Assembly: GCF_000142905.1 (NCBI RefSeq)
Contig: NW_013657623.1
Location: 25,928-89,927 of the forward strand
Length of the DNA stretch: 64,000 nt
Direction of reading: 5' to 3'
DNA from: Thecamonas trahens ATCC 50062
Lineage: Eukaryota; Protista; Apusomonadida
The notes beneath the pieces are model-generated. The model saw only the letters and a program-made list of their open reading frames with translations. It was not told the origin of the DNA and did not search any database. Below, in pieces: positions 1 through 64,000 of this stretch; within the stretch, counting starts at the first letter, position 1; the number at the start of each line of letters is the position of its first letter. A program made the translations under genes and the position numbers.

Positions 1-173
1 ACTTTCCGGGCCTCTCGGTCGTCTACGCCAAGGGCAAGCCACCCACCGTGGTGCTTGACGGCCCTGCAGGCAAGTCCGACCCCATCGCCCTTGAAGACTA
101 CTCGCGCGACGACCTGCGCGCTCTCTTCACTGACGCTCTCGGCCCGCCCGCCGCCGCGGACAACTCGGCCTAA
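1..173 (+). CDS. 3' end of Sep15/SelM-family (SelenoF/M-like) thioredoxin-fold protein, truncated by window edge
   Basis: Frame 3 reads FPGLSVVYAKGKPPTVVLDGPAGKSDPIALEDYSRDDLRALFTDAL...*, resembling the Sep15/SelM C-terminus; a SECIS-like element follows. Not in the ORF track. Confidence 0.6.
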   Translation, partial: FPGLSVVYAKGKPPTVVLDGPAGKSDPIALEDYSRDDLRALFTDALGPPAAADNSA

Positions 174-344
174 GGCGCCGAGCCACGCGAGCTCATTGTC
201 TCGCTCCTCTCCACACTTTTTCTTGACCATCTGGCGCAGCCTGTGCGCCCGCCGCCCTCCGCCCCTCCCTTTCCTGGCGCTTTTGCTCGTCGGCATGATC
301 GTCCCCCCCTGCAGCCCGGGCATTCTCCAGCCAGGCCTGCCGCC

Positions 345-394
345 CTGACGGCGCAAGGCTCAAACGCGACTCTATCGCGCGCCGAGCGCCCGAG
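345..394 (+). promoter_or_regulatory. Type II SECIS-like element in 3' UTR
   Basis: UGAC(346-349)/CGAG(391-394) quartet; GGCGC/GCGCC and GGC/GCC stems; AAA at 362-364, 12 nt after the core; apical mini-stem CGCGA/UCGCG. Confidence 0.65.
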
Positions 395-753
395 CACCCT
401 CTCCCTCGATCATGCCCGCTGTCTCTCCGCCGGAACCCCGGAGCCGTCCCACCGCCCCCCACCCCCGGCGCACCGCATCGCCCACCCTTGGTCATCAGTT
501 TTCCCCATCATCCGCTCCGTCGACCCGACTGCTTTCACCGTTGAACACCACAGCAGCCTCGCCCGCCTCCCCTCCGCCCGAAAGCCGTGTCGGCCACAGG
601 TCGGCCACAGGTCGGCCACGTGGCTGGCGCGCGACTGGCTGTCGTGCCCCAGCTCCGGCGGCTCCAGAGACGTCTGCAGGCAGAGGCAGACCACTGCACG
701 CCACACCTCCTTCCCCCATGTCGTGCACCGCGCCCGGCATCCTCACAGCGTGC

Positions 754-1614
754 ATGTGGGTGTACGACCACGTGGCGTGGGCGGTGCCTGCTGCTGAGCA
801 CGTTCCCGGCGCCCTGCCCACCGCCCTCGGCGCCTTTGTCTTCTTTGCCGCCCTCAACGTTGCCGTCGGCGCCGTCTCGCGCGCCTGCCTGACCTTTGTG
901 GCCTCGGCGCCGACCAAGGAGCAGGCCAAGTGGAACAACATCGGCACATCGCTGCTGCACTCGCTGCTCATCGGCGTCCTATCCGTCGCCGCCATCGGCG
1001 CTGTCGGCGTCCGCTCCGGCGGTGCCATCGACGTGCTGTACAACTCGGATCCGCTCCTCCGCGCCGTCCTCGCCTTCTCCACGGGCTACTTTTGGTATGA
1101 CACGGCTGACATGGCAATCAACAGGATGTACCTCAACCAGCCCATCGTCTGGTTCCATCATGTCGTTGTCCTCACCCCGTTCACCCTCGCCCTTCTCCTC
1201 GACGCCTACGAGCCCATCCTCGTCATGGGCCTCGTTGTCGAGGCCAACACTGCCCTCCAGCACGCTCGCCGTCTCTTCACCATCCTTCACGCCCGCTCCT
1301 CGCTCGGCTTTACCGTCACTCTCGCCCTCCTCTACGGCTCGTTCATCCCCATCCGCATCGCCCCGCACGCCGCCATCGCCTACGCCGCTATCTGCGCCAC
1401 ACACGCTGGCGCCTTTGCCATCCCCTGGCACGCCGCCGTCGCCATCCTTGGCTCCATCTTTATCACCATCGTCGACTGCGGCATCTTTGTGGTCATGCTC
1501 CGCTCCGACTGGCCCTGGCTCATCGGTCGCGCCCCCCACGCCGCCGCCAGCCTCGAGCCCGTTGGCGTCGATGACCCTGCTGTCACGCACGCCTCCCGCC
1601 ACAAAGCCGACTAA
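754..1614 (+). CDS. TLC (TRAM/LAG1/CLN8) domain membrane protein, TLCD1/2-like
   Basis: SLLHS, FSTGYFWYD, WFHHVV, VEANT motifs and multiple TM helices; ATG 754 preferred over the ORF-track start at 412. Confidence 0.8.
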   Translation: MWVYDHVAWAVPAAEHVPGALPTALGAFVFFAALNVAVGAVSRACLTFVASAPTKEQAKWNNIGTSLLHSLLIGVLSVAAIGAVGVRSGGAIDVLYNSDPLLRAVLAFSTGYFWYDTADMAINRMYLNQPIVWFHHVVVLTPFTLALLLDAYEPILVMGLVVEANTALQHARRLFTILHARSSLGFTVTLALLYGSFIPIRIAPHAAIAYAAICATHAGAFAIPWHAAVAILGSIFITIVDCGIFVVMLRSDWPWLIGRAPHAAASLEPVGVDDPAVTHASRHKAD

Positions 1615-1788
1615 TATCCCCCCCCCCCCCCCCCCCTCCCCGTGCACTCCCGCATGTGACACCAACTGCCGCTGGATCGACACCATCCACGAAATTGCTG
1701 CCAGGTCCCCCCCCCCGTCCTCAGCCCGGGGACATTCGGCAACCCCTCTCTCATCCCTCTCCCCCACCCCCCTCTTCTTGCCCACACT

Positions 1789-2856
1789 ATGGCCGACACC
1801 AAGCCGCCGGTACGCCTCCCCCACCCTCCTTCCCTCTCCCGTCCCCTCCTCCTCCTCTTCCGTGGTCACTCACCTCCTCCCCCTCGCCGCCCATACCCGT
1901 AGCTCTTGCTGTTCTCCGGGTCGTCGAACCCGAAGCTCGCCGAGGCTGTGGCCAAGGCGCTGGACATTTCGCTGGGACGGGTGCTGGTGGACGTCTTCAA
2001 TGACGGCGAGCGGCGAATCGAGATCCACGACTCGGTCCGTGGCTCCCACTGCTTTATCCTCCAGTCGCCGGCCCGGACCGACGTCAATGACCACCTCATG
2101 GAGCTGCTGCTGATGATTCGGACCATGAAGCGGGCGTCTGCTCGCGAGGTCACCGTCGTCATGCCGTACCACCCGTACGCGCGCGCTGACCGCAAGATGC
2201 GCTCGCGGACCCCGATCTCGGCGTCGGACACGGCGCTCATCATCGAGGCGTGCGGCGCCGACCGCGTCCTCTCGGTCGACCTGCACTGCGGGCAGATCCA
2301 GGGCTTCTACACCATTCCGGTCGACAACCTGTATGCCTCAGGTGTCTTTGCCCGCCACTTTGCCGCCATGGCCGAGTCGTTTGACGCTCCGGTCTGCGTC
2401 GTCTCGCCTGACGCCGGCGGTGTCGCCCGCGCCAAGATCTTCATCAATGGCCTCGCTCGCCTCGGCGTCGAGGCCTCGCTGGCCCTGGTTGTCAAGCAGC
2501 GCGCGTCTGCTGGTGTCATTGCCGAGACCACGCTCGTCGGATCAGAGAACGTTGCCGGCTCCATTGCTCTTGTCGTTGACGACATGCTCGACACCTGCGG
2601 CACCCTCTGCCGCTGCACTGACGAGCTCCTCGCCGCCGGCGCCGTCCGCGTCTACGCCGCTGCCTCTCACGGCCTCTTCTCCAAGGATGCTCTCGACAAG
2701 ATTGCAAACTCGTCGCTTGTCGAGCTCATCGTCACCGACACCATTCCGCTTCCCGAGGGCGCGCCCGACAAGATCGTCCAGCTCTCCGTCGCCTCGCTCC
2801 TGGCCGACGCCATCTCGTGCGTCGCCACGGGCCAGAGTGTCTCCTCGCTCTTCTAG
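1789..2856 (+). CDS. PRPS: Ribose-phosphate pyrophosphokinase; exons 1789-1809 and 1903-2856
   Basis: FNDGE, PYARADRK, DLHCGQIQGFY, VSPDAGG, VDDMLDTCGT motifs; intron GTACGC...CTCAC...TAG (1810-1902) joins MADTKPP in frame. Confidence 0.95.
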
Positions 2857-2974
2857 CTTCCTCGCTCCCTTCCCTCTCCCGCTAGTCCGCGCTTCCTCGC
2901 GTATTTTGGCTCCTCTCGGCCCCTAACACCTTCCCCTCAGCAAACACCTGGGCCGGCCTCTTGCTACAGCACCC

Positions 2975-3010
2975 GCACCTGACCCGCACCTGACCCGCAC
3001 CTGACCCGCA
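2975..3010 (+). repeat. Short tandem repeat (GCACCTGACCC) x3
   Basis: Direct 11-nt repeats just beyond the tRNA terminator. Confidence 0.7.
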
Positions 3011-3048
3011 GTTGCTGGCACGGTGGGCGCGCGGGCAAAAAAAAGAAA

Positions 3049-3130
3049 CGTCAGCTAGAGGATTCGAACCTCTGCTCCCATCGGGAACTTGATTTCGAAT
3101 CAAGCGCCTTAACCGCTCGGCCAAACTGAC
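3049..3130 (-). tRNA. tRNA-Ser(CGA)
   Basis: 82-nt cloverleaf, anticodon arm CTTGA-TTCGAAA-TCAAG, long variable arm, GGTTCGAATCC T-arm, oligo-T terminator. Confidence 0.95.
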
Positions 3131-3330
3131 TGGATATATGAGAGACGGACCAACCTTGAGCCTTTATAGTGTCTACTGGATTGCAGCATCAAAGGAATGA
3201 CGGAAGACCACGTGCACGACCAAGCCCGACCTCGACAGAGACTGTCGGTTGCTCTGATCGTGGTGGCTGAGGGTAGACACTCCGACTTTGACCACCTCAC
3301 TCCCCCTCTTACTCCCCGAGTCGAGTGACC

Positions 3331-4218
3331 ATGGCAAGCGGGCTGGCCAAGTATACGCTGCCGACGACAAGCAAGCTCTCGCCGCTGGTGGTGCGGGTGC
3401 TCGGGCTCAACCCGGGACCGTTCACCCTCGGCGGGACGAACACCTATGTGGTGGGGAACGGGACGGAACGGGCACTGGTGGACACGGGCGAGGGCAAGGA
3501 CGGATACCTCGAGGCGCTGAGTCAGGCGCTGGTGGACGAAGGCGTTGAGCGGATCTCGCCCATTCTCCTCACCCATCACCACCACGATCACGTCGGCGGA
3601 CTGGCGCAGCTCGCGGCGGCCAACTCGAGCCTCTTCGACCTCTCGCGGGTGTACAAGCTCCCGCATGCCGACGACAGCAGCTGGACCCCCGAGGGTGTCG
3701 CCGTCCACCCGCTGGCGGACGGTGATGAGTTCGCCGTCGATGGCGCAACGCTGCGGGTTGTCGCCACGCCGGGACACACGCCGGATTCGATTTCGCTCGT
3801 CCTTGACGAGGAGGGCGCGGTGCTGACGGGCGACACCGTGCTCGGCTCAGGCTCCACGACGGTCTTTACGGATCTGAGCGGGTACATGGTCTCACTGCGG
3901 CGGCTGATGGCGCTGCTACCGGACGAGAGCCCCGCGCGGCTGTATCCGGCCCACGGCCAGGTTGTCGACGATGGCAGGGCGCTCATTGCTGACTACATCC
4001 ACCACCGCGAGGAGCGCGAAGCCCAGATCCTGCAAGCTGTGCAGACCGCGGGCGAGACCGGCGTCACAACAGCAGATATTGTGGCCTCGCTCTACGCCGG
4101 TTACCCCGCCAAAGTCCTCGGCGCTGCCGCCCGCGGCGTCGATCTTCATCTCACCAAGCTTGCTGACGACGGGCTGGTGGCTTGGTCGCCTGGCGGCTTG
4201 GCAGTCTCTCTCAAGTAG
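3331..4218 (+). CDS. LACTB2: Metallo-beta-lactamase fold endoribonuclease, LACTB2-like
   Basis: LGLNPGPFTLGGTNTY, THHHHDH, TPGHT, GD, PAHG motifs and C-terminal winged-helix-like region. Confidence 0.88.
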   Translation: MASGLAKYTLPTTSKLSPLVVRVLGLNPGPFTLGGTNTYVVGNGTERALVDTGEGKDGYLEALSQALVDEGVERISPILLTHHHHDHVGGLAQLAAANSSLFDLSRVYKLPHADDSSWTPEGVAVHPLADGDEFAVDGATLRVVATPGHTPDSISLVLDEEGAVLTGDTVLGSGSTTVFTDLSGYMVSLRRLMALLPDESPARLYPAHGQVVDDGRALIADYIHHREEREAQILQAVQTAGETGVTTADIVASLYAGYPAKVLGAAARGVDLHLTKLADDGLVAWSPGGLAVSLK

Positions 4219-4390
4219 CCGGTAAAGGCATGCGATGAACTCTCTAGGCGGCGCTGTTCTCGGAATCAGCGCGAACGACTTGCTTGGCACTGAAGTTCGC
4301 TGGCCACTGGCACCTGACGCCATTGCAAGAAGCCGGAAGCTCAGGCAGCGCGCGTGGAACAAATCGCCTTGCGGGAGTGACCGCCGAGGC

Positions 4391-5926
4391 ATGGGTATGG
4401 AGAGCTTGGGGAGAGTACGACAACGATGGAGAGCGGTCACGAGGTGGCTGGTCGTTGTTGTCGTCGCCGTCGTCGCAGTTGGACGGGTGACCGGTGCTCG
4501 GTGTGTCTTTGGTCCGCCGGCCGAGGCCCGCAGCTTGGAAGCTGATCGGTTCCGAGGCAATGCGTTCTTCTTCTTCCAATCGGGCACGTTGACGGAGGTG
4601 ACGGTCGAGTTTGCCGGCCCGGTGCGGATTGTGGTCATCGAGCGCGAGGCTACAGCGTCAGATGGCGGCAGCTTGGCGGCGACGACTGTGTGGGATGCCG
4701 AGGCCGTCGCTGTCGTTACTGATGTTTCGGGCGTGTACGCGGTCGCGCTCGAGGTGGAGGTGGAGGCCGGCAAGATCTACACCATTGGCGCGGCGTGGCG
4801 CGGCCATCGTGCGTACACCGTCCACGCTTTTGCCGGCACGCGGTTCCCGGCATGCGCTAGCTGGGAGCACGGCGTCGGTCAGAACAATGTCGCCGTAGGC
4901 GGCAAGCTCAACGACCTGGCACCTGCGGCCACGAATGTGTACGCCATCGGATGGACGCTTGAGCCGGCAAGCGGGAGCCCGCTTGCCGCCGGGCCCTGTC
5001 CCACCTTCTTTGATCACGTGGCGTGCAGCAACTCGAGCTGCGGCGGAACAGCCGGATGCTCCTGCAGTCCGTCGAGGGGCAGCCTCAATCCGTACGACTG
5101 CTCGCCGATTGGAGTCGGAGACCTGCAGTGCGCCTACCATCCGTCGGTCCTTGACTTGGCGGCACTCACGGGCATCATCTACACCAACACGCCCGGATCC
5201 ACATACGTCAACTCGGTGCGGTGCAGCTGGAGGCTCACAGCGTCGAGCGCAGCGAGCCAGACGACGATCACATTCCACGCCGTCGAGACCGAGGCTGGCG
5301 CTGACGTCTTTGAGGTGTACTCGGGCGATGCGCGATACGGGGTGTACTCGGGAACCTCGATCGCCAACTTTGAGATTACCCTTTGCTCTCCGGTCCGCCT
5401 GCAGTTTATCGCCGACGAGATCCGGAGCCGACGCGGGGTGGCAGTCTCGTGGGCCATTACGCCTGCACCAAGCCCGTGCGTAGAGACAGGTCCGCGATCG
5501 ACGCCGTTTGGCGAGGCGCCACCGGCGACCAGTGGCGGGTCCGGCGCTGATGCCGCGAACGGGCGGGGAGCCGTCTCGTCGACGTCGTCGTCGTCCACGC
5601 AGCACGTTCCGGTCGCGATTACGGTTTCGGTCCTGATTGTGGTCATAGCCACCGCATGTGTGGTGTTCTATGCCGTATGGCGCCGCTCACATCGGCCGGC
5701 CAGGCCGGACGTCGCGCCGCGCGAGCAGGCACGTCTCTCGGCCTGGCGCCGGCGCGCCAGCAGACCGCCGGCGTATGCCTCACCAAGCGCATCTGGCGAG
5801 TCTGATGCGAGCGAAGCGCTAGCGCAAGAGTCCGAGATTGACTTAACGAGTGCGACAAGTGGCACCGAGAGCGATCCGCCGCCGTACGACGTGGTCGCGC
5901 GCTGGCGGCGTAGCGACTCGGTCTGA
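4391..5926 (+). CDS. Single-pass membrane protein with Cys-rich segment and CUB domain
   Basis: N-terminal hydrophobic segment; CUB-like YVNSVRCSW...VETEAGADVFEVY...LQFIADE; TM helix; cytoplasmic PPAY/PPPY. Start could be 4235. Confidence 0.7.
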   Translation: MGMESLGRVRQRWRAVTRWLVVVVVAVVAVGRVTGARCVFGPPAEARSLEADRFRGNAFFFFQSGTLTEVTVEFAGPVRIVVIEREATASDGGSLAATTVWDAEAVAVVTDVSGVYAVALEVEVEAGKIYTIGAAWRGHRAYTVHAFAGTRFPACASWEHGVGQNNVAVGGKLNDLAPAATNVYAIGWTLEPASGSPLAAGPCPTFFDHVACSNSSCGGTAGCSCSPSRGSLNPYDCSPIGVGDLQCAYHPSVLDLAALTGIIYTNTPGSTYVNSVRCSWRLTASSAASQTTITFHAVETEAGADVFEVYSGDARYGVYSGTSIANFEITLCSPVRLQFIADEIRSRRGVAVSWAITPAPSPCVETGPRSTPFGEAPPATSGGSGADAANGRGAVSSTSSSSTQHVPVAITVSVLIVVIATACVVFYAVWRRSHRPARPDVAPREQARLSAWRRRASRPPAYASPSASGESDASEALAQESEIDLTSATSGTESDPPPYDVVARWRRSDSV

Positions 5927-5981
5927 GGCAAAGCAGTGTCTAGAATAATTACCGTACAATGGTCCGTCTTTCACATATCCA

Positions 5982-6063
5982 GTCAGTTTGGCCGAGCGGT
6001 TAAGGCGCTTGATTCGAAATCAAGTTCCCGATGGGAGCAGAGGTTCGAATCCTCTAGCTGACG
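5982..6063 (+). tRNA. tRNA-Ser(CGA)
   Basis: Identical inverted copy of 3049-3130, followed by a T-tract. Confidence 0.95.
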
Positions 6064-6429
6064 TTTCCTTTTTTTTTGCCCGCGCGCCCACCCTCATCCT
6101 TTCATAACACCCTCTCTCATCGCTGTCCTCCTTCTCTTCATCGAGCTCATGACCCCCCCCCTCCTCCCTCTCGTTCTCACCCTCCTAAGGGAGCGCTCTA
6201 CCACATAGGGCGCATGAACCTGTCTCGGAACCACATGATTCGATTCGAAGACGCGAAAGCGCCGCACCCTCGCTGTCACATGCAGCTTCAATCAACGACC
6301 ATGACTCCGGTGTTGGGTGCGATTTTCGGACGAAGAAAGAGAGCGACCAGTTTTTCGTGCACCTCCAGGCGGCGACGACACGGCAGCAGCACAACGCGCA
6401 GCTGCGCCACACTTGACCTCGAAGCCACG

Positions 6430-9400
6430 AGTACGCCCTCTCTCCCCTTCCCCACGCCCCCTCCTCTCTCTCCCCCCCTCCCCTCTCCCCCCTCCCTCCT
6501 CCCAGCTGCGCTCGCCCTCGACCGCGCCCCTCCCCCTGTGTTTGACCGTCTGTCTGATGGCGGTGCGCGTGACCTGTGACCGCTGACTGCCGCCGTACGA
6601 CCTGCAGCCTCCCCCCCCCCCTCCCCTCCGCCCCCCCTCCCCATCCCGCCTCTTCGCGCATACTAACCGCTCCTCTCCTCTCCCTCAGTGTCCAACAACG
6701 ACTTCTTTGGCTCGATCAACTCGGACGGGCTGACCGAGCGGTCGCCGCTGGTCCGGCCGGCACAGGCGGGCGGTAGCAACGCCAAGGTCGATCCGTACTC
6801 ATCGCTCTTCCCGGCGAGTGATGAGGTTGCGGCGCAGGGGCTCTCATCGATGGAGGCGCAGGTTCGGCTGGAGCGTGTTGGGCCGAACGCGCTGGAAGAG
6901 AACGAGAAGCCGTGGTGGAAGCTCCTGCTCTCGTTCTACATTGGCCCGATGGCGTATCTCATCGAGCTTGCGGTGGTGGTCACGCTGGCGCTGCGCGACT
7001 GGGCCGACTTTGGCGTCCTCTTTGGCCTGCTCAACATCAATGCAGGCATTGGGTTCTACGAGGCGAACAAGGCTGGCAACGCGGTGGCGGCGCTCAAGTC
7101 TGCGCTCACGCCTGTGGCCATGGTCAAGCGCGACGGCGAGTGGACAGAAATTGACAAGGCCAACCTTGTGCCTGGCGACCTCATCCGGCTCCGGATGGGC
7201 GACGTGGTGCCTGCCGACTGCATCCTGCTTCCGCTGGCCAACGCGACAGACGTGCTGGAGATTGACCAGGCGGCGCTGACGGGCGAGTCGATTCCGGCCA
7301 AGAAGGCCTCGGGCGACCTGTGCTACGCGGGATCGTCGGTCAAGCGCGGTGATGGCGACGCATGGGTCAAGGCGACCGGCAAGCAGTCGTTCTTTGGCAA
7401 GTCTGCGGCGCTGATTGCAGGCGTGGAGGCCAAGTCTCACTTTGAGCAGGTGCTCGAGTCGATCACCAAGGTCCTCATTGCGGTGGCATTTGTCCTGGTC
7501 ACGGCGCTCATTGTGGCGCGGGTCATCCAGCAGTCGACTGCCAAGGGCAAGGACCTCAACGGCAAGTTTATGGGTAACCTGACCAAGCAGGCCCTGGTTC
7601 TGCTTGTGGCGTCGATTCCGATTGCGCTGCCTGCAGTGTCGACAGGAACGATGGCCATTGGCGCAAGGACGCTGTCCAAGGAGAACGTCATTGTCTCGCG
7701 GCTGTCGGCCATCGAGGAGATGGCTGCAGTCGACATTCTGTGCTCGGACAAGACAGGGACGCTGACCAAGAACGAGCTGACGCTCGACGACCCGTGGCTC
7801 AACCCGATCCACCCGGAGCTGACGCGGGCGGACATTGTGCTGGCGTCTGCGCTCGGGTGCGACCCGGACCCTGCGAATGCCAAGGATGCCATCGACTCGT
7901 GCATTCTGGAGTCTGCGGCGCGCGAGCTCGACGCAGGTTTCCTCTCTGCGCACCACGTGCTCTCGCACGAGGCGTTCAACCCGGTGACCAAGCGGACAAT
8001 GGGCGAGGTGGAGGACCCCAACGGGCGGCGGTTCCGGGTGTGCAAGGGCGCGCCGCAGGTCCTGTTCAACCTCACCAACGAGGACGGCTCGACCACCTTT
8101 GACGCTGGCGACCGCGGGCGGGTCAACCAGGCCATGGAGGAGCTTGCCGAGCGCGGGCTGCGGCCGGTGGGCGTGGCATGGGAGGTTGACGGAACATGGC
8201 AGTACCTCGGCCTGCTCTCGTTCCTCGACCCGCCGCGCGACGACACCAAGACCACCATCGAGCAGGCCAACGAGCTCGGCGTCGAGGTCCGGATGATCAC
8301 CGGCGACCACGTGGCCATTGCCAAGGAGACGTGCCGGCGGCTGGGCATGGGCTCGGACATCCAGGGCTCCGAGTTCTTCCGCCGCATGCACGAGGAGACC
8401 GACGAGTACATTGCGCAGGTGATCGAGGAGGCCGACGGCTTTGGCGAGGTCCTTCCCGAGGACAAGTACGCCGTGGTGGACATTCTCATGCAGAACGGGC
8501 ACGTGTGCGGCATGACTGGTGACGGCGTCAACGACGCGCCGGCGCTCAAGCGGGCTGACGTCGGCATTGCCGTCGAGGGCTGCACCTCGGCGGCACGGGC
8601 CGCCTCCGACTTTGTCATCCTCTCGCCGGGCCTCTCGGTCATCATTCTGGCCATCAATCTGTCGCGGACCATTTTCTCGCGCATGCGCAACTATGTCATC
8701 TACCGGGTTGCCTCTTCGCTGTACGTCCTCATGTTTGTCTTCCTCGCCGTTGTCGTGTACAACGTCGAGATCCCGGCGCTCGTCCTCGTCCTCATCACGC
8801 TCCTCAATGACGGAACTATTATGACTATTGCTTACGACAATGTGCCCATTTCGCCGCGCCCGGTCGAGTGGCGGCTGGTCCGCGTCGTCATCATTGCCAT
8901 TGTGCTCGGCGTGCTCGGCGTGGCCGAGTCGTCGGCCGCGGTCTTCCTCTCGCACACCCACGGCTACGGGTTCAACCTCGGCCGCAAGATTGACGTGCCG
9001 ACCTCCAACGGCGCTACGATGCAGATTAACGACAAGACGTACGAGGACAACCAGCGGTCGACGGTCGCGTACCTCGCCCTCTCGCTCGGTGGCCAGCTCT
9101 CCATCTTTATCGCTCGCACCCCGTCGTTCTTCTTCACCCGGGCGCCGGCGGCTCTCCTTGCCGGCGCCGTGGCCTTTGCCGCCCTCGCCGCCTCGCTCCT
9201 CGCTCGGTACTGGCCGTTTGGCCAGGACCTGGAGGGCATCTCGTGGTCGGACATTGGCGCCGTCTGGGTCATCATTCTTGTTATGGTTGTCGTCAAGGAC
9301 ATTGCTAAGGTCATCGTCTACAAGATCCTTGACTCTGCCGAGGCCCGCCTCGGCTCGTCGTCGACCGAGTCGCGGCTCGAGGACCGGGTTATGGCCTTTG

Positions 9401-9495
9401 CCACCGTCGATCGCGATGCCGTCCGCCCTGACCTCCGCTTCTTTGCCCTTCCCATCTCGGATCGCATTGCTCCGCTCCCGTACTCGACGATTTAA
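6430..9495 (+). CDS. PMA1: Plasma-membrane H+-ATPase (P3A type); start codon probably split by intron 6431-6688
   Basis: TGES, PIALP, CSDKTGT, KGAP, DPPR, MITGD, GDGVNDAPAL motifs; donor GTACGC 6431, branch TACTAAC 6661, acceptor CAG 6686-6688. Confidence 0.93.
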
Positions 9496-9653
9496 AGCCA
9501 CTACACTTGGCAGCCCTCTGCGCATCGTCGCGCAAGCCACGTTGTGGCCCGGCGGCTGGGCGAGTGGCATCCATCCATATTGCCCGAGCCAGGAGGAAGG
9601 GGGAGGGGGTGGGGGCGGGGCGGGGGCGCAAGAAGCAAGACGTGACGCCGGAC

Positions 9654-10463
9654 ATGGACAAGGTGGAAGAAAGTAAGGTGAGCAGCAGCAGCAGCCGTGC
9701 CGAGGGCGGCGAGTCTGACTCTGACTCGGAGCCGGGCTTCTATGACCCGCTCGCCGATGCCACTGTCAGCAGGCACTCGTTCCCGCTTGGCGACGGCGGC
9801 GGTGCGGCCGACGGGGACGGCTCGACCGTCACCATCGAGCTCCGTGCATCAGCCAAGTTGGATCCGACAGACGCCTTTGCGCTGCTGGATGGCGATGACT
9901 ACACCGGCCAGCTGCTGTGGGACGGATCGGTGTTGCTGAGCAAGTATCTGGCGGAGCACGGCGACGAGCTGCGGGCTGGTTCGACGGCGATGGGCAGGTC
10001 GCGGGCGGTGGTCGAGTTGGGCGCTGGTGCAGGGCTCGCGGCGGCGGTGGCTGGCGCGCTGGAGCTCGGCGAGCCGGTCATTCCCACCGACGGAGCCGAT
10101 CGGGCGCTCGAGCTCTGCTCGCGGAACCTCGCCGAGTTTGGTTGGCGCGGCGTCGCTGCGCCGGTCTGCTTCAACTGGTCGAGCGAGCTTCCGGACGAGC
10201 TTGCGGCGGTGGCGCCGGTCCATCTTGTTGTTGCCGCTGACGCGGCATACGATCTGGCGGCTATCCGCCCGCTCTTTGCTGCCGTGGGCGCGCTCGCGCC
10301 GGCCATCTTTGTCTACGCTCACTACCCGCGTGCGCTCACCGCCGCGCAGCAGGCCGCCATTGATGAGGCCATTCCTCTTGCCGCCGCTGATGTCGGCTAC
10401 GAGGGCGGCGTGGTGTACTCGAGCGATGACGGTGGGTCAGTCATGGTGTGGCGGCCTGTGTAA
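9654..10463 (+). CDS. Lysine methyltransferase family 16 (METTL21/22/23-like)
   Basis: TGQLLWDGSVLL, VVELGAGAGL, TDG, FNW, AADAAYD motifs. Confidence 0.85.
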   Translation: MDKVEESKVSSSSSRAEGGESDSDSEPGFYDPLADATVSRHSFPLGDGGGAADGDGSTVTIELRASAKLDPTDAFALLDGDDYTGQLLWDGSVLLSKYLAEHGDELRAGSTAMGRSRAVVELGAGAGLAAAVAGALELGEPVIPTDGADRALELCSRNLAEFGWRGVAAPVCFNWSSELPDELAAVAPVHLVVAADAAYDLAAIRPLFAAVGALAPAIFVYAHYPRALTAAQQAAIDEAIPLAAADVGYEGGVVYSSDDGGSVMVWRPV

Positions 10464-10589
10464 AATATGTCATTGAGTTGAAGCGGCGAGCCATCTCTCT
10501 CGTGCGCAGCGGGCGCGCATCGCATTTTTCTTCATTTCGCCGACGAGCAGAGACTCAGCGGGAGCATAGCGGACGGCTGTAGCGCGACG

Positions 10590-12524
10590 ATGCTGGAGGC
10601 GATGCAGCGGCTGCGGCGAGAGGGAAGGCTGATTGATGCCGAGGTGGTGGCGATGCCATCAGGAGAGGCGATCCCGGCCCACGCGGTCGTCCTTGCCACC
10701 TCGCTGCCGGTAGCCGAAGCCTTGTTCGATCTGCAGCACGAGGTGGAGCGAGTCGGCGACACTGGCGTGCGCAATCGGCTGGAGCTGGATGGGCCGCCCG
10801 AGGCCATTGCGCTTCTTGTTGATGCCATCTACGCGGGCAGCGCCTTTCCGCCGCATGTGCTGCCCGAAGCGGCGGTGACGGGAACGGCGCCCGGCGGCGG
10901 CGGAGCGGTGCTGGCGGCGGCACGTGCGGCGGCATGTGGCGGGGCGGACGACGTGGCAGCAGCGCTAGCGCAGGCCTTTGCCGACCTCGCGCTCGGTGAG
11001 CTCAGTAGCGATGGCGATCGGGCGGTCCTCTGTCTGGCACAGGAGCTGGTCGATGCGCCGAATGCGGCGCTGGCGCACATCCCTGCAGCACGGGCGCTGC
11101 TCCCGCGTCTGCTGAGCGACGCGGCGTACCGGTTTGGCGACCTTGCCGCCGACGAGCTCGCGGCGTGCCCGCTCCCGCTCCTCCGGCTCCTCTTTGCCCA
11201 CGACGGGCTCCGTGTGGGGAGCGAGGCTGAGGTCCTTGCCGCCGTCCGCGGCGTGGTTGCCGCTCTGGCGAGCGACGAGGCCGACACGGCTACGGCGGCT
11301 GCTACGCTGCTTCCGACGCTCCGCACGGCGCTGCTTCCGGCGGACGCACTGACGGCGGAGGAGGTCGCGGTGCTAGCGGGCTGTGGGGGCGGGAGCAGCG
11401 TCGAGCGGCCGCGGCATCATGCGGTGCGGTCATCGGCGGCGGGGGCGGCGCGGGCACTGGTGGCCGGCGGCGACGGCCCAAGCGGCGGCGAGCTGAGCGT
11501 GGGCAAGATCTTCTCTGGCGTGTCGGACGACGGGCTAGCGTCCAAGGCCATCCCGCTTGTGATGGCTGCCGATGGCGGGCTGGTCTACCTCGGGCTGTAC
11601 GATGGCGGGGTGGTGGCGGTGAGCCTGGCGGGTGACGGGCGGATGGGCCGGGTGGTGCCCGTGGTGAGCGTGCCATCGCCACGGCGGGTCACCGCGCTCT
11701 GCACCCTCGCATCGGACGTGGTGGTGGCCGCGACCGCGAGATCACTGACCGGGCGGTTCAAGTCGCGCGGAAGCAGCGGCGGCCAGTCATCGGGTGTGAC
11801 GGCAATCGCGCGGGTGGCGCACTTTGACGGGACCGAGGAGTTTACGCCACTGGCCGCCGACGGCTTCCCGGCCGACGTTCACCACCTGGTTGCAGTGCAT
11901 AAGGAGCATATACTTGTGGGCGTCGGCCCAGATCCACAGACCATCTTTGCGGCGCACGCGGTGTCGCGCGATGGCGGGCGGCGGGTGACGGCGATGGCGG
12001 CGTGCGGCGTGTGCGTGCCGGTGGCAGGCCTGGCAGTGTGCAGCGAGGAAGTTGTTGCTGCGGCGGTGGGAGCGCAAGTGGTCTTTCTGGGCATTCCACG
12101 CGAGCCCAGCAGCGCCGAACTGACGGTGATGGCGGTGTGTGATCTGCCGCGGGAGACGCCCGCGATCTCGGCCATCGGACGGCTCGGTCGGCCGCAGAGC
12201 GAGCTTGCGGTCGTTGTCGGCTGCCTCGACGGATCGCTGTGGATTGTGCGAGCCGAGCCGGAGCGGGCACCCGAGCTTGTTGCCGGAGCGGGTGGGCGGA
12301 TCTCGCGCATTGCATGCAGCGAGGCCGATGATGGCTTCCTTGCTGCGACGTACACCGGCGAGCTTGCGGCATACACCACCTCCAGCGAGGACAACGCGCT
12401 CGAGGGCGCACGGATGTGCGAGGCGGCGATCGCCGATGTTGTACTCGTCGGCGAGACACTGGTCATTCTCCAAGGCGTCGGTAACGACTGTGCTCTGCTG
12501 ACCCTCACACCGCATTGTTCGTGA
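10590..12524 (+). CDS. BTB/BACK protein with probable C-terminal beta-propeller
   Basis: D..V....GEAIPAHAVVLA and LLVDAIY (BTB); LRVGSEAEVLAAV (BACK); GLYDGG and GCLDGSLW WD40-like strands. Confidence 0.6.
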   Translation: MLEAMQRLRREGRLIDAEVVAMPSGEAIPAHAVVLATSLPVAEALFDLQHEVERVGDTGVRNRLELDGPPEAIALLVDAIYAGSAFPPHVLPEAAVTGTAPGGGGAVLAAARAAACGGADDVAAALAQAFADLALGELSSDGDRAVLCLAQELVDAPNAALAHIPAARALLPRLLSDAAYRFGDLAADELAACPLPLLRLLFAHDGLRVGSEAEVLAAVRGVVAALASDEADTATAAATLLPTLRTALLPADALTAEEVAVLAGCGGGSSVERPRHHAVRSSAAGAARALVAGGDGPSGGELSVGKIFSGVSDDGLASKAIPLVMAADGGLVYLGLYDGGVVAVSLAGDGRMGRVVPVVSVPSPRRVTALCTLASDVVVAATARSLTGRFKSRGSSGGQSSGVTAIARVAHFDGTEEFTPLAADGFPADVHHLVAVHKEHILVGVGPDPQTIFAAHAVSRDGGRRVTAMAACGVCVPVAGLAVCSEEVVAAAVGAQVVFLGIPREPSSAELTVMAVCDLPRETPAISAIGRLGRPQSELAVVVGCLDGSLWIVRAEPERAPELVAGAGGRISRIACSEADDGFLAATYTGELAAYTTSSEDNALEGARMCEAAIADVVLVGETLVILQGVGNDCALLTLTPHCS

Positions 12525-12749
12525 ACAATGAAATATATGTCTTCGCTGGTTGCAGTCACACGGGCTGTCGCCGTCACCCGCACCTGGCACGGGCCGAGGG
12601 TGACGCCAGCACCGCGTCACCGCGGCTGACAGAATTGACAAAAAGCGTGTGTCTTTGACCGTGGTTTGCGAGGGAGCTCTTCTCACACATCTTCCTCGGC
12701 ACTCTTGCGGACAAGAAAGACCACTAATTACATAGCTCTACTACTAACA

Positions 12750-13449
12750 ATGTCTGCTGCTGCTGCCCTCATGGGCGTGCTTGCCTCGCTTGTGGCTGCC
12801 GCGTTTCTCGCTGGTTGCCTTGCTGCGGTACGGAGCGAAAAAAGGATAGCATTGACCGGTGGCGATGGCAGTGATGCATGGCGATGACTCATGGCGAGAG
12901 AATGGGCGGATGTGTGGAGGACAGCCTGTGCAGCATGTTGTGACAAAGAACTCGTCTGGCGGAGAGACCATTACCAACTATCGATGGGAAAAGGTGGTAA
13001 CCAAGGGCTCGTCATCGTCTGTGACGCGCAAGTATAACAAGGACGCCGACAAGGCGGTGATCAAGGTGATGAGCGCTGGGCTCTCTTTTGCCGTCTTCTC
13101 GTTTGTGGGTGCGGTGGTGTCGATTGTAGCGACGCTCATCTACGGCGTGGGCATGGCCAAGGTGCCTGTTGGCGGAGCGCTGATGAAGATCATCATTGTG
13201 ATCGCGGGCCTCGCGACGGTAATCTGCGGGCTTGTCTCGGTCATGACCATCGGCTTCTCGCTCCCCGATGCGCACAAGGAGGACTGCGAGCGGCGACTGC
13301 TGAGCTCGTGCGACAGCGAGTTCTACAAGAAGTTCCACGGCGAGGAGAACAACAGCAAGTGGCGCGGCGGCGATGGCTACATCCTTGGATGTGTAGCCAT
13401 GCCGTTTGCGCTCCTCATCGTCGCCTTTCCTTTCATGTATGATCCGTAG
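12750..13449 (+). CDS. Four-TM claudin/PMP22/amastin-like protein; exons 12750-12827 and 12925-13449
   Basis: Phase-0 intron GTACGG...CAG joins TM1 to the ORF at 12925; four hydrophobic helices; W-x-G-G-x-G-Y before the last TM. Confidence 0.6.
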
Positions 13450-13944
13450 CTACGGTCGCTGTGGCCATGGCTGTGGCGTTTGTAAAGCCCTGACAGTGCA
13501 GGCCAGATATCGTGGGTGATGTTGGAGGAGTGGTAGAGGAAGGGCTGGTTATGACGCCGATGTGGGGGTGGGTGGCCGCGATCTGGCGCTAGAGAGCCGT
13601 GTATGATGGCGGCGAGTTGGCGGCGAGGTAGCAGCCGACAAGGATCTGGGCTGGAGAGAGCGATAGCCATGACGTCAGAGTGCGGCGAGAGAGTAGGAGG
13701 GGTAATCAAGGGAGTGTGGGTGACGACGGTGGCTGTGGATGTGGGTGGGTGGCCGCCATCTGCCGCCCGACCGCAGTAACTGCACGGACCGACGCCCTCG
13801 CGCGTTTGCCGACGTGGCGCCTCAGCAACAACCGGATGAGCCACCATGCCACCGAGGCAGAGAGAGAGAGAGAGGGAGTGGGAGGTAGGGCCAAGGGCAG
13901 AGGCCACACCGTCACATACTCCACCACATATACTCAATACGAAC

Positions 13945-15181
13945 ATGCTGGGTCTTGACTATGGGGAGTACTATGCAGAGCTGTACGTGGTGCACCCAAG
14001 TGTGTGGGGGGGGGTGGGATGGGTACTCATAGGTATGGGTGTCATGGATGGATGGTGGTGATGGTGATGGCTGTTGTGGGCGTCAACTCGGTTATGGTCA
14101 TCGCCATGGCTGATGGTGGGCGTCAACTCGGTTATGGTCGTCGTCTTGGCTGATGGTGGGGCGTGGTCACGGTCGTCCTCATGATCGTCGTCATCATGCT
14201 GCTGATCATCATCATACTACCTGTCATCATGGCTCATGGCTCATGGCTCATGGCTCATGGCTCCTTGCTGATGGCTGATGGCTGATGGCTAATGGCGATT
14301 GGCAAACAACTACAGGAGCGATTACGGCGTGTCGCTCGCGGTGTGCATCGGCATCACCGTGGTCCGGCTCGTGATTGGCAAGGCCGTGTTCACGCCGGCG
14401 GCAGAATACGTGTGGGGGGTGAAGGACAAGGTGTCGCAGGCCAAGTTCTGCGACGCCGCCTTCAAGCTGCTGATCTGGTCGGCATGCGTGTGCATCGGCC
14501 TCATCACCTGCTGGGACAAGCCGTGGTTCCTCGACTCGATCCGGTTCTGGGACTACTACCCGACGCCGATGACCTTTGACGTCCGCGCATACTACCTCTT
14601 TGAGCTCGGGTGGTACTTTCACCAAATGCTCTTCCTCATTGTCTTCGAGTCAGATACCGGCAAGAAGCGGTCAGACGCCATTCCCATGCTTATCCACCAC
14701 CTGGCCACCATCGGCCTCATCTCGTTCTCCTACCTCAACGGCTTCTCGCCCGTCGGCTGCATGATCATGCTAGTCCACGACATTGTCGACGTCCCGCTCG
14801 AGGCTGCCCTCCTCACCAAGGAAATGGGCTACGACACCCTCACCGACATCCTCTTTGTCAACTTTCCTCTTCTGGCTCATCTTCCGCCTCGGCATCTTCC
14901 CCTTCCACCTCGTCCGCTCGGTCGTCTACGAGCTCGTCGTCCACTCGCCGCAAATAGAGGGCCACCCGGATGCCGGCAAGCTCACCTCCATCTTCCAGCT
15001 CTACTCCTCGTACCCCATCCAGATGCCCATGTGCCGTGAGCTCTCGGCCCTCCTCTTTGTCCTCGTCATCCTCCACATCTACTGGTGGATCCTCATCGCT
15101 CGCATGATCAAGAAGTACGTCGTCGATGGCCACGTCAAGGGCGACATCCGTGACGAGGACGCGGCCAAGAAGACCGACTAA
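13945..15181 (+). CDS. CERS: Ceramide synthase (Lag1/TLC); exon 1 13945-13982, intron 13983-14315, frameshift near 14863-14866
   Basis: KFCDAAF, YYLFELGWY, KRSD..PMLIHHLAT..LI..SY, HDIVD, FWLIFRL, LHIYW, DIRD motifs; phase-2 splice GTACGT...GCTAAT...CAG. Confidence 0.85.
14074..14294 (+). repeat. Intronic repeats: duplicated TGGGCGTCAACTCGGTTATGGTC plus (ATGGCTC)n/(ATGGCTG)n array
   Basis: Seen directly in sequence. Confidence 0.75.
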
Positions 15182-15190
15182 ACCCAAACG

Positions 15191-15192
<2 letters not shown>

Positions 15193-15228
<36 letters not shown>
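15193..15228 (+). repeat. (CA)n microsatellite
   Basis: Seen directly in the CERS 3' flank. Confidence 0.9.
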
Positions 15229-15232
<4 letters not shown>

Positions 15233-15519
15233 GCACATATTCGTCCATTGCCTCTGACAAACCCGACTGTCTGACGCCCATCTGCGCCATCAACGAATCT
15301 AGCGTTTGTTCGTTGTCCCCCCCCCCCCCCCTCTCAACTATTAATCAACAAAGCCAACGTGGCTTTGTTCGTTGCCTCTTTCCCGCTCATACGCACCTCG
15401 CTCGGCCCGCGTCGAGGACTGCGAACGTTCACGGGCAGCTACTTCGCCAAGGTGCAAGCGTTGTGACAAGCCAAGTCGCCACCTCTCAAGTCCTTGTTTT
15501 CCTCTATCTTGTCATACCC

Positions 15520-18051
15520 ATGGCAGGCAGCGAGTCTTCGTCAGACTCGGGCTTTGCCCTTGCCTATGCCGTGATGACCCGGCCAGACGCCGCCGTCTCT
15601 CCCGCCGCCGCCGCCACCGCCGCCCGTGCCCGCTCGCGGCCATCGCGGCAAGCCGGTCCACTCCCGACCAACTCGAGCCCTGCACGGACGCGATCATCTG
15701 GAGTCATGACCAGAGTTGGAGGACAGTCATCGTCGACTGGCCGCACATCGACCAGCCAATCCACCTCTCGTGCGGGTAAGCAGGGCGGCAAGCAGCTCCA
15801 GCTCCAGCTCCAGCCGCAGCTCCAACGGAGCGTCATGTCCGAGTCCAAGGTACGGAAGCAAGTGGCATCGCCGGCAGTCGCCATGTTGAGAGGCAGCTCA
15901 CTGGTCAAGAGCAACTCGATGGGCATGCCGATGGATCAGATTAGAAGGCTGGAGGAGCGGAGAGAGGCCAGGAGGAAGAGCTCCATGCCAAGCACCGCTT
16001 TGGCCGCCGCTGCTGCCGGTGCGGCCGCACACTCCACCTCATCCTCGCCGCCTGTCAACCATGTTATTCCTTCCATCACCGCCACCTCGTCGACAACGTC
16101 GATGGTGATCCATCCGGCGGCCGATGGCTCCCTCCCGCACGCCACGCGCTCCGACGTGGCCATCTCGCCGGTCATGGCTGCGCTCCGTGGCAATCAACTT
16201 GCCAAGAGCAACTCAATGGGCATGCCTCAGACGCGGACAAGCAAGGCTGCGCCTGCTGCGCCTGCGCCCAAGTCGATCAAAGACGCAGGTGGCGGGAAGG
16301 ACGCTGCCGACGACGATGATGATGACTTTAGCGGCTCGGGATGGAGCTCGGGCGATTCGAAGCGAATGCCGCCGATTGATGGCGGTGCCAGCGCAGGGGG
16401 GCTCACATCCAAGGCACATACCAGCTCTGTGGAAGGGGGGCAGTGGCTCGGAGCCAAGCCGGCGCGGAAGCGACATCGGCGGCGGAGCTTTGACAAGTGC
16501 AGCAACAACGGATCCAACGAGAAGCGGCGGCAGAGGAGAAGGAGGAGGAGCTCAAACGAGAGCACTACCAAAAGTGCGAGGCGCCAGGCTCGCCGACAGC
16601 GGACGCGGCGGGAATCGGCGTCGAGTGATTGGAGTGACTCCAGCTGGAACTCGGCTCAGGCTGACCAAGCCGAGCTCGAGTGGAGCGACGGTGAGGCACC
16701 GGAATGGAGCGGCATTGCTGAAGGGCTCGCAGCTTGGGTCGCGAACAATGCGCCTGTGCGCGTGGACGAGCTCGGGGATCACGGACTCGACGACGTGTTT
16801 TCGTCATCAGAGGAGTCGTCGTGCGAGGCCGAGCTCGCGCTCTCTGTCCGTGCTGCTGAGAAGCGGGTTCGGTTTGCCATCGGCAAGCCGAGAGTCCACA
16901 CGTACGTCTCATACGCCAAAGCTGTGACGCGAGCAACTGCCGATGACGACGACGACCTACGGTCTGCGCTGGCCATCATTGGGCTGGCGTCAATTGCCGA
17001 AGAACCGGATCACGTGGTGCCTGTCCAGCCAAAGCCACGGGCGGCACCACTGCTGGTGGATGTCATGTTTGGCAACGGGCGGGGGAGCAAGTTGCCACGG
17101 ACCGGCTCGGAATCTTCAGAACTCGACTCCTCGGCATCGTCGTCATGTCTCGACTCTTCGCGCGGCGAGCTGGACGAGGTGGCCGCGGCGTGGAGAGCGA
17201 TCGAGGAAAAGCAGGCTGCCCGGCCGGGACGCGACCCGACCATCATCGGAGTCCAGCCCAAGGTGGAAGGCCCATGGACGCGAATTCGAGTCTCGACCGC
17301 CATCCAGGCATTTGCGTCAGCCATCGAGTCTGGCGAGCTGGTGGAGGCCGAGGGTCGGACCCGCGAGCCTGCGGCGCGCGGATGGTTCAAGCGAATGGTT
17401 GGCCCGCCACGGCTGGCCTCAGCACAACTCGAGGCACAGCAGCACGCGGTGCTGGTGGTGGGCAAGGTCAAGCTCGACGACCGCTTCCTCCTCCACATCC
17501 AGATTCTCAACTCGGTCTACCGCGAGTTTGTGGGTGGTGCCATCGAGCCCACCCGGTTCGGCTCGCACTGGGAGCTGCTCGGTTTCCAGGGCCGCGATCC
17601 GGCCACAGACCTACGCGGAGTGGGCATGCTCGGCCTGGTCAACCTCCTTGCCCTCGCGCAAGAGTATCCGGTCGTGGCGCGAGCGGCGTACGAGGCTGCC
17701 CTGGATCCCAACCACGACTACCCGATGGTCCTTGTCGGTTTTCGCCTGTCGTCGGCCTGCCTCCGCCTGCTGCGGGGTCACAAGCTCAACAAGACAGCTA
17801 ACGGTCTGGGCTCGGTCTGGGCCGCCTTCCACTCGATGTATGCCGCGAGCTGGGCTGCGTTTGTGAGCACGTGGCGGAGCGGCCGACACACCATTGTGGA
17901 GTATGACGCTGTGATGCGCGCGCTTGAGGCCAAGCTTGCCAAGTCGGTGCCCAAGGCGCTGCGCGAGCTGAGTGCTTTCGAGGCGCGCAAGCGCAATGAT
18001 GCCGGTGGGCTGGTCGGCGGCGATGACCTCGAGCTGACGCAGTTTGGGTAG
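15520..18051 (+). CDS. ELMO/CED-12 domain protein (ELMOD-like Arf/Arl GAP) with long disordered N-terminus
   Basis: HWELLGFQGRDPATDLRGVGMLGL and YPMVLVG in the C-terminal ~200 aa; first ATG at 15520. Confidence 0.85.
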   Translation: MAGSESSSDSGFALAYAVMTRPDAAVSPAAAATAARARSRPSRQAGPLPTNSSPARTRSSGVMTRVGGQSSSTGRTSTSQSTSRAGKQGGKQLQLQLQPQLQRSVMSESKVRKQVASPAVAMLRGSSLVKSNSMGMPMDQIRRLEERREARRKSSMPSTALAAAAAGAAAHSTSSSPPVNHVIPSITATSSTTSMVIHPAADGSLPHATRSDVAISPVMAALRGNQLAKSNSMGMPQTRTSKAAPAAPAPKSIKDAGGGKDAADDDDDDFSGSGWSSGDSKRMPPIDGGASAGGLTSKAHTSSVEGGQWLGAKPARKRHRRRSFDKCSNNGSNEKRRQRRRRRSSNESTTKSARRQARRQRTRRESASSDWSDSSWNSAQADQAELEWSDGEAPEWSGIAEGLAAWVANNAPVRVDELGDHGLDDVFSSSEESSCEAELALSVRAAEKRVRFAIGKPRVHTYVSYAKAVTRATADDDDDLRSALAIIGLASIAEEPDHVVPVQPKPRAAPLLVDVMFGNGRGSKLPRTGSESSELDSSASSSCLDSSRGELDEVAAAWRAIEEKQAARPGRDPTIIGVQPKVEGPWTRIRVSTAIQAFASAIESGELVEAEGRTREPAARGWFKRMVGPPRLASAQLEAQQHAVLVVGKVKLDDRFLLHIQILNSVYREFVGGAIEPTRFGSHWELLGFQGRDPATDLRGVGMLGLVNLLALAQEYPVVARAAYEAALDPNHDYPMVLVGFRLSSACLRLLRGHKLNKTANGLGSVWAAFHSMYAASWAAFVSTWRSGRHTIVEYDAVMRALEAKLAKSVPKALRELSAFEARKRNDAGGLVGGDDLELTQFG

Positions 18052-18137
18052 GAGTGACACGAGCAAGAAGGAAAGCACAGTGTTACTTGAAGGCAGAAAG
18101 GGAGAAAAGGGGGGGGGGGGAGGGTAGAGAGCGAGCG

Positions 18138-20479
18138 TCACGGCAGCGGGGTAACCGAGCGGCGGGCGCGGTCGTAGTGGGCATCGCGGTGACACAAGCG
18201 CGGCGACGACGTCGGACTCTGGTCCATGGGAACGACGAATTCCGAGTCGAGGTCTGCATCCGGGAGCGCAAGGTCCATGGAGGCAAGAGTGAGGTCACCA
18301 GAGCCTCGGTCGCCAGGCGAGTTGAGCGTCTCGTGCATGGCGGCCTCCATAGCCGAGGCGGCCATTGCAGCGGCCGAGGGCGGGGCGGAGGCATCCTGGG
18401 TGACTGACATGACCAGGGCGGTGCAGAGCTCGTAGAGGGCCCAGTAGTCGCGGCGGCGAGCAAAGAGGCCCGGGCGCTGGGTGGCGGCCTCGTGGGCAAG
18501 GATGGGCAGGCCGAGGAGCGGGCCGGTCTCCGGGACCGCGAGCTCCTCGAGAGCGTCCGAGAGCACGGCATGGGCGACGGCAAAGACGCCAGCAGCGCCG
18601 GTTCCGCACGAGTCGTGGATGAGGAGCGGACGGTAGCGGCGCTTATAGGCGACGTGGACATCGTGGGTAAACTCGATCAGCGAGCGGAGCGGGAGCGGAG
18701 CGGCGTGATGCGGCCATGCGGCGTATTGCAGGTGGACGACACGGCGCTTCTGGGCCTCGAGCATGTGGCGGACCCGGAGCTCAGTGCGGATGCCGTACGA
18801 GCCGAGGGCCTCGATCGACTTGGCCTCGACCTCGAAATGGCCGACAACAAGGACCTGGCCCACATCCATGGGCCAGTACGGGAAGCAGAGCTCGGAAGAG
18901 CCGGCAGCCTCCTCCAGCGACTCGGGCGTGAGCGCGCCGGGCGCCGGGCCGCGTAGCCGGGTGAGAGCCACCACGACCGAGGTGTGCTCGGCCCAGACCA
19001 TGCGCCAAAAGGCAAAGACACCGGCCTCGGTCGGACCCTGGGCCACAATGTAGTGGCGCTTGCACGCGCCGAGGCGGACGTGGGAGGCGTGGACAAACTG
19101 TGAGGTGCGGAGGCGGAGCCGCGAGCCGAGCGAGGTCGAGACCGACGTCCACGGCACGGCAGCAGGCGGCGGACCGGCAGCGGCGACGAGCGCCCCGTTC
19201 TTGCCGAGCTCGAGCGTCTGGCCGGCCATCGACGACGGCACCTTGCGCCAGCCTGCCGGAGCAACACGCGGCGTCGACGCCGCTGCCTCGGCAACAGCCG
19301 CAGAGAGGGCTTCGGAGAGCGGCGGAGAGCGGGGCGGCTCGTCGTCCTCATCTTCCTCATCCTCCTCGTCAGAGACCGAGCCTGCGAGCGGCGGGAGGAC
19401 GACGGCAGTGTCGAGACGGAGCGGCGGGGCGGGCGAGCGGAGCGGGAGCCTGGCGTGGTGGGGCGTACCCGAGGTACGCGAGATGGCAGCTGAGTGTCCC
19501 TCGTCCTCCTTCTCGTCGTCGTCATCCCAGAGCGCAAGCTGGACGGCAGCGAGCGAGGCCGAGATGGCGGCAGTGAGCTTGTCGTGCTCCGACTTGAGAG
19601 CGCGCGGGTGGGCGAGGAGCGAGTTGGTCCTCAGCGCTAGGCCGGCGGCCTGAGCATGAACCGAGCCACGACGAGCCCAGCGTGCGGTCGAGTACAGCTG
19701 CGCAAGCGGAGCGGTATCAAGCGGCGACGAGAGCGCCCGCCGTCGCGACGAGCGGTCTCTCTCTGCCACGCGCGCAGCGAGAGAGACAAAGTGCGAGTGC
19801 GTAGCCAGATCAGGACGAGTGCCAGGCAGTGAAGAGTGGCGCGCAGAAGTAAGCGAAGCGGCCGAGTCTGCAGGGCTAGCCGAGGGAGGACCGAGGTCAG
19901 CAGAAGGGGCCAAATGAGCATTGCCACCCAAGTGATGACTGTTGATAGTAGAAGAGGGTGAAGACGATGATTGGATTGCGGCCGAGTGTGCGGCGAGAGG
20001 CGGCGAAAAGGAAGCGAGTCATTTGCTGACGAGTGCGGGAGTTGCGGCTGGGACGGCGGGAGGTATTGCGGGAGGGGCTCATGCGGGGGATGCCCACCAG
20101 GCATAATAGACATAGCAGAGTCATTGAGCGACGGTGCGTAGCCATTGTCACCTTGGTTGTCGCTCTCCATACCCAATCCGTCAAAGCCATACACTCCTCC
20201 ATGCCCATCACTTTCAGTCGCACCACGCTCGGACCAACTTTGCAAGTTGTTGACATGAAGATAATGCTGACGACGAACGAGGTCCTCGTCGTCGATCACC
20301 ACCTCCTGGCCACCGCCGCCTGTTCCACGAGCCGCAGCGAGGGCCCAGCCACGAGGACGAGAAGGTGGAGAAGGTGGAGGTGATCCAACACTTCCGTGTG
20401 TTGCATACTCTCCAGAGTGGGCAAAGGAAAGGCTTGGCTCACCGGCGGGTGAGGAAGGCTCACTCCACGCCACGCCCAT
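18138..20479 (-). CDS. Classical protein-tyrosine-phosphatase-like protein, predicted catalytically dead; one frameshift at 20006-20009
   Basis: YIVAQGP, FWRMVW, CFPYWP, HLQY..WPHH, P-loop IHDSCGTGAAG; adding one T joins ORF 20479 to ORF 19931. Confidence 0.75.
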
Positions 20480-21070
20480 GGTGGTGGTGTGTCAGTCGAA
20501 ATCGGCGGAGGAACTCTCTCTGTGTTTCTCCTCACTGCGGACGGTGAAGTGTTTGCATATGGTTGCATTAATCGTAGTCATCATGCCAATTGGGGGCTCC
20601 CGCGTGCGCCTTTGACCACCTTTTTTGATGGGCAAACGGAACCATTATTCCTCCTTTTAGATGTTGATGCGGCAGAGGAAGGGGGGGAGGGTGGGGGGTG
20701 GGGGGGGAGGGAGGTATCCAATTGGCGGGATAGAAGGGAGTGAAGGGGATAGAGGGGGGTGGACGGGGTGGATGGGTGGTGGTAGGGGTGGTGGTCGGTG
20801 TAGGACGGTGGAAGGGGAGGGTGGCTGGCGCGTGGGAGGATGTACCCCGGTGGTGTCGGCGGCGGAATGGGTGGTGTACGTTTGCGCGTGAGCGCGCGCT
20901 TGGCTTGCAAGGCAGTGCAAAGGGCGGGGGGGGGGGGGGGTCAGAAAAAAATTTACGCGAGAGGGTGTGCGGGTGGGGGAGGAGGGGGTGGCTGGGCTGG
21001 CTGGGCTGGCTGGTAACGGATGCAGTTGGTGGCGGACGAACAGGCAGTGTCGGCAGCGGCAGACTTGACA

Positions 21071-22444
21071 ATGCAGAGCGTTGGCAGGCGAGGTGGAGGC
21101 GGAGAACGAGGAGGGCGACGAGGTGTAGCAAGTGCGGCGAGTACGACGAGTACGGCAAGTGCAGGGGCAGTGCCTGGCGCTGGTCCGCGGCCGTCGGGTG
21201 CGCTCGAGTACCTCGAGCATCATGCGCTGCGGGCGGTGTTTGAGGCTATGACCATAGCGGTCATTGTCAATCGTCCCGACGATCCGCTCAGTTATCTCGC
21301 TGCCCATCTCCAGGCGCTGCCGTCGCCAATGAACCACGCTGAGCGGACACGCCTCGCTACCTCTCCGGAGTACTACATGGCCGCGCCCGAGCCTGCGTCT
21401 GAGCCGGTGTCAGCGCCTAGGCCGGGCCGCGAGCCGCCAGCTGCCCCGATGACCGAGGATGAGCCAGAGGCTGTGGTCGAGGCCGGTGGGGGTGAGACCA
21501 AGGCTCAAGCTGGAACGTTGGCCGATGATGCAGCTGAGGCGACAGTGCTGGCGGTGGATGTGTGGGCGGGAAAGCGTGCCGGTGGCGTTCGGTATATGGA
21601 GGACGACGCGCTGGCGCTAGCGTCTGTCTCGCCGCGATCGTATCCGTTTGACGGTCTGTTGGGGGTCTTTGACGGCCATTCGGGCGACAAGAAGGCCGGG
21701 CGGGCGGCGGCCGGGCTGGCCAAGGTGCTGGCCGCCGGCGAGTTTGTGCGGGCAGAACAGGCGGCGCTGCGGTCGCGCGATGTGGAACTCGATGTGGACA
21801 AGGTCTTTGTCAACATGTTCGACGCCATGCAGCGGATGATGGTGAAGCGGCTCAAGCGCAATGTTGAGTACGCTGGGACGACGGCAACAGTGGCAGTCAT
21901 CCGTGATGACGGCGATCTGCTGGCGGCTAACGTGGGCGACTCGTCGGGCCTGCTCTGCACCTACTGGCTTGACGCTGGTGAGGAGCAGCTGGCGGCGGTG
22001 GCGACACCGCTGACAACAGACCATGTGGCCACAGACGAGGTCGAGCGCGAGCGAGTGGTTGCTGCTGGTGGCTTTATCACCGACGATGCCAAGTTTGGCC
22101 GCAGGGTCAACGGCCTGCAGGTGACGCGGTCGTTGGGCGACGTCGGCTCGCCGGGCACGGTGGCCACGCCGTCGACAACACGGATTCCGCTCGGCAAGGG
22201 CAATGTACTCGGAGTGGACGTCCCGCCGAACGCCGTCTCGCTCGTCCAGTACGTGGTCCTGGCCTCGGACGGGGTCTGGGGTGGCATCTCGGTCCAGGCG
22301 CTCCTCGATGAGATCATTCAGCCCGAGATGCGCGCCGCGGCGGCCGGGGAGGCGATCCTGAATGCCGCCGAGGAGAGGGCAGATCCCAACGCGCTGGATA
22401 ACTTGTCGGTGGCAGTCTATTGCCGAGTGACCAAGCCTGTGTAA
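21071..22444 (+). CDS. PP2C/PPM phosphatase with N-terminal RIIa/Dpy-30-like docking domain
   Basis: YLEHHALRAVFEAM..AVIVNRPDDPLSYLAAHL; MEDD, FDGH, ANVGDS, LASDGVW, DNLS. Start could be 21020. Confidence 0.85.
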   Translation: MQSVGRRGGGGERGGRRGVASAASTTSTASAGAVPGAGPRPSGALEYLEHHALRAVFEAMTIAVIVNRPDDPLSYLAAHLQALPSPMNHAERTRLATSPEYYMAAPEPASEPVSAPRPGREPPAAPMTEDEPEAVVEAGGGETKAQAGTLADDAAEATVLAVDVWAGKRAGGVRYMEDDALALASVSPRSYPFDGLLGVFDGHSGDKKAGRAAAGLAKVLAAGEFVRAEQAALRSRDVELDVDKVFVNMFDAMQRMMVKRLKRNVEYAGTTATVAVIRDDGDLLAANVGDSSGLLCTYWLDAGEEQLAAVATPLTTDHVATDEVERERVVAAGGFITDDAKFGRRVNGLQVTRSLGDVGSPGTVATPSTTRIPLGKGNVLGVDVPPNAVSLVQYVVLASDGVWGGISVQALLDEIIQPEMRAAAAGEAILNAAEERADPNALDNLSVAVYCRVTKPV

Positions 22445-22461
22445 AGTGAACCGAGTGTGGG

Positions 22462-25400
22462 TTACGGTGAGGGCGAGGCCGCTGGCGGGTCGAGATGGAC
22501 CATGCCACCAGCGACAAGCTCGCGGACTCGTTCGACGTCCTCGACACGAGCCTTGAGCACGCCAAGCTCGTCCTCGGCCAGGTCGATGTCCATGGCAGCA
22601 ACCTGTCCCGCGATAGCCTTTTCGCGATCCTGGAGCTCGCGTAGGCGGGCGAAAAGCTCTTCGTCGTCCTCTTCGTCGAGGTCTTCGCCGTCGGCGTCGA
22701 TCCAGATCCCGTTCATCGTGCACCACGCGTCAGTGGCCGCGTCGACAAATTCGGTGGACCACGGGATGGCGAGACCCAGCTGCGAGGGGCGAAGGAAGAG
22801 GCCAGTGGCGGGCGGGGCGTCAAAGTAGCGGACGCCGTCGAGCGAGCCGTCGTTCTTGCCGGTGCCAACGGCGTCAACCTCGATGCCGACCCAGGTGCCG
22901 GCGGCAAACTGGGTGGCGCCGACGTAGCGAACCACGCCCATAGTGTGGGTGTGGAGGCGCCAGACCCGATCACCTCGGCGGAAGGCATGTGGCGACTTGA
23001 TGATGTGCAGGAGGTCTGGGCGGACAAAGACGCCGTGGCCCGGGGCGCAGGCAAAGAACTGGATGCCCATGCAAAACCCGTTGGTCCCGACCTCGCCGTA
23101 GTGGCGCGGGCCGGCGATGCCAACAAACTCACCAGCACCCGGGAACGGGAGCGAGCCGACGTACTTGACAGCCGCGAGGGTGTCTTCAAACTTGACTGGA
23201 AGATCGGCGAGGGCCTTGGTGCGGGCAGCGAGGACCTTGGCGGCCTTGGCAGCACGGCGGTCGCGACGGGCTCGGGCTCGGGCCTCCTGCTCCTCCAGCA
23301 GCATGCGCTCGCGGCGAAGATGCATCTGGAACGCCTGCCGCTCGGCGCGGAGTTTGCGTGCTTCGGCAAGAGCCTTGCGCTTGAGCTGGGCCGACTCTGC
23401 AGCGCGACGGTGTCGCTCCTGCTCGCGGACAGCAAGCTTTTCCTCGATCTCGCGCTGTTGCGCGGCCATGGCGGCGCGGGCGGCGGCAATCTGCTCCTGA
23501 CGCTTGGCATCCTTAAGGGCTTGGATGGCAGCGAGGCGCTGCTCTTCGGCGAGGGCAATGGCGCGGGCACGCTGGGCGCGAGCCTGGTCGAGAGCGTGAG
23601 TGACGTTCTCAAGCGCCGACGACCATGCGGCAAGAGATGCGGCGGCGAGGGCGGCCTTGGCTTCGTCGTGGACGTCAGCGGAAAAGGTGTCAATCGCAGC
23701 GGTAGCAGCAGCGCGAGCAGGGCGAAGCGCGGCCTTGGCCTTCCGAAGCATGGTCTTTTCGGCGTCGTGAAGGGCCGAGGCGACAAAGTCGTCGAGGAGA
23801 GCAAGCTCCGAGGCTGTAGCTGAGGCGTAGCGGGCGGCGTCGGCGGCGAGTGGATCAAAGACCCGGGCGCGAAAGGCAGCCTCCTTGCGAGCGGCAGCAG
23901 CGGCCTCCTCGGCCGCGAGCTGGGCCTCGGCCTCATCGGGCGAGGCTCCGGCGGCGATGAGCGCGCGCTTGCGCTCGTTTCGGCGCGCAAGGGCGGCAGC
24001 GGCAGCGCGGAGATCAGGAAGGCGGGCAAGGGCTCGATACGTGTCAGCGAGGGCGCGGAGATGGGCAGCGGCGACCCGCTTGCGCTCGGCGAGAGCGCGC
24101 AGGGCCGCAGTGCGGACAGTATTGAGCGCCTGCCACAACTTGTCCTTGAGGAGAATCTTAGAGTGGCCGATGGCGTACATCTCAGATGGGTCCAACAGGC
24201 GGGTGCGCGGACGAGCCTGAGCTGGGTCGTCGGAGACGTCGTCTGCCTCGGGAGGCGGGAGCGGCGCAATGCGATCAAGGACATCGAGATCAAGGGCCGC
24301 AGCAATGAGATGATTGAGGAGAAGCGAGAGAGTCTCATCAATGGATGAGGGTGAGGGGCTGGCGGCAGCGGCCTTCAGCTGCGGCGGGCGTCGGTGAGAG
24401 CATCGGCAAAGTGTGCGATAAAGTCGGACTTGCGGCGCTCAACAGGAAAGCCGGCAAGGCGCATCTCGATGATGGCGTACATGCCGGCGGAGACAAGCTG
24501 GTCAAGGACCTTCCAATCTTCAAAGAACCCGCCCTTGCGCATGACGCAGTTGGGCTTGACGCAACGAACAAAAAGGGCCTGGGTCGAGGCGAGGGCAGAC
24601 GAGAGCGAGCGAAGCGAGGCAGAGAACTTGGAGGCGACGGTGCGGCGAGAGGCGCGGGCGCGGGAAGACTGTGCAGCGGCGTCGCTGTCCCGGGTGGAAG
24701 CATGAGCGGCGAGGCCAGCGACGAGCGGCGAGGTGGAGGTGGCGAGGAGATCAGAGCAGTCTTGGGAGAGGGCATCCATGTTCTTTTGGACTGCGCCGAT
24801 GGAGGTGTACCAGACAAGGCCGGCGTAGTGGTGGATGAAAAAGTCTGTCTCGTGCTTGTGGTGGCGCATGTCGGGCTTGAGATGCCAGCCGAAGAAGTCA
24901 GCCTTGTCGCGCTTCCAGTCTGCGGGTGCCAGCGGGCCTGTCTTACGCTTGCCATACTTGCGAACAATGTCTGCGAGCCACTTTGCGTCTGCGGCACGGG
25001 GATTTGCCTGCATGTCGCGGGAGACGGAGGCCATTTTGGTGACAGAGTCGAGGAGCGAGAGCAGCGAGGCCTTGGGGCCCATGATAAGGTCGATGCACCC
25101 GGCGTTGTCGCGATAGACAACCGAGTCGACGGTCACGCCCTCTACGGCGTACTTTGCGGCTTGAGCGGGGATGAGCGACTCGAAAAAGTAGTGCTGGAGA
25201 ACCTCGTTGGTGAGGTTGATGCAGAGCTGCTCAAACTTGTTGGCAGTCTCGACAGAGCCGTCGGGTAGCGATTCCTGAAACGACTCAAAGCCAAAGATGT
25301 CGAGGACACCGATCCATGTGGCAGCGCCGGCGCCGGCAAGCACGCCGTTGATGTGCTTCTCGACAAGGCCCTCGAAGAAGAGGCCGTAGACGGCCTTGGC

Positions 25401-26725
25401 CAGTGCATCGGTGGTGTCAGAGGCCTGGACTGGCGTCAGGTTCTTGGCGACGTTGTCGCCGATGCGGACAGTGGTGAGCGCAAGCTCGAGCGCGTCTGGG
25501 CCGCCAGGAATGCCGAGCAGTTCTGCAGCCTTGACGAGCGGGGCCGGATCGACGACAGTCACGCGGGCAGTGTCGTCCTCGGGGTTGGGGCAAAGGTGAT
25601 TTGGCCGAGGTGAAGGACGGCTGCGATGACACCGAGCATGGCGTCGACAAAGTTGTCGCCAAAGCCGAGGGTGGCGAGGTGGGCAAGGAAGCTCTCGTAG
25701 CGACCAGCATCGTCAAGGGGTTCGCCAGCCTTGTCAAAGCCGTAAGAGGCTGCATTAGCGCCATCGGGCCCGATGAGATAGCGGTAGTCCGTGACAGTGG
25801 TGAGGCCAAGGGCAGCAAGGCGGGGCGGCGGGAGGGCGGCAAAGATCATGTAGAAGATGTGGTAGTTGCGTTCGCCAGGCTCCTGGGCAACGATGCGCGA
25901 CTTTTCGAGGAGGTACTGCTCAATGGCGGCGCCAACAATGGCGCCCGAGGTGGAGAATTGGATCTGGACAAACTTGCCAAACCGCGACGAGTTGTCATTG
26001 CGCGAGGTCTTGGCATTGCCAAAAGCTTCCAACACCTCTGAAGTGGCGAGGATCTTATCGTTGATGGAGGGAGATGAAAGTGATGAAGAAGAGGCACTGG
26101 CAGTGGCGACGGCAGCGAGGTAGTGGAGGACATGCTTGGTCGACTCGGACTTGCCTGCGCCTGACTCGCCTGAGACGACGATGGACTGGTTGGTGGCCGA
26201 GTCGAGCATGCGGGCGTAGGCCTCTGCACCGACAGCAAAGATGTGTGGGCTGAGCGGCGGGTCATGGGCGAGGCGCGAGCCCTTGTACATCTCGACATGC
26301 TGCGGCGAAATGAGGCCCTTGTCCTCGAGCGGGTTGATCACCACGAGCACGTCGCCGACATAAGTGTAGTACTCCATAGGCGAGGCCTTGTATCGCAGGC
26401 GGAGGTTGTGCATGAGCTCACCAACAGCAAGATCAGCCAAGTCGACCATGTTCTCCCGACCTTGAACATTCGATTCATCCATATGTTGCACATACGCCGC
26501 ATCGCCTGGGCGAATGACGACCTTTTGCGGAAGCACGGGCATCGCCGGCGCGCATGTCGGGCAAAGGTCACCCCATTGCGGAGCAAGTGTGAGCGAGCTC
26601 TCGTCAGAAGCAAGGACAATACCAGCTACTTTGGGTGGTGAAGGCGTAGGTGTAGGTGTGGGCGAGGGGTATGGGTAGTTGCACAGCCAGACTGCCGTCT
26701 TGGGAGGGTAGTCAGGGAAGGCCAT
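22462..26725 (-). CDS. Myosin with coiled-coil/helical tail and two C-terminal CAP-Gly domains (~1421 aa after repairing 2 frameshifts)
   Basis: GESGAGKS, LEAFGNAKT.RNDNSSRFGK, YLLEKSR, ERNYHIFY, LDIFGFE, FVRCVKPN, converter IGHSKILLK, IQ-like helix, CAP-Gly GKNDG; single-C deletions near 25587-25590 and 24386-24388. Confidence 0.85.
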
Positions 26726-26980
26726 GGACGGCGGGGCCCGAGGCAGAGGTTGGCGCCAAGTGGTGGCTAGTGAACGCGCAAAGGACGAACAACTTGAAAC
26801 ACGGAGGGAGTGGGGAGGAGGGGGGGGGCGGATGATCATGATCATGATTGGGGCGGGGGTGGGTGGGTGATCGGGAGGTTAGGGGAAGGGGGAAGGGGTA
26901 CGGTTGGGGCAAAGGGGTGGGAGGGGAGCCCTGGTCTCGGCTCTGGCGGTGGCTTGATCGGCGGGGGGGCGGGGGGGGGG

Positions 26981-27797
26981 NNNNNNNNNNNNNNNNNNNN
27001 NNNNNNNNNNNNNNNNNNNNNNNNNNNNNNNNNNNNNNNNNNNNNNNNNNNNNNNNNNNNNNNNNNNNNNNNNNNNNNNNNNNNNNNNNNNNNNNNNNNN
27101 NNNNNNNNNNNNNNNNNNNNNNNNNNNNNNNNNNNNNNNNNNNNNNNNNNNNNNNNNNNNNNNNNNNNNNNNNNNNNNNNNNNNNNNNNNNNNNNNNNNN
27201 NNNNNNNNNNNNNNNNNNNNNNNNNNNNNNNNNNNNNNNNNNNNNNNNNNNNNNNNNNNNNNNNNNNNNNNNNNNNNNNNNNNNNNNNNNNNNNNNNNNN
27301 NNNNNNNNNNNNNNNNNNNNNNNNNNNNNNNNNNNNNNNNNNNNNNNNNNNNNNNNNNNNNNNNNNNNNNNNNNNNNNNNNNNNNNNNNNNNNNNNNNNN
27401 NNNNNNNNNNNNNNNNNNNNNNNNNNNNNNNNNNNNNNNNNNNNNNNNNNNNNNNNNNNNNNNNNNNNNNNNNNNNNNNNNNNNNNNNNNNNNNNNNNNN
27501 NNNNNNNNNNNNNNNNNNNNNNNNNNNNNNNNNNNNNNNNNNNNNNNNNNNNNNNNNNNNNNNNNNNNNNNNNNNNNNNNNNNNNNNNNNNNNNNNNNNN
27601 NNNNNNNNNNNNNNNNNNNNNNNNNNNNNNNNNNNNNNNNNNNNNNNNNNNNNNNNNNNNNNNNNNNNNNNNNNNNNNNNNNNNNNNNNNNNNNNNNNNN
27701 NNNNNNNNNNNNNNNNNNNNNNNNNNNNNNNNNNNNNNNNNNNNNNNNNNNNNNNNNNNNNNNNNNNNNNNNNNNNNNNNNNNNNNNNNNNNNNNNN
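26981..27797. other. Assembly gap (N run)
   Basis: Ns flanked by poly-G. Confidence 0.99.
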
Positions 27798-28302
27798 GAG
27801 AGAGCGAGAGAGTGGAAGAGCGGGAGAGCGGGAGGGGGGGGGGGGGGGAGATGAGATGATGATCAAGTCGTTGTGATGGGCAAGTATGCGACATGGATGA
27901 TCAAGGCCATGATGAGGGTGATGAGAGTGAGTGCGAATGAATCAAGACTGATCAGAGACATAATCAGGTATGAGAAAGAGAACAAACGTGCTCAGAGTCT
28001 CTGATGATGGCTCATTCTTCCCATCCGAGGCAGTTTGAGTCGCGTGGTGAGAGGCGAGGGATTGTTGGTTGAGCGTTAACGATAAATGCAACGTTGGCAG
28101 CTGATAATGGCGGAAGTTGTGTCGATTGTTCGGTGATGACCGACAGACCGCCAGCCAGCCTGCCAGTCAGCCTGCCAGCCAACCAGCCAGCCAGCTGCAC
28201 ATACTGCACTCTGACCACATAGTTATTGGTGTGTGTGTTGGTGTGTGTGTGTGTGAGTGTGTGTACTTGGTGCCGTTGTGTGTATAGAAGAGCCTGCCGA
28301 AC

Positions 28303-29396
28303 ATGCTTGTGAGGGACAAGCGCAGTGCAAGAGCCTCGCTGCATCGTCAGCTGGAAGCCGTGTTTGGAGCCGAGACCAGCAGCCAGGGCAAGGACAAGGG
28401 CAAGGGCAAGAGCAAGAGCAAGAGCAGGTCTCGTCGTCAAGGTGAAAGGACAAGCCGCTCGACAGCGTCATCGACTTCGGGATCGACTTCGGGTTCGGGT
28501 TCGGGTTCGGGCTCGGGATCGGGTTCGAGCTCGTCGGGTCTGGAGTGGTCGGAAGAGCGATGGGGGACAGGCATGCCGCCTGGAGTGCTGATGTTGTCCA
28601 ATGCTGGGATTGGAAATGAGGGCGCGAAAGAGGTGGCAAGAGAGGTGAAGAGTGATGGAAAGAGGGAGGTGCCGCGAGTGACAGACGTGCATCTCTCGCA
28701 CAACTACATCGGTGACAAGGGCGCGGCGTATCTGGCCTACGCCGGAGCGCATCTCACCTCGCTCTTCCTCGGCGCCAACGAGATCGACGACACGGGTATC
28801 CGGGCGATCGGCGCCATGCTGCGGCGGCGTGGGTGCGCGCTTCGGGTTCTCTCGCTGTGGGGAAATAGCTTTGGTCCGCGCGGTGCGCTCTCGCTCGCCC
28901 GCGGCATCAAGCGGTCCAAAACGCTCAGGCAGCTCGATGTCGGTAACAACTCGGCAATGGGCGAGGAGGGCATGCGAGCGCTGGCCAAGGCGCTCCGCGG
29001 CAACTCGACGCTCGAATCGCTCAACCTCTCGCGCAACGGCATGGACGACGCCGGGCGCATACACTCGTCAAGGGTCTTGCCGGCAACCGTGGCCTGGTCG
29101 AACTCGATCTCTCGCGCAACGCCATCGGCAACGCCGGGGCGCGGCAGCTCGCCAAGCTAGTTGCCGCACATGGCTCGGTCCTCGCCAGCCTCAACCTCCG
29201 GCACAACACCATCAGCAACCGCGGGGCGCGGCATCTACTCCAGGCCTATACCGCACATGCTGCCGACATCAACATCAACGGCAACGCCTCTGTCTCACGC
29301 AAGTACATCCGTCGTCTCCGGGTAGCCGGCCTTTCTGCCACCGGCACCCTCGGCGGCGAGCTGATCCGGGCCGAGGAGAGTGACAATCGCGATTGA
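28303..29396 (+). CDS. RNI/NLRC3-type leucine-rich repeat protein; frameshift near 29053-29055
   Basis: 28-aa LxLxxNxIGxxGAxxLA repeats that continue in a second frame to TGA 29394-29396; 5' end uncertain. Confidence 0.8.
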
Positions 29397-29855
29397 AGGC
29401 TTCTGAGGCAGCGATGTCGCGTCAGAACAGACCCCACTACTGCTAGCTAGAGCCGTATCACACAGTACATGAATGTGTTGCGAATGTGATTGGAGCCTGA
29501 TGGGTCAGGGTGGGCCCGATTGGCCACCATTGCAGCGGGCGGCCAATCAAAGCGGTGCGGGGAGTGGACACGCCGACAGGCCGACTGGCCGATTGGCCGA
29601 CTGCCTGACACTGGGCACAGTCGACTCTGATTGACAGGCCATGGTAGGCAAGCGGATTGGAAGGAGTGATGGAGGTAGGAGGGAGAGAGAGAGACTCATG
29701 GGGAGAAGGGGGGTTTGGGTGGGGGGGGGGGGGTATGGTAGGCGCTGGCTGGGCGTCCGAGTGGCTGGAAGCGAGAGCGAGCGTCTGGTGTGTCGGTCGG
29801 TCGGAGAGGGATTCGGTCGGGGACTCGGTCGGGGACTCAGTCTGGAGGGGCATCG

Positions 29856-31997
29856 ATGGGATCAGTGGAGGCATTGGAAGGCTTGAAGGCTACCTTTTTA
29901 GATAGTCAGCAGCTTCTCACGCCGCAGCCGAAGAATGGTCGGCAAGGCCAAGAGGAGGATTCTCAGGCCATCGCGGCCGAGGGCAAGATGGCAGACTTGG
30001 GAAGGAGATCAGGCTCGGCAAGGATGTGGGGGGAGAGAGCAACGTCGTTATGGGATGGAGAAGTAGATGAAGCAGAGACTTGGGCCTCAGAGCGGCGGTC
30101 GAGTCGGACGCTCGAGTATGTGCCGTATCGTTCGGTGGGAACTCGTGTTGTCGTTCGTCCCGAGAGTGGGTTGGAGCACAACGGGGTACTGCAGGTCGGG
30201 TCACGGTCGGTGTCGCGGTCACCTGTGGGGATGGCAGGGTCTGGTCGGCGTAGTTCGCCACTCTCTGATGGGTCGCCGCGCTCGCTGAGAGTGCTGGCGG
30301 CCGAGATCACTGGTGAAGAGACAGAGGCGGAGACTGAGGGCAAGAAGCAGCAGCAGCAACAGCAGCAGCGGCGAGAGGAACAGCCGCGGAGGCGGAGACG
30401 GCGGAGGCGGAAAAAGACGTTGGAGACTGCTGCCGCGGAAGCTGAGGGCCGATCTCCGGCCCGGTCAGTGACCGATGAGGTGTCGATGGTGTCGTCGCCA
30501 TCGCAGGCCGAGGCCTACTATGACGGTGAGCGCAACGCAGCCGGGCGGCGCGAGGGGTTTGGCGTGTATGCACCGCCGGGCGGTGGAGTTTACGAGGGTG
30601 AGTGGCGGAACGGGAAGCGCGAGGGCCAGGGCTCGTATCGGTGGCCGGACGGGCGGGTGTATGTCGGAGGATGGAACCGCGGTCGGCGGGACGGGATCGG
30701 CATGTACTACGACGGCAGCTCGCTGTTCCGCGGGAGATGGGAGCGTGGAGTGGCTCAGGAGCTCACCTTTGTCCGCAAGTACGCGACGGCGACAGATGGG
30801 ACTGTGAGTGGCACACGGTCCGATGAAGAGAGCGAGGAAGAGCCGGTGCCGCGGCGGCTGCCGGCGCACATCGACACGCCGATGGCACTGCCGGTCTTAC
30901 CAAGCATATGGAGCCCTCACGAGCAGGCGGCATTTGTGCGGTACTTTCCGCTCCTCGGCAAGGACTGGTACATGCTCTCGTCGCTCATCCCGACCCGGAC
31001 ACCGGCTCAGATTCGGCGGTACTACCGCGAACACCGGGCCGAGGACGGACTCAGCACATTGCTCTGCTTCCACGACGGAAGCCCACGGCGCGGGGCCTTC
31101 TTTGACGAGTCGGACTCGAGCGACGAGCACGAGTTCCTTGGTGGCAACGACGAGACGGGCGACGACGAGCACGTGGTAGCGAGTGATTTCGAGGCGGCGC
31201 TCGTCCGACGTATCCACGCGGCGTGGCGAGCGAGCGAGGCCGAAGCTGTGGCGATCGGCAACGAGCACGTGGCCACGGTGGCACAGGTCGAGCTCCTCGC
31301 CGTCGTCGTTAGCAACTTTGTGGCGCATTCGGAAGAGTTGGCGGCGGTGCGACTGAAGCTTGAACTTCAGACGATTGCGTGCCCACTCGACGAAGCGACG
31401 CTGGCGGCAGTGATTGCGGCGGCTAGTGCCACGGATGTCGCGGCTGCGGACGATGGCAACGAGTGGGAGGTGACGGTGCGACAGGCGCAGTTGCTGCGAC
31501 TGGTTTGGGCGTATGTGGCTCAAGCTGAGACGCCACTGGTGGACGTTGCCGACGTGGTCGCGCTTTTGCTTCAGGAAGACAGCAGCGTGATCAGCGGGGA
31601 CAGGAGCAAAGGCGATGCCAACGCGGTGGCGGCGTTTGTGGAGGAGGCACAAGCAGCGCTCGCCGAGGAGCTTGGCAGTGGCAGCGACCACGGGCGGATG
31701 GTGGAGGTCTTTGCTGCTGCGCTCGCCGAGCCAGTGCCTCGCCGAGCAGAGCTGAAGGAGGAGGCCGAGCTTGGGACGGCGGAGCGGGTGACGCTTGGTC
31801 TCCGTGCAGCCGCGGCCGGTCTCGGACAGGCCGCGAGCCTGGTGGCAGGCACGATCTGGATGCCGGCAGCAAGCGCAGACGAGAACCACGCTGGCGAGAC
31901 AGCACGAGCTGTAATTGCCGCGCAGGCTGTGGCGAAAGCGCAAGAAGCGACAAGCGCTCCGGCTGTGGTAGCGCTTGCAGCCGCGCTTGCGCAGTGA
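29856..31997 (+). CDS. MORN-repeat plus SANT/Myb domain protein
   Basis: YEGEWRNGKREGQGSY-type repeats; WSPHEQAAF...GKDW..LSSLIPTRTPAQIRRYY; basic NLS-like run. Confidence 0.8.
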   Translation: MGSVEALEGLKATFLDSQQLLTPQPKNGRQGQEEDSQAIAAEGKMADLGRRSGSARMWGERATSLWDGEVDEAETWASERRSSRTLEYVPYRSVGTRVVVRPESGLEHNGVLQVGSRSVSRSPVGMAGSGRRSSPLSDGSPRSLRVLAAEITGEETEAETEGKKQQQQQQQRREEQPRRRRRRRRKKTLETAAAEAEGRSPARSVTDEVSMVSSPSQAEAYYDGERNAAGRREGFGVYAPPGGGVYEGEWRNGKREGQGSYRWPDGRVYVGGWNRGRRDGIGMYYDGSSLFRGRWERGVAQELTFVRKYATATDGTVSGTRSDEESEEEPVPRRLPAHIDTPMALPVLPSIWSPHEQAAFVRYFPLLGKDWYMLSSLIPTRTPAQIRRYYREHRAEDGLSTLLCFHDGSPRRGAFFDESDSSDEHEFLGGNDETGDDEHVVASDFEAALVRRIHAAWRASEAEAVAIGNEHVATVAQVELLAVVVSNFVAHSEELAAVRLKLELQTIACPLDEATLAAVIAAASATDVAAADDGNEWEVTVRQAQLLRLVWAYVAQAETPLVDVADVVALLLQEDSSVISGDRSKGDANAVAAFVEEAQAALAEELGSGSDHGRMVEVFAAALAEPVPRRAELKEEAELGTAERVTLGLRAAAAGLGQAASLVAGTIWMPAASADENHAGETARAVIAAQAVAKAQEATSAPAVVALAAALAQ

Positions 31998-32013
31998 GCG
32001 GCAGAAATAGATG

Positions 32014-32973
32014 TCAGAGGATCTCACGCGGAACGTCAAGCGGAGTGAGGCAAGGGAGAATGGCAGCAGCGAGGTCATCCGTGGCAGCGACGAGGCAGTT
32101 GCGTGCGCAGAGATCAAACGCCGAGCCATCGGTGGAGTAGAGGACAGCGCCGAGTTGGCGGAGAAAGACAACGGCAGCGGCCATGTCCCAGATGTGCAGA
32201 CCATGAATAAAGTAGGCATCAAGAGCGCCCGTGGCAACGAGAGTCATGGCCATGACTGCGCAGCCGATGTTGCGGATGCCGCGGCAGGGATCTGGGTCGC
32301 CTGCGAGAGCGGTCTCTGCAGCGTGCTGTGCGGCAAGAGCTGTATGCGAGCGGTCGTACGAGTAGCCTGTGGCAATGAGAGCTTGAGCAATGGTGGTAGG
32401 CGGTGGGGTGGGGCGGTCAGCAAGCGGGACGAGCCATGTCGAGCCATGGAGCATGCCCAGACCGAGCCAGGCAAAGTAGAGGCCGTCGCGGAGAAAGGGT
32501 GCCGCAACAAGGCCCACGAGCGGCTCGCCAGCTACCACGACGGCGATGGAGATGCAGACAAAGGGAAAGCCGTGAGTGTAGTTGGTTGTCCCATCGACCG
32601 GATCGATGACCCAAGTGATGGCAGATGGGCCGAAGAAGGTGTCGCCGGACGCAGCCGAGGTCGACGACGGTGCGGACTCTTCGCCGATGCGATGATGGTG
32701 CGGGAAGCGGGCGGCGATGGTGTCAAAGGCCATGCGCTCAATAGACAGATCTGTCTCGGTGGCAAAGTCAATGGAGGAGGACTTGAACGCTGCTGCAGTG
32801 TTGCTTGCAGACGCCTGGCCATCAAGGAGAGCGGTGACGGCAAAGGTGGCGATGTCGGCAGCAGTGGTGACAATGGCGCACGCATCGGTGAGAGGAACCA
32901 TCGCTGGGAGATTGTGAGTTGGAAGGGCGGCGAGTAGCAGATCGCGTGCGGCAGCGATGGTGGCGATGTCCAT
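32014..32973 (-). CDS. IMPA: Inositol monophosphatase
   Basis: FATETD, IGEE, WVIDPVDGTTNY, WDMAA motifs. Confidence 0.92.
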   Translation of the reverse strand: MDIATIAAARDLLLAALPTHNLPAMVPLTDACAIVTTAADIATFAVTALLDGQASASNTAAAFKSSSIDFATETDLSIERMAFDTIAARFPHHHRIGEESAPSSTSAASGDTFFGPSAITWVIDPVDGTTNYTHGFPFVCISIAVVVAGEPLVGLVAAPFLRDGLYFAWLGLGMLHGSTWLVPLADRPTPPPTTIAQALIATGYSYDRSHTALAAQHAAETALAGDPDPCRGIRNIGCAVMAMTLVATGALDAYFIHGLHIWDMAAAVVFLRQLGAVLYSTDGSAFDLCARNCLVAATDDLAAAILPCLTPLDVPREIL

Positions 32974-33257
32974 AGCAAGACGAGAGAGAGAAGTGTGGCT
33001 CAGGTTGTGGAAGGTAGACCGAACGAAAAAGTGTGGCGAGGATAGTGCGGAAGAGGTGGATCTGTGTCGGTAGATGGCCGATATGTGCCATGGCTGCCGC
33101 TGGGGTGGGGGGGGGGGGGGGGGGGGGGAGCAGAGGCTGATGACGTCTCGGTGCGCGTCACTGTGGCAGCCGAGCGACAGCGACACGGCGAGTCAATATG
33201 GACGACAACGAGGAGACGGGCAGGAGCAGTAGACAGGGAGACAGACCCAACTTCAAC

Positions 33258-34169
33258 ATGCTTCGGATGATTACCATGTGTACCAGGACCATGGGGGTGG
33301 CACTGGTGCAGCAAGCGAGTCAGGGCAAGGTGGCGAGTCGGGCGAGTCGGGCAAGTCTGGCCTGTCTCGCCAGTTCGACTGGAAGTGGCGGTCGGACAGG
33401 TGGAGGAGCGATGCGGCATGATGGAGGGAATGGACGGCATGGACGGCATGGATGGAAGGTCATGGGCGGGATGATGGTCTTCTCTCGGAGTATCACCACC
33501 TTGAAGCGGCTGCGGAATGCTGGGAAGAAGGGCGATGTGGCCGGTGCTGTGGCTCTGTTTGAGGCGCTGCAAGCGGATGGTCAGACTCCACCCACAAAGG
33601 CGTGGGAAGCCATGATGGCTGCTCATTTGGCAAACTTTGATCTTGACAAGGCAAAAGAGTATGCTGATGGTCTTCTGGCTGCTTTCCCGGCGAACGAGCT
33701 GTCTGGAAAGAGCCTGGAGCCGTTGATGAAGTCCATGGGGGAGGCCGGCCGTCTGGGGGAGATGCAGGCCCTGGTCGATCGTCTCCAGCAGGCCAACATC
33801 TCACCGCTGCCCATCTCGCCGCTGGTTCAGGCTCATGTCAAGTCGGCGAATGTCGACGCTGCCGCAGAAGTGCTCGACGGCCTGGTTGCCAGTGCCGGCG
33901 AGGTCAACCAGGCGTGGATCCGGACCGTGCTCGACGGCTATTTCGGCGTCGGGTCCGGCGACGGGGTGCGCCGCATGGCCCAGATGGTCGAGGCCGTGGG
34001 CGGTGAGCCCGAACCGGCCATGCAGTCGCTACTCCAGCGCCATGCCAAGTCGGCCAATCCGGCTATGCGCGACCAAGCCAAACAGTTGCTCGACAAGTGG
34101 TTCCCGGGCACGGCTGTCGAGGACGGTCCCGTCGGTGGTGGCGGCAGCAACGGCATGCCCGGCATGTGA
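33258..34169 (+). CDS. PPR-like protein, probably mitochondrial
   Basis: Arg/Ser/Ala-rich N-terminus; ~35-aa helical repeats (GDVAGAVALFEAL, GRLGEMQALVDRL, ANVDAAAEVLDGL). Confidence 0.7.
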   Translation: MLRMITMCTRTMGVALVQQASQGKVASRASRASLACLASSTGSGGRTGGGAMRHDGGNGRHGRHGWKVMGGMMVFSRSITTLKRLRNAGKKGDVAGAVALFEALQADGQTPPTKAWEAMMAAHLANFDLDKAKEYADGLLAAFPANELSGKSLEPLMKSMGEAGRLGEMQALVDRLQQANISPLPISPLVQAHVKSANVDAAAEVLDGLVASAGEVNQAWIRTVLDGYFGVGSGDGVRRMAQMVEAVGGEPEPAMQSLLQRHAKSANPAMRDQAKQLLDKWFPGTAVEDGPVGGGGSNGMPGM

Positions 34170-34226
34170 ATCTTGTGGGTAAACGATGCCAACCCTCACT
34201 ACCACCACCCATGATCTGTATTGCAT

Positions 34227-34227
<1 letters not shown>

Positions 34228-34261
<34 letters not shown>
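34228..34261 (+). repeat. (CA)n microsatellite
   Basis: Seen directly. Confidence 0.9.
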
Positions 34262-34263
<2 letters not shown>

Positions 34264-35064
34264 GTCCTCCACCAGCCCACCAGCTTGATCTGATCCACCT
34301 CCCCCCCCCCCCTCCACCACCACCACCATCACCACCACAACCACCACAAACCCCACTATAACACCTTTTTACCATCCCCATCCCCATCCCCCTTATCCTT
34401 ATCCACCGTGTACCACGCCGCCCCATCACCGGCCAACCATCCGTCGTCCATCGCCGGTTCCGATCGAGTTCGCTGCGGGGAGAGGAGGAGGGGGGGGGGG
34501 GGGGGGGGGGGGGGTTTTTAGGGGGAAAACCCCCCCACGAGACGGGAAAAGGGGGCGAGGACCAAGAGTATAGTGAGAGGTTCATACTGCCCTCTACTTG
34601 CAAGAGTTGGAGGTGGTGACAAGGACCGGTTAGAGCTGGTAAGAGTTGCCCAGGTACCACTCGGCTGAAAGTGGGCTGCTCGCGCGTGCCGCTTGGCTGC
34701 TGACGACGACAGAGCTGGTGCTGACAGTGGCGACAGAGCTGGTGCTGACAGTGGCAAGACAACGATCACATCACATCCAACGAGACAAGGCATTTGAGTG
34801 GGAGAAAGCGTGAGAACTCTCCTCCAAATAATCATCATCATCATCATCATCAACTTGAGTGATCAGCTCGTGTCCTTGACAGACAGACAGACAGACCAAT
34901 CGATCGATCGAGGTACTTGGTGCGAGTCATCTGATACGCGCTCAGATCCAGGCAATCTCGACGTACTCTCTCTCTCTCTCTCTCTCGGTCTCTCGGTCTC
35001 TCGGTCTCTTTGATCTGCTCGATTGTCGTTATCTTGTTGGACTTGATCTCGAGTCGTTGTGAGA

Positions 35065-36471
35065 ATGGGTCTGCTCGGTAGACGGCGTCAGCGGAGCGTA
35101 CAGGTGCGGTGTCCGGCCTGCCGTGGTGTGCTCAACTGCCCCGAGCACGCTCCACTTGTGTCATGTCCGTGTGGGCAGGTGCTGGAGCTGAGCCGTAAGC
35201 CACAGGCGGGGGCGTACAACAACTCGATCCACGCCAATCAGGCGCCGAGTAGGTATGGCATGGCTGCTGGGCCGCGCGGACCGCGCGGACATGGTTACTA
35301 CGGGAACGGCGGGCAACAGTATCCGCAGCAGCAGCATCGTCAGGCTCCCTCGCGGAGGCATGGTGGCGGTGGGCAGGGAGGCCGGAGCCGGAGCCGAGCC
35401 AGCAACAGTGGGCGACAGGAGCCGCCGCACGGTAGTGGGCAGGGTGGAGGCAGGCGTAGACGTGGTGGCGAGCTGAAGCAGGCACCATGTAGGACGTGTG
35501 GTGGGGTTATCCAGTTCCCTGCCGGTGCGAGTCAGGTTCAGTGTCCGTGTGGAGCCATTATTGACCGCAGCCGACGGAGCGGTGGTCGAAGCAGCGGCCG
35601 GAGTAGCGGCCGGAGTGGCGGCCGGAGTGACGCTGGTAGGAGCGGCGACCGTGAGCGGCCGCGACCGTCCCAAGAAAAAGACAAGAGCAAGAAGAAGGCC
35701 AAAGCCAAGACCAAGAAGCAAAGCAGAGAGCACGATGGTCCGCCGCCACCCAGCAGGTGGGATGACGGACCGAGGCTGCCAGATCCAGCCAAGCTGCCCA
35801 AGCCCAAGCCGTGGACGTCCAAGCTTCCGCCGCCGATTCCACATGGCAGCGGAGGTAGCGGAGGTCGTACGCCGTCGCGCACCCCGTCGCGCACTCCGTC
35901 GCGGTCACCGTCTGCACTGGGCACGGTGGCGGGCGGAGGGCGGTCAGGATCGCGTTCGCCGGCGCCTCCGCGACGGCTGGCGCCGATCGGCGCGCCGCCT
36001 CCGGCGGCAGCGGTGGCGGCAGTGGCAGCAAGTGATAGTGGACGGTCCAAGCGTGCGCCGACACATCAGATGACGCGGACTGACACGCTCGCGTCGCTGA
36101 CAAACGCCTCGCTCGATTTGTACAAGGCATGGCTGTACAAGCAGTCGAAGAGCGGGACGCGGTGGGACAAGTTTTGGTGTGAGCTATATGACGACGGCAT
36201 TCACTGCTGGACGAACAAGCCGAGGCGCGGAGGCAAGCGCCGCGGAGTGGTCTCGTTTGACGAGATCGCAGTCCAAGCCGTGTATGCGCGCGGGCGGCAG
36301 CGCGATGGGCGGCATGTCTTTGCCATTGCCACTGCCGAGCGCGAGTACGTGTTTGGCACCGAGGCTGTTGATGAGTACGAGATCTGGCTCGAGCTCATGG
36401 CTGAGGACTACGAGGTTGTTGATCAGAGAGGCGACAGCGGGTCCGATGACGCAAGTGATGAAGACTTCTGA
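35065..36471 (+). CDS. Two LSD1-like zinc ribbons, disordered linker and C-terminal PH domain
   Basis: CPAC...CPC and CRTC...FPAGASQVQCPC; KAWLYKQ..WDKFW..REYVF...EYEIWL. Confidence 0.75.
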   Translation: MGLLGRRRQRSVQVRCPACRGVLNCPEHAPLVSCPCGQVLELSRKPQAGAYNNSIHANQAPSRYGMAAGPRGPRGHGYYGNGGQQYPQQQHRQAPSRRHGGGGQGGRSRSRASNSGRQEPPHGSGQGGGRRRRGGELKQAPCRTCGGVIQFPAGASQVQCPCGAIIDRSRRSGGRSSGRSSGRSGGRSDAGRSGDRERPRPSQEKDKSKKKAKAKTKKQSREHDGPPPPSRWDDGPRLPDPAKLPKPKPWTSKLPPPIPHGSGGSGGRTPSRTPSRTPSRSPSALGTVAGGGRSGSRSPAPPRRLAPIGAPPPAAAVAAVAASDSGRSKRAPTHQMTRTDTLASLTNASLDLYKAWLYKQSKSGTRWDKFWCELYDDGIHCWTNKPRRGGKRRGVVSFDEIAVQAVYARGRQRDGRHVFAIATAEREYVFGTEAVDEYEIWLELMAEDYEVVDQRGDSGSDDASDEDF

Positions 36472-36661
36472 GCATTCAGCGCTATTGTGATTGATGAGAG
36501 GCCGAGGCAGTGGGGGAGATGGGGGAGAGAGAATGGCGTGTGTTGGGCAGGAGTGGCGAGTTGGAAAACTAATGGTTGTTATTCTTGACAAATGTGGTCA
36601 ATGGTAATAAAGAGGTGCGGCAGGAGCAATGTCTCGGAAACGCGCCGTGGACAGTGATGCC

Positions 36662-37753
36662 TCACTCGGACTCGCCGGGGAGGAACTGCACGGTGACGTG
36701 GTGATGGACATGCTTACCGAAGCGGGGACCGCGACCGTGGCGATGCGCGTGGTGCGGCGGGCCGTGGTGGTGCGCGTGATGCGGCGGGCCGTGGCGATGG
36801 GCATGCTTGCCGAAGCGCGGGCCGCGGCCGTGGCGATGGCCAAACTTGCGACCCTTGCCAAACTTGCCGCACTTGCGGCCGCGCGCCGATGAGACGGCGA
36901 TGAGACGGCGGAGGATGGCCTCCGGCACGGGCTCGCCGGCGTCGAGGAGGGCAGCAGCCTTGGCAGCGACGTTGCGCGGGCCGACACCCGACGCCTTGCG
37001 CTCGGCGATCTCGGCGTCGACGGCGTCGACGTGAGCCTGGATGGCAGAGGCGCGTTCGGCGTCGCCGGCAGCAGCGAGGGCGGCGGCCTTGGCAGCCTTC
37101 CGCGACTTGACGCGGAAGAGAACATGCATGGGCACGTGGACAATCCAAGCCATCGGGTTGGTCTCGTCACAATCGTTGGCGTCCTCAGCATCAAGGTCAG
37201 TCGAGGTTGAGGCCGAGGCCGAGGCCGAGGCGCTGGCCGACATGTTCATCGAGGCCGAGCCAGAGTCCGACGACGACGACGACGACGACGAGAGCGGCAT
37301 CGACCCGTCACGAATGGCAAGCTCGGTCTCAATGGCGGCAATGATGCCAGAGAGACGAGCGATCTTGCCAGTCTTGCCCTTAGCCACGGCCTTGTCATGG
37401 GCCGCTGACTTCTTGGCGAGCATCGCCAGAAGGCGCGGCGTGGCGAGGGTCGGGATGCGGGCGAGGATCTTGGGCGGAGCGTTAGCGACCGGAGCCTCGA
37501 GAGATGTGGCCTCGGTGGCGTGGGCATCAAGGGCGGCCTGGATGGCCTCGAGCTGCTCCTCGATGCGGGCGATGCGCTTGGGCGGGGCATCGGCATCGAG
37601 AGCCTTGTTAAGGCGCTTGGACGTGTTGGCCAGCATCTTGGAGAGCTTGGCCGGGCCTGCAGCCGCGATCTTGGCAGCAAAGGCAGGCGAAAGTGTGGAC
37701 GACTTGTTGTCGGTGATCTTGTTGTTGTTGTTCATCTTGTTCATGTTGTTCAT
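36662..37753 (-). CDS. Hypothetical protein with three ~45-aa helical repeats and a His-rich tail
   Basis: Strong GC3-type codon usage; internal repeats; ATG at 37753. Confidence 0.65.
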   Translation of the reverse strand: MNNMNKMNNNNKITDNKSSTLSPAFAAKIAAAGPAKLSKMLANTSKRLNKALDADAPPKRIARIEEQLEAIQAALDAHATEATSLEAPVANAPPKILARIPTLATPRLLAMLAKKSAAHDKAVAKGKTGKIARLSGIIAAIETELAIRDGSMPLSSSSSSSSDSGSASMNMSASASASASASTSTDLDAEDANDCDETNPMAWIVHVPMHVLFRVKSRKAAKAAALAAAGDAERASAIQAHVDAVDAEIAERKASGVGPRNVAAKAAALLDAGEPVPEAILRRLIAVSSARGRKCGKFGKGRKFGHRHGRGPRFGKHAHRHGPPHHAHHHGPPHHAHRHGRGPRFGKHVHHHVTVQFLPGESE

Positions 37754-38578
37754 GTCTTTTGAGTGTGCGGTTGTGGTGTGTGCTTGCGGCGGCCGAAATC
37801 GTCGCCAGTTTTGTGGTGCTTGGCGAACGCTGGACTCCATTTTTCCTTTGACCGCGGATGGCACGGTAACGTCGCAGATGCGACAGACCGCGATGGGGAG
37901 GGGGAGGGGGAGGGGGGGGGGAGGTAGAAAGGATAGAATCGCCAGACAAAACATGCTTGAGCAATACGACGGCTGCGCAAGCAGTCTCGCACACAAGCTT
38001 CATTCAAGGGCGACGCACTGCTCGACGACGCGGGACGACGCGTGTCAGGATCGGGTCCTCTCAATCATCGATTGGGGTGTATCTAACGCCTGCATGGACG
38101 ACAGACAAGATTACCGTGAACATGTGTAGACAAAGCTGGTCATGTGTATGTGGATGCGTGTGTGCGTGCATGCGTGCGTGGCTGCATGGTCATCAAATCA
38201 ATCATCCACATCATCAACTCCAAATAACAAGGAGCCAATCAAGCAACAAAAAGCAGCGCGGGAGACGCATCAGCAGCCATTGACCGATGGAGACAATGAA
38301 CAGGCAATGATTGTGAGGGACATAAATACGATAACCATCACATTCATTGGTTACAGATGCTTGTCATCTAAAGTGATGGATCCCAGACAGAAAGCAAGCC
38401 ATTGATTGCGAGGGAAAGAGTGCCAAAAATGAGCGAGCAATGGAGCGAGCATCGTCGTCGTCGTCGTCGGTTGCCACGGACACGTCACTTGGACGAGCGG
38501 TAGGAGAGAGTGGAGGAGCCGGACAGGTTGGAGCAGGCAGGGAAGAGCGAGAGGTAACATAAGTATTTGAGAATTGGC

Positions 38579-39430
38579 ATGGAGTTTGTTCGTAACCGTG
38601 ATGCACACCCTTGGCCTGGACATGAACTTGAGTTTGGTTTGGTTGGAACCGTGGCGGGCTTTGTCGTCTATGCCGTCATTGCGTGGTTGATCAAGGCCGT
38701 GACCGGGATCCCATGGCGGAGTGGGGATTTGGAGAAGGACGCGGCAAGGAAGATCAAGCCTCGGTTCAAAGCCCTTAGTATCCTTGACCAGGATGCGTTG
38801 TATGGTATGCACTGGGAGCTGCGCTCGTGCATCCATTCGCTCACAGCTCCATATCTCGCGCTGTGGATCATGGTCTACGCATCGCCCGAGATCCTCGTCG
38901 ATCCTGTGACTACCACCTCGTGGTACATGGTCCTTCTCCTCTCTGTCGACGTCGGCTACTACTGCTATGACATGTTTTGGATGGTCTACTACAAGGGCGA
39001 GTTTGACATCATCTTCTTTGCCCATCACGTGGTGGCCCTCTCGACCTACGGCCCGGTCCTCTTCACCGGCACCTTTGTCGGCATCGGTGCCGTCACGTAC
39101 CTCTACCACATCCCAACTGTTGTCGGCAACATCCTGACGTACTACACCAATGCGCGAAAGGAGCGGTCCATCGGCCACAAACTGTTTACTGCCTTCATTC
39201 TCCTCCTCTGGATCCCGTGCCGGTTCGGAGCAACGGTGGCAACAGGCTACGTGGTCTACGTCCACTGGACCGTCATCTCGCTCATGCCCAAGTTCCAGAT
39301 CTTCTCGGTTATCGTCTTTGCTGTTGGCTTTATGGCGCTCTTCAACACCGTTGCCTTTGTGCAGTACTCGCAGCGTCTCATGCGGTCGTTTGGGTCCGAG
39401 AGAAAGGTCGAGGAGACCAAGCAGGATTGA
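38579..39430 (+). CDS. TLC domain membrane protein
   Basis: SCIHS, VGYYCYDM, FFAHHVV motifs and multiple TM helices. Confidence 0.75.
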   Translation: MEFVRNRDAHPWPGHELEFGLVGTVAGFVVYAVIAWLIKAVTGIPWRSGDLEKDAARKIKPRFKALSILDQDALYGMHWELRSCIHSLTAPYLALWIMVYASPEILVDPVTTTSWYMVLLLSVDVGYYCYDMFWMVYYKGEFDIIFFAHHVVALSTYGPVLFTGTFVGIGAVTYLYHIPTVVGNILTYYTNARKERSIGHKLFTAFILLLWIPCRFGATVATGYVVYVHWTVISLMPKFQIFSVIVFAVGFMALFNTVAFVQYSQRLMRSFGSERKVEETKQD

Positions 39431-40310
39431 AGGCAACGGCCAGACGTAGTGCTGTAGTGGTAGAAGGCAAGCAGTTGTGGTGGTGTGGAGGGGGGAGAAC
39501 CATAGTGGCGTGATCGGTAGCATGGAGGGAGCAGGCGGAGAGCGTGTCCGTGATTTGAGAGCTGGATACAAAGCCAACATACAGGGTGGAGCGACGGAGA
39601 AAGCTACTGATCGGAGACATCTGGTGTATGTTGAATACAACTATACACGTGCAGTGTGAGTACTCCTTGCCTTCCTGGTGCCTATTGGTCAAATACTTGA
39701 TGTCGATGCTGTTGTGCGTGGTTGATGGCAGCAAGACACATCAGTGATCAAGCATTTTCCTGTCGTTCTCGTCTCACGCTTTTAACATCACACATACACG
39801 GCACGCACAACAAAATGCCTTCCACACTCGTCAAGATGCTTGTTGTCATCTATACAACCCGTCCACGCTGTCCATCCATCTCCCAACTGTATCAATCGCT
39901 TGTGCTTCGCCTTTGAATGACTTTTTGTTATTTCATTATCGGGAGACTGCGACGAGTCCGCCACATCCACATAGCTCACGCGCAACATGGACACCTGTCT
40001 ACCGTCTTTACCGGCTAGACGTCAGGCATGCAGGCCTCTATCACTACTACAACTAATGTCTTGTGTCTGCCATCGCGATGCTTGCAGACACGGTCTGATC
40101 GCCTCGTTCCATCGCTAATCAGGGTGTTCCCACCACGGCTTTTCATCTACTACAGCCCAGCATCGATGTCTCGCTCTGTACTACACGCTGCAAGTCCTAT
40201 GCCCTTTCACAGCCACCGCATGCAGTTTCTAGGCGGGACGACGTTGAGACGCACTTGGGCAATGCAGTAAACACATCAAGTATGGTGGTCCGGCCGCTGC
40301 TGTCAGAAAT

Positions 40311-40383
40311 GGTCGGGTAGCTCAGTCGGTAGAGCGACAGTCTAATAAGCTGTCGGTCGCGGGTTCGAGCCCCGCTCTGACCA
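40311..40383 (+). tRNA. tRNA-Ile(AAT)
   Basis: 73-nt cloverleaf, anticodon loop CT-AAT-AA, GGTTCGAGCCC, T-tract. Confidence 0.95.
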
Positions 40384-40402
40384 TATTTTTCTACAACTGA
40401 TT

Positions 40403-40475
40403 GGTCGGGTAGCTCAGTCGGTAGAGCGACAGTCTAATAAGCTGTCGGTCGCGGGTTCGAGCCCCGCTCTGACCA
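40403..40475 (+). tRNA. tRNA-Ile(AAT), tandem copy
   Basis: Identical to 40311-40383, 19-nt spacer. Confidence 0.95.
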
Positions 40476-40794
40476 CATTTTTTTTGCCTTTGCCAACACC
40501 CTCCTCTTCTTCACGTCCCGATCTCATCCCTCACCACCCCATTGCTCTTCTTCATACCTCATCCCATACCCCCCCTCTCCTCTCCCCTTTGATCTTGCTC
40601 ACGGAACTCGAATCTGATTTGTCACCAAATGGCAAACTGACATGTGCCACGACAAGTTTGCTGAGAGTGAGGCACGTGACCGGACAATGGATGCAACAAC
40701 GGCAGAGACCTGAGCATGGCAGGCATAGCCACACGAGTCTTCATTTTCTCCACCTCTCTCTCTTCCATTCCTCCCCACCACACTTGACAGTAGC

Positions 40795-43700
40795 ATGCTG
40801 GGGTCGTCATCGGCGGCGAGTGGGTTACGAGCTAAGACTGGGTCGGCGAGCGGAGAGCGACCGAAGGTGCCGAGCCGGAAGAAGCAAGAGGTCCAGGGGA
40901 GCAAGAAGGGCGAGAAGGGCGAGAAGGGTGAGAAGGGCGACAAGGGGAGTCGCAGCAAGGATGTGCAAGGAGGGGGCAAGGAAGAGGTCTCAGGTGACCA
41001 TGTCATGGTTCATGTCTTTGCTCTCCTTCCCGGGGGACCTGGTGCTGGCTCGGGAGCTGCCGTCTCGGCTGGTGCATCGGGTCCGAGCAGGGAAAGGCCG
41101 AGCGGTGGTGGCGGTGGTGGCGATGGTGACTACACGGATCCATCGGCTTCGATGACAACCTTCCTCATGGACAGATCGACGCCGCTCCCGCTCTTTGGTG
41201 AACTTGTCGCCAACCACTTTTACCCCAGTCAGGTGCAGAGCTCAGGGCGCCGATCAGGCGGTGGTGCCGGCGCGGGACGAAGGAGCCCGACTGCGGTGGC
41301 GGTCTTCAAGTTTGACAAGGCCTCCGAATCCACTGAGCGGATTGAAATGACCGAAGACGAGGCAAGTCTTGGGTCGGTGGTGGGAAGGGAGAGCCAAGTC
41401 AACCTGATGGTGTGTGTCGAGCCGGTGCCGGTGTCGACCGAGCGGATGCTGCGGATCATGACCCAGATGCTGACGCCGACTGACGCCGTCCTCCACACCG
41501 TGCGGCGGCTCAAAGCCGATCCACAGAGTATTGAGGCGATCGACCGGCTGGCGTCTGTCTGGACGAGCCAGCAGGCCAGCTCGCCACTTGGCACATCGGA
41601 CGCGTCGGCGGTGCAGTCCTCGGCAACACCAATCATTTTCGGACTCATCCTTGCGTCGGGCAACACTGTGTGGAGCGAGGCCATGCGTGAAGAGCTGACC
41701 GGCAAGTCGGCGAGCCACGCGCTTGCTTGGCTTGTCCGGCTACTGCAGGACGACCAGTTCCAGGCTGCGTTCAACAAGCACATCAAGCCGCTCCACCTTC
41801 GCCACCTCCACATGCACTTGACGAGCGAAGTGGCAGACGTGCGCGATGTGGCGCTGCTGTTCATTGGCCAGCTCCAGCGGTTCTCGCCCAAGCTCCAGAA
41901 CTACACCCAGTACATCCCGCAGTTCTGCATCAAGGATGTCACCGAGTTCCTGCTCTCCTTCACCAAGGCACCCGAGAGCCGGTACCGGTTCTCGCCGGCG
42001 ACGGCTCGCCGCCTCGGTGCCCTCATCGACAACCACGAAGAGGCCATTCAGCTGCCACAGCTCGACGAGGCTCACATCGCAAGCGTGACAAACGGCTGCA
42101 TCCTCGTCGATCCGGTGACTGGCAAGATCACTACCGCTCACCTTAACCGACTCTTTACCGATGTCGCCGATCCCGACGACGACGACGCCGACGTCGGCGA
42201 ATCCGGCGACGGCACGGCCGCGGCCGCAGCGTCAGCCGGGCCCGAAAACTCGGCCACGGCGTCGACCACGCCCGCGTTTTCGTTTGCCGCAGCCAAGTCA
42301 GACGGGGTCGGCGCTGACGGGCAAGGTGCTGCTGCTGGCGACATGGGTTTGGGAGCTGCGGGAGCGACTGGGCCAGGGACCGGGACCGGAGACGGAGCTG
42401 GAACCGGGGCTGATGCTGGATTTGGGCCGGGGGCAGGAGGTGCGGCTGGGGGCGAAGGTGGCGCTGACGGCGAGGCAGGCGGAGGCGCAAGCAGCAGCGC
42501 ATCCACGACCAGCAGCACAATCGGCATGTCTGGCATGAGTGGTCCGAACGCGAGCGCAAACACGAGCGTAGCTGCCAGCGACGGGTCCAAGATCGAGGCC
42601 TACAACCAGACACTAGCCGGGAGTGGCACTGGTGTCGGAGCCGGGTCTGGAGCCGGAGCCGGAGGAGGAGCCGATGCCGAGGCATCCAACAGCGCAGCGG
42701 CTTCTGCAAGCACCAGCAGCACGGCCGGCGCAAGCGGCGCAAGCGGTGGTGAGGGCACCAAGGCCGAATCCCACCACCAATCCGGGGCCGAGCCGGTGCA
42801 GGGCGGAGACGAAGGCAAGGCGGAAATACCGTTGAGCGGCGCTGAAGGCGAGAGCGCGTTTGTGACTGCGGTGAGTGGGCGGGCGAGCGGCTCGGGCGGA
42901 CCACCGCACCCATGCGCCGAGGCACTGGCGGCGGTGCTGACTCGGCGAGAGCGACTGGAGGAGCGGCGGGCGGAGAAGGCTGCGCTGCTGGAGAAGCTGG
43001 AGAGCAAGAACAGTGAGATGGCCAGCCTCAAGTCTGCACTGCTGGCCAAGATTGCGTCGAGCAAGAGCGAGTCATCCAAGAAAAAGAACGAGGGCAAACT
43101 GGCCAAGCTTGGGCTCAAGATCAAGTCGCATGCGGCCAAGCTGAGCAAGGCACGAATGGCAATGGAGGAGATCGAGCTCGAGCTGCGGTCTGTGCACTGG
43201 CAGCGCGAGGGCACACTCATTGTCTCGCACCTGCACTCGCTCATCGACTCGGTGGCACGCGACGACGACGCGACAGACATCAAGGAGCAGCAGGATCGGT
43301 GGAAGTCGCAACTTCTTGACTTGTCGAGCGATGTGGTGACGGCGTCGACGTACGTAGGCATGGTCGGGCTGATGAAGGCCGGCAAGTCGTCGACGATTTC
43401 CGGGCTGGTGGGCTGCGACATTTGCCCATCTCGGGCGACGGCAATGACTGTCATTCCGACCATCATCACCCATGTCGAGGGCGTGCAGGTGCCACGGCTC
43501 TTCTTTCCGCCGGCGTGCGTGGAGGCACTGCGAGCTGCAGTCGCCGCCATCAAGTCACACCTCAGCTCACTCGACTCGCGGCTGGCAACGTCCAAGAAGG
43601 AGATGGACGACTTGCTCGAGCTCATCTACTCGAACGATAGCGCCATCCAGTTTAGTGTGGCGGCGATTTGTGGTGTTGAGGAGATCCAGAGCGCGCTGGT

Positions 43701-46700
43701 GGTGGCAAACGACGTGGTGCGGCTTGCCGAGTATCTGGGATTGGAGGGTGCGAATCCACTGGCGCGCATCATGGACCTTCACGATCTGCCGCACATCGAG
43801 GTCCAGTTTGCGGTCATGTCCGAGACGGGTATGTTTGGGCGGCTTTCGTTCATCGACTCGCCGGGTCCCAACGAGTTTGGCATGGCAGGGCTCGGCGAGG
43901 TGGTCCGGCGGACGCTGAAACAGGCGTCGATCATTGCGGTAGTGCTCAACTACGCGGCGCTGGCGGTGAAGCAGCAGGGGGAGATCAACGAGATGGTCCG
44001 CGAGGCGACTGCTGACCTCCAGCAGGAGGTTTATATGTTTGTCAACAAGTACGACCAGCGGAACACGGCGTCAGGCGACATGGACGAGGAGCAGCTCCGC
44101 GACTACATCCAGCGCAACATTGTGTTTGGCTCGGGCTCGTCGACCTTTGCGCGGGAGAACATTTTCCCGGTCTCGGCCAAGTACGCGCAGTTTGCCAACA
44201 CGGCGAGGCAGTACTTGTCGAACCCAGACGGGAGCGCTATCGGCGACGACGAAGTGTACGTGCCTGATCCGGACGAGATGGGGTGGGTGAAGGACTTTGC
44301 GCGGATTGCGTGGGGCGAGACATGGTCGCACGAAAAGGTGTACCCGTCGATGCTGGAGATCAACGACGTGGCACGGTTCCGGCAGGGAGTGGACGCGGTG
44401 TGGCGGAGCTCGCGGCTCAACGAGCCGCTTGAGTCGATGCTCCGGCACTGCTACACCAATGCCGGCGTCATCTCGCTGCAGCAGTCGCTCGCACGGTGCC
44501 AAGCCATTGCCGACTCGTTCAAGCTCGACCTCAACTACCAGATCGGGACCGTGACGGCGTCGGTCGCGCAGCTCGAGTCGTTCCTCATTGTCTCGGCCTC
44601 GGCGTACGACGACATTCGCAATGCTATTGTCGACATCAAAAAGTCAGCCGTGGAGCTGGCGCTCAAGCGGCTGCCGTGGCTCATTCTCGACGCCATCGAG
44701 AGCGCGTCGGACCACATTGTGGACAACCCGGCGAACATGCTGCGGCTGGTCAAGGAGGTCATTGCCACGCTCCGCGAGGGCCCGAGCGCTAAGGAGGGCC
44801 TCGTCACCCAGTTTACCGCCATCTTTACCGGCTCGGAGCCGCTCTCGTTCGCGTCGCAAGAAGAGGCCGAGGAGGTCATCGAGCATCTAACTGAGGTTTT
44901 CAAGAGCGCCGCGTCGCGGGTCCAAGCCGACATTATCAACAAGATCCTGACCAACACCAAGAAGATCAACTACAACATCGGCCAGATGGTCAAGGAGCGG
45001 CTCAAGCCGCATCTCCGCCAGTACGAGGACGATCTCGAGCGGGTCCTCGCCATGAACATCGAGTTCCCGGAGATCAACGCGCCGGACCTCGACGAGTTTG
45101 GCGAGGGCATCCAGGCCTCGACGCTCAAGCTTCTCGAGCAGCCGACAACCCGGGCGTGGGCCGTCAAGTGGCTGTTCAAGTTTATTCCGGTCCCGTGGCT
45201 CCGCAAGAACAAGGCTTCGACCTACGAAGTTGTCCCCGCTCGCATCCGCGAGGCCTTTGACCAGGGCATCCGGCGGGTCTTTGACTCGACGCTCGAGGCC
45301 TCCAAGCAGCTTTCGCACGTCCTCCAGAGGGTCGTCGATGAGTACGGCGGTCAGGTCGAGAACGAGCTCAACAAGCTCATCTCGCGCATCCGTCAGTCGA
45401 TCGAGAACAAGAAGTCGACCCATGACCGCTCCATCTTTGTCAAGCACCTGTGCGAGGAGCAGCTGTGGAAGCTCGAGGAGTACTACCGCCGGGCCCGCGA
45501 CCTCGCGGTTCTCCTTGAGGCGCACGGCGGGAGCGGCGAGAGCGAAGACGGCGCGAGCGAGTCGGCCTCAAGCGAGTCGTCCGCCGGAGGCGGGAGCTCT
45601 GCGAGCACAAGCGGAGCAAGCGGAAGCGAAGAGGAGGCCATCGAGTGGGGCAAGAACCCAACAACGCCACGGTTTAAGCGGTTCGGGTACAAAGTGAGCG
45701 TGCCCAAGGCGTCGATCCTCTACCCGCGCCAGCTCTCACGAGTGGTCATTGCCACGGACGTGGCCAAGCTCCGAGAGGCGTCGCGGGCCAGCGGGAGCGG
45801 GAGCGGGAGCGGCAACAGTGCAGGCTCTGTGGCCGGTGGCGGGCGCAAGGTCACGTTTGGCAAGAGCCGTGTCGGCGCGAGCGCGAGTAGCGGAGGTGCA
45901 GGCGCAAGCGGACAGTCGTCGTCGGCGGCTGCGCTCATCGAGTCCAAGTACGGCGGAGTGGGCGTGAAGAAGAAGACCTCGTACCTCGAGTTCAAGATCA
46001 AGTACGGGACGTTCACGGTTGGGCGTGAGCTTGGGCGCGGGGCGTTTGCCACGGTCTACGCTGGTGAGTACAACGGGCGGCGAGTGGCCATCAAGGACAT
46101 GCGGATCCGCAAGAACCGTGTGGACGAGGCCATCGGCGAGGTGGAGATCATGTGGAAGCTCTCGCACCCGAACCTCGTCGAGTTCCTCGGCTTTTCCTCG
46201 CACGGCTCGTCGTTCTTTATTCTTATGGAGCACATGCAGGGCGGCTCGCTCCGAGACTGGTTCAACGACCACGAGGGCGACGCGGGAGCCATGAGCTACG
46301 GCGACCGGGTTCTCCTCGTCGAGGACATCACTCTCGGACTCGAACACATGCACTCCAAGGGCGTTCTCCACCGCGACCTCAAGGCCGGGAACGTCCTCCT
46401 CGAGGAGAGCGAGGGCCGGCTCCGCGGCAAGCTCTCCGATTTTGGCACGTCCAAGTCGTCGCGGACGCCCGTGGCCTCGGTCTACCAGACCGTCAAGGGC
46501 ACGCCGGTCTACATGCCGCCGGAGCTTCTCTCGTCGTGGGCAAACAGGCGGAACAAGGCCCGATACTCGGCAACCATCGACATCTACGCCCTTGCCATGA
46601 TCATGTTTGAGCTATGGACAACCGCGCCGCTCATCGAGTCGGCCGACCAGTTCAACATCGACGAGATCCTCCGCGGCCGGCGGCCCGACTTTCCTCCTGG

Positions 46701-46829
46701 CTTCCCGCCGAGCACCCGCCGCTCCACGCACTTATCGTCGCGTGCTGGGCCAACGATGCCGGCTCGCGTCCAAGCGCCGGCGAGGTTGTCAAGCGGCTCA
46801 AGGTTGTCCGAGGTGAAATGGGATTGTGA
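40795..46829 (+). CDS. Giant protein: coiled coil, CrfC/YjdA-like bacterial dynamin-like GTPase and TKL-like protein kinase (~2011 aa; frameshift near 46704-46706)
   Basis: G1 GLMKAGKS, G3 DSPGPNE, G4 NKYD, IFPVSA; kinase GRGAFATV, VAIK, HRDLKAGN, DFG, YMPPE; subdomain XI (LIVACWANDAGSRPS) lies in the shifted frame ending TGA 46827-46829. Confidence 0.85.
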
Positions 46830-46960
46830 TGATATGTTGGTAAAGTGGAGAAAGAAGATGATGGGGAGGGACATAGAAGAGGAGCATGCATGGTGTGTGT
46901 GTGTGTGTGCACGTGTGAAAGAGATCGATCGAGGAGGGTTCAGGCCGAGGCAAAAAAATA

Positions 46961-47033
46961 TGGTCAGAGCGGGGCTCGAACCCGCGACCGACAGCTTATT
47001 AGACTGTCGCTCTACCGACTGAGCTACCCGACC
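46961..47033 (-). tRNA. tRNA-Ile(AAT), inverted copy
   Basis: Reverse complement identical to 40311-40383. Confidence 0.95.
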
Positions 47034-47359
47034 AATCTGAAGACTGCAGGGAGTTCACACTATTTATTACATTCATCACATTGCTACAGGTGAGCCTGCT
47101 GGCCTCAATACCTTGCACACAACAGAGTTGGGGGGGGGGGGCGTATCTCCCCGAAAGCCATGACTCCACCGGCATGGATAATAGTCTCCGTAGCCCGTAT
47201 GCAAGGTGAACAAGTGTCGCTGATTGGCTCGCCCCCCGTGCGGCAGGCGAGATGAAAGTAGCTCGATGGCGGCGAGGAGCACCTGATGCAAGACAGAGAT
47301 GACAGGCGTGCAAGGGGGGGGACTCACGCACCACCACTCTCTGTCTCCGAACCAGCGGC

Positions 47360-48922
47360 ATGGGTATGTCGGAATGGAGTGAGATGACAAGGCAGTGGTG
47401 GGAGAGTTGGACAGGAATCAGTGTGTGGCTCTTGTGGCTGGTTCTTGTTCCTGTCTTGGCTACTACCGTCTTGCCTATGGTCTGGTGGTGGCCATCACGT
47501 CGGTGGCTTCCAGGTTGGGCAGACCTTCCGCTCATCAATCTCATCATTGTCTTGGCCAACTTGTCACGATTGTATGAATGGATGACCGATTGCTCGCTCT
47601 CGTTTGGCTGGACGTGGACTGTGGTTCTTCCCATGCAACTGCGATTTGTTGGCATTACTCATCCAGATGATGTCAAGCATGTCCTTCGTGATAACTTTGA
47701 TAACTACGTCAAGGGCGAGACCTTTGGTGCTCTCGTCAATGAGCTCCTGGGTGGTGGCATCTTCAACTCGGATGGAAAGGCCTGGTATCGTCAGCGGAAA
47801 ATTGCATCGCATCTCTTTCATGTCCGCAACTTTAAGGAGACCATGGTCCCGGTCTTCCTTGCTCACGCCCGCAAGGTTGCCCGCTTGCTTGACGCTACAG
47901 CTGCTACTGGTCATCATGCAGTCATCGACATGCATGATGTCTTCTACCGGTACACTCTCGATTCTGCTGGCGTCATCGCCTTTTCCAAGGACATCGGCTC
48001 GCTCGAGAACCGTGATGTTCCGTTTGCGCGCGCCTTTGACTACCTCCAGTGGGGCTGCCTCATGCGCGGCTTCACCCCGCTCTGGTGGCTCTGGCGTGAC
48101 CTTGGCCTTTCGCCGATCGAGAATCGGATGCGGCGAGAGCTCGCTGTCCTTGATGACTACATCCGGACGGCGGTTCTCGATTCTGATGATCCGCCTGCGG
48201 ATGGACAGCAAGGCGCGTCGATCATTGAGCTGTTCAAGGCTTCGTCGCTCCGGCCGGACTCGCTGAGGCACGGGCCTGACGACGAGGCCGGGCGCGAGGA
48301 GGAGCTTCTCTTTCTGCGAGATCTTGTCGTCAACTTTATCATTGCCGGCCGAGACACGACCGGTGCTGCGCTCTCATGGCTCTTCTACCTCCTCGCCATG
48401 CATCCTCAGGTGCGGGACGAGGTTGTGGCCGAGATCGACGAGGTGCTCGATGGGGCCGACATGGCGTATGGCGACATACCGCGGCTGCCGCTCCTCCACG
48501 CCGCGGTCAAGGAGACGCTGCGGCTGTATCCTTCGGTCCCGCGCGACCTCAAGGTCTCGGTCTCGGCCGACGTCCTACCGGGCTCGGGTGCGGCAGTGGC
48601 GCCGGGCGTGTGGATCGTGTACATGCCGTACGTCATGGGCCGGCTGCCGGCGCTGTGGGGGCCGGACGCAGCGAGCTTTCGGCCACAGAGGTGGCTCGAA
48701 CCGGATTTCGAGCCGCCGTCGGCGTACAAGTTCATTGCCTTTAACGCCGGGAAGCGGTCGTGCCTCGGCGAGCGCATGGCGTACCAGGAGATTATGGCGT
48801 GCAGTGTCCACTTGCTCCAGCGGTTTGTGCTGGACGTTGCCCCGGGCGCCGACGTCCGACCGGCGACCCAAATCACGCTCGCCATGGCCAACGGACTTCC
48901 GATGAACGTGCGCGAGCGATAA
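47360..48922 (+). CDS. Cytochrome P450, CYP86/94/704 clan-like
   Basis: NFDNYVKG, LLGGGIFNSDG..W..QRK, AGRDTT, ETLR, PQRW, FNAGKRSCLG. Confidence 0.92.
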   Translation: MGMSEWSEMTRQWWESWTGISVWLLWLVLVPVLATTVLPMVWWWPSRRWLPGWADLPLINLIIVLANLSRLYEWMTDCSLSFGWTWTVVLPMQLRFVGITHPDDVKHVLRDNFDNYVKGETFGALVNELLGGGIFNSDGKAWYRQRKIASHLFHVRNFKETMVPVFLAHARKVARLLDATAATGHHAVIDMHDVFYRYTLDSAGVIAFSKDIGSLENRDVPFARAFDYLQWGCLMRGFTPLWWLWRDLGLSPIENRMRRELAVLDDYIRTAVLDSDDPPADGQQGASIIELFKASSLRPDSLRHGPDDEAGREEELLFLRDLVVNFIIAGRDTTGAALSWLFYLLAMHPQVRDEVVAEIDEVLDGADMAYGDIPRLPLLHAAVKETLRLYPSVPRDLKVSVSADVLPGSGAAVAPGVWIVYMPYVMGRLPALWGPDAASFRPQRWLEPDFEPPSAYKFIAFNAGKRSCLGERMAYQEIMACSVHLLQRFVLDVAPGADVRPATQITLAMANGLPMNVRER

Positions 48923-48941
48923 AAGCAGCTTGGGGTGAGGC

Positions 48942-51208
48942 TCACGCATTGATCGACGATGATGACGACGCGCCCGAGTCGTGGCGCGGCCGCCGACCGC
49001 CTGACTTGGACGAGGCCGAAGCTGCCGAGGCTGAGGGTATGGGCGGCAGCGCGATGCCAAGCTCGGCAAGCTTGGCGTGAAAGTAGGTCCGCTCGGTGAC
49101 GAGGGCCTGCTCGGCAGCAAAGCGGGCTTCGACGGCGGCGGCGGTCTCGGCGCGGGCGCGCTTGAGCTGGCGCTTGGCAAGCGCAAGCTGGTCCTGCGCC
49201 TCCATCTCGTGGGCCACCTTGAGCGAGAGCAGTTCCTGGTTCGAGTTACGGAGCTCGGCGATCTGGTGCTCGTACGACTCGATGAGCTCGCCGAGCCAGA
49301 GCAAGAGCGCGTCGTGGTCCATACCCGAGCCGAGCAGCGACTTGAGCTTGGCCTGAGCAGCGGTGAGCGCGCGGGTGTTGACCTCGTTGGTCGCCTTAAC
49401 TTCGGCAAGCGAGGCCGCCAGCTTGGAGTTGGCCTCCTGTAGGCCGGTCAGCTGGTCCATGAGCGATTGCAGCTGGGCGTCGGAAATGTCCGACGGGTCG
49501 CCGCCGGGAGCAGCGTGCGCTAGCGTCGACGACGAGACCAAGTTCATCTCGCCGAGCTGGTCGGTGAGCGACTGCCGTTCGCGCTCGCCGTCGCGGAGCT
49601 GCATCACCTCGCGCTCAAGCTTACGGTAGGCCTCCTGGAGGCGCGCCTTTTGGGCCTGGACCGAGTCAAAGGCGGCAAGCTTCTTGGAGAGCGCGGCAAT
49701 TTGTGCGCGGTACTGCTTGATCATGGCCTTGTCGTCGTCGTAGGTGAGGTTGATCCGCGCCGAGTTGACAATGCGCTTGGCCATTGTGCCAAACAGAAGC
49801 GTCATCTTGGTCTGCTTGTGGTGGGCCGACGCCGGCGAGCCGGTGCAGATGACCGCCGTCCGGGCATTGCCGCCGAGTGAGGTCCGCAGAATCTTGGTTA
49901 GCGACGAGTTGCGGTACGGCACAAAGGCTTCGCCCTTGGAAAGTGCCTGGATGACCGACTTGAGCTGGGTGAGCGAGAGGTTGATTGACTTGGTCTCGCG
50001 CTGTTGGCGCGAGCCGAAGCGCTCAGTCAGAGTCTCCGAGCCCGCGAGATCGACCAGGTTGAGCTCGGAGATGTTGACAGCGTCTCCTTGCAGCATGCTC
50101 GCCGACGACGATGACCGGCCAAGCCGCGAGGGGGTAGCCCGCGCTCCGCGTGGCGGCTCGGTCTTGGGCGTCGCGTCGCCGCCGGCAGCAGTCGACTCGA
50201 TGATCATGCGGAAGATGGTGTGCGAGCGTGAGGAGTGCTCGTTGAGGTTTGACTTGCCGACCGCCCGGTTGGCCTCGCCCTGGCGGACAAGCTCCATTAC
50301 GTCTTCGCCCGACTTGACAATGATCTCGGAGGCTTCGGGCACGACAAAGGCCGAGTCGACCTCGCGGATGGCCAGGTCGCGTCCATCGAGGCGCAGCAGG
50401 TCGTTGACCTCCTCGTTGTAGATCTCGAGGTAGGAGACGCGGAGAAGAAAGAGGGTGTCGCGCGAGGCGGCAATGGCGGCGAAAACCTCCTGGACCGCCC
50501 GTGGAAGGATGCCTGGATTTTGGCTCTCGCCCATCATGGTGTACGTCTTGCCCGACGCAGTCTGGCCGTAGGCAAAGAGCGTTCCATTGAAGCCGCGGAG
50601 GACAGAGCTCACGATCGGCCGCGCCACAGCCTCGTACACCGTCTTGGTTGAGTCGGACGGAGTAAAGACACGCTCAAACCCATACCGCCGCCCATGTGCC
50701 TCAGCAATGCACATGTCCGACTCAAACAGCCACTGAGTCTCCTCGCCGGCCTCGGACGTCAGATACGGCCGGATGCGGACAACAACACGGATGTTGTCAG
50801 CGCTGGAGGACGGCTCATTGGCAGGACCAGCAGCAGCAGCAGGACCAGCAGCAGCACCACCTCCACCAGCAGCAGCAGCAGATGACGATGACGATGACGG
50901 ACGGACATGACCACCAGTTCGACCGATAGCTGCCGATGATACGGCAGCAGCAGTTCCACTCGATCGATGAGGCAAAGTACGCGTCCGATTCCGACTCTGG
51001 CTCTGGCTTTGACTTTGACTTTGACTTTGACGTTGGCTTTGGCTCTGGCTTTGGCTCTGGTTGCGAGTGGCCGATGTGGTGCTTGTTGTGCTAGCCAGCC
51101 TCCGTTTGGTCCGCTTTCGGACTACCACCTTCTTCTTTGGCACACGACGAGAGTTCCCGACCTTCTTCCCGGAGGAGAGCTTCTTGAGCTCCGGTGACTT
51201 CCGTCCAT
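48942..51208 (-). CDS. Kinesin-7 (CENP-E-like) motor with short coiled-coil tail
   Basis: FNGTLFAYGQTASGKTYTM, NEHSSRSHTIF, LVDLAGSE, VPYRNS.LT.IL..SLGGNARTAVICT; start uncertain (ATG 51208 needs one extra G near 51201). Confidence 0.85.
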
Positions 51209-51263
51209 ATCCAGAGGGATGTAGCTATGTGTCTATGTCTATGTCTATGTGTGGTGTTGGTGT

Positions 51264-51311
51264 TGGTGGTGGTGGTGGTGGTGGTGGTGGTGGTGGTGGT
51301 GGTGGTGGTGG
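51264..51311 (+). repeat. (GGT)n microsatellite
   Basis: Seen directly. Confidence 0.9.
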
Positions 51312-51780
51312 GGTGGAGTGTCGTCGGCTTGTCCCCGCTTTGGCCTGTCGTCGTCGTGGTGTGGTCGTCCTTGGTGGTGTCATGGCCTGGCGCGCAAAGT
51401 CGGCGGTCGGCGGTCGGCGGTCGGCGGTCGGCGGCCGGCTGCCGGCTGCAGTGGTCGGCGTTTGGGAGTGTGATGATGGGGATGCGTATGGGGGAAGAGG
51501 CAAGGCTCTTATCACGTTGATTCTTGTTGTGTGATTGAGTGTGAGGTTGTGCTGTAGATGGCGGTGATGAGTGGAACAGAGTCGGCGCGGACGCTGGCGT
51601 CGGTTGGTGTTGATCTTGGTGCTGATGCGGCCTGAGATGGCGGCCCGGTGCGAGCTGGAGCTGCTGTCGCTGGTTCTGATTGAGCCGTCAGTCATGTTCT
51701 AGCAGCTGCTCACGCTGCGCGAGTCACCCTTGCGTGTAGCTGAAGGCAAGGCAAGCGGAGGTAGTCAGCCGGCAGCGAGG

Positions 51781-52682
51781 TCACCATGCCTGAAAGTCAT
51801 CGCCGTAGTACTCGTAGTACTCGGCGTCGTCGCAAGAGTCCTCGTCGCCGGCATAGTACTCAGCATCGGCGGCAGACAACAGCGGAGCCTCGGCCATTCG
51901 CGGGGCACCACTTCCGCCGCTTCCAGTCGGGTTTGTCCGCAGCATGACCAGCATGTCTTCGTACCCGTACAGAGTGGCAAGCAGCTCGTTCGGATCCATT
52001 CCGGGTTGGGCTTCTAGCAGCTCTGCCTGGATCGAGTGTAGCGCGGCGACCATGTCTCCCAGCGTCTCGTAGTTGTCCTGCTGCCAGACCGAGCCAAACC
52101 GCATCCGGCCGCTCCGCGCATCGCCTTGTCGGCGGAGCCGGCTCAGCGCGCTCTCGGCCCCGTCCACAAGCCGCTCGATCTCGCCTAGAAAGAAGGCATG
52201 ATCCAGGCCCATCAGATCCGGCACCTCACTATCCCCGTCCCCGACTCCATCCCCGTCCACCCCACCTACCCCGACCTCTCGCAGCAGAGCTCCCAGAAGC
52301 CCAACCACATTCCCCTCATCCCCATCGATCTCTTCGCCCTCTTTGACCACCGCCACTTCTTCGCCCACCAGCTTCAGAGCCCGGATCAGGGCATCAACGC
52401 CAAAGATCATCTCAGCGTCAGCGGCATCGAGCCCTTCAGCGGGCTCGTCCTCTCCAGCCGCATCATCATCGTTGCCGTATCCAGCTCGAGCTCAGGCACA
52501 AGATCAGGCACAAGGACAAAGGCATCTGGAAGGGACTTGCACAGCGGACAGGGCGGAGGAGAGGGAGCACAGGCGGCGGTCCAGCGGGCGACACAGGCGA
52601 AGCAGAGGCCATGGGAGCAGGGCATAAAAGCCGTAGCATGTCGAGGTGGCGCCGTGTGGCACACAGCGCACCTTCCCGACAT
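51781..52682 (-). CDS. RING-HC (C3HC4) E3 ligase-like protein with acidic C-terminus; frameshift near 52481-52482
   Basis: CAVC...PCSHGLCFAC..RW...CPLCK; one added G joins it to ORF 51781-52410. Confidence 0.7.
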
Positions 52683-53136
52683 GTGACCGACCCTCTACCT
52701 AGGAGTAGACGGGTGGTGGCCGTGGTGGTGGTGGTGGTGGTCGTCGTGGCGATGGTCGGACGGCGGAAGGCGACGGCCGATCGTAAGTGGAGCGCTACTG
52801 CTCGGTTGATCTCATGGCTTGATCGCCACATGACGGATCGCTGATGATGGGCGACTGGTTGGGCGTGTGTGTGTGTGGGGGGGGCATGTGGGCATGTGCG
52901 TAGGTATGGCGGGGAGGGATCACCTCAGCTCAGCAGCGACGCGCAGTGGCTTCGATCATAGCCGTCGTAGCAGAGGCTGCAGATCGCAGCTTGATCGCCA
53001 CGTGACGAGTCTTCCAAGATTCCAAGATGTGGTTAGCAGTTGGTGGTGGTAGCTTTGGAGGAGTTGTTACAGCGGGCCAAGACTGGCCCTGACGGCGCCT
53101 CCATGTCCGCGCTATCACCCCGCCGTATCGTCTGTC

Positions 53137-54120
53137 ATGCCGATGAGAGTTTGCACAGGTGCGCCATACCCATACCCATACCCATACCCATACTCACCTC
53201 ACTTCACCTCCCGCTCATGTTGCTCACACTTGCCGGCTCTGGTGGCCTGTCTGCGGCTGTCTGCGGCACTCCTCGCCCTGGCTGTGGCCGCCAATGCCTA
53301 CGCCCTCGCCTCACACTCGTGGTACACCACCACTCCACAGGCAGGGGCCGTGCCTACCACCTGGGGCACACGAGTCATCTGTGCACACACCTCGCCTCTC
53401 CCCACATGTACCATTTTATCTGCCTTGCATTTGTTGCCATCATCATCGCCATCATCATCGGCATCATCATCGGCATCATCGGCATCATCGGCATCATCGG
53501 CATCATCGGCATCACCATCGCCATCGCCATCGCATCAACTCCTTCCACATCTCACTCCGCTTGCAGGCAATGCTCATGCTCTTGTATCGGCTGGTATTGC
53601 GGCAATGGTTGGCTTGTGGATCGGTCTGCTGGCAAGTTTGGTTGCCTCAGCTTTGTCGCTCGTCGCTGCGAGCGCTCCTGAGCAGCCGATGCCCATTCAT
53701 GTCCGATCGTTTGGCCTTGCTGCTGCTGTGGCTGCTGCTGCTCTATTCGCTACAGCAGTTGGCATTGGCCTCTTTCTTGCCCTCGGCGTCTACTCGATCT
53801 CGACTATCACCCACGCCGCCGCAGGCTCGTCGTTTCGTGACGGGTTCTGGGTGGCGGTTGTGGGCATGGCAAGCACTGCCATCGCCGTCGCGCTCTTGCT
53901 TGGCGGCGGCAGACAAGCTCGAGATCTTGCTGTGGCTGACTATACTCGATTGTGGATCAATACCGATGGGCCGTCGTGGCACAACTCACCCCCGCTTCAC
54001 CCATCTTTGCCACGGCCAGCGTCGCGCCCGCGGACCGACTCCGCCACTCGCCCTCTTCTCGCCCCATCGCCCGGGTCACCAGCTCAAAGTCCAGGACGTC
54101 GCCGCCCAGGAAAGCTCTGA
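53137..54120 (+). CDS. Claudin/PMP22-like four-TM protein with Ser/Ala repeat loop
   Basis: TM1 then W...WGTRVIC-x8-C; three further TM helices; GSSFRDGFW before TM4. Confidence 0.55.
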   Translation: MPMRVCTGAPYPYPYPYPYSPHFTSRSCCSHLPALVACLRLSAALLALAVAANAYALASHSWYTTTPQAGAVPTTWGTRVICAHTSPLPTCTILSALHLLPSSSPSSSASSSASSASSASSASSASPSPSPSHQLLPHLTPLAGNAHALVSAGIAAMVGLWIGLLASLVASALSLVAASAPEQPMPIHVRSFGLAAAVAAAALFATAVGIGLFLALGVYSISTITHAAAGSSFRDGFWVAVVGMASTAIAVALLLGGGRQARDLAVADYTRLWINTDGPSWHNSPPLHPSLPRPASRPRTDSATRPLLAPSPGSPAQSPGRRRPGKL

Positions 54121-54214
54121 CATCCAGCCCGCGCCGAGCTCACCACTCCTACGACTTGACAGTTCGAGATGGGCCCCCTGAGCGATGACAACGCGCAACC
54201 GCCCCCCCCCCCCC

Positions 54215-54509
54215 NNNNNNNNNNNNNNNNNNNNNNNNNNNNNNNNNNNNNNNNNNNNNNNNNNNNNNNNNNNNNNNNNNNNNNNNNNNNNNNNNNNNNN
54301 NNNNNNNNNNNNNNNNNNNNNNNNNNNNNNNNNNNNNNNNNNNNNNNNNNNNNNNNNNNNNNNNNNNNNNNNNNNNNNNNNNNNNNNNNNNNNNNNNNNN
54401 NNNNNNNNNNNNNNNNNNNNNNNNNNNNNNNNNNNNNNNNNNNNNNNNNNNNNNNNNNNNNNNNNNNNNNNNNNNNNNNNNNNNNNNNNNNNNNNNNNNN
54501 NNNNNNNNN
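54215..54509. other. Assembly gap (N run)
   Basis: Ns flanked by poly-C. Confidence 0.99.
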
Positions 54510-54626
54510 TTCCCACTCAGTCCTCCCCACGCCCTCCGCCACGCCCCCTCCCCCCCCCCCCCTCCCCCCCCTACCCCCGCGCCACAACCCACCTCCCACG
54601 CACCTTGGCTCCATTGCGCGCGCAGG

Positions 54627-57600
54627 ATGGTAGAGACGGTGCTAGGCGTGGCACTCACGGGACTGGCGACTGTGTCAATTATACTCTCTGTAATTGTGGT
54701 GTATGCAGCTGTTAATGATGCACTTTTGTCAAGACTACGTGGACTACGTCAAGTTGCATTTCTGGCTGTCTTTGATGTGGCCTCCTCGCTCCAGTTTCTC
54801 TTTGTCCTCACAGACTTTACCTCGCATCGCGTCTTTTGTGTCGTCGAGGCTGTTCAGACTCAGTTCTCTTTTGTCATGTGGCTTGGTATGCATACTACCC
54901 TCTCGCTCCTTGTCCTCTTTCAAACTCGATCAGAGCACTCGTCCACAAAAACGTTGATGAACGAGTGGCTCTCTCTCGCAGGTGTAACTGCCATCGCTCT
55001 CCTCACCGTTCTCTGGATGTCGCTCCCTTGCGAGTCGGCCATCGAGGCTCTTCCCTACGCCGCAAGCCTCTGCTGGATGCGTGACGACTCAGAGTACTCG
55101 TGCCGCCTCTTGCTCTTTGATATCCCCTGCCAGTTTGCCATGGCCTGCAACGCCTACGTCCTAGTCGCTGCCGCCCGTCTCGAGGCCTCCAAGCAGCTCC
55201 CCTGGGCTCGCACTCTTCGGACCTACACCATGCTCTACTCGATTGTCTTTCTCGGCGCCTTTGCCCCGTACGTTACCTCCTTCTGGTACGTTGCCCTCAC
55301 CGGCTCAACCTCGTCACAGCTCCCGCCCGCCGTCAACGCTTTCATCCTCCTCGCCTGGGCCGGCCATGGCGCCATCAACTCGGCCGTCTTTCTTCCGCTC
55401 TGGTATGGCGTGTCGCGGACAAAGGTCCTCCTTGGTGGCTACTCTACCCTTCCGCAGGATCTCGAGATCTCACACCTCCGCCGCCTGCAAGAGTGGGAGA
55501 AGCTCGTCCAGAGCCTCACCGGCCTGGTGACCTCAGCCTCTGGCGGCGCCCACGCCGCTCCGCACCGCGGCCTCTTCCAGCGCTACTGCCGCTCGTCCAT
55601 GCTGCTTGCCAAGCCGACGAGTGCCGCGCGCCTTCAGCGCACTTCGCGCCCGACCTCGCCGATCCTGGAAGACGAGCTCGCCTCGCTCCGCGACACCTCG
55701 CTCAGCCTTGGCTCGGACGACATTGACGTCACCCATGGCGGATCCGGCGGAGGGGGCCTCTTCCCCTCCCTCGGCGCAGACGACCGTGCTGCACGCGCCC
55801 AGTACCGCTCTCTCTTCTCCTACGAACAGCTGTCAGTTGCGGGCGCAGAGTCGGTCCCTCTCCTTGGCCCACACCTCATGGTCCACCAAGGCCCGCTCTC
55901 GCTCCGCTGGGGAAGGCCGGGCGAGGGCTCGGGCGCCTCCACTCCGCGTGCCGTTCCCGGCTCCCCACACACCCCGGCCGTCACCGCCACCGCCGGCAGC
56001 GTGCTCGCTGACGAGCGCGGTAGCCTGTATGCGACGAGCTCGCCCGGTCGCGCCTCTCTGGCAGCCTCGGCGCCCACCCTCTTCTCCACTCTTTTCCGCA
56101 CAAGCTCCGCCGCCTCGCCCATCGCCGGCTCGGGCTCCGCGAGCGGCGTCTCGTCGTCGGCCGGCTCGGGCCTCGGCTCCAAAAAGTTCAAGCCGTACCT
56201 GTTCCGCCTTGCCGGTGAGACGCTCTACTACTACCTCCCCCGCGCTGCGCCCGACGGCGAGACCCTCCGCCCAGCCTCGCTCTTCCGCACCGTCCGTGGC
56301 ATGGAGCCGGCCGCCCTCACCTCGATGATCAAGGCCACCGACTTTGCTGGCGCCATCCCACTCGCTGGGGCCACCATTGTGGCTAGCTGGCGGCGCGGGA
56401 GCGACTCGTGCGACGACGATGATGACGAGGCCGCGCAAGGCTGGCCAGGTTCGGGGAGCACAAGTCAAGCCGACGCTGCCGGCGCATACATCATTCGTAT
56501 TCTGCAAGAAGGCCAGATCTTTGAGCTCCGCGCAGACACACTCGACGAGGCCGAGGTCTGGCTGGCCAAGTTGCAGGAGCTCGATCCGGGCGGTGTGCGC
56601 CATGTCGAGGTCGTCTCCGAGGGTGGGACACCGATGCTTGAGCTCGGCGGGCCGACTTGCTCCGTCTGCATTGCCCGCTACCCGCTCGGCGCCCGCCGGG
56701 CAGCGACCTGGATGCGCTCGCGTGACGACGCCGTCTTTGTTGCCGGCTACCTCGACCACATGCGCCTTTCGCTTGCCGCCAACAACGAGGTTGCGGCCCG
56801 GCTTGCCGCCGTCCCCTCCATGTACCCCGTCGCCTTCTCGCCGTCCACCTTTCTCCTCGAGGTTATCGGCCTCCACACGGTCAACGCCATTGGCTATGTC
56901 GTCCAAGAGTCGCTGCCACTGCAGGTCAGCGCCATGCTGGGCATCTTTGGCCTTGAGGGCTTTCTTGAGGAATTTGTCATGCACCCGCGCCGCGGCTGGG
57001 GCTCGCACGGCTACGGCGCGCGCAACTACGTCGCGCTCTCGCTCGCAGACCTGGAGACGCTGCGGAAGGACTCGGCTCTGCTCGCCTCGTTTGGCCTCAC
57101 CGGCTACGCCGTCCAAGTCAGCGTCGTCTTTGTCTCGGGCTGGTCCCGCCTTGATTCCTTCACCCGGGCCACCGTCGCCGCCCAGTTTGCCCGACTCCGG
57201 GCCATTCCGCAGTCGTTTGACGTTGGCAAGTTTGTCCTTCTCCGCATCATCGACTTTGTGCCGGGCGTCGCCGCACCGTCATCGTGGAGCGGCCTCTGCG
57301 GCGCCCGCTTTGAGCGCGGTTCTACCGCCTCGGGCTACCAGGAGCTGTTCATGAACAAGGTCGCGCTCGAGCTGCAATCACCGCAGTCGCGCATGGCCAA
57401 CTCTATGGCCTCTGCTGCGAGCACTTCGTTCTACGTCGCCCAGCCGGCGCACCCAAGCCCCTCCGCTGGCCTTGTGCGCACCATTTCGGGCTCGTCGACC
57501 ACCTCGTCTGTCTCTTCCTTCTCGCCCGTCAAGTCGTTTGTTGCCCGCGAGACCACGCCGCTGCTCGGCGACGAGCGCTCGTCGCAGACGCTCTCGGCTC

Positions 57601-59269
57601 TGGCCGCCCTTAGTGGCGTCGCCCAGCCGCGGACCGTCGTTGACTTTCTTTCCCGACCGGGCTCGACCGTGAGCGAGTACGAGAGTGCTCAGCCGGCGAG
57701 CCGGCTCACCTTTGGCAACACCTCGCTCAACGGCTCACTGCCAACCATTGCGCCTGCCGTCCGCGGCGACGGAAGTGATCGGAGCAGCGGGAGCGAGGGA
57801 CGGGTGAGCAACCGCGGTCTCGCACTGGCTCTCGTTTGGGTCCTCTTTGCCGCCTTCCTCGTTGGCTCGCTCTATGCCTTTCCGCTCTACGTCGCAGACC
57901 TGCGCGCCTTCCACAGGCTCGACGGCAACTCGGACGCCCTCGTCATTGCCGCGCTTTACATCTTTGGCTTTTACTTTGCCCTGCCTACCGGCTACCTCTA
58001 TCGTGTGGCCGGCATCCGCGGCGGGCTCCTCGGCTCGAGTGGCCTCGTCGTCACTGGCTACGCCCTACTCTATGCTGACCAGCGGGATGTTGTGCGGATG
58101 ACAGCAGCGTGGCAGCTCGGCCTCTGCTTTGTTGTGGTTGGCATGGGCTCCAACGGTGTTGTCATCGGCGCCGTTGCCGCCCTCCTCAACGCGCTGCCTC
58201 TCTCGGCGGCGCTCGCTGCAGGCACTCTCTATGCTGGCACTGCCATGGGCGCGCTCGGGGCGGGTGCGCTCTACACCCACACCTTTGACCGGTCGCTCGA
58301 GTATCTGTTCTTGGCGGAGCTCCTCTCTGGCGCAGTGCTCATTGTAGGGAGTTTTTCCTTGTGCCGCGCGCCCGCGGATGGGATGGCGTCTTCGCCGCCG
58401 CCTCGGGCGCCCGTCTCCAGGCCATCCTGCGATACTCCAAGTCGTCGCCGTGGCTTGTTTCTGAGATCTTCTCCACCTCGGCGAGTAGTGCGAACGCCCA
58501 GGATGGCCGGGGCGAGGGCATCGAGGCCGGAGGAAGCATGGAGGAGCACCAGGCGTCGGCCCTCATTGCTGCCGCTCTGGACCATATGGATCATGCGCTT
58601 ACCGGCCTCTCGCTCTTTGTCCATCCGGAGTTTGTCCTCCTTGGCGTTGTCGTCTCGCTCGTCCAGGGCACGTCTGAGCTTGTCTCGTCGTACATTGTCA
58701 ATCTGGAGGACCGGGCTGCACCGTCGCAGATCTACATGCGGTTCCTGGTCATCTTTGTCGGGCGTGCCATCGGCTCGTTCCTCATGGGCTCGGGCTGCAC
58801 CCTCTTCACTCCGCGGAGCACCCCTGTTCGCTACTCGAAGCCGTACTCGTACTGGCTGGTTGGTGCCTGCCTCCTCGTCTCGATGTCGCACATTCTGCTC
58901 ACCCGCGACGATCCGTCGCTCATCGAGTTTGGCCTCCTCGCCGCCGGCCTCCTCTACGGTGGCCTCGACGTCACCTTTTTGCTGCTCTTGCAAAAGTTCT
59001 TTGGCGCCGCCAACATTGCCCTGAACTACGCCTCACTCACCTCGGTCCAGGCTGCTGGCTCGCTGCTCCTGCAGGTGTACGCGCAGCGGGAGATCAACTC
59101 GAGCTGCTACGGGGCCAAGTGCTTCACTAACCTCTTCCTCATCGCCTCCACCTGCTGCTTTATGGGCGCCGGCTTTGGGCTGCTCCTGTGGCGCCTGCGC
59201 GCCCGGGATCGGTTGCGGCGGTCAAAGGTCTCTCGCACCGTGGCGGCAGCCACAGTCGGGATGCAGTAG
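54627..59269 (+). CDS. Polyprotein: cAMP-receptor-like 7TM, PH, degenerate PIP kinase and Nodulin-like MFS transporter (~1547 aa; frameshift near 58352-58356)
   Basis: LAVFD, CVVEA, CWM, HGAINSAVF (7TM); YLFRLAGETLYYY...FELRADT.DEAEVW (PH); LRKDSALLASFGLTGY and IIDF (PIPK-like); GSLYAF..Y, LPTGYLY, CYGAKCF (MFS). Confidence 0.7.
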
Positions 59270-59374
59270 TCGCCAAAAATCGTTAGCAAAGCGCAAGCAT
59301 CACGCCCGGTGTGGTATGGGTATGGGAAGGGGAGGAGTAAACAAGAGCAACGGGCCATGCACCAAGGCTTGACC

Positions 59375-60151
59375 TCACCGACCCTTGAGAAAGAACCGAG
59401 ATGCCCCGTCTGCGGCCTTGTAGTGGACCACCCTACCGACGACGCCGCTCGCTTCTGGGGCGGCGGCCACAGCGATGCTCCCATGCACCTCGCGCGAGTA
59501 ACCTGTTGCAAGAGGCGCAACCGTGAGGACGTAGTCTGACCGCAGCACGGCGAGATCCATGGCCAAAGTCGCCGTTCCAGAAGTCGCAGTGACAACCAGA
59601 CACCGAGCTCTCCCGCCTCGGCCACCATCGTCACCAGCACTCCACTCGTGGAGGCGGGCGAAGAGGCCGAGGACCTCCGCATCGTCGTATCCGACACCAT
59701 ACACTAGAGCATCGAGGCCCTCGACCACGACCAGGGCCGGATCAAAGGCTATCACCCGCTCAGCCACGAGTTCTAGCGATTCTCTCTCCGAAGGCGAGCC
59801 ACCTGGAGCCAGACCCGTCACCATGGTACCCACCACATCCTCGACCATGATAGCGCCGGCCGATCTCATCGCCGCCATGTCCACGCCGATTTTAGCCCAG
59901 AGCGTGTCCAAGGTATCCCCCCCTGCCGCCGCGGTGATAACAGCAATATTCCCTCTACCATGCCCATGCCCATCACTCTCATGACCTTGATCACCTCTGT
60001 TACCGCCCTCCCCGTGCCGAGCCACGAGGTGAGCCACCGGCAAATGACTCGGACCGCTCGCCGCAGCTTCGCCCACTACCGCCACCACTGTCGGCTCTAC
60101 AAACGGACCCCGTGGCCACCCGAGTACAGCCTCGAGCTCTGCAAAGGCCAT
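59375..60151 (-). CDS. ELP6: Elongator complex subunit 6-like
   Basis: C-terminal V.PLATGYSREVHG.I...HYK..DG...FF.KG signature; RecA-like fold without Walker A. Confidence 0.75.
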   Translation of the reverse strand: MAFAELEAVLGWPRGPFVEPTVVAVVGEAAASGPSHLPVAHLVARHGEGGNRGDQGHESDGHGHGRGNIAVITAAAGGDTLDTLWAKIGVDMAAMRSAGAIMVEDVVGTMVTGLAPGGSPSERESLELVAERVIAFDPALVVVEGLDALVYGVGYDDAEVLGLFARLHEWSAGDDGGRGGRARCLVVTATSGTATLAMDLAVLRSDYVLTVAPLATGYSREVHGSIAVAAAPEASGVVGRVVHYKAADGASRFFLKGR

Positions 60152-60497
60152 GTGGAAGAACGGCGAGGCGAGTCGCGTCTGTCGCACCCCGTCGTGTCGC
60201 CGTCTTGTGTCGCCTCTCGTCGTGTCGCCTCGTCGGTTCGTGCCGCTTTCGAACCTCGCCGAGTGGCACCCAGTTGATGGTGACGGGGATCATGATGAGG
60301 ATGGGGGGGAGGGGGGGGGGATCAGATAGCGACAAACAGATCAGTACTGGAGATATACATATAAGAAAAGACTGGATGGCTTGGAATGGATGACAGTAAA
60401 CCAGTAGCCCAAGCCAGCCGCCGGGAAAGCAGAGCCAGCAAACAACCACTGCGCCAGCCGATGTGCCCCGTGCCAGCCACCTGGCCACCTGGCCACG

Positions 60498-60591
60498 ACC
60501 ACACGACCACACGACCACACGACCACACGACCACACGACCACACGACCACACGACCACACGACCACACGACCACACGACCACACGACCACA
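60498..60591 (+). repeat. (ACCACACG)n minisatellite, ~11 copies
   Basis: Seen directly, between divergent ELP6 and RasGEF starts. Confidence 0.9.
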
Positions 60592-60678
60592 CCCACCACT
60601 CCTCCTCCCCCCCCCCCCTTCCACTCCCTCACCCCCACCCCCACCCCCCCCACCCCTCCCCCCCACCCCAGTCACACC

Positions 60679-63411
60679 ATGAGTGCAATGCCCTCCACGC
60701 CTGCCGGCCGTGTCTGCTTCGCCTGTAACACGCCTGTCCACGAAGCCGTCACCGTCACCGGCAATGGCACCGTCTGGCACCCACACTGCTTTGCATGCTC
60801 ATCGTGTGGAACACATATCCAAGGTAATCCCCCCCTCCCTCCCCCCTCCTCCCCTCCCCCTCCCTCCCTCCTTCTTTTCCCCCCTTACCCACTCCCCCCC
60901 CGTTTAAAANNNNNNNNNNNNNNNNNNNNNNNNNNNNNNNNNNNNNNNNNNNNNNNNNNNNNNNNNNNNNNNNNNNNNNNNNNNNNNNNNNNNNNNNNNN
61001 NNNNNNNNNNAGCTCTCACCCCTCCCGCCATGCTTAGGCAAGTACGTCCTCGGTCCGTCGATATGCTCTGGCTCGGCAAGTGGTGATGGCGCTGTTGGTC
61101 TTGGTGGCTCTGATCCTGCTGGTCCTGCTGGTGGTGGTGGCCGCACTGCTACTGGTGGTAATGGTACAACTCGGGCACCGATCTGTCTTGATTGTGCTCG
61201 GCTCAAGTGTGACAAGTGTGGAGAGAGTGTAGAGGCTGCTGAAGAGCACATGGAAATCGGTCAACTGGTCTTCCATCTAGACTGCTTTACCTGTACTACT
61301 TGTCATGCTCCCATTGCTGATGCTGATACCTTCTCAGGTCAGCCATCTGCTCCTCATTGCCTCTCATGTACATCGCTCGCGGCTCCCGTGGTGGTCACCC
61401 TCCCAAGAACCTGCTCCACTTGTCAACAGCTCATCACAGACCCATCTTTCTTCTCCATCCACAACGATGAATGGTTCTATCACTCGGACTGCATGGCCTG
61501 CGTCACGTGCGGTGTTGATGTCTCGCAAGCTTACTTTGAGCGCGACTCGCTCCTCTACTGCCGTGAACACGCGCGTTCCGCCTTCAAGGTCCGCGGCGCC
61601 GACGAGTCGCCCGCCTCCTCGGCCTCGTCCAACTCATCCGGACGTGTGAGTGGTCCGCGCGGCTCGCTCCACCGCGCCTCTGCCTCTGTTCCTGCTTCTG
61701 ATCTCGCGCCTGCGACCTCCTCGCCGCCTCCTGACGACGAGCGCCCGCCCGATGGTGCCGCCGTCATGGCGCCGGAGCTCGTCGTCGACCAGCGGACATC
61801 CCGGGTAGAGTCGGCCGTCATAGAGCCCGGCAAGGTTGTCGCCGCTCTCCCGCTGGCCACCGAGATCGACCAGGCCGACGCGCTCGCCTTCCTCTCCCAG
61901 CTCATGGACGAGGAAGATCTGTCGTACTACGCAAACTTGTCCAAAAAGGACATGAAGGCGAGAAAGAAGCGCCAAAAGGCCGAGGCCAAGCGCCGAAAGA
62001 AGCTCGCCAAGGAGACCGGCGCATCCCATCCCGACGCCGCCGACACGACCTCTTCGTCGCCGTCTGCCCATCCGTCCGACGCACCCGACCTCAAGTTTGA
62101 TGATGGCGGTGCTGTTGTCGGCGGCTCGCCCGCTCGCCTCGTCGAGCGTCTCACCTACGAGCGCCACCCGACCCCGACCTACATGCAGACCTTCATGCTC
62201 ACGTTTCGGTCGTTCGCCACCCCGCGCGAGCTGGTCCAGCTCCTGGCCCGCCGCTTCAACACGCCCACCCCCGCCACACTGAGTGACGAGGCCAAGCTCG
62301 AGCACTACCGCCAGACCCTCGTCCCCATCCGCCTTCGTGTCCTCAACGCCTTCAAGTTTTGGATCTCCACGCACTGGTACGACTTTGAGGCTGACGACGG
62401 CCTCTGCGACGTCGTCATCGCCTTTGCCCGCAACACGCTTGCAGCCTGCATGCCCGGCCCCGCCGCCGCTGTCGTCTCAAAGATCGAGCGCATGCGCGCG
62501 AGCGGCCGCGAGTCGGCAGTCGCTCAGCTTGCCCGCAAGCAACCCAAGCCGGTTCTCCCCAAGGTTCTCAAGGCCAACCCGGACCTGGACATCGCCGCCG
62601 CACTCGCGGCAGGCCCCGATGCCGCGCTTGCTCTCCGCGACATTCCGCCGCTTGAGCTTGCGCGTCAGCTGACCCTCATCGAAGCCGAGCTGTTTGCGCC
62701 GTTGAGCCGCGCGAGTGCGTCTCCAAGCAGTGGTCCCGTGTCGACGCCGCCGGCAACTCGGCTGCCCCAAACATCTCCGCCATCGCAGCCCGGTTCAACA
62801 CTGTCTCCCGTTGGGTCGCTTCGGCCATCGTCTCCGAGCCCGAGCTCAAGAAGCGCAAGGCGCTCATGGCCTACTTTCTCAAGGTCGCTGGCAAGTGCGC
62901 CAAGCTCAACAACTTCAACTCGACCATGGCCATCCTCGCTGGCTTCCACTCCTCGGCTGTCTACCGCCTCAAGATGTCATGGGACGGCCTGCCCAAGTCC
63001 GCCGCAAAGGCTTACGCCAAGCTCGAGGCGCTCACCAACTCGGCCTCCAACTACAAGCAACTCCGCGCTGCCCTCCGCAAGTCCAACCCACCCGCCGTCC
63101 CCTACCTCGGCATGTTCCTCACCGACTTGACATTTGTTGAGGATGGCCTCCCGGCATACATCGACGCCGCAGACGCCGCTCCTTCGCCTCGCCTCATCAA
63201 CTTTACCAAGCTCCGCAAGGTCGCCACAGTCATTCGCGGCATCCAGCTCTTCCAGCACGAGCCGTACTCATTTGTCGAAGTCCCCGCCCTCGCCCGCTTC
63301 CTCCGACACGACCTCCACCCGCTCACAGACGACGACATGTATCGCCTCTCCCTCGACATCGAGCCGCGCGGGGCCTACAAGTCCAAGTCCAAGTCCAAGT
63401 CCAAGTCATAG
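60679..63411 (+). CDS. LIM x3, REM and CDC25 RasGEF; exon 1 60679-60823, intron 60824-61037 (contains N gap), frameshift near 62697
   Basis: Three CxxC-HxxC-CxxC-CxxC/H LIM units; FMLTFRSF, IRLRVLN..K.W...HWYDF; ELARQLTL, LNNFNS, PAVPYLGMFLTDLTF, INFTK. Confidence 0.88.
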
Positions 63412-63746
63412 TCATGGTCATGGTCCCTAATCGTAGTCGTAGTTGTAGTTGTAGTCAGCCTGCTGATCTCGCCCTCGGATCAAACGCCACAGCTCTCTCC
63501 CTCCCTCTCATGGCCTCCGCCCTCCACACCATTGTCCTCCCGATCGTCATTGCAGCCGCCCTCGCACTCCCCGTTGTCTACTATCTCGCCCACTACCGAT
63601 CGAACCGGACCATCAACTGTGTACTCTCTGCCCCTGCCGCCGCCCTCTATGCCTCGCTCGCTCGCTATCTCCCGCCGCTCGCCTCGGCACCGAATCCGCG
63701 CGCTGCCGCCGCCTCCGCCTCGCTCGCCGCCTCGCTCCCGCCAGCC

Positions 63747-64000
63747 ATGCTGAATGACGTCTCATCAGCCGCAGTCTCCTACCTTCGCACTCGTGCTGCC
63801 CTTGTTGTCCTCGGCGGCTCGCTCGTCGTCCTCGCCGTTGTCAACGCCGTCATCGTCTCCGCCGCCGCCTCATCATCGACTTCGGCTCCGCTTGCTCCGG
63901 CGCCGCTGCCGTGGTGGATCGGGGCGCTCTCTGTCGGCGGCCCGCTTGTTGTGGGTGCCCTCCTCCTCACCCATGCCGCCGTCACCGTCTCACCTGCTTC
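63747..64000 (+). CDS. 5' part of a membrane protein running off the window
   Basis: GCCATG start; open frame with two hydrophobic segments to the window end. Confidence 0.5.
   Translation, partial: MLNDVSSAAVSYLRTRAALVVLGGSLVVLAVVNAVIVSAAASSSTSAPLAPAPLPWWIGALSVGGPLVVGALLLTHAAVTVSPA

What the first reader, a model, noticed from the sequence alone, without database searches (positions are those of the whole stretch)
22462..26725. Myosin carrying tandem CAP-Gly domains: candidate actin motor that grips microtubule ends
Seen: three ORFs in different frames become one ~1421-aa protein after adding one C at each of two C-runs. The third piece contains the end of the converter (IGHSKILLK) and an IQ-like helix, so it belongs to the motor. 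The tail has an E/R/K/A-rich helix, a degenerate CAP-Gly (~23010-23185) and a canonical GKNDG CAP-Gly (~22780-22945). Known: CAP-Gly binds EEY/F tails of alpha-tubulin and EB proteins and occurs in CLIP-170, p150Glued and KIF13B, whereas myosins usually reach microtubules via MyTH4-FERM or adaptors. Inference: a direct actin-microtubule linker that automated annotation would miss because of the frameshifts.
Basis: partly seen in the sequence, partly recalled or inferred. Interest (0 to 1): 0.85.

Follow-up and report, generated by a model that had tools for sequence, protein, structure and literature searches.

The report
Thecamonas myosin with CAP-Gly tail
This is one real gene of the gliding protist Thecamonas trahens that joins an actin motor (myosin) to two CAP-Gly domains, which normally bind tubulin tails; its two apparent frameshifts are most likely errors of the draft assembly, and the gene is already in public databases as an unstudied "orphan" myosin.

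Summary
Three minus-strand ORFs (26725-25592, 25589-24387, 24384-22465) abut with no room for introns. Read through with X at two broken codons, they give 1421 aa: an intact myosin motor, about 320 aa of helices, a degenerate CAP-Gly, then a canonical GKNDG CAP-Gly.

An intact 1414-aa marine-metagenome ortholog (P0153; 68/67/55% identity over the three pieces) reads straight through both breaks.

The organism is Thecamonas trahens ATCC 50062. The same kind of break hits at least 7 dynein heavy-chain loci, the single EB1 hit in the genome and other myosins, so assembly indel errors are the likeliest cause. No reads could be checked.

The claim that annotation would miss the gene is wrong. Public model AMSG_12322 (1293 aa) already fuses both domains, though it bridges the breaks with two false introns.

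The architecture is a family: six T. trahens paralogs plus four marine-metagenome proteins form one motor clade. One paralog was in the 2014 myosin classification, which lists a nameless "Thecamonas orphan" group. This scan had already found paralogs on other DNA. A dinoflagellate has a convergent myosin-CAP-Gly fusion.

Binding to the alpha-tubulin EEY tail is plausible. Plus-end tracking is unsupported: EB1 ends in EA and the tail has no SxIP motif.

The parts
22462..26725 (-). Whole gene: myosin with tandem CAP-Gly tail, from start Met at 26725 to stop TAA at 22462-22464. It reads as 1421 aa with X at the two breaks. Public model: AMSG_12322.
25592..26725 (-). Piece 1 (378 aa): N-terminal region and first half of the motor. 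P-loop GESGAGKS at 26147-26170, switch I NDNSSRFGK at 25973-25999, VLHLGQITF at 25592-25618.
25587..25591 (-). Break 1: broken codon at 25590-25591 at the C-run 25587-25590. The frame changes with no spare DNA. The resulting false stop is TGA at 25559-25561.
24387..25589 (-). Piece 2 (401 aa): second half of the motor. Switch II DIFGFE at 25284-25301, SH1 helix FVRCVKPN at 24549-24572, RLAGFPVERR at 24432-24461.
24385..24388 (-). Break 2: broken codon at 24385-24386 at the C-run 24386-24388. The resulting false stop is TGA at 24375-24377.
22465..24384 (-). Piece 3 (640 aa): end of the converter (IGHSKILLK, 24145-24171), degenerate IQ-like stretch (24016-24063), helical region and CAP-Gly tail.
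23209..24159 (-). Helical region of about 317 aa, rich in Ala, Arg, Leu and Glu. The model has five long helices, the last one R/E/A-rich (AERQAFQMHLRRERMLLEEQEARARARRDRR...).
22996..23199 (-). CAP-Gly domain 1, degenerate: GTNG in place of GKNDG and F in place of the conserved W. The predicted fold is beta-rich. This domain is degenerate in all family members.
22762..22968 (-). CAP-Gly domain 2, canonical: GKNDG at 22846-22860. It matches CLIP-170 and p150Glued CAP-Gly domains by sequence and by predicted fold.
22657..22764 (-). Conserved helix after CAP-Gly 2 (PWSTEFV..., with a family-invariant W), followed by an acidic stretch (DEEDDEE at 22657-22677).
25578..25618 (-). False 41-nt GT..AG 'intron' of the public model. 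It deletes the conserved motor segment VLHLGQITFAPNPE in order to bridge break 1.
24379..24443 (-). False 65-nt GT..AG 'intron' of the public model. It deletes the conserved segment VERRKSDFIAHFADALTDA.. in order to bridge break 2.

Best explanation
The locus is one intronless gene of Thecamonas trahens for a roughly 1421-aa unconventional myosin. It has a catalytically intact actin motor, a short and poorly IQ-like neck, about 320 aa of long helices, a degenerate CAP-Gly and a canonical CAP-Gly, then a conserved helix and an acidic end. The two frame breaks are most likely single-base deletion errors of the draft assembly, not mutations. It belongs to a small clade of CAP-Gly-tailed myosins with six paralogs in T. 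trahens and orthologs in marine metagenomes. Inferred mechanism: the motor walks on or anchors to actin while CAP-Gly 2 binds the C-terminal EEY of tyrosinated alpha-tubulin. This would link or move microtubules, or tubulin-bearing cargo, relative to the actin cortex of this gliding flagellate. The gene structure, domains, intact motifs, family and presence of the ligand motif are shown here. Tubulin binding, dimerisation and cellular role are inferred.
For: One gene: the frames abut and an intact ortholog (P0153, 1414 aa, Tara Oceans contig) reads through both breaks with conserved residues on each side. Paralogs on C25 and C46 hold motor plus two CAP-Gly domains in single ORFs of 1594 and 1654 aa. 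Assembly error: breaks with no room for an intron occur in dynein heavy-chain loci L008-L014, about 9-10 in 92 kb. The only EB1 hit in the genome is broken inside ERDFY|GKLRDIE, with 2 nt where a codon is needed. The same holds for myosins on C44, C30, C9 (twice) and C34. Three N gaps lie in the window, one 256 nt upstream of the start. No decay: there are no other stops in 4.26 kb. P-loop, switch I and switch II are intact. dN/dS against the ortholog is 0.16, 0.19 and 0.12 for the three pieces. The window's end branch is 0.20 against 0.28 for its ortholog. Tail: CAP-Gly 2 matches CLIP-170 at E 1e-16 with GKNDG and the flanking F, W and RYF conserved. The AF2 tail model has pLDDT 80.9, and Foldseek gives TM 0.87-0.96 and rmsd 0.7-1.3 A to CLIP-170 and p150Glued CAP-Gly domains. 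T. trahens alpha-tubulin ends ...DYVEEY.
Against: A recent pseudogene cannot be excluded. The six paralogs carry 6 breaks in about 26 kb, which is somewhat more than the dynein rate predicts (about 2.4 expected). In most paralogs the GKNDG motif is degenerate (GNTDG, GTNSG, GHNNG, GKNNG), so EEY binding may not be the family's common function. No binding test was obtained: complex prediction was unreachable. The neck has no Pfam IQ motif.
Confidence: 0.68

Rival explanations
1. The frameshifts are real: this paralog is a recently inactivated pseudogene in a six-member family with spare copies.
For: There are two independent frame breaks in 4.3 kb. Four of six paralogs are broken, at a density about 2.5 times that seen in dynein genes. 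Redundancy would make loss tolerable.
Against: The same kind of break hits dynein heavy chains and the genome's only EB1 hit. There are no other stops, all motor motifs are intact, and the branch is not lengthened relative to the ortholog. This paralog has the most canonical CAP-Gly of the family and a conserved ortholog.
Confidence: 0.2
2. The gene is intact, but the CAP-Gly tail does not bind tubulin. It would recognise another C-terminal acidic-aromatic tail or a different partner, as CYLD CAP-Gly domains do, and so act as a cargo adaptor rather than a microtubule link.
For: GKNDG is degenerate in most paralogs and CAP-Gly 1 is degenerate in all. T. trahens has at least 73 CAP-Gly matches in many architectures, which suggests broad use of the domain. 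The Foldseek hits also include CYLD CAP-Gly bound to ubiquitin.
Against: In this paralog the GKNDG motif and the flanking residues conserved with CLIP-170 are all present. The canonical ligand motif EEY ends the cell's alpha-tubulin.
Confidence: 0.25
3. The breaks are read through in vivo by programmed ribosomal frameshifting or RNA editing, which would be widespread in this organism.
For: Frame breaks are frequent in conserved genes of the assembly.
Against: The shift sites lie about 10 codons (break 1) and 3 codons (break 2) upstream of the false stops, not at them. They share no common motif; the contexts are GGG, CCC, TT and CCCC runs. Intact paralogs and orthologs need no shift at the same positions.
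Confidence: 0.03

Closest known systems
'Thecamonas orphan' myosins of Sebe-Pedros et al. 2014 (PMC3942036), including the T. trahens paralogs AMSG_09426 and the proteins NCBI names 'myosin VIIA' and 'class VII unconventional myosin'
   Same: Same organism. The window gene falls in one motor clade with AMSG_09426 (SH-aLRT 99), and AMSG_09426 is in that paper's sequence file. [quoted passage not shown]
   Different: The paper's text, legends and held supplements never mention CAP-Gly. AMSG_12322 itself was not found in the held part of the file, which was cut. I could not show from text that the 'orphan' group is exactly this clade. The group has no class name and no functional study.
CLIP-170 and p150Glued CAP-Gly domains
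   Same: CAP-Gly 2 shares GKNDG and the flanking conserved residues at E 1e-16. The predicted fold superposes at 0.7-1.3 A.
   Different: Here the domain sits on a myosin, not on a +TIP or dynactin arm. The first domain is degenerate. EB1 of this organism lacks the EEY/F tail that CLIP-170 and p150Glued use at plus ends.
KIF13B (kinesin-3 with a C-terminal CAP-Gly)
   Same: It is a cytoskeletal motor carrying a CAP-Gly in its tail. The KIF13B CAP-Gly (2cow) matches at E 5e-16.
   Different: KIF13B's CAP-Gly binds the motor's own track. Here the motor's track is actin, and the CAP-Gly would bind the other filament system.
MyTH4-FERM myosins (VII, X, XV), the known microtubule-touching myosins
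   Same: The motor clade sits in an unresolved polytomy that includes MyTH4-FERM myosins. NCBI names two paralogs after myosin VII.
   Different: There is no MyTH4 or FERM domain. The clade is not nested in the sampled class VII.
Crypthecodinium cohnii myosin P0286 (MMETSP0324, 1743 aa)
   Same: Myosin_head plus CAP_GLY in one protein.
   Different: It has a single CAP-Gly (GRNDG) at the extreme C-terminus. Its motor scores lowest against the apusomonad clade, so this is an independent fusion.

Membership tests
Myosin superfamily | Myosin_head domain above Pfam's cut-off (33.3 bits) | tested here: met
   294.7 and 192.9 bits for pieces 1 and 2, covering profile positions 2-276 and 291-633.
Myosin superfamily | Intact ATPase motifs: P-loop, switch I, switch II | tested here: met
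   GESGAGKS, NDNSSRFGK and DIFGFE are present, identical or near-identical to the intact ortholog.
Myosin superfamily | Light-chain-binding IQ motif in the neck | tested here: inconclusive
   No Pfam IQ hit. Paralogs have the IQ-like FQALHRMWLARRRLP, while the window has the degenerate HLRALADTYRALARLP.
Myosin superfamily | Actin-activated ATPase and motility | not testable with these tools
   This needs a biochemical assay.
CAP-Gly domain family | CAP_GLY Pfam hit above the cut-off (26.5 bits) | tested here: met
   111.5 bits over two stretches. In the genome scan the two domains score 82.2 and 39.1 bits.
CAP-Gly domain family | GKNDG motif | tested here: met
   Met in domain 2 (22846-22860). 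Not met in domain 1, which has GTNG.
CAP-Gly domain family | CAP-Gly fold | tested here: met
   AF2 model plus Foldseek: TM(target) 0.87-0.96 to CLIP-170 and p150Glued. The top hits are at 40-50% identity and therefore match domain 2. The fold of domain 1 rests on the beta-rich model only.
CAP-Gly domain family | Binding of EEY/F C-termini | not testable with these tools
   The ligand motif is present in alpha-tubulin (...DYVEEY). The complex prediction was unreachable.
Microtubule plus-end trackers (+TIPs) | A route to EB1: an EB1 EEY/F tail for the CAP-Gly, or an SxIP motif in the protein | tested here: not met
   EB1 ends ...DEAVEA. There is no SxIP motif in the tail.
Apusomonad CAP-Gly myosin clade | Motor-domain monophyly with the other CAP-Gly myosins | tested here: met
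   10 rows form one clade with SH-aLRT 99. The window pairs with P0153 at 100. HMMER bit scores drop from at least 490 inside the family to at most 314 outside it.
Apusomonad CAP-Gly myosin clade | Tail architecture: helices, degenerate CAP-Gly, second CAP-Gly, conserved PW helix, acidic end | tested here: met
   Alignment A1 of 8 tails.
Class VII / MyTH4-FERM myosins | MyTH4 and FERM domains in the tail | tested here: not met
   Pfam finds only Myosin_head and CAP_GLY in the window pieces and in all family members scanned.
Pseudogene | Frame disruptions confirmed in the organism's DNA, with relaxed constraint | tested here: inconclusive
   Disruptions exist in the assembly, but the same kind of break hits dynein and EB1 genes. 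There is no sign of relaxed constraint. Reads were unavailable.

The most novel reading that the evidence does not exclude
The apusomonad CAP-Gly myosins are a distinct, still unnamed myosin class whose tail binds tyrosinated alpha-tubulin directly. They would then be actin motors that pull on or position microtubules. That solution to actin-microtubule coupling is not described for any myosin, and a dinoflagellate reached it convergently.
Probability: 0.35. Interest if true: 0.65.

Novelty: new variant of a known kind. Interest (0 to 1): 0.45.

Why it matters
Motors that touch both filament systems are rare and mechanistically informative. Known examples are myosin X through its MyTH4 domain and plant kinesins with calponin-homology domains. 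A myosin carrying the standard tubulin-tail reader would be a compact, directly testable actin-microtubule coupler. It sits in the sister lineage of opisthokonts, in a cell that glides and makes pseudopodia. Practically, the work shows that the public T. trahens assembly carries frequent single-base indels in conserved genes. It also shows that gene models such as AMSG_12322 hide these indels behind false introns, which matters to anyone using this proteome for comparative work.

Tried and rejected
- Independent short assemblies across the breaks: a search with piece 2 alone found no protein of 220-700 aa at E <= 1e-40.
- Complex prediction of the CAP-Gly tandem with the last 45 residues of alpha-tubulin: the machine was busy seven times. 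There is no verdict.
- Introns as the cause of the frame changes: rejected. The HSPs abut, and the 'introns' of the public model encode residues conserved in intronless orthologs.
- Programmed frameshifting: rejected. The shift sites lie upstream of the false stops and share no common motif.
- Literature: no text mention of CAP-Gly in Sebe-Pedros 2014, Kollmar and Muhlhausen 2017 or Odronitz and Kollmar 2007. Foth 2006 is not held. Full-text searches found no paper describing a myosin with CAP-Gly. Searches for the sequencing technology of the assembly gave nothing usable.
- ESM Atlas: no cluster of 50 or more members combines Myosin_head and CAP_GLY.
- The joined read-through (X at both breaks) was used only in local scripts for alignment, motif search and the tree. 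It was never sent to a database search.
Full report
**What is in the sequence.** Between 22462 and 26845 the minus strand holds three long ORFs in three frames. Pfam places Myosin_head positions 2-276 in the first (E 1.7e-87) and positions 291-633 in the second (E 1.1e-56). It places two CAP_GLY stretches in the third (E 1.8e-32).

The frames change without spare DNA. At the first junction the text runs ...VLHLGQITF | (GC+?) | PNPEDDTARVTVVD. At the second it runs ...FADALTDA | (CC+?) | PQLKAAAAS. The broken codons are 25590-25591, at the C-run 25587-25590, and 24385-24386, at the C-run 24386-24388.

**Organism and public model.** The tail is 100% identical to residues 717-1293 of a 1293-aa protein. 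That protein is AMSG_12322 / XP_013753739.1 / KNC54383.1 of Thecamonas trahens ATCC 50062, annotated 'uncharacterized protein'. Pfam finds Myosin_head and CAP_GLY in it. So the fusion is already in public databases.

The model is damaged, however. It starts at an internal Met (window 26449). It also bridges the two breaks with GT..AG 'introns' of 41 nt (25618-25578) and 65 nt (24443-24379). These delete VLHLGQITFAPNPE and VERRKSDFIAHFADALTDA... Both segments are conserved motor sequence in intronless relatives, so the introns are artefacts.

**An intact ortholog reads through both breaks.** A motor-based search found four metagenome proteins with Myosin_head plus CAP_GLY: P0151, P0152, P0153 and P0155. 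P0151 to P0153 lie on Tara Oceans or marine-metagenome contigs. The contigs of P0155 carry only assembly accessions, one of which also holds P0152.

P0153 (1414 aa) is the ortholog of the window gene. It shows 68, 67 and 55% identity over the three pieces. Its residues 9-381, 384-785 and 798-1411 map to 26704-25592, 25589-24387 and 24342-22489. It reads LHLGQIQFRLPPSEGEDGRVSVVD and LLDADPEVKAVVAS across the two sites. Its N-terminus fixes the start at the Met at 26725.

I therefore asked whether the assembly shows the same defect in genes that the organism is unlikely to do without.

- Dynein heavy chains: of 11 loci examined, 3 are single frames over the roughly 9-kb stretch fetched. Loci L008 to L014 change frame with abutting or overlapping alignments to an intact paralog, about 9-10 events in about 92 kb.
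- EB1: the only EB1 hit in the genome is broken inside its most conserved motif. ERDFY ends at nt 1498 and GKLRDIE starts at nt 1501 of L024 in another frame, leaving 2 nt where a codon is needed.
- Other myosins show the same defect: C44, C30 (once), C9 (twice, against an ortholog 85% identical in the motor) and C34.
- The window itself has three N gaps, one 256 nt upstream of the start.

The gene shows no decay. There are no further stops. P-loop, switch I and switch II are intact. dN/dS against the ortholog's DNA is 0.16, 0.19 and 0.12 for the three pieces, with dS near saturation. The terminal branch is 0.20, no longer than the ortholog's 0.28.

I conclude that assembly error is the likeliest cause, at about 0.7. 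A recent pseudogene remains possible, at about 0.2. The six paralogs carry somewhat more breaks (6 in about 26 kb) than the dynein rate predicts.

**The family.** Own-genome scans give 73 CAP_GLY matches and six loci where a Myosin_head is followed on the same strand by two CAP_GLY domains: C57 (this one), C9, C34, C30, C25 and C46. On C25 and C46 both domains lie in single ORFs of 1594 and 1654 aa.

I built a quick IQ-TREE of 48 motor domains over 683 columns. It holds the six paralogs, the four metagenome proteins, 18 other T. trahens myosins and 20 outside myosins. The ten CAP-Gly myosins fall in one clade (SH-aLRT 99). Each metagenome protein pairs with one paralog: window+P0153, C9+P0152, C25+P0151 and C30+P0155. 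At least four of the paralog lineages are therefore older than the split from those marine relatives.

The clade sits in a polytomy with MyTH4-FERM, PH, V/XI and II groups. It has no MyTH4 or FERM domain, so the NCBI names 'myosin VIIA' and 'class VII' for the paralogs are best-hit labels only.

Sebe-Pedros et al. 2014 list a nameless 'Thecamonas orphan' group near classes VII, X and XV, and they include AMSG_09426, the C46 paralog. Neither that paper nor Kollmar and Muhlhausen 2017 nor Odronitz and Kollmar 2007 mentions CAP-Gly in any held text. Whether their orphan group is exactly this clade could not be shown from text. This scan had already reported paralogs on other contigs, and one follow-up reached the same family-level reading.

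**Outside the clade.** A tail-based architecture search found Crypthecodinium cohnii P0286 (1743 aa). It has Myosin_head at residues 1-714 and one CAP-Gly (GRNDG) at residues 1657-1723. Its motor scores lowest against the apusomonad clade. Myosin plus CAP-Gly therefore arose at least twice.

**The tail.** An AlphaFold2 model built on an eight-sequence family alignment has mean pLDDT 80.9. It gives five long helices (residues 7-323 of the tail), two beta-rich domains (327-394 and 404-472), a short helix, a disordered acidic stretch and a further helix.

Foldseek matches CLIP-170 and p150Glued CAP-Gly structures at TM(target) 0.87-0.96 and rmsd 0.7-1.3 A. At 40-50% identity these hits match domain 2. 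By sequence, domain 2 matches CLIP-170 CAP-Gly (2cp7) at E 1e-16 and keeps GKNDG and the conserved TQFA, W and RYF positions. The roles of these residues in EEY/F binding come from my knowledge of the CAP-Gly literature and were not tested here.

Domain 1 has GTNG and F in place of W, and it is degenerate in every family member. Within the family, GKNDG is canonical only in the window gene, its ortholog and C34. The others read GKNNG, GHNNG, GNTDG or GTNSG.

**Possible ligands.** T. trahens alpha-tubulin ends ...EDLDYVEEY, which is the classical CAP-Gly ligand. EB1 ends ...DEAVEA. The tail has no SxIP motif.

The best-supported mechanism is therefore an actin motor whose tail binds tyrosinated alpha-tubulin tails. 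'Gripping microtubule ends' has no support. The acidic end might fold back on the CAP-Gly groove, as in CLIP-170 autoinhibition, but that is speculation. The complex prediction could not be run.

**Verdict.** It is wrong about annotation missing the gene, too specific about plus ends, and too high on novelty. The thing is real, public and unstudied.

Noticed in passing
L024 (G000:C3:575744-578833), nt 1484-1521: The only EB1 hit in the genome is frame-broken inside its most conserved motif, ERDFY|(F)GKLRDIE: 2 nt stand where a codon is needed. Its C-terminus reads ...DEAVEA, with no EEY/F.
   Followed up: yes
L007-L014 (dynein heavy-chain loci on C6, C17, C42, C68, C16, C14, C47): L008-L014 change frame with no room for an intron, about one event per 10 kb (L007 is ambiguous). 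Public gene models of this assembly are likely to hide such breaks behind false introns or truncations.
   Followed up: partly
G000 whole genome: There are at least 73 CAP_GLY matches in a 28.7-Mb genome, in many open frames of 150-2500 aa. This looks like a large expansion of the domain.
   Followed up: no
window 22442-22464: The convergent neighbour, a Dpy-30/RIIa-PP2C gene (21020-22444, + strand), ends 17 nt from the myosin's stop codon. The two 3' UTRs must overlap.
   Followed up: no
window 26981-27797: An 817-nt N gap lies 256 nt upstream of the myosin start. The promoter and 5' UTR region is unknown and local assembly quality is low. Two further N gaps lie at 54215-54509 and 60910-61010.
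   Followed up: no
P0286 (Crypthecodinium cohnii, MMETSP0324): A dinoflagellate myosin has a single C-terminal CAP-Gly (GRNDG) after about 940 aa of tail. Its motor is unrelated to the apusomonad clade, so the fusion is convergent.
   Followed up: partly
P0276 (EukProt transcriptome, 1051 aa) and P0006 (JGI, 1098 aa): The precomputed Pfam annotations list Tubulin + Tubulin_C + CAP_GLY in one protein (P0276) and PARP + CAP_GLY in another (P0006). Both are odd CAP-Gly fusions seen among the tail hits.
   Followed up: no
L002 and L047 (G000:C34:132972-136624 and 140190-142376): The C34 CAP-Gly myosin lies about 3.5 kb from a second, divergent myosin gene on the same strand. In the tree that gene has a long branch within another T. 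trahens group.
   Followed up: no
L022 (G000:C38, beta-tubulin): Beta-tubulin ends ...DFGDYEPEY, an acidic tail that also ends in Tyr. It might be a second CAP-Gly ligand.
   Followed up: no
L001 (G000:C9:206000-213500): The C9 paralog is split in the public annotation. Its tail is a separate 706-aa model named 'dynactin' (P0002), because two frame breaks separate it from its motor.
   Followed up: partly

Follow-up and report, generated by a model that had tools for sequence, protein, structure and literature searches.

A CrfC/RdcA-type dynamin-like GTPase joined in one reading frame to a putative TKL-like kinase in Thecamonas trahens

The window analysed here is a stretch of 64,000 nucleotides from the genome of Thecamonas trahens, a little-studied marine protist. 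It carries an intron-free GTPase-kinase gene which, after the correction of one base, reads as a single frame of about 2,011 codons (Table 1). The original prediction held that one frame joins a coiled coil, a dynamin-like G domain, a helical stalk and a kinase, and that no intron is needed to read it. Both statements were borne out, the first by the open reading frame, the Pfam matches and the motifs. The gene lies between tRNA-Ile genes, the nearest of them about 130 nt beyond the corrected stop, and its adjacent protein-coding genes are an ordinary eukaryotic P450 and a kinesin. We are highly confident of the gene, of its architecture and of the assignment of its GTPase to the CrfC/RdcA-type family.

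In the assembly, the frame is open throughout positions 40795-47022 (+ strand, 2075 codons), and the kinase falls out of frame after 46703, where one C is absent. Contigs from two independent runs, X2 (an RNA library) and X4, each carry one extra C at this point. The gene end was set at 46829 because adding this base recovers kinase subdomain XI together with a stop codon at 46827-46829. The last 64 codons of the listed frame, which cross the minus-strand tRNA-Ile gene, are therefore non-coding. The kinase had been predicted to be intact; this is right for all of its catalytic motifs, but subdomain XI is recovered only with the one-base correction. If the absence of this C is genuine in the reference strain, the kinase of that strain is without its last helix. 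Other runs differ from the window at eight nucleotides, in every case synonymously, and X4 shows a linker length variant of 6 bases, in frame, behind 45789.

Table 1. Positions of the gene, its parts and the neighbouring tRNA genes within the window
Feature	Position	Strand	Basis or remark
Two tandem tRNA-Ile(AAU) genes, upstream neighbours	40310-40384, 40403-40476	+	Outside the gene
Corrected coding sequence	40795-46829	+	ORF listing; extra C in X2 and X4 contigs; corrected end
N-terminal module, aa 70-470: possible UBL-like beta-grasp, then ARM-like helices	41002-42204	+	BLASTP against paralogues; low-confidence model
Gly/Ala/Ser-rich low-complexity spacer, aa ~471-700	42205-42894	+	Composition map; translation
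Coiled-coil/helical lead-in to the GTPase, aa ~705-848	42907-43338	+	Translation; model helix 2-23
Dynamin-like G domain, aa ~849-1145	43339-44229	+	Pfam, NCBIfam, RdcA alignment, motifs
Helical stalk/trunk, aa ~1146-1578	44230-45528	+	Model; collinearity with bacterial homologues; interface residues
Trp/Phe/Lys-rich stalk tip, aa 1455-1471, candidate membrane-contact 'paddle'	45157-45207	+	Model loop 625-648
Ser/Gly-rich disordered linker, stalk to kinase	45529-45996	+	Model residues 754-877 with pLDDT <50; X4 indel
Putative TKL-type Ser/Thr kinase domain	45997-46829	+	Pfam, motifs; subdomain XI in shifted frame from 46704
One-base frame break of the assembly	46703-46704	+	Window reads CCC, other runs read CCCC
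Third identical tRNA-Ile(AAU) gene	46960-47034	-	Neighbour

The N-terminal module matches the region that follows the DUSP domain in paralogous proteins of the same genome (aa 117-441; BLASTP E values of 1e-20 to 1e-26). The DUSP domain itself is absent from this copy, and a search for a DUSP-like exon upstream, including beyond the tRNA genes, did not find one. The structural model of the module has a pLDDT of 57 and yields weak matches to ELMO/FHOD1-type folds, none of which reaches an E value of 0.001. Leads to UBL and ARM folds came from the atlas, and the UBL plus ARM-like identity is offered as a lead only. In the predicted model, the last helix of the coiled-coil lead-in packs against the stalk bundle.

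The G domain is recognised by Pfam (Dynamin_N, aa 855-1084, 33.4 bits against a cut-off of 27) and contains all four nucleotide-binding motifs. G1 (GLMKAGKS, 43366-43389) includes K864, the equivalent of K82 of E. coli RdcA, and Thr885 of G2, inside 43444-43473, is the equivalent of RdcA T103. G3 (DSPGPNE) occupies 43855-43875 and G4 (NKYD) 44044-44055. The originally predicted positions of G1, G3 and G4 proved exact, and the flanking motifs MTVIPTIITH, IFPVSA, WVKDFA, GETW, VWRSS and YTNA were located in the translation.

The stalk region is modelled with a pLDDT of 80 and a pTM of 0.76, and it holds two family motifs, WVKDFA...GETW (44284-44325) and VWRSS (44398-44412). Its tip is a low-confidence loop between two helices of about 60 residues. 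The tip is conserved in the paralogues and may contact a membrane; no transmembrane segment was found in the protein.

The kinase domain (Pfam Pkinase, aa 1740-1952, E 5e-43, 147.8 bits against a cut-off of 31.7) carries the Gly-loop (GRGAFATV, 46033-46056), the VAIK Lys (46084-46095), the alphaC Glu, the HRD Asp (D1861, within HRDLKAGN, 46369-46392), DFG (46438-46446) and an APE-like motif. Judging from these residues, it is apparently a working, catalytically competent enzyme. The closest solved kinases are LYK3, IRAK4, CERK1, B-Raf and CTR1, and in T. trahens itself the closest one is an LRR-kinase (41% identity). The nearest solved matches and the NCBI name of a paralogue point to a TKL-like kinase, and its in-frame fusion to the GTPase, also foreseen in the original prediction, agrees with the Pfam matches, the nearest matches and the motifs.

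RNA-library contigs are distributed along the gene; such libraries can contain DNA. An RNA check of the stalk-kinase junction had been proposed, and it gave no contig bridging the two parts: positions 45806-46041 are covered solely by a run of unknown kind. From its composition we estimate that the linker, 155 codons long, would have about a 1% chance of staying open at 63% GC. From the open frame, the paralogues and the orthologues, we infer that one transcript runs across the junction.

The original prediction also placed the gene in a block bounded by tRNA-Ile genes. What lies there is three ordinary tRNA genes with the anticodon AAU, which is the eukaryotic type of tRNA-Ile. We rejected the idea that they bracket a mobile or transferred block, because the repeat is confined to the tRNA genes and does not extend past them, their anticodon is eukaryotic and the GC content of the gene fits its surroundings. 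Moreover, there is no such bracket at the loci of the sister genes.

The same observations bear on whether the locus is an artefact or a dead gene, be it through a chimera in the assembly, contamination with bacterial DNA, the merging of two neighbouring genes or a frameshift that left a pseudogene. The frame break at 46703, a tail of the uncorrected frame that enters a tRNA gene, and a junction spanned by no RNA contig are what one would expect of such a locus. However, the layout is repeated at three other genomic loci and on independent marine contigs, the neighbouring genes and tRNAs are eukaryotic, the GC content is that of the surroundings, the differences between runs are all synonymous and the extra C appears in two other data sets. 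This reading is very improbable, and we regard it as already largely refuted.

T. trahens has four copies of the gene, three of which have orthologues in marine metagenomes. The sister copies are XP_013762825.1 ('TKL protein kinase'), AMSG_10125 ('DUSP domain-containing protein') and a third on contig 2. They share with this copy the GTPase (33-51% identity), the post-DUSP N-terminal module and the overall order of parts, but they have the DUSP domain that is absent here. Paralogues and contigs from Tara Oceans show the same layout, each within a single open reading frame, and on one of the contigs a eukaryotic Elp4 gene lies next to it. Two sister copies are pseudokinases, without the HRD Asp and without DFG, and one has no kinase. 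The catalytic kinase motifs are missing in paralogues B and C and in their orthologues, and among the four T. trahens copies only the one described here retains them.

Several lines of evidence assign the GTPase to the family of bacterial CrfC/RdcA proteins. The NCBIfam model CrfC (NF007368) matches with an E value of 1.4e-53 over model positions 48-498 of 742, and paralogue B matches positions 346-709 of the same model. The score of 182 bits falls far short of the equivalog cut-off of 1146 bits, below which non-enterobacterial bacterial members also fall (242-838 bits). In a BLASTP alignment with E. coli RdcA (= CrfC = YjdA), the identity is 30% across 411 residues (E 3e-51). The motifs of the family in its broad sense are all present (MT.[LI]PT..I.H, D.PGPNE, WV.DF...G..W, W..S...PL, G1-G4 and the K82/T103 equivalents), and their columns are invariant in alignments of 31 and 101 sequences. 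The protein is collinear with bacterial proteins of about 800 aa over query residues 5-741, the C-terminal half included.

Wider searches agree with this assignment. Among 1.84 billion representatives, only CrfC-like proteins of about 800 aa were found beyond the protist group. The nearest named genomes for the GTPase are all bacterial and belong to many phyla, and the closest clusters in the ESM atlas are named RdcA and consist of 98-100% Bacteria. A word-index homologue search with the GTPase part returned 4 matches and added nothing. Metagenome contigs profiled with the protist alignment gave generic kinase matches only, among the matches listed.

In quick trees computed under LG+G4 and LG+C20, which were mutually consistent, the protist sequences fall together in a single clade (support 100), which joins one of the bacterial subgroups (support of the split 99-100). 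The CrfC/RdcA family as a whole stands apart from the protist's own dynamins (support 98). NCBIfam, BLASTP, the trees and the atlas thus agree that the GTPase is of the CrfC/YjdA type rather than an ordinary eukaryotic dynamin, Mx or mitofusin. None of the observations named beforehand as refuting the original prediction was made: neither a G domain nesting among ordinary eukaryotic dynamin-like families, nor, in the literature searched, an earlier description of the architecture, nor separate transcripts for GTPase and kinase.

The predicted lateral acquisition of the GTPase fits the distribution of the family, which is widespread among bacteria and restricted among eukaryotes, but the outgroup-rooted tree gives it no direction. 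Rooting with the protist's own dynamin, EHD-like proteins and related G domains left the basal branching of the family as a polytomy and drew a long-branch warning, so that the direction of transfer is read solely from the distribution. Most simply, the GTPase would have come by an old transfer from a bacterium to the Thecamonas lineage.

E. coli RdcA, the relative that can best be compared, is soluble, has no transmembrane segment, self-associates and controls a signalling enzyme, DgcE. It has been described as a switch that responds to GTP and activates DgcE through its C-terminal half (PMC6510439, PMC13463826), and the roles of its residues K82 and T103 have been described (PMC6510439). The T. 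trahens protein has in common with it G1-G4, the equivalents of both residues and, beyond the G domain, the family motifs, while collinearity with the bacterial family extends over about 740 residues. The differences are considerable as well. The output is a eukaryotic Ser/Thr kinase in cis and not a diguanylate cyclase, the N-terminal additions are long and eukaryotic, and the host is a eukaryote. E. coli CrfC binds the beta-clamp through an N-terminal motif, 41-QLALP (PMC6374313); QLALP is absent from the T. trahens protein, in which the pattern Q[LIVM][SAD][LIVM][PFLW] occurs nowhere. Bacterial loci of the family do contain an RdcB gene, but no RdcB/YjcZ (PF13990) gene was found in the whole T. 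trahens genome by a search that could miss a very divergent partner (best match of E. coli RdcB, E 0.04). Regulation may therefore differ from that of E. coli RdcA.

In fold, the protein is dynamin-like, of the BDLP/SynDLP/mitofusin type (Foldseek 2j69, E 1.4e-13). The VIA fold comparison gave mitofusin-1 with Z 21.8 (rmsd 6.5, 335 aligned) and 7zw6 with Z 21.3, and a PDB sequence search found no relative of the GTPase part. As in BDLP, SynDLP, IniA and mitofusin, folded-back helical bundles come after the G domain, and two G domains are predicted to pair. Unlike those proteins, with which it shares 11-15% of sequence identity, the T. trahens protein has no known paddle or transmembrane anchor, and none of them has a kinase.

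This likeness could mean that the protein is a membrane-remodelling machine, whose dynamin-like part tethers, fuses or repairs membranes in the manner of BDLP, DynA and mitofusin, and whose kinase only tunes it by phosphorylating itself or its neighbours, as an input rather than an output. Besides the fold, the modelled aromatic/basic tip at the position of BDLP's paddle is consistent with such a role. So are the paralogues: two have kept the GTPase while their kinase decayed, evidence that GTPase function does not depend on kinase catalysis, and a third lacks the kinase domain altogether. On the other hand, E. coli CrfC/RdcA has been described as a switch and not a remodeller, without a typical membrane-binding motif, a transmembrane segment is absent, and the kinase motifs are fully kept in this copy. 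We consider this explanation quite unlikely.

The closest matches of the kinase, IRAK4 and the plant LysM/chitin receptor kinases, suggest another role, that of an immune or damage sensor, which the original prediction had raised as a possibility. The dynamin-like part, behaving as Mx or GBP do, would detect an invader or a damaged membrane and the IRAK/receptor-kinase-like domain would start the defence, with the pseudokinase paralogues as partners or decoys. A family of four diverged paralogues in which two kinases have decayed would suit such a system, as would a stalk tip that looks membrane-active in the model. In bacteria, relatives occur in the same operon as a patatin-like phospholipase, and effectors of this type serve in bacterial defence as well. 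However, TKL kinases in general resemble IRAK and receptor-like kinases, and the only relative studied, RdcA, is a metabolic GTP sensor. Furthermore, PADLOC defence models match neither the GTPase nor the bacterial DLP and YjcZ proteins; no PADLOC family, including the anti-phage dynamin Eleos (LeoA/LeoBC), matches the GTPase, and the kinase matches generic kinase models only. A role as immune sensor therefore appears unlikely.

How GTPase and kinase might work together was approached by structure prediction. A homodimer of aa 845-1245, predicted from our own alignment, reached an ipSAE of 0.53, where the best of 3 controls gave 0.00; the value may echo solved dynamin G-domain dimers that the model has memorised. 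Of 30 proteins solved as same-chain pairs, 20 reached the mark, as did 1 of 23 solved as single chains. Between the in silico runs at least 81% of contacts agree, and the partner pLDDT is at least 72. The predicted contact lies on the nucleotide face and is formed also by the two family motifs of the stalk (aa 1164-1177 and 1202-1206).

Taken as a whole, the best explanation, and in our view a probable one, is that of a transferred GTPase which was joined to a kinase and acts as a nucleotide-controlled switch. The central ~750 residues are a complete CrfC/RdcA (YjdA) GTPase, which would stem from an old bacterial transfer. It would have been joined to eukaryotic modules, with the UBL-like/helical part upstream (plus DUSP in the sister genes) and, downstream, a kinase derived from the host's own LRR-TKL kinases. 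The joined gene would then have been duplicated to give four copies, this one alone with a competent kinase.

TKL kinases such as RAF, IRAK4 and receptor-like kinases are activated by dimerisation. In the proposed mechanism, the GTPase would serve as both a nucleotide-controlled switch and an assembly platform, and its GTP state would govern pairing, with the contact made by the nucleotide-binding side of each G domain. The site may be a membrane, which the aromatic/basic tip of the stalk would touch. Pairing would bring two C-terminal kinase domains close to each other and allow their trans-autophosphorylation and activation. The logic would be shared with the control of DgcE by E. coli RdcA, but the output enzyme would be fused and would be a kinase. 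That nucleotide-controlled pairing of the GTPase drives the kinase is a possibility which we put forward tentatively.

In favour of this mechanism, bacterial members of the family also have output or sensor partners, namely a C-terminal FHA domain, an N-terminal TerB or TerD domain, or a patatin gene in the operon. One might speculate, though we find it rather doubtful, that CrfC/RdcA-type GTPases are a general plug-in switch that passes the guanine-nucleotide (or membrane) state to whichever effector is attached, and that the active copy may form a heteromer with its pseudokinase sisters. Parallels for such heteromers are RAF with KSR and the paired bacterial dynamin-like proteins. In E. coli the effector would be a diguanylate cyclase, whereas most other bacteria would use a patatin-like phospholipase and some of them FHA or TerB/TerD modules; in the eukaryote it would be a TKL kinase.

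The original prediction compared the architecture with ROCO/LRRK proteins. The comparison stands as an analogy: as in LRRK2, a dimerising GTPase and a TKL-group kinase would share one polypeptide, and the nearest T. trahens kinase is an LRR-kinase. It does not extend to the domains themselves, since ROCO proteins have a Ras-like Roc and a COR, whereas a large dynamin-superfamily GTPase with a helical stalk is found here, and Pfam gave no match to Roc or COR at E values up to 0.1. With an independent origin, the likeness is one of analogy and not of membership.

Dynamin-superfamily proteins are known as membrane machines, and E. coli RdcA has reportedly been shown only recently to be a GTP-sensing signalling switch. 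A fusion of a CrfC/RdcA-type GTPase with a eukaryotic protein kinase was not found in the literature searched. In T. trahens, a eukaryote holds a bacterial-type GTPase which is under purifying selection and fused directly to a kinase whose catalytic motifs are intact. This is a clear case of an apparently transferred bacterial gene rebuilt with eukaryotic DUSP, UBL-like and TKL kinase domains, and would be a second, independent design of a GTPase-kinase signalling protein beside ROCO/LRRK. The four copies offer a natural series for the study of GTPase-kinase crosstalk, ranging from an apparently active kinase through two pseudokinases to a copy with no kinase. If the plug-in switch were true, the gene would represent a new way for a eukaryote to link its GTP level, or the state of a membrane, to the phosphorylation of proteins.

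An open frame of 2075 codons was read in the window at 40795–47022 on the plus strand, and when the motif coordinates of the original prediction were checked on the window sequence, every one proved exact. In this uncorrected frame, the kinase profile match ends at position 202 of 263, and the tail of the ORF reads through a minus-strand tRNA. When public contigs were compared with window positions 41700–47600 (5,901 letters), one contig from run X2, an RNA library, showed an extra C behind 46703 and otherwise no difference from the window. The same C was observed in a contig of run X4, another public sequencing run, and the site is a CCC run in the window. With this base the frame runs on through a textbook subdomain XI of the kinase to a stop at 46827–46829, about 130 nt upstream of the tRNA. 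Because both the subdomain and the stop are thereby restored, we take the gene to span 40795–46829 (about 2,011 codons). The C missing after 46703 is likely an assembly error, with a small probability left that the reference strain has a genuine frameshift.

Features of the gene and its flanks (nucleotide coordinates refer to the window, aa to the encoded protein)
Feature	Position	Strand	Source
Two tandem tRNA-Ile(AAU), just upstream of the gene	40310–40476	+	ARAGORN
CrfC (clamp-binding protein) model match	aa 826–1315		NCBIfam, E 1.4e-53
Dynamin_N	aa 855–1084		Pfam
Protein kinase domain	aa 1740–1952		Pfam, E 5e-43
tRNA-Ile(AAU)	46960–47034	-	ARAGORN

That the joining of GTPase and kinase is an artefact appears hardly credible. 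The disordered Ser/Gly linker between stalk and kinase is open throughout its approximately 155 codons, and from composition we estimate the chance of this at 63% GC at about 1%. The same order of parts recurs at three further loci of the T. trahens genome, and metagenome contigs from Tara Oceans show it within unbroken ORFs; on one of these contigs a eukaryotic Elp4 (PAXNEB) gene adjoins the ORF. Contigs from other runs show eight nucleotide differences from the window, 8/8 of them synonymous and at third codon positions, and the sole length difference in the linker is 6 bases. Contigs of three metatranscriptome libraries from one study are distributed along the gene, starting in its N-terminal region and reaching as far as the kinase, although none of the RNA-library contigs bridges 45806–46041 and RNA libraries can contain DNA. 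The whole gene is probably carried by a single transcript.

The libraries in question, X1–X3, are labelled 'subsurface metagenome', an unexpected habitat record for a species known as a marine flagellate; over 41700–46813 their contigs are 95–100% identical to T. trahens, most of them at least 99%. In run X4, the linker holds an in-frame 6-base insertion behind 45789, and one additional A stands behind 46951, immediately ahead of the minus-strand tRNA-Ile. Both may reflect variation between strains or alleles, or else more assembly errors.

The gene has a cytochrome P450 gene and a kinesin gene as neighbors, and its region is even in GC content; the locus is therefore host DNA and not contamination. 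The three tRNA-Ile(AAU) genes are identical, and an inverted repeat ends with them. A second inverted pair in the window, both tRNA-Ser(CGA) (3049–3130, minus; 5982–6063, plus), brackets another gene, and directly upstream of the start of paralogue B, one of three sister genes, lie two tandem tRNA-Leu(CAG) genes (locus L123, 9510–9770). Flanking of genes by tRNA pairs seems to be a habit of this genome. Apart from the 2-kb stretch at 26001–28000, which has only 35% GC and long ORFs on both strands (26712–27894), the GC content of the window is 53–70%.

BLASTP aligned the GTPase with E. coli RdcA (b4109, formerly YjdA or CrfC) over 411 residues at 30% identity (E 3e-51). The family motifs that the original prediction had named as CrfC/YjdA-like are conserved in this alignment, as are the P-loop lysine (K82 in RdcA, K864 here) and the catalytic threonine (T103 and T885), whose roles in RdcA have been described (PMC6510439). 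A HMMER search of 1.84 billion representatives yielded 774 relatives, headed by six protist-type proteins, after which the list drops sharply to proteins of about 800 aa; each of the latter that was tested matches the CrfC model along its entire length. A collection of species-representative genomes contains 364 stretches that encode relatives; those with the best matches belong to Pseudomonadota, Bacillota, Cyanobacteriota, Kiritimatiellota, Spirochaetota, and Hydrogenedentota. The nearest ESM atlas clusters are named RdcA and are 98–100% bacterial. The predicted structure (pLDDT 80, pTM 0.76; residues 1–753 of the model confident) best matches Nostoc BDLP, SynDLP, IniA, and mitofusin/Fzo1; no sequence-level relative was found among solved structures. 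The T. trahens protein does not qualify as a CrfC equivalog, since it scores 182 bits against the cut-off of 1146 and lacks the beta-clamp motif, and no RdcB/YjcZ was detectable in the genome.

Trees of 52 sequences, eight of them protist, were built under LG+G4 and LG+C20. Both models unite the protist sequences in a single long-stemmed clade (support 100), which attaches to a bacterial subgroup with a Hydrogenedentota genome among its members (split support 99–100). Within the clade, three T. trahens paralogues each pair with one marine metagenome sequence, so the four-fold duplication predates those species splits; unlike them, the present copy has no orthologue that we could find. With the dynamin-superfamily G domains of T. 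trahens itself as outgroup, the CrfC-like family, protist clade included, holds together (98), but this tree fixes no root within the family and carries a long-branch warning. Judged by the distribution of the family, a probable transfer from bacteria to the Thecamonas lineage is the most economical reading.

The kinase has a Gly-loop, VAIK, the alphaC Glu, HRDLKAGN, DFG, and an APE-like motif; its nearest solved structures are LYK3, IRAK4, CERK1, B-Raf, and CTR1. Within the same genome, by far its closest relative is an LRR-kinase (L133 4319–6889; G000:C15:480318–482888; 41% identity), whose E of 2e-48 leaves the next hits (about 1e-26) and more than 150 other kinases well behind; the domain therefore comes from the host. 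Neither the HRD Asp nor DFG survives in paralogues B and C or in their marine orthologues, so all of these are pseudokinases, and paralogue D has no kinase. To judge from sequence, the present copy alone among the paralogues has an intact kinase, which is a new point. The paralogues begin with a DUSP domain that the present copy lacks; the region behind it is common to all, and modeling tentatively suggests a UBL-type beta-grasp followed by ARM-like helices. Two paralogues match XP_013762825.1 and AMSG_10125 of T. trahens ATCC 50062 exactly, in agreement with that strain as the source. Paralogue C (DUSP, GTPase, pseudokinase) lies in two overlapping frames (L121 2727–8213 and 8057–9628; G000:C2:521726–528627); the split between stalk and kinase-like domain is due to a frame break or, alternatively, a short intron.

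E. coli RdcA is described as a soluble switch that responds to GTP: GTP holds it in the off state, falling GTP lets it reach the membrane, and its C-terminal half then binds DgcE, a diguanylate cyclase, and activates it, probably by promoting dimerisation (PMC6510439, PMC13463826). Other bacterial CrfC-like GTPases carry a C-terminal FHA (phospho-threonine binding) or an N-terminal TerB or TerD module (proteins P0081, P0091, P0018, P0067, P0073, P0046, P0134). Outside Enterobacteriaceae, the dynamin-like protein forms an operon with a YjcZ/RdcB-like protein and a patatin-like phospholipase in 11/11 loci examined, from at least six phyla (L041, L064, L134, L135, L136, L044, L050, L042, L049, L043, L054), whereas E. 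coli rdcAB lacks the patatin gene. The literature searched yielded no description of this operon, of CrfC-type proteins in eukaryotes, or of a fusion between a dynamin-like GTPase and a kinase. A survey of eukaryotic dynamin-related proteins explicitly excluded bacterial-type ones (PMC10280142), and public databases name the T. trahens family proteins only automatically. PADLOC defence models match neither the bacterial dynamin-like and YjcZ proteins nor the T. trahens GTPase, and a role of the latter protein as an immune or damage sensor seems unlikely.

Homodimer prediction for aa 845–1245 gave an ipSAE of 0.53, a value that may echo solved dynamin dimers learned by the model, whereas the best of three controls scored 0.00; the ipSAE mark was reached by 20/30 proteins whose solved structures are pairs of one chain and by 1/23 solved as single chains. 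Contacts agree between runs by at least 81% (partner pLDDT at least 72) and lie on the nucleotide face, beside the P-loop, G4, and SAK motif, as well as on the family motifs WVKDFA..GETW and VWRSS. In the predicted structure, the Trp-, Phe-, and Lys-rich stalk tip (aa 1455–1471) occupies the place of the BDLP membrane paddle; no transmembrane segment was found in the protein. We regard a membrane remodeller with a regulatory kinase as quite improbable. From the RdcA switch, the modules and operons of bacterial relatives, the homodimer prediction, and the stalk tip, we infer a mechanism based on GTPase pairing. The GTPase would pair in a nucleotide-dependent manner, perhaps at a membrane, and such pairing would bring the kinase domains together for trans-activation.
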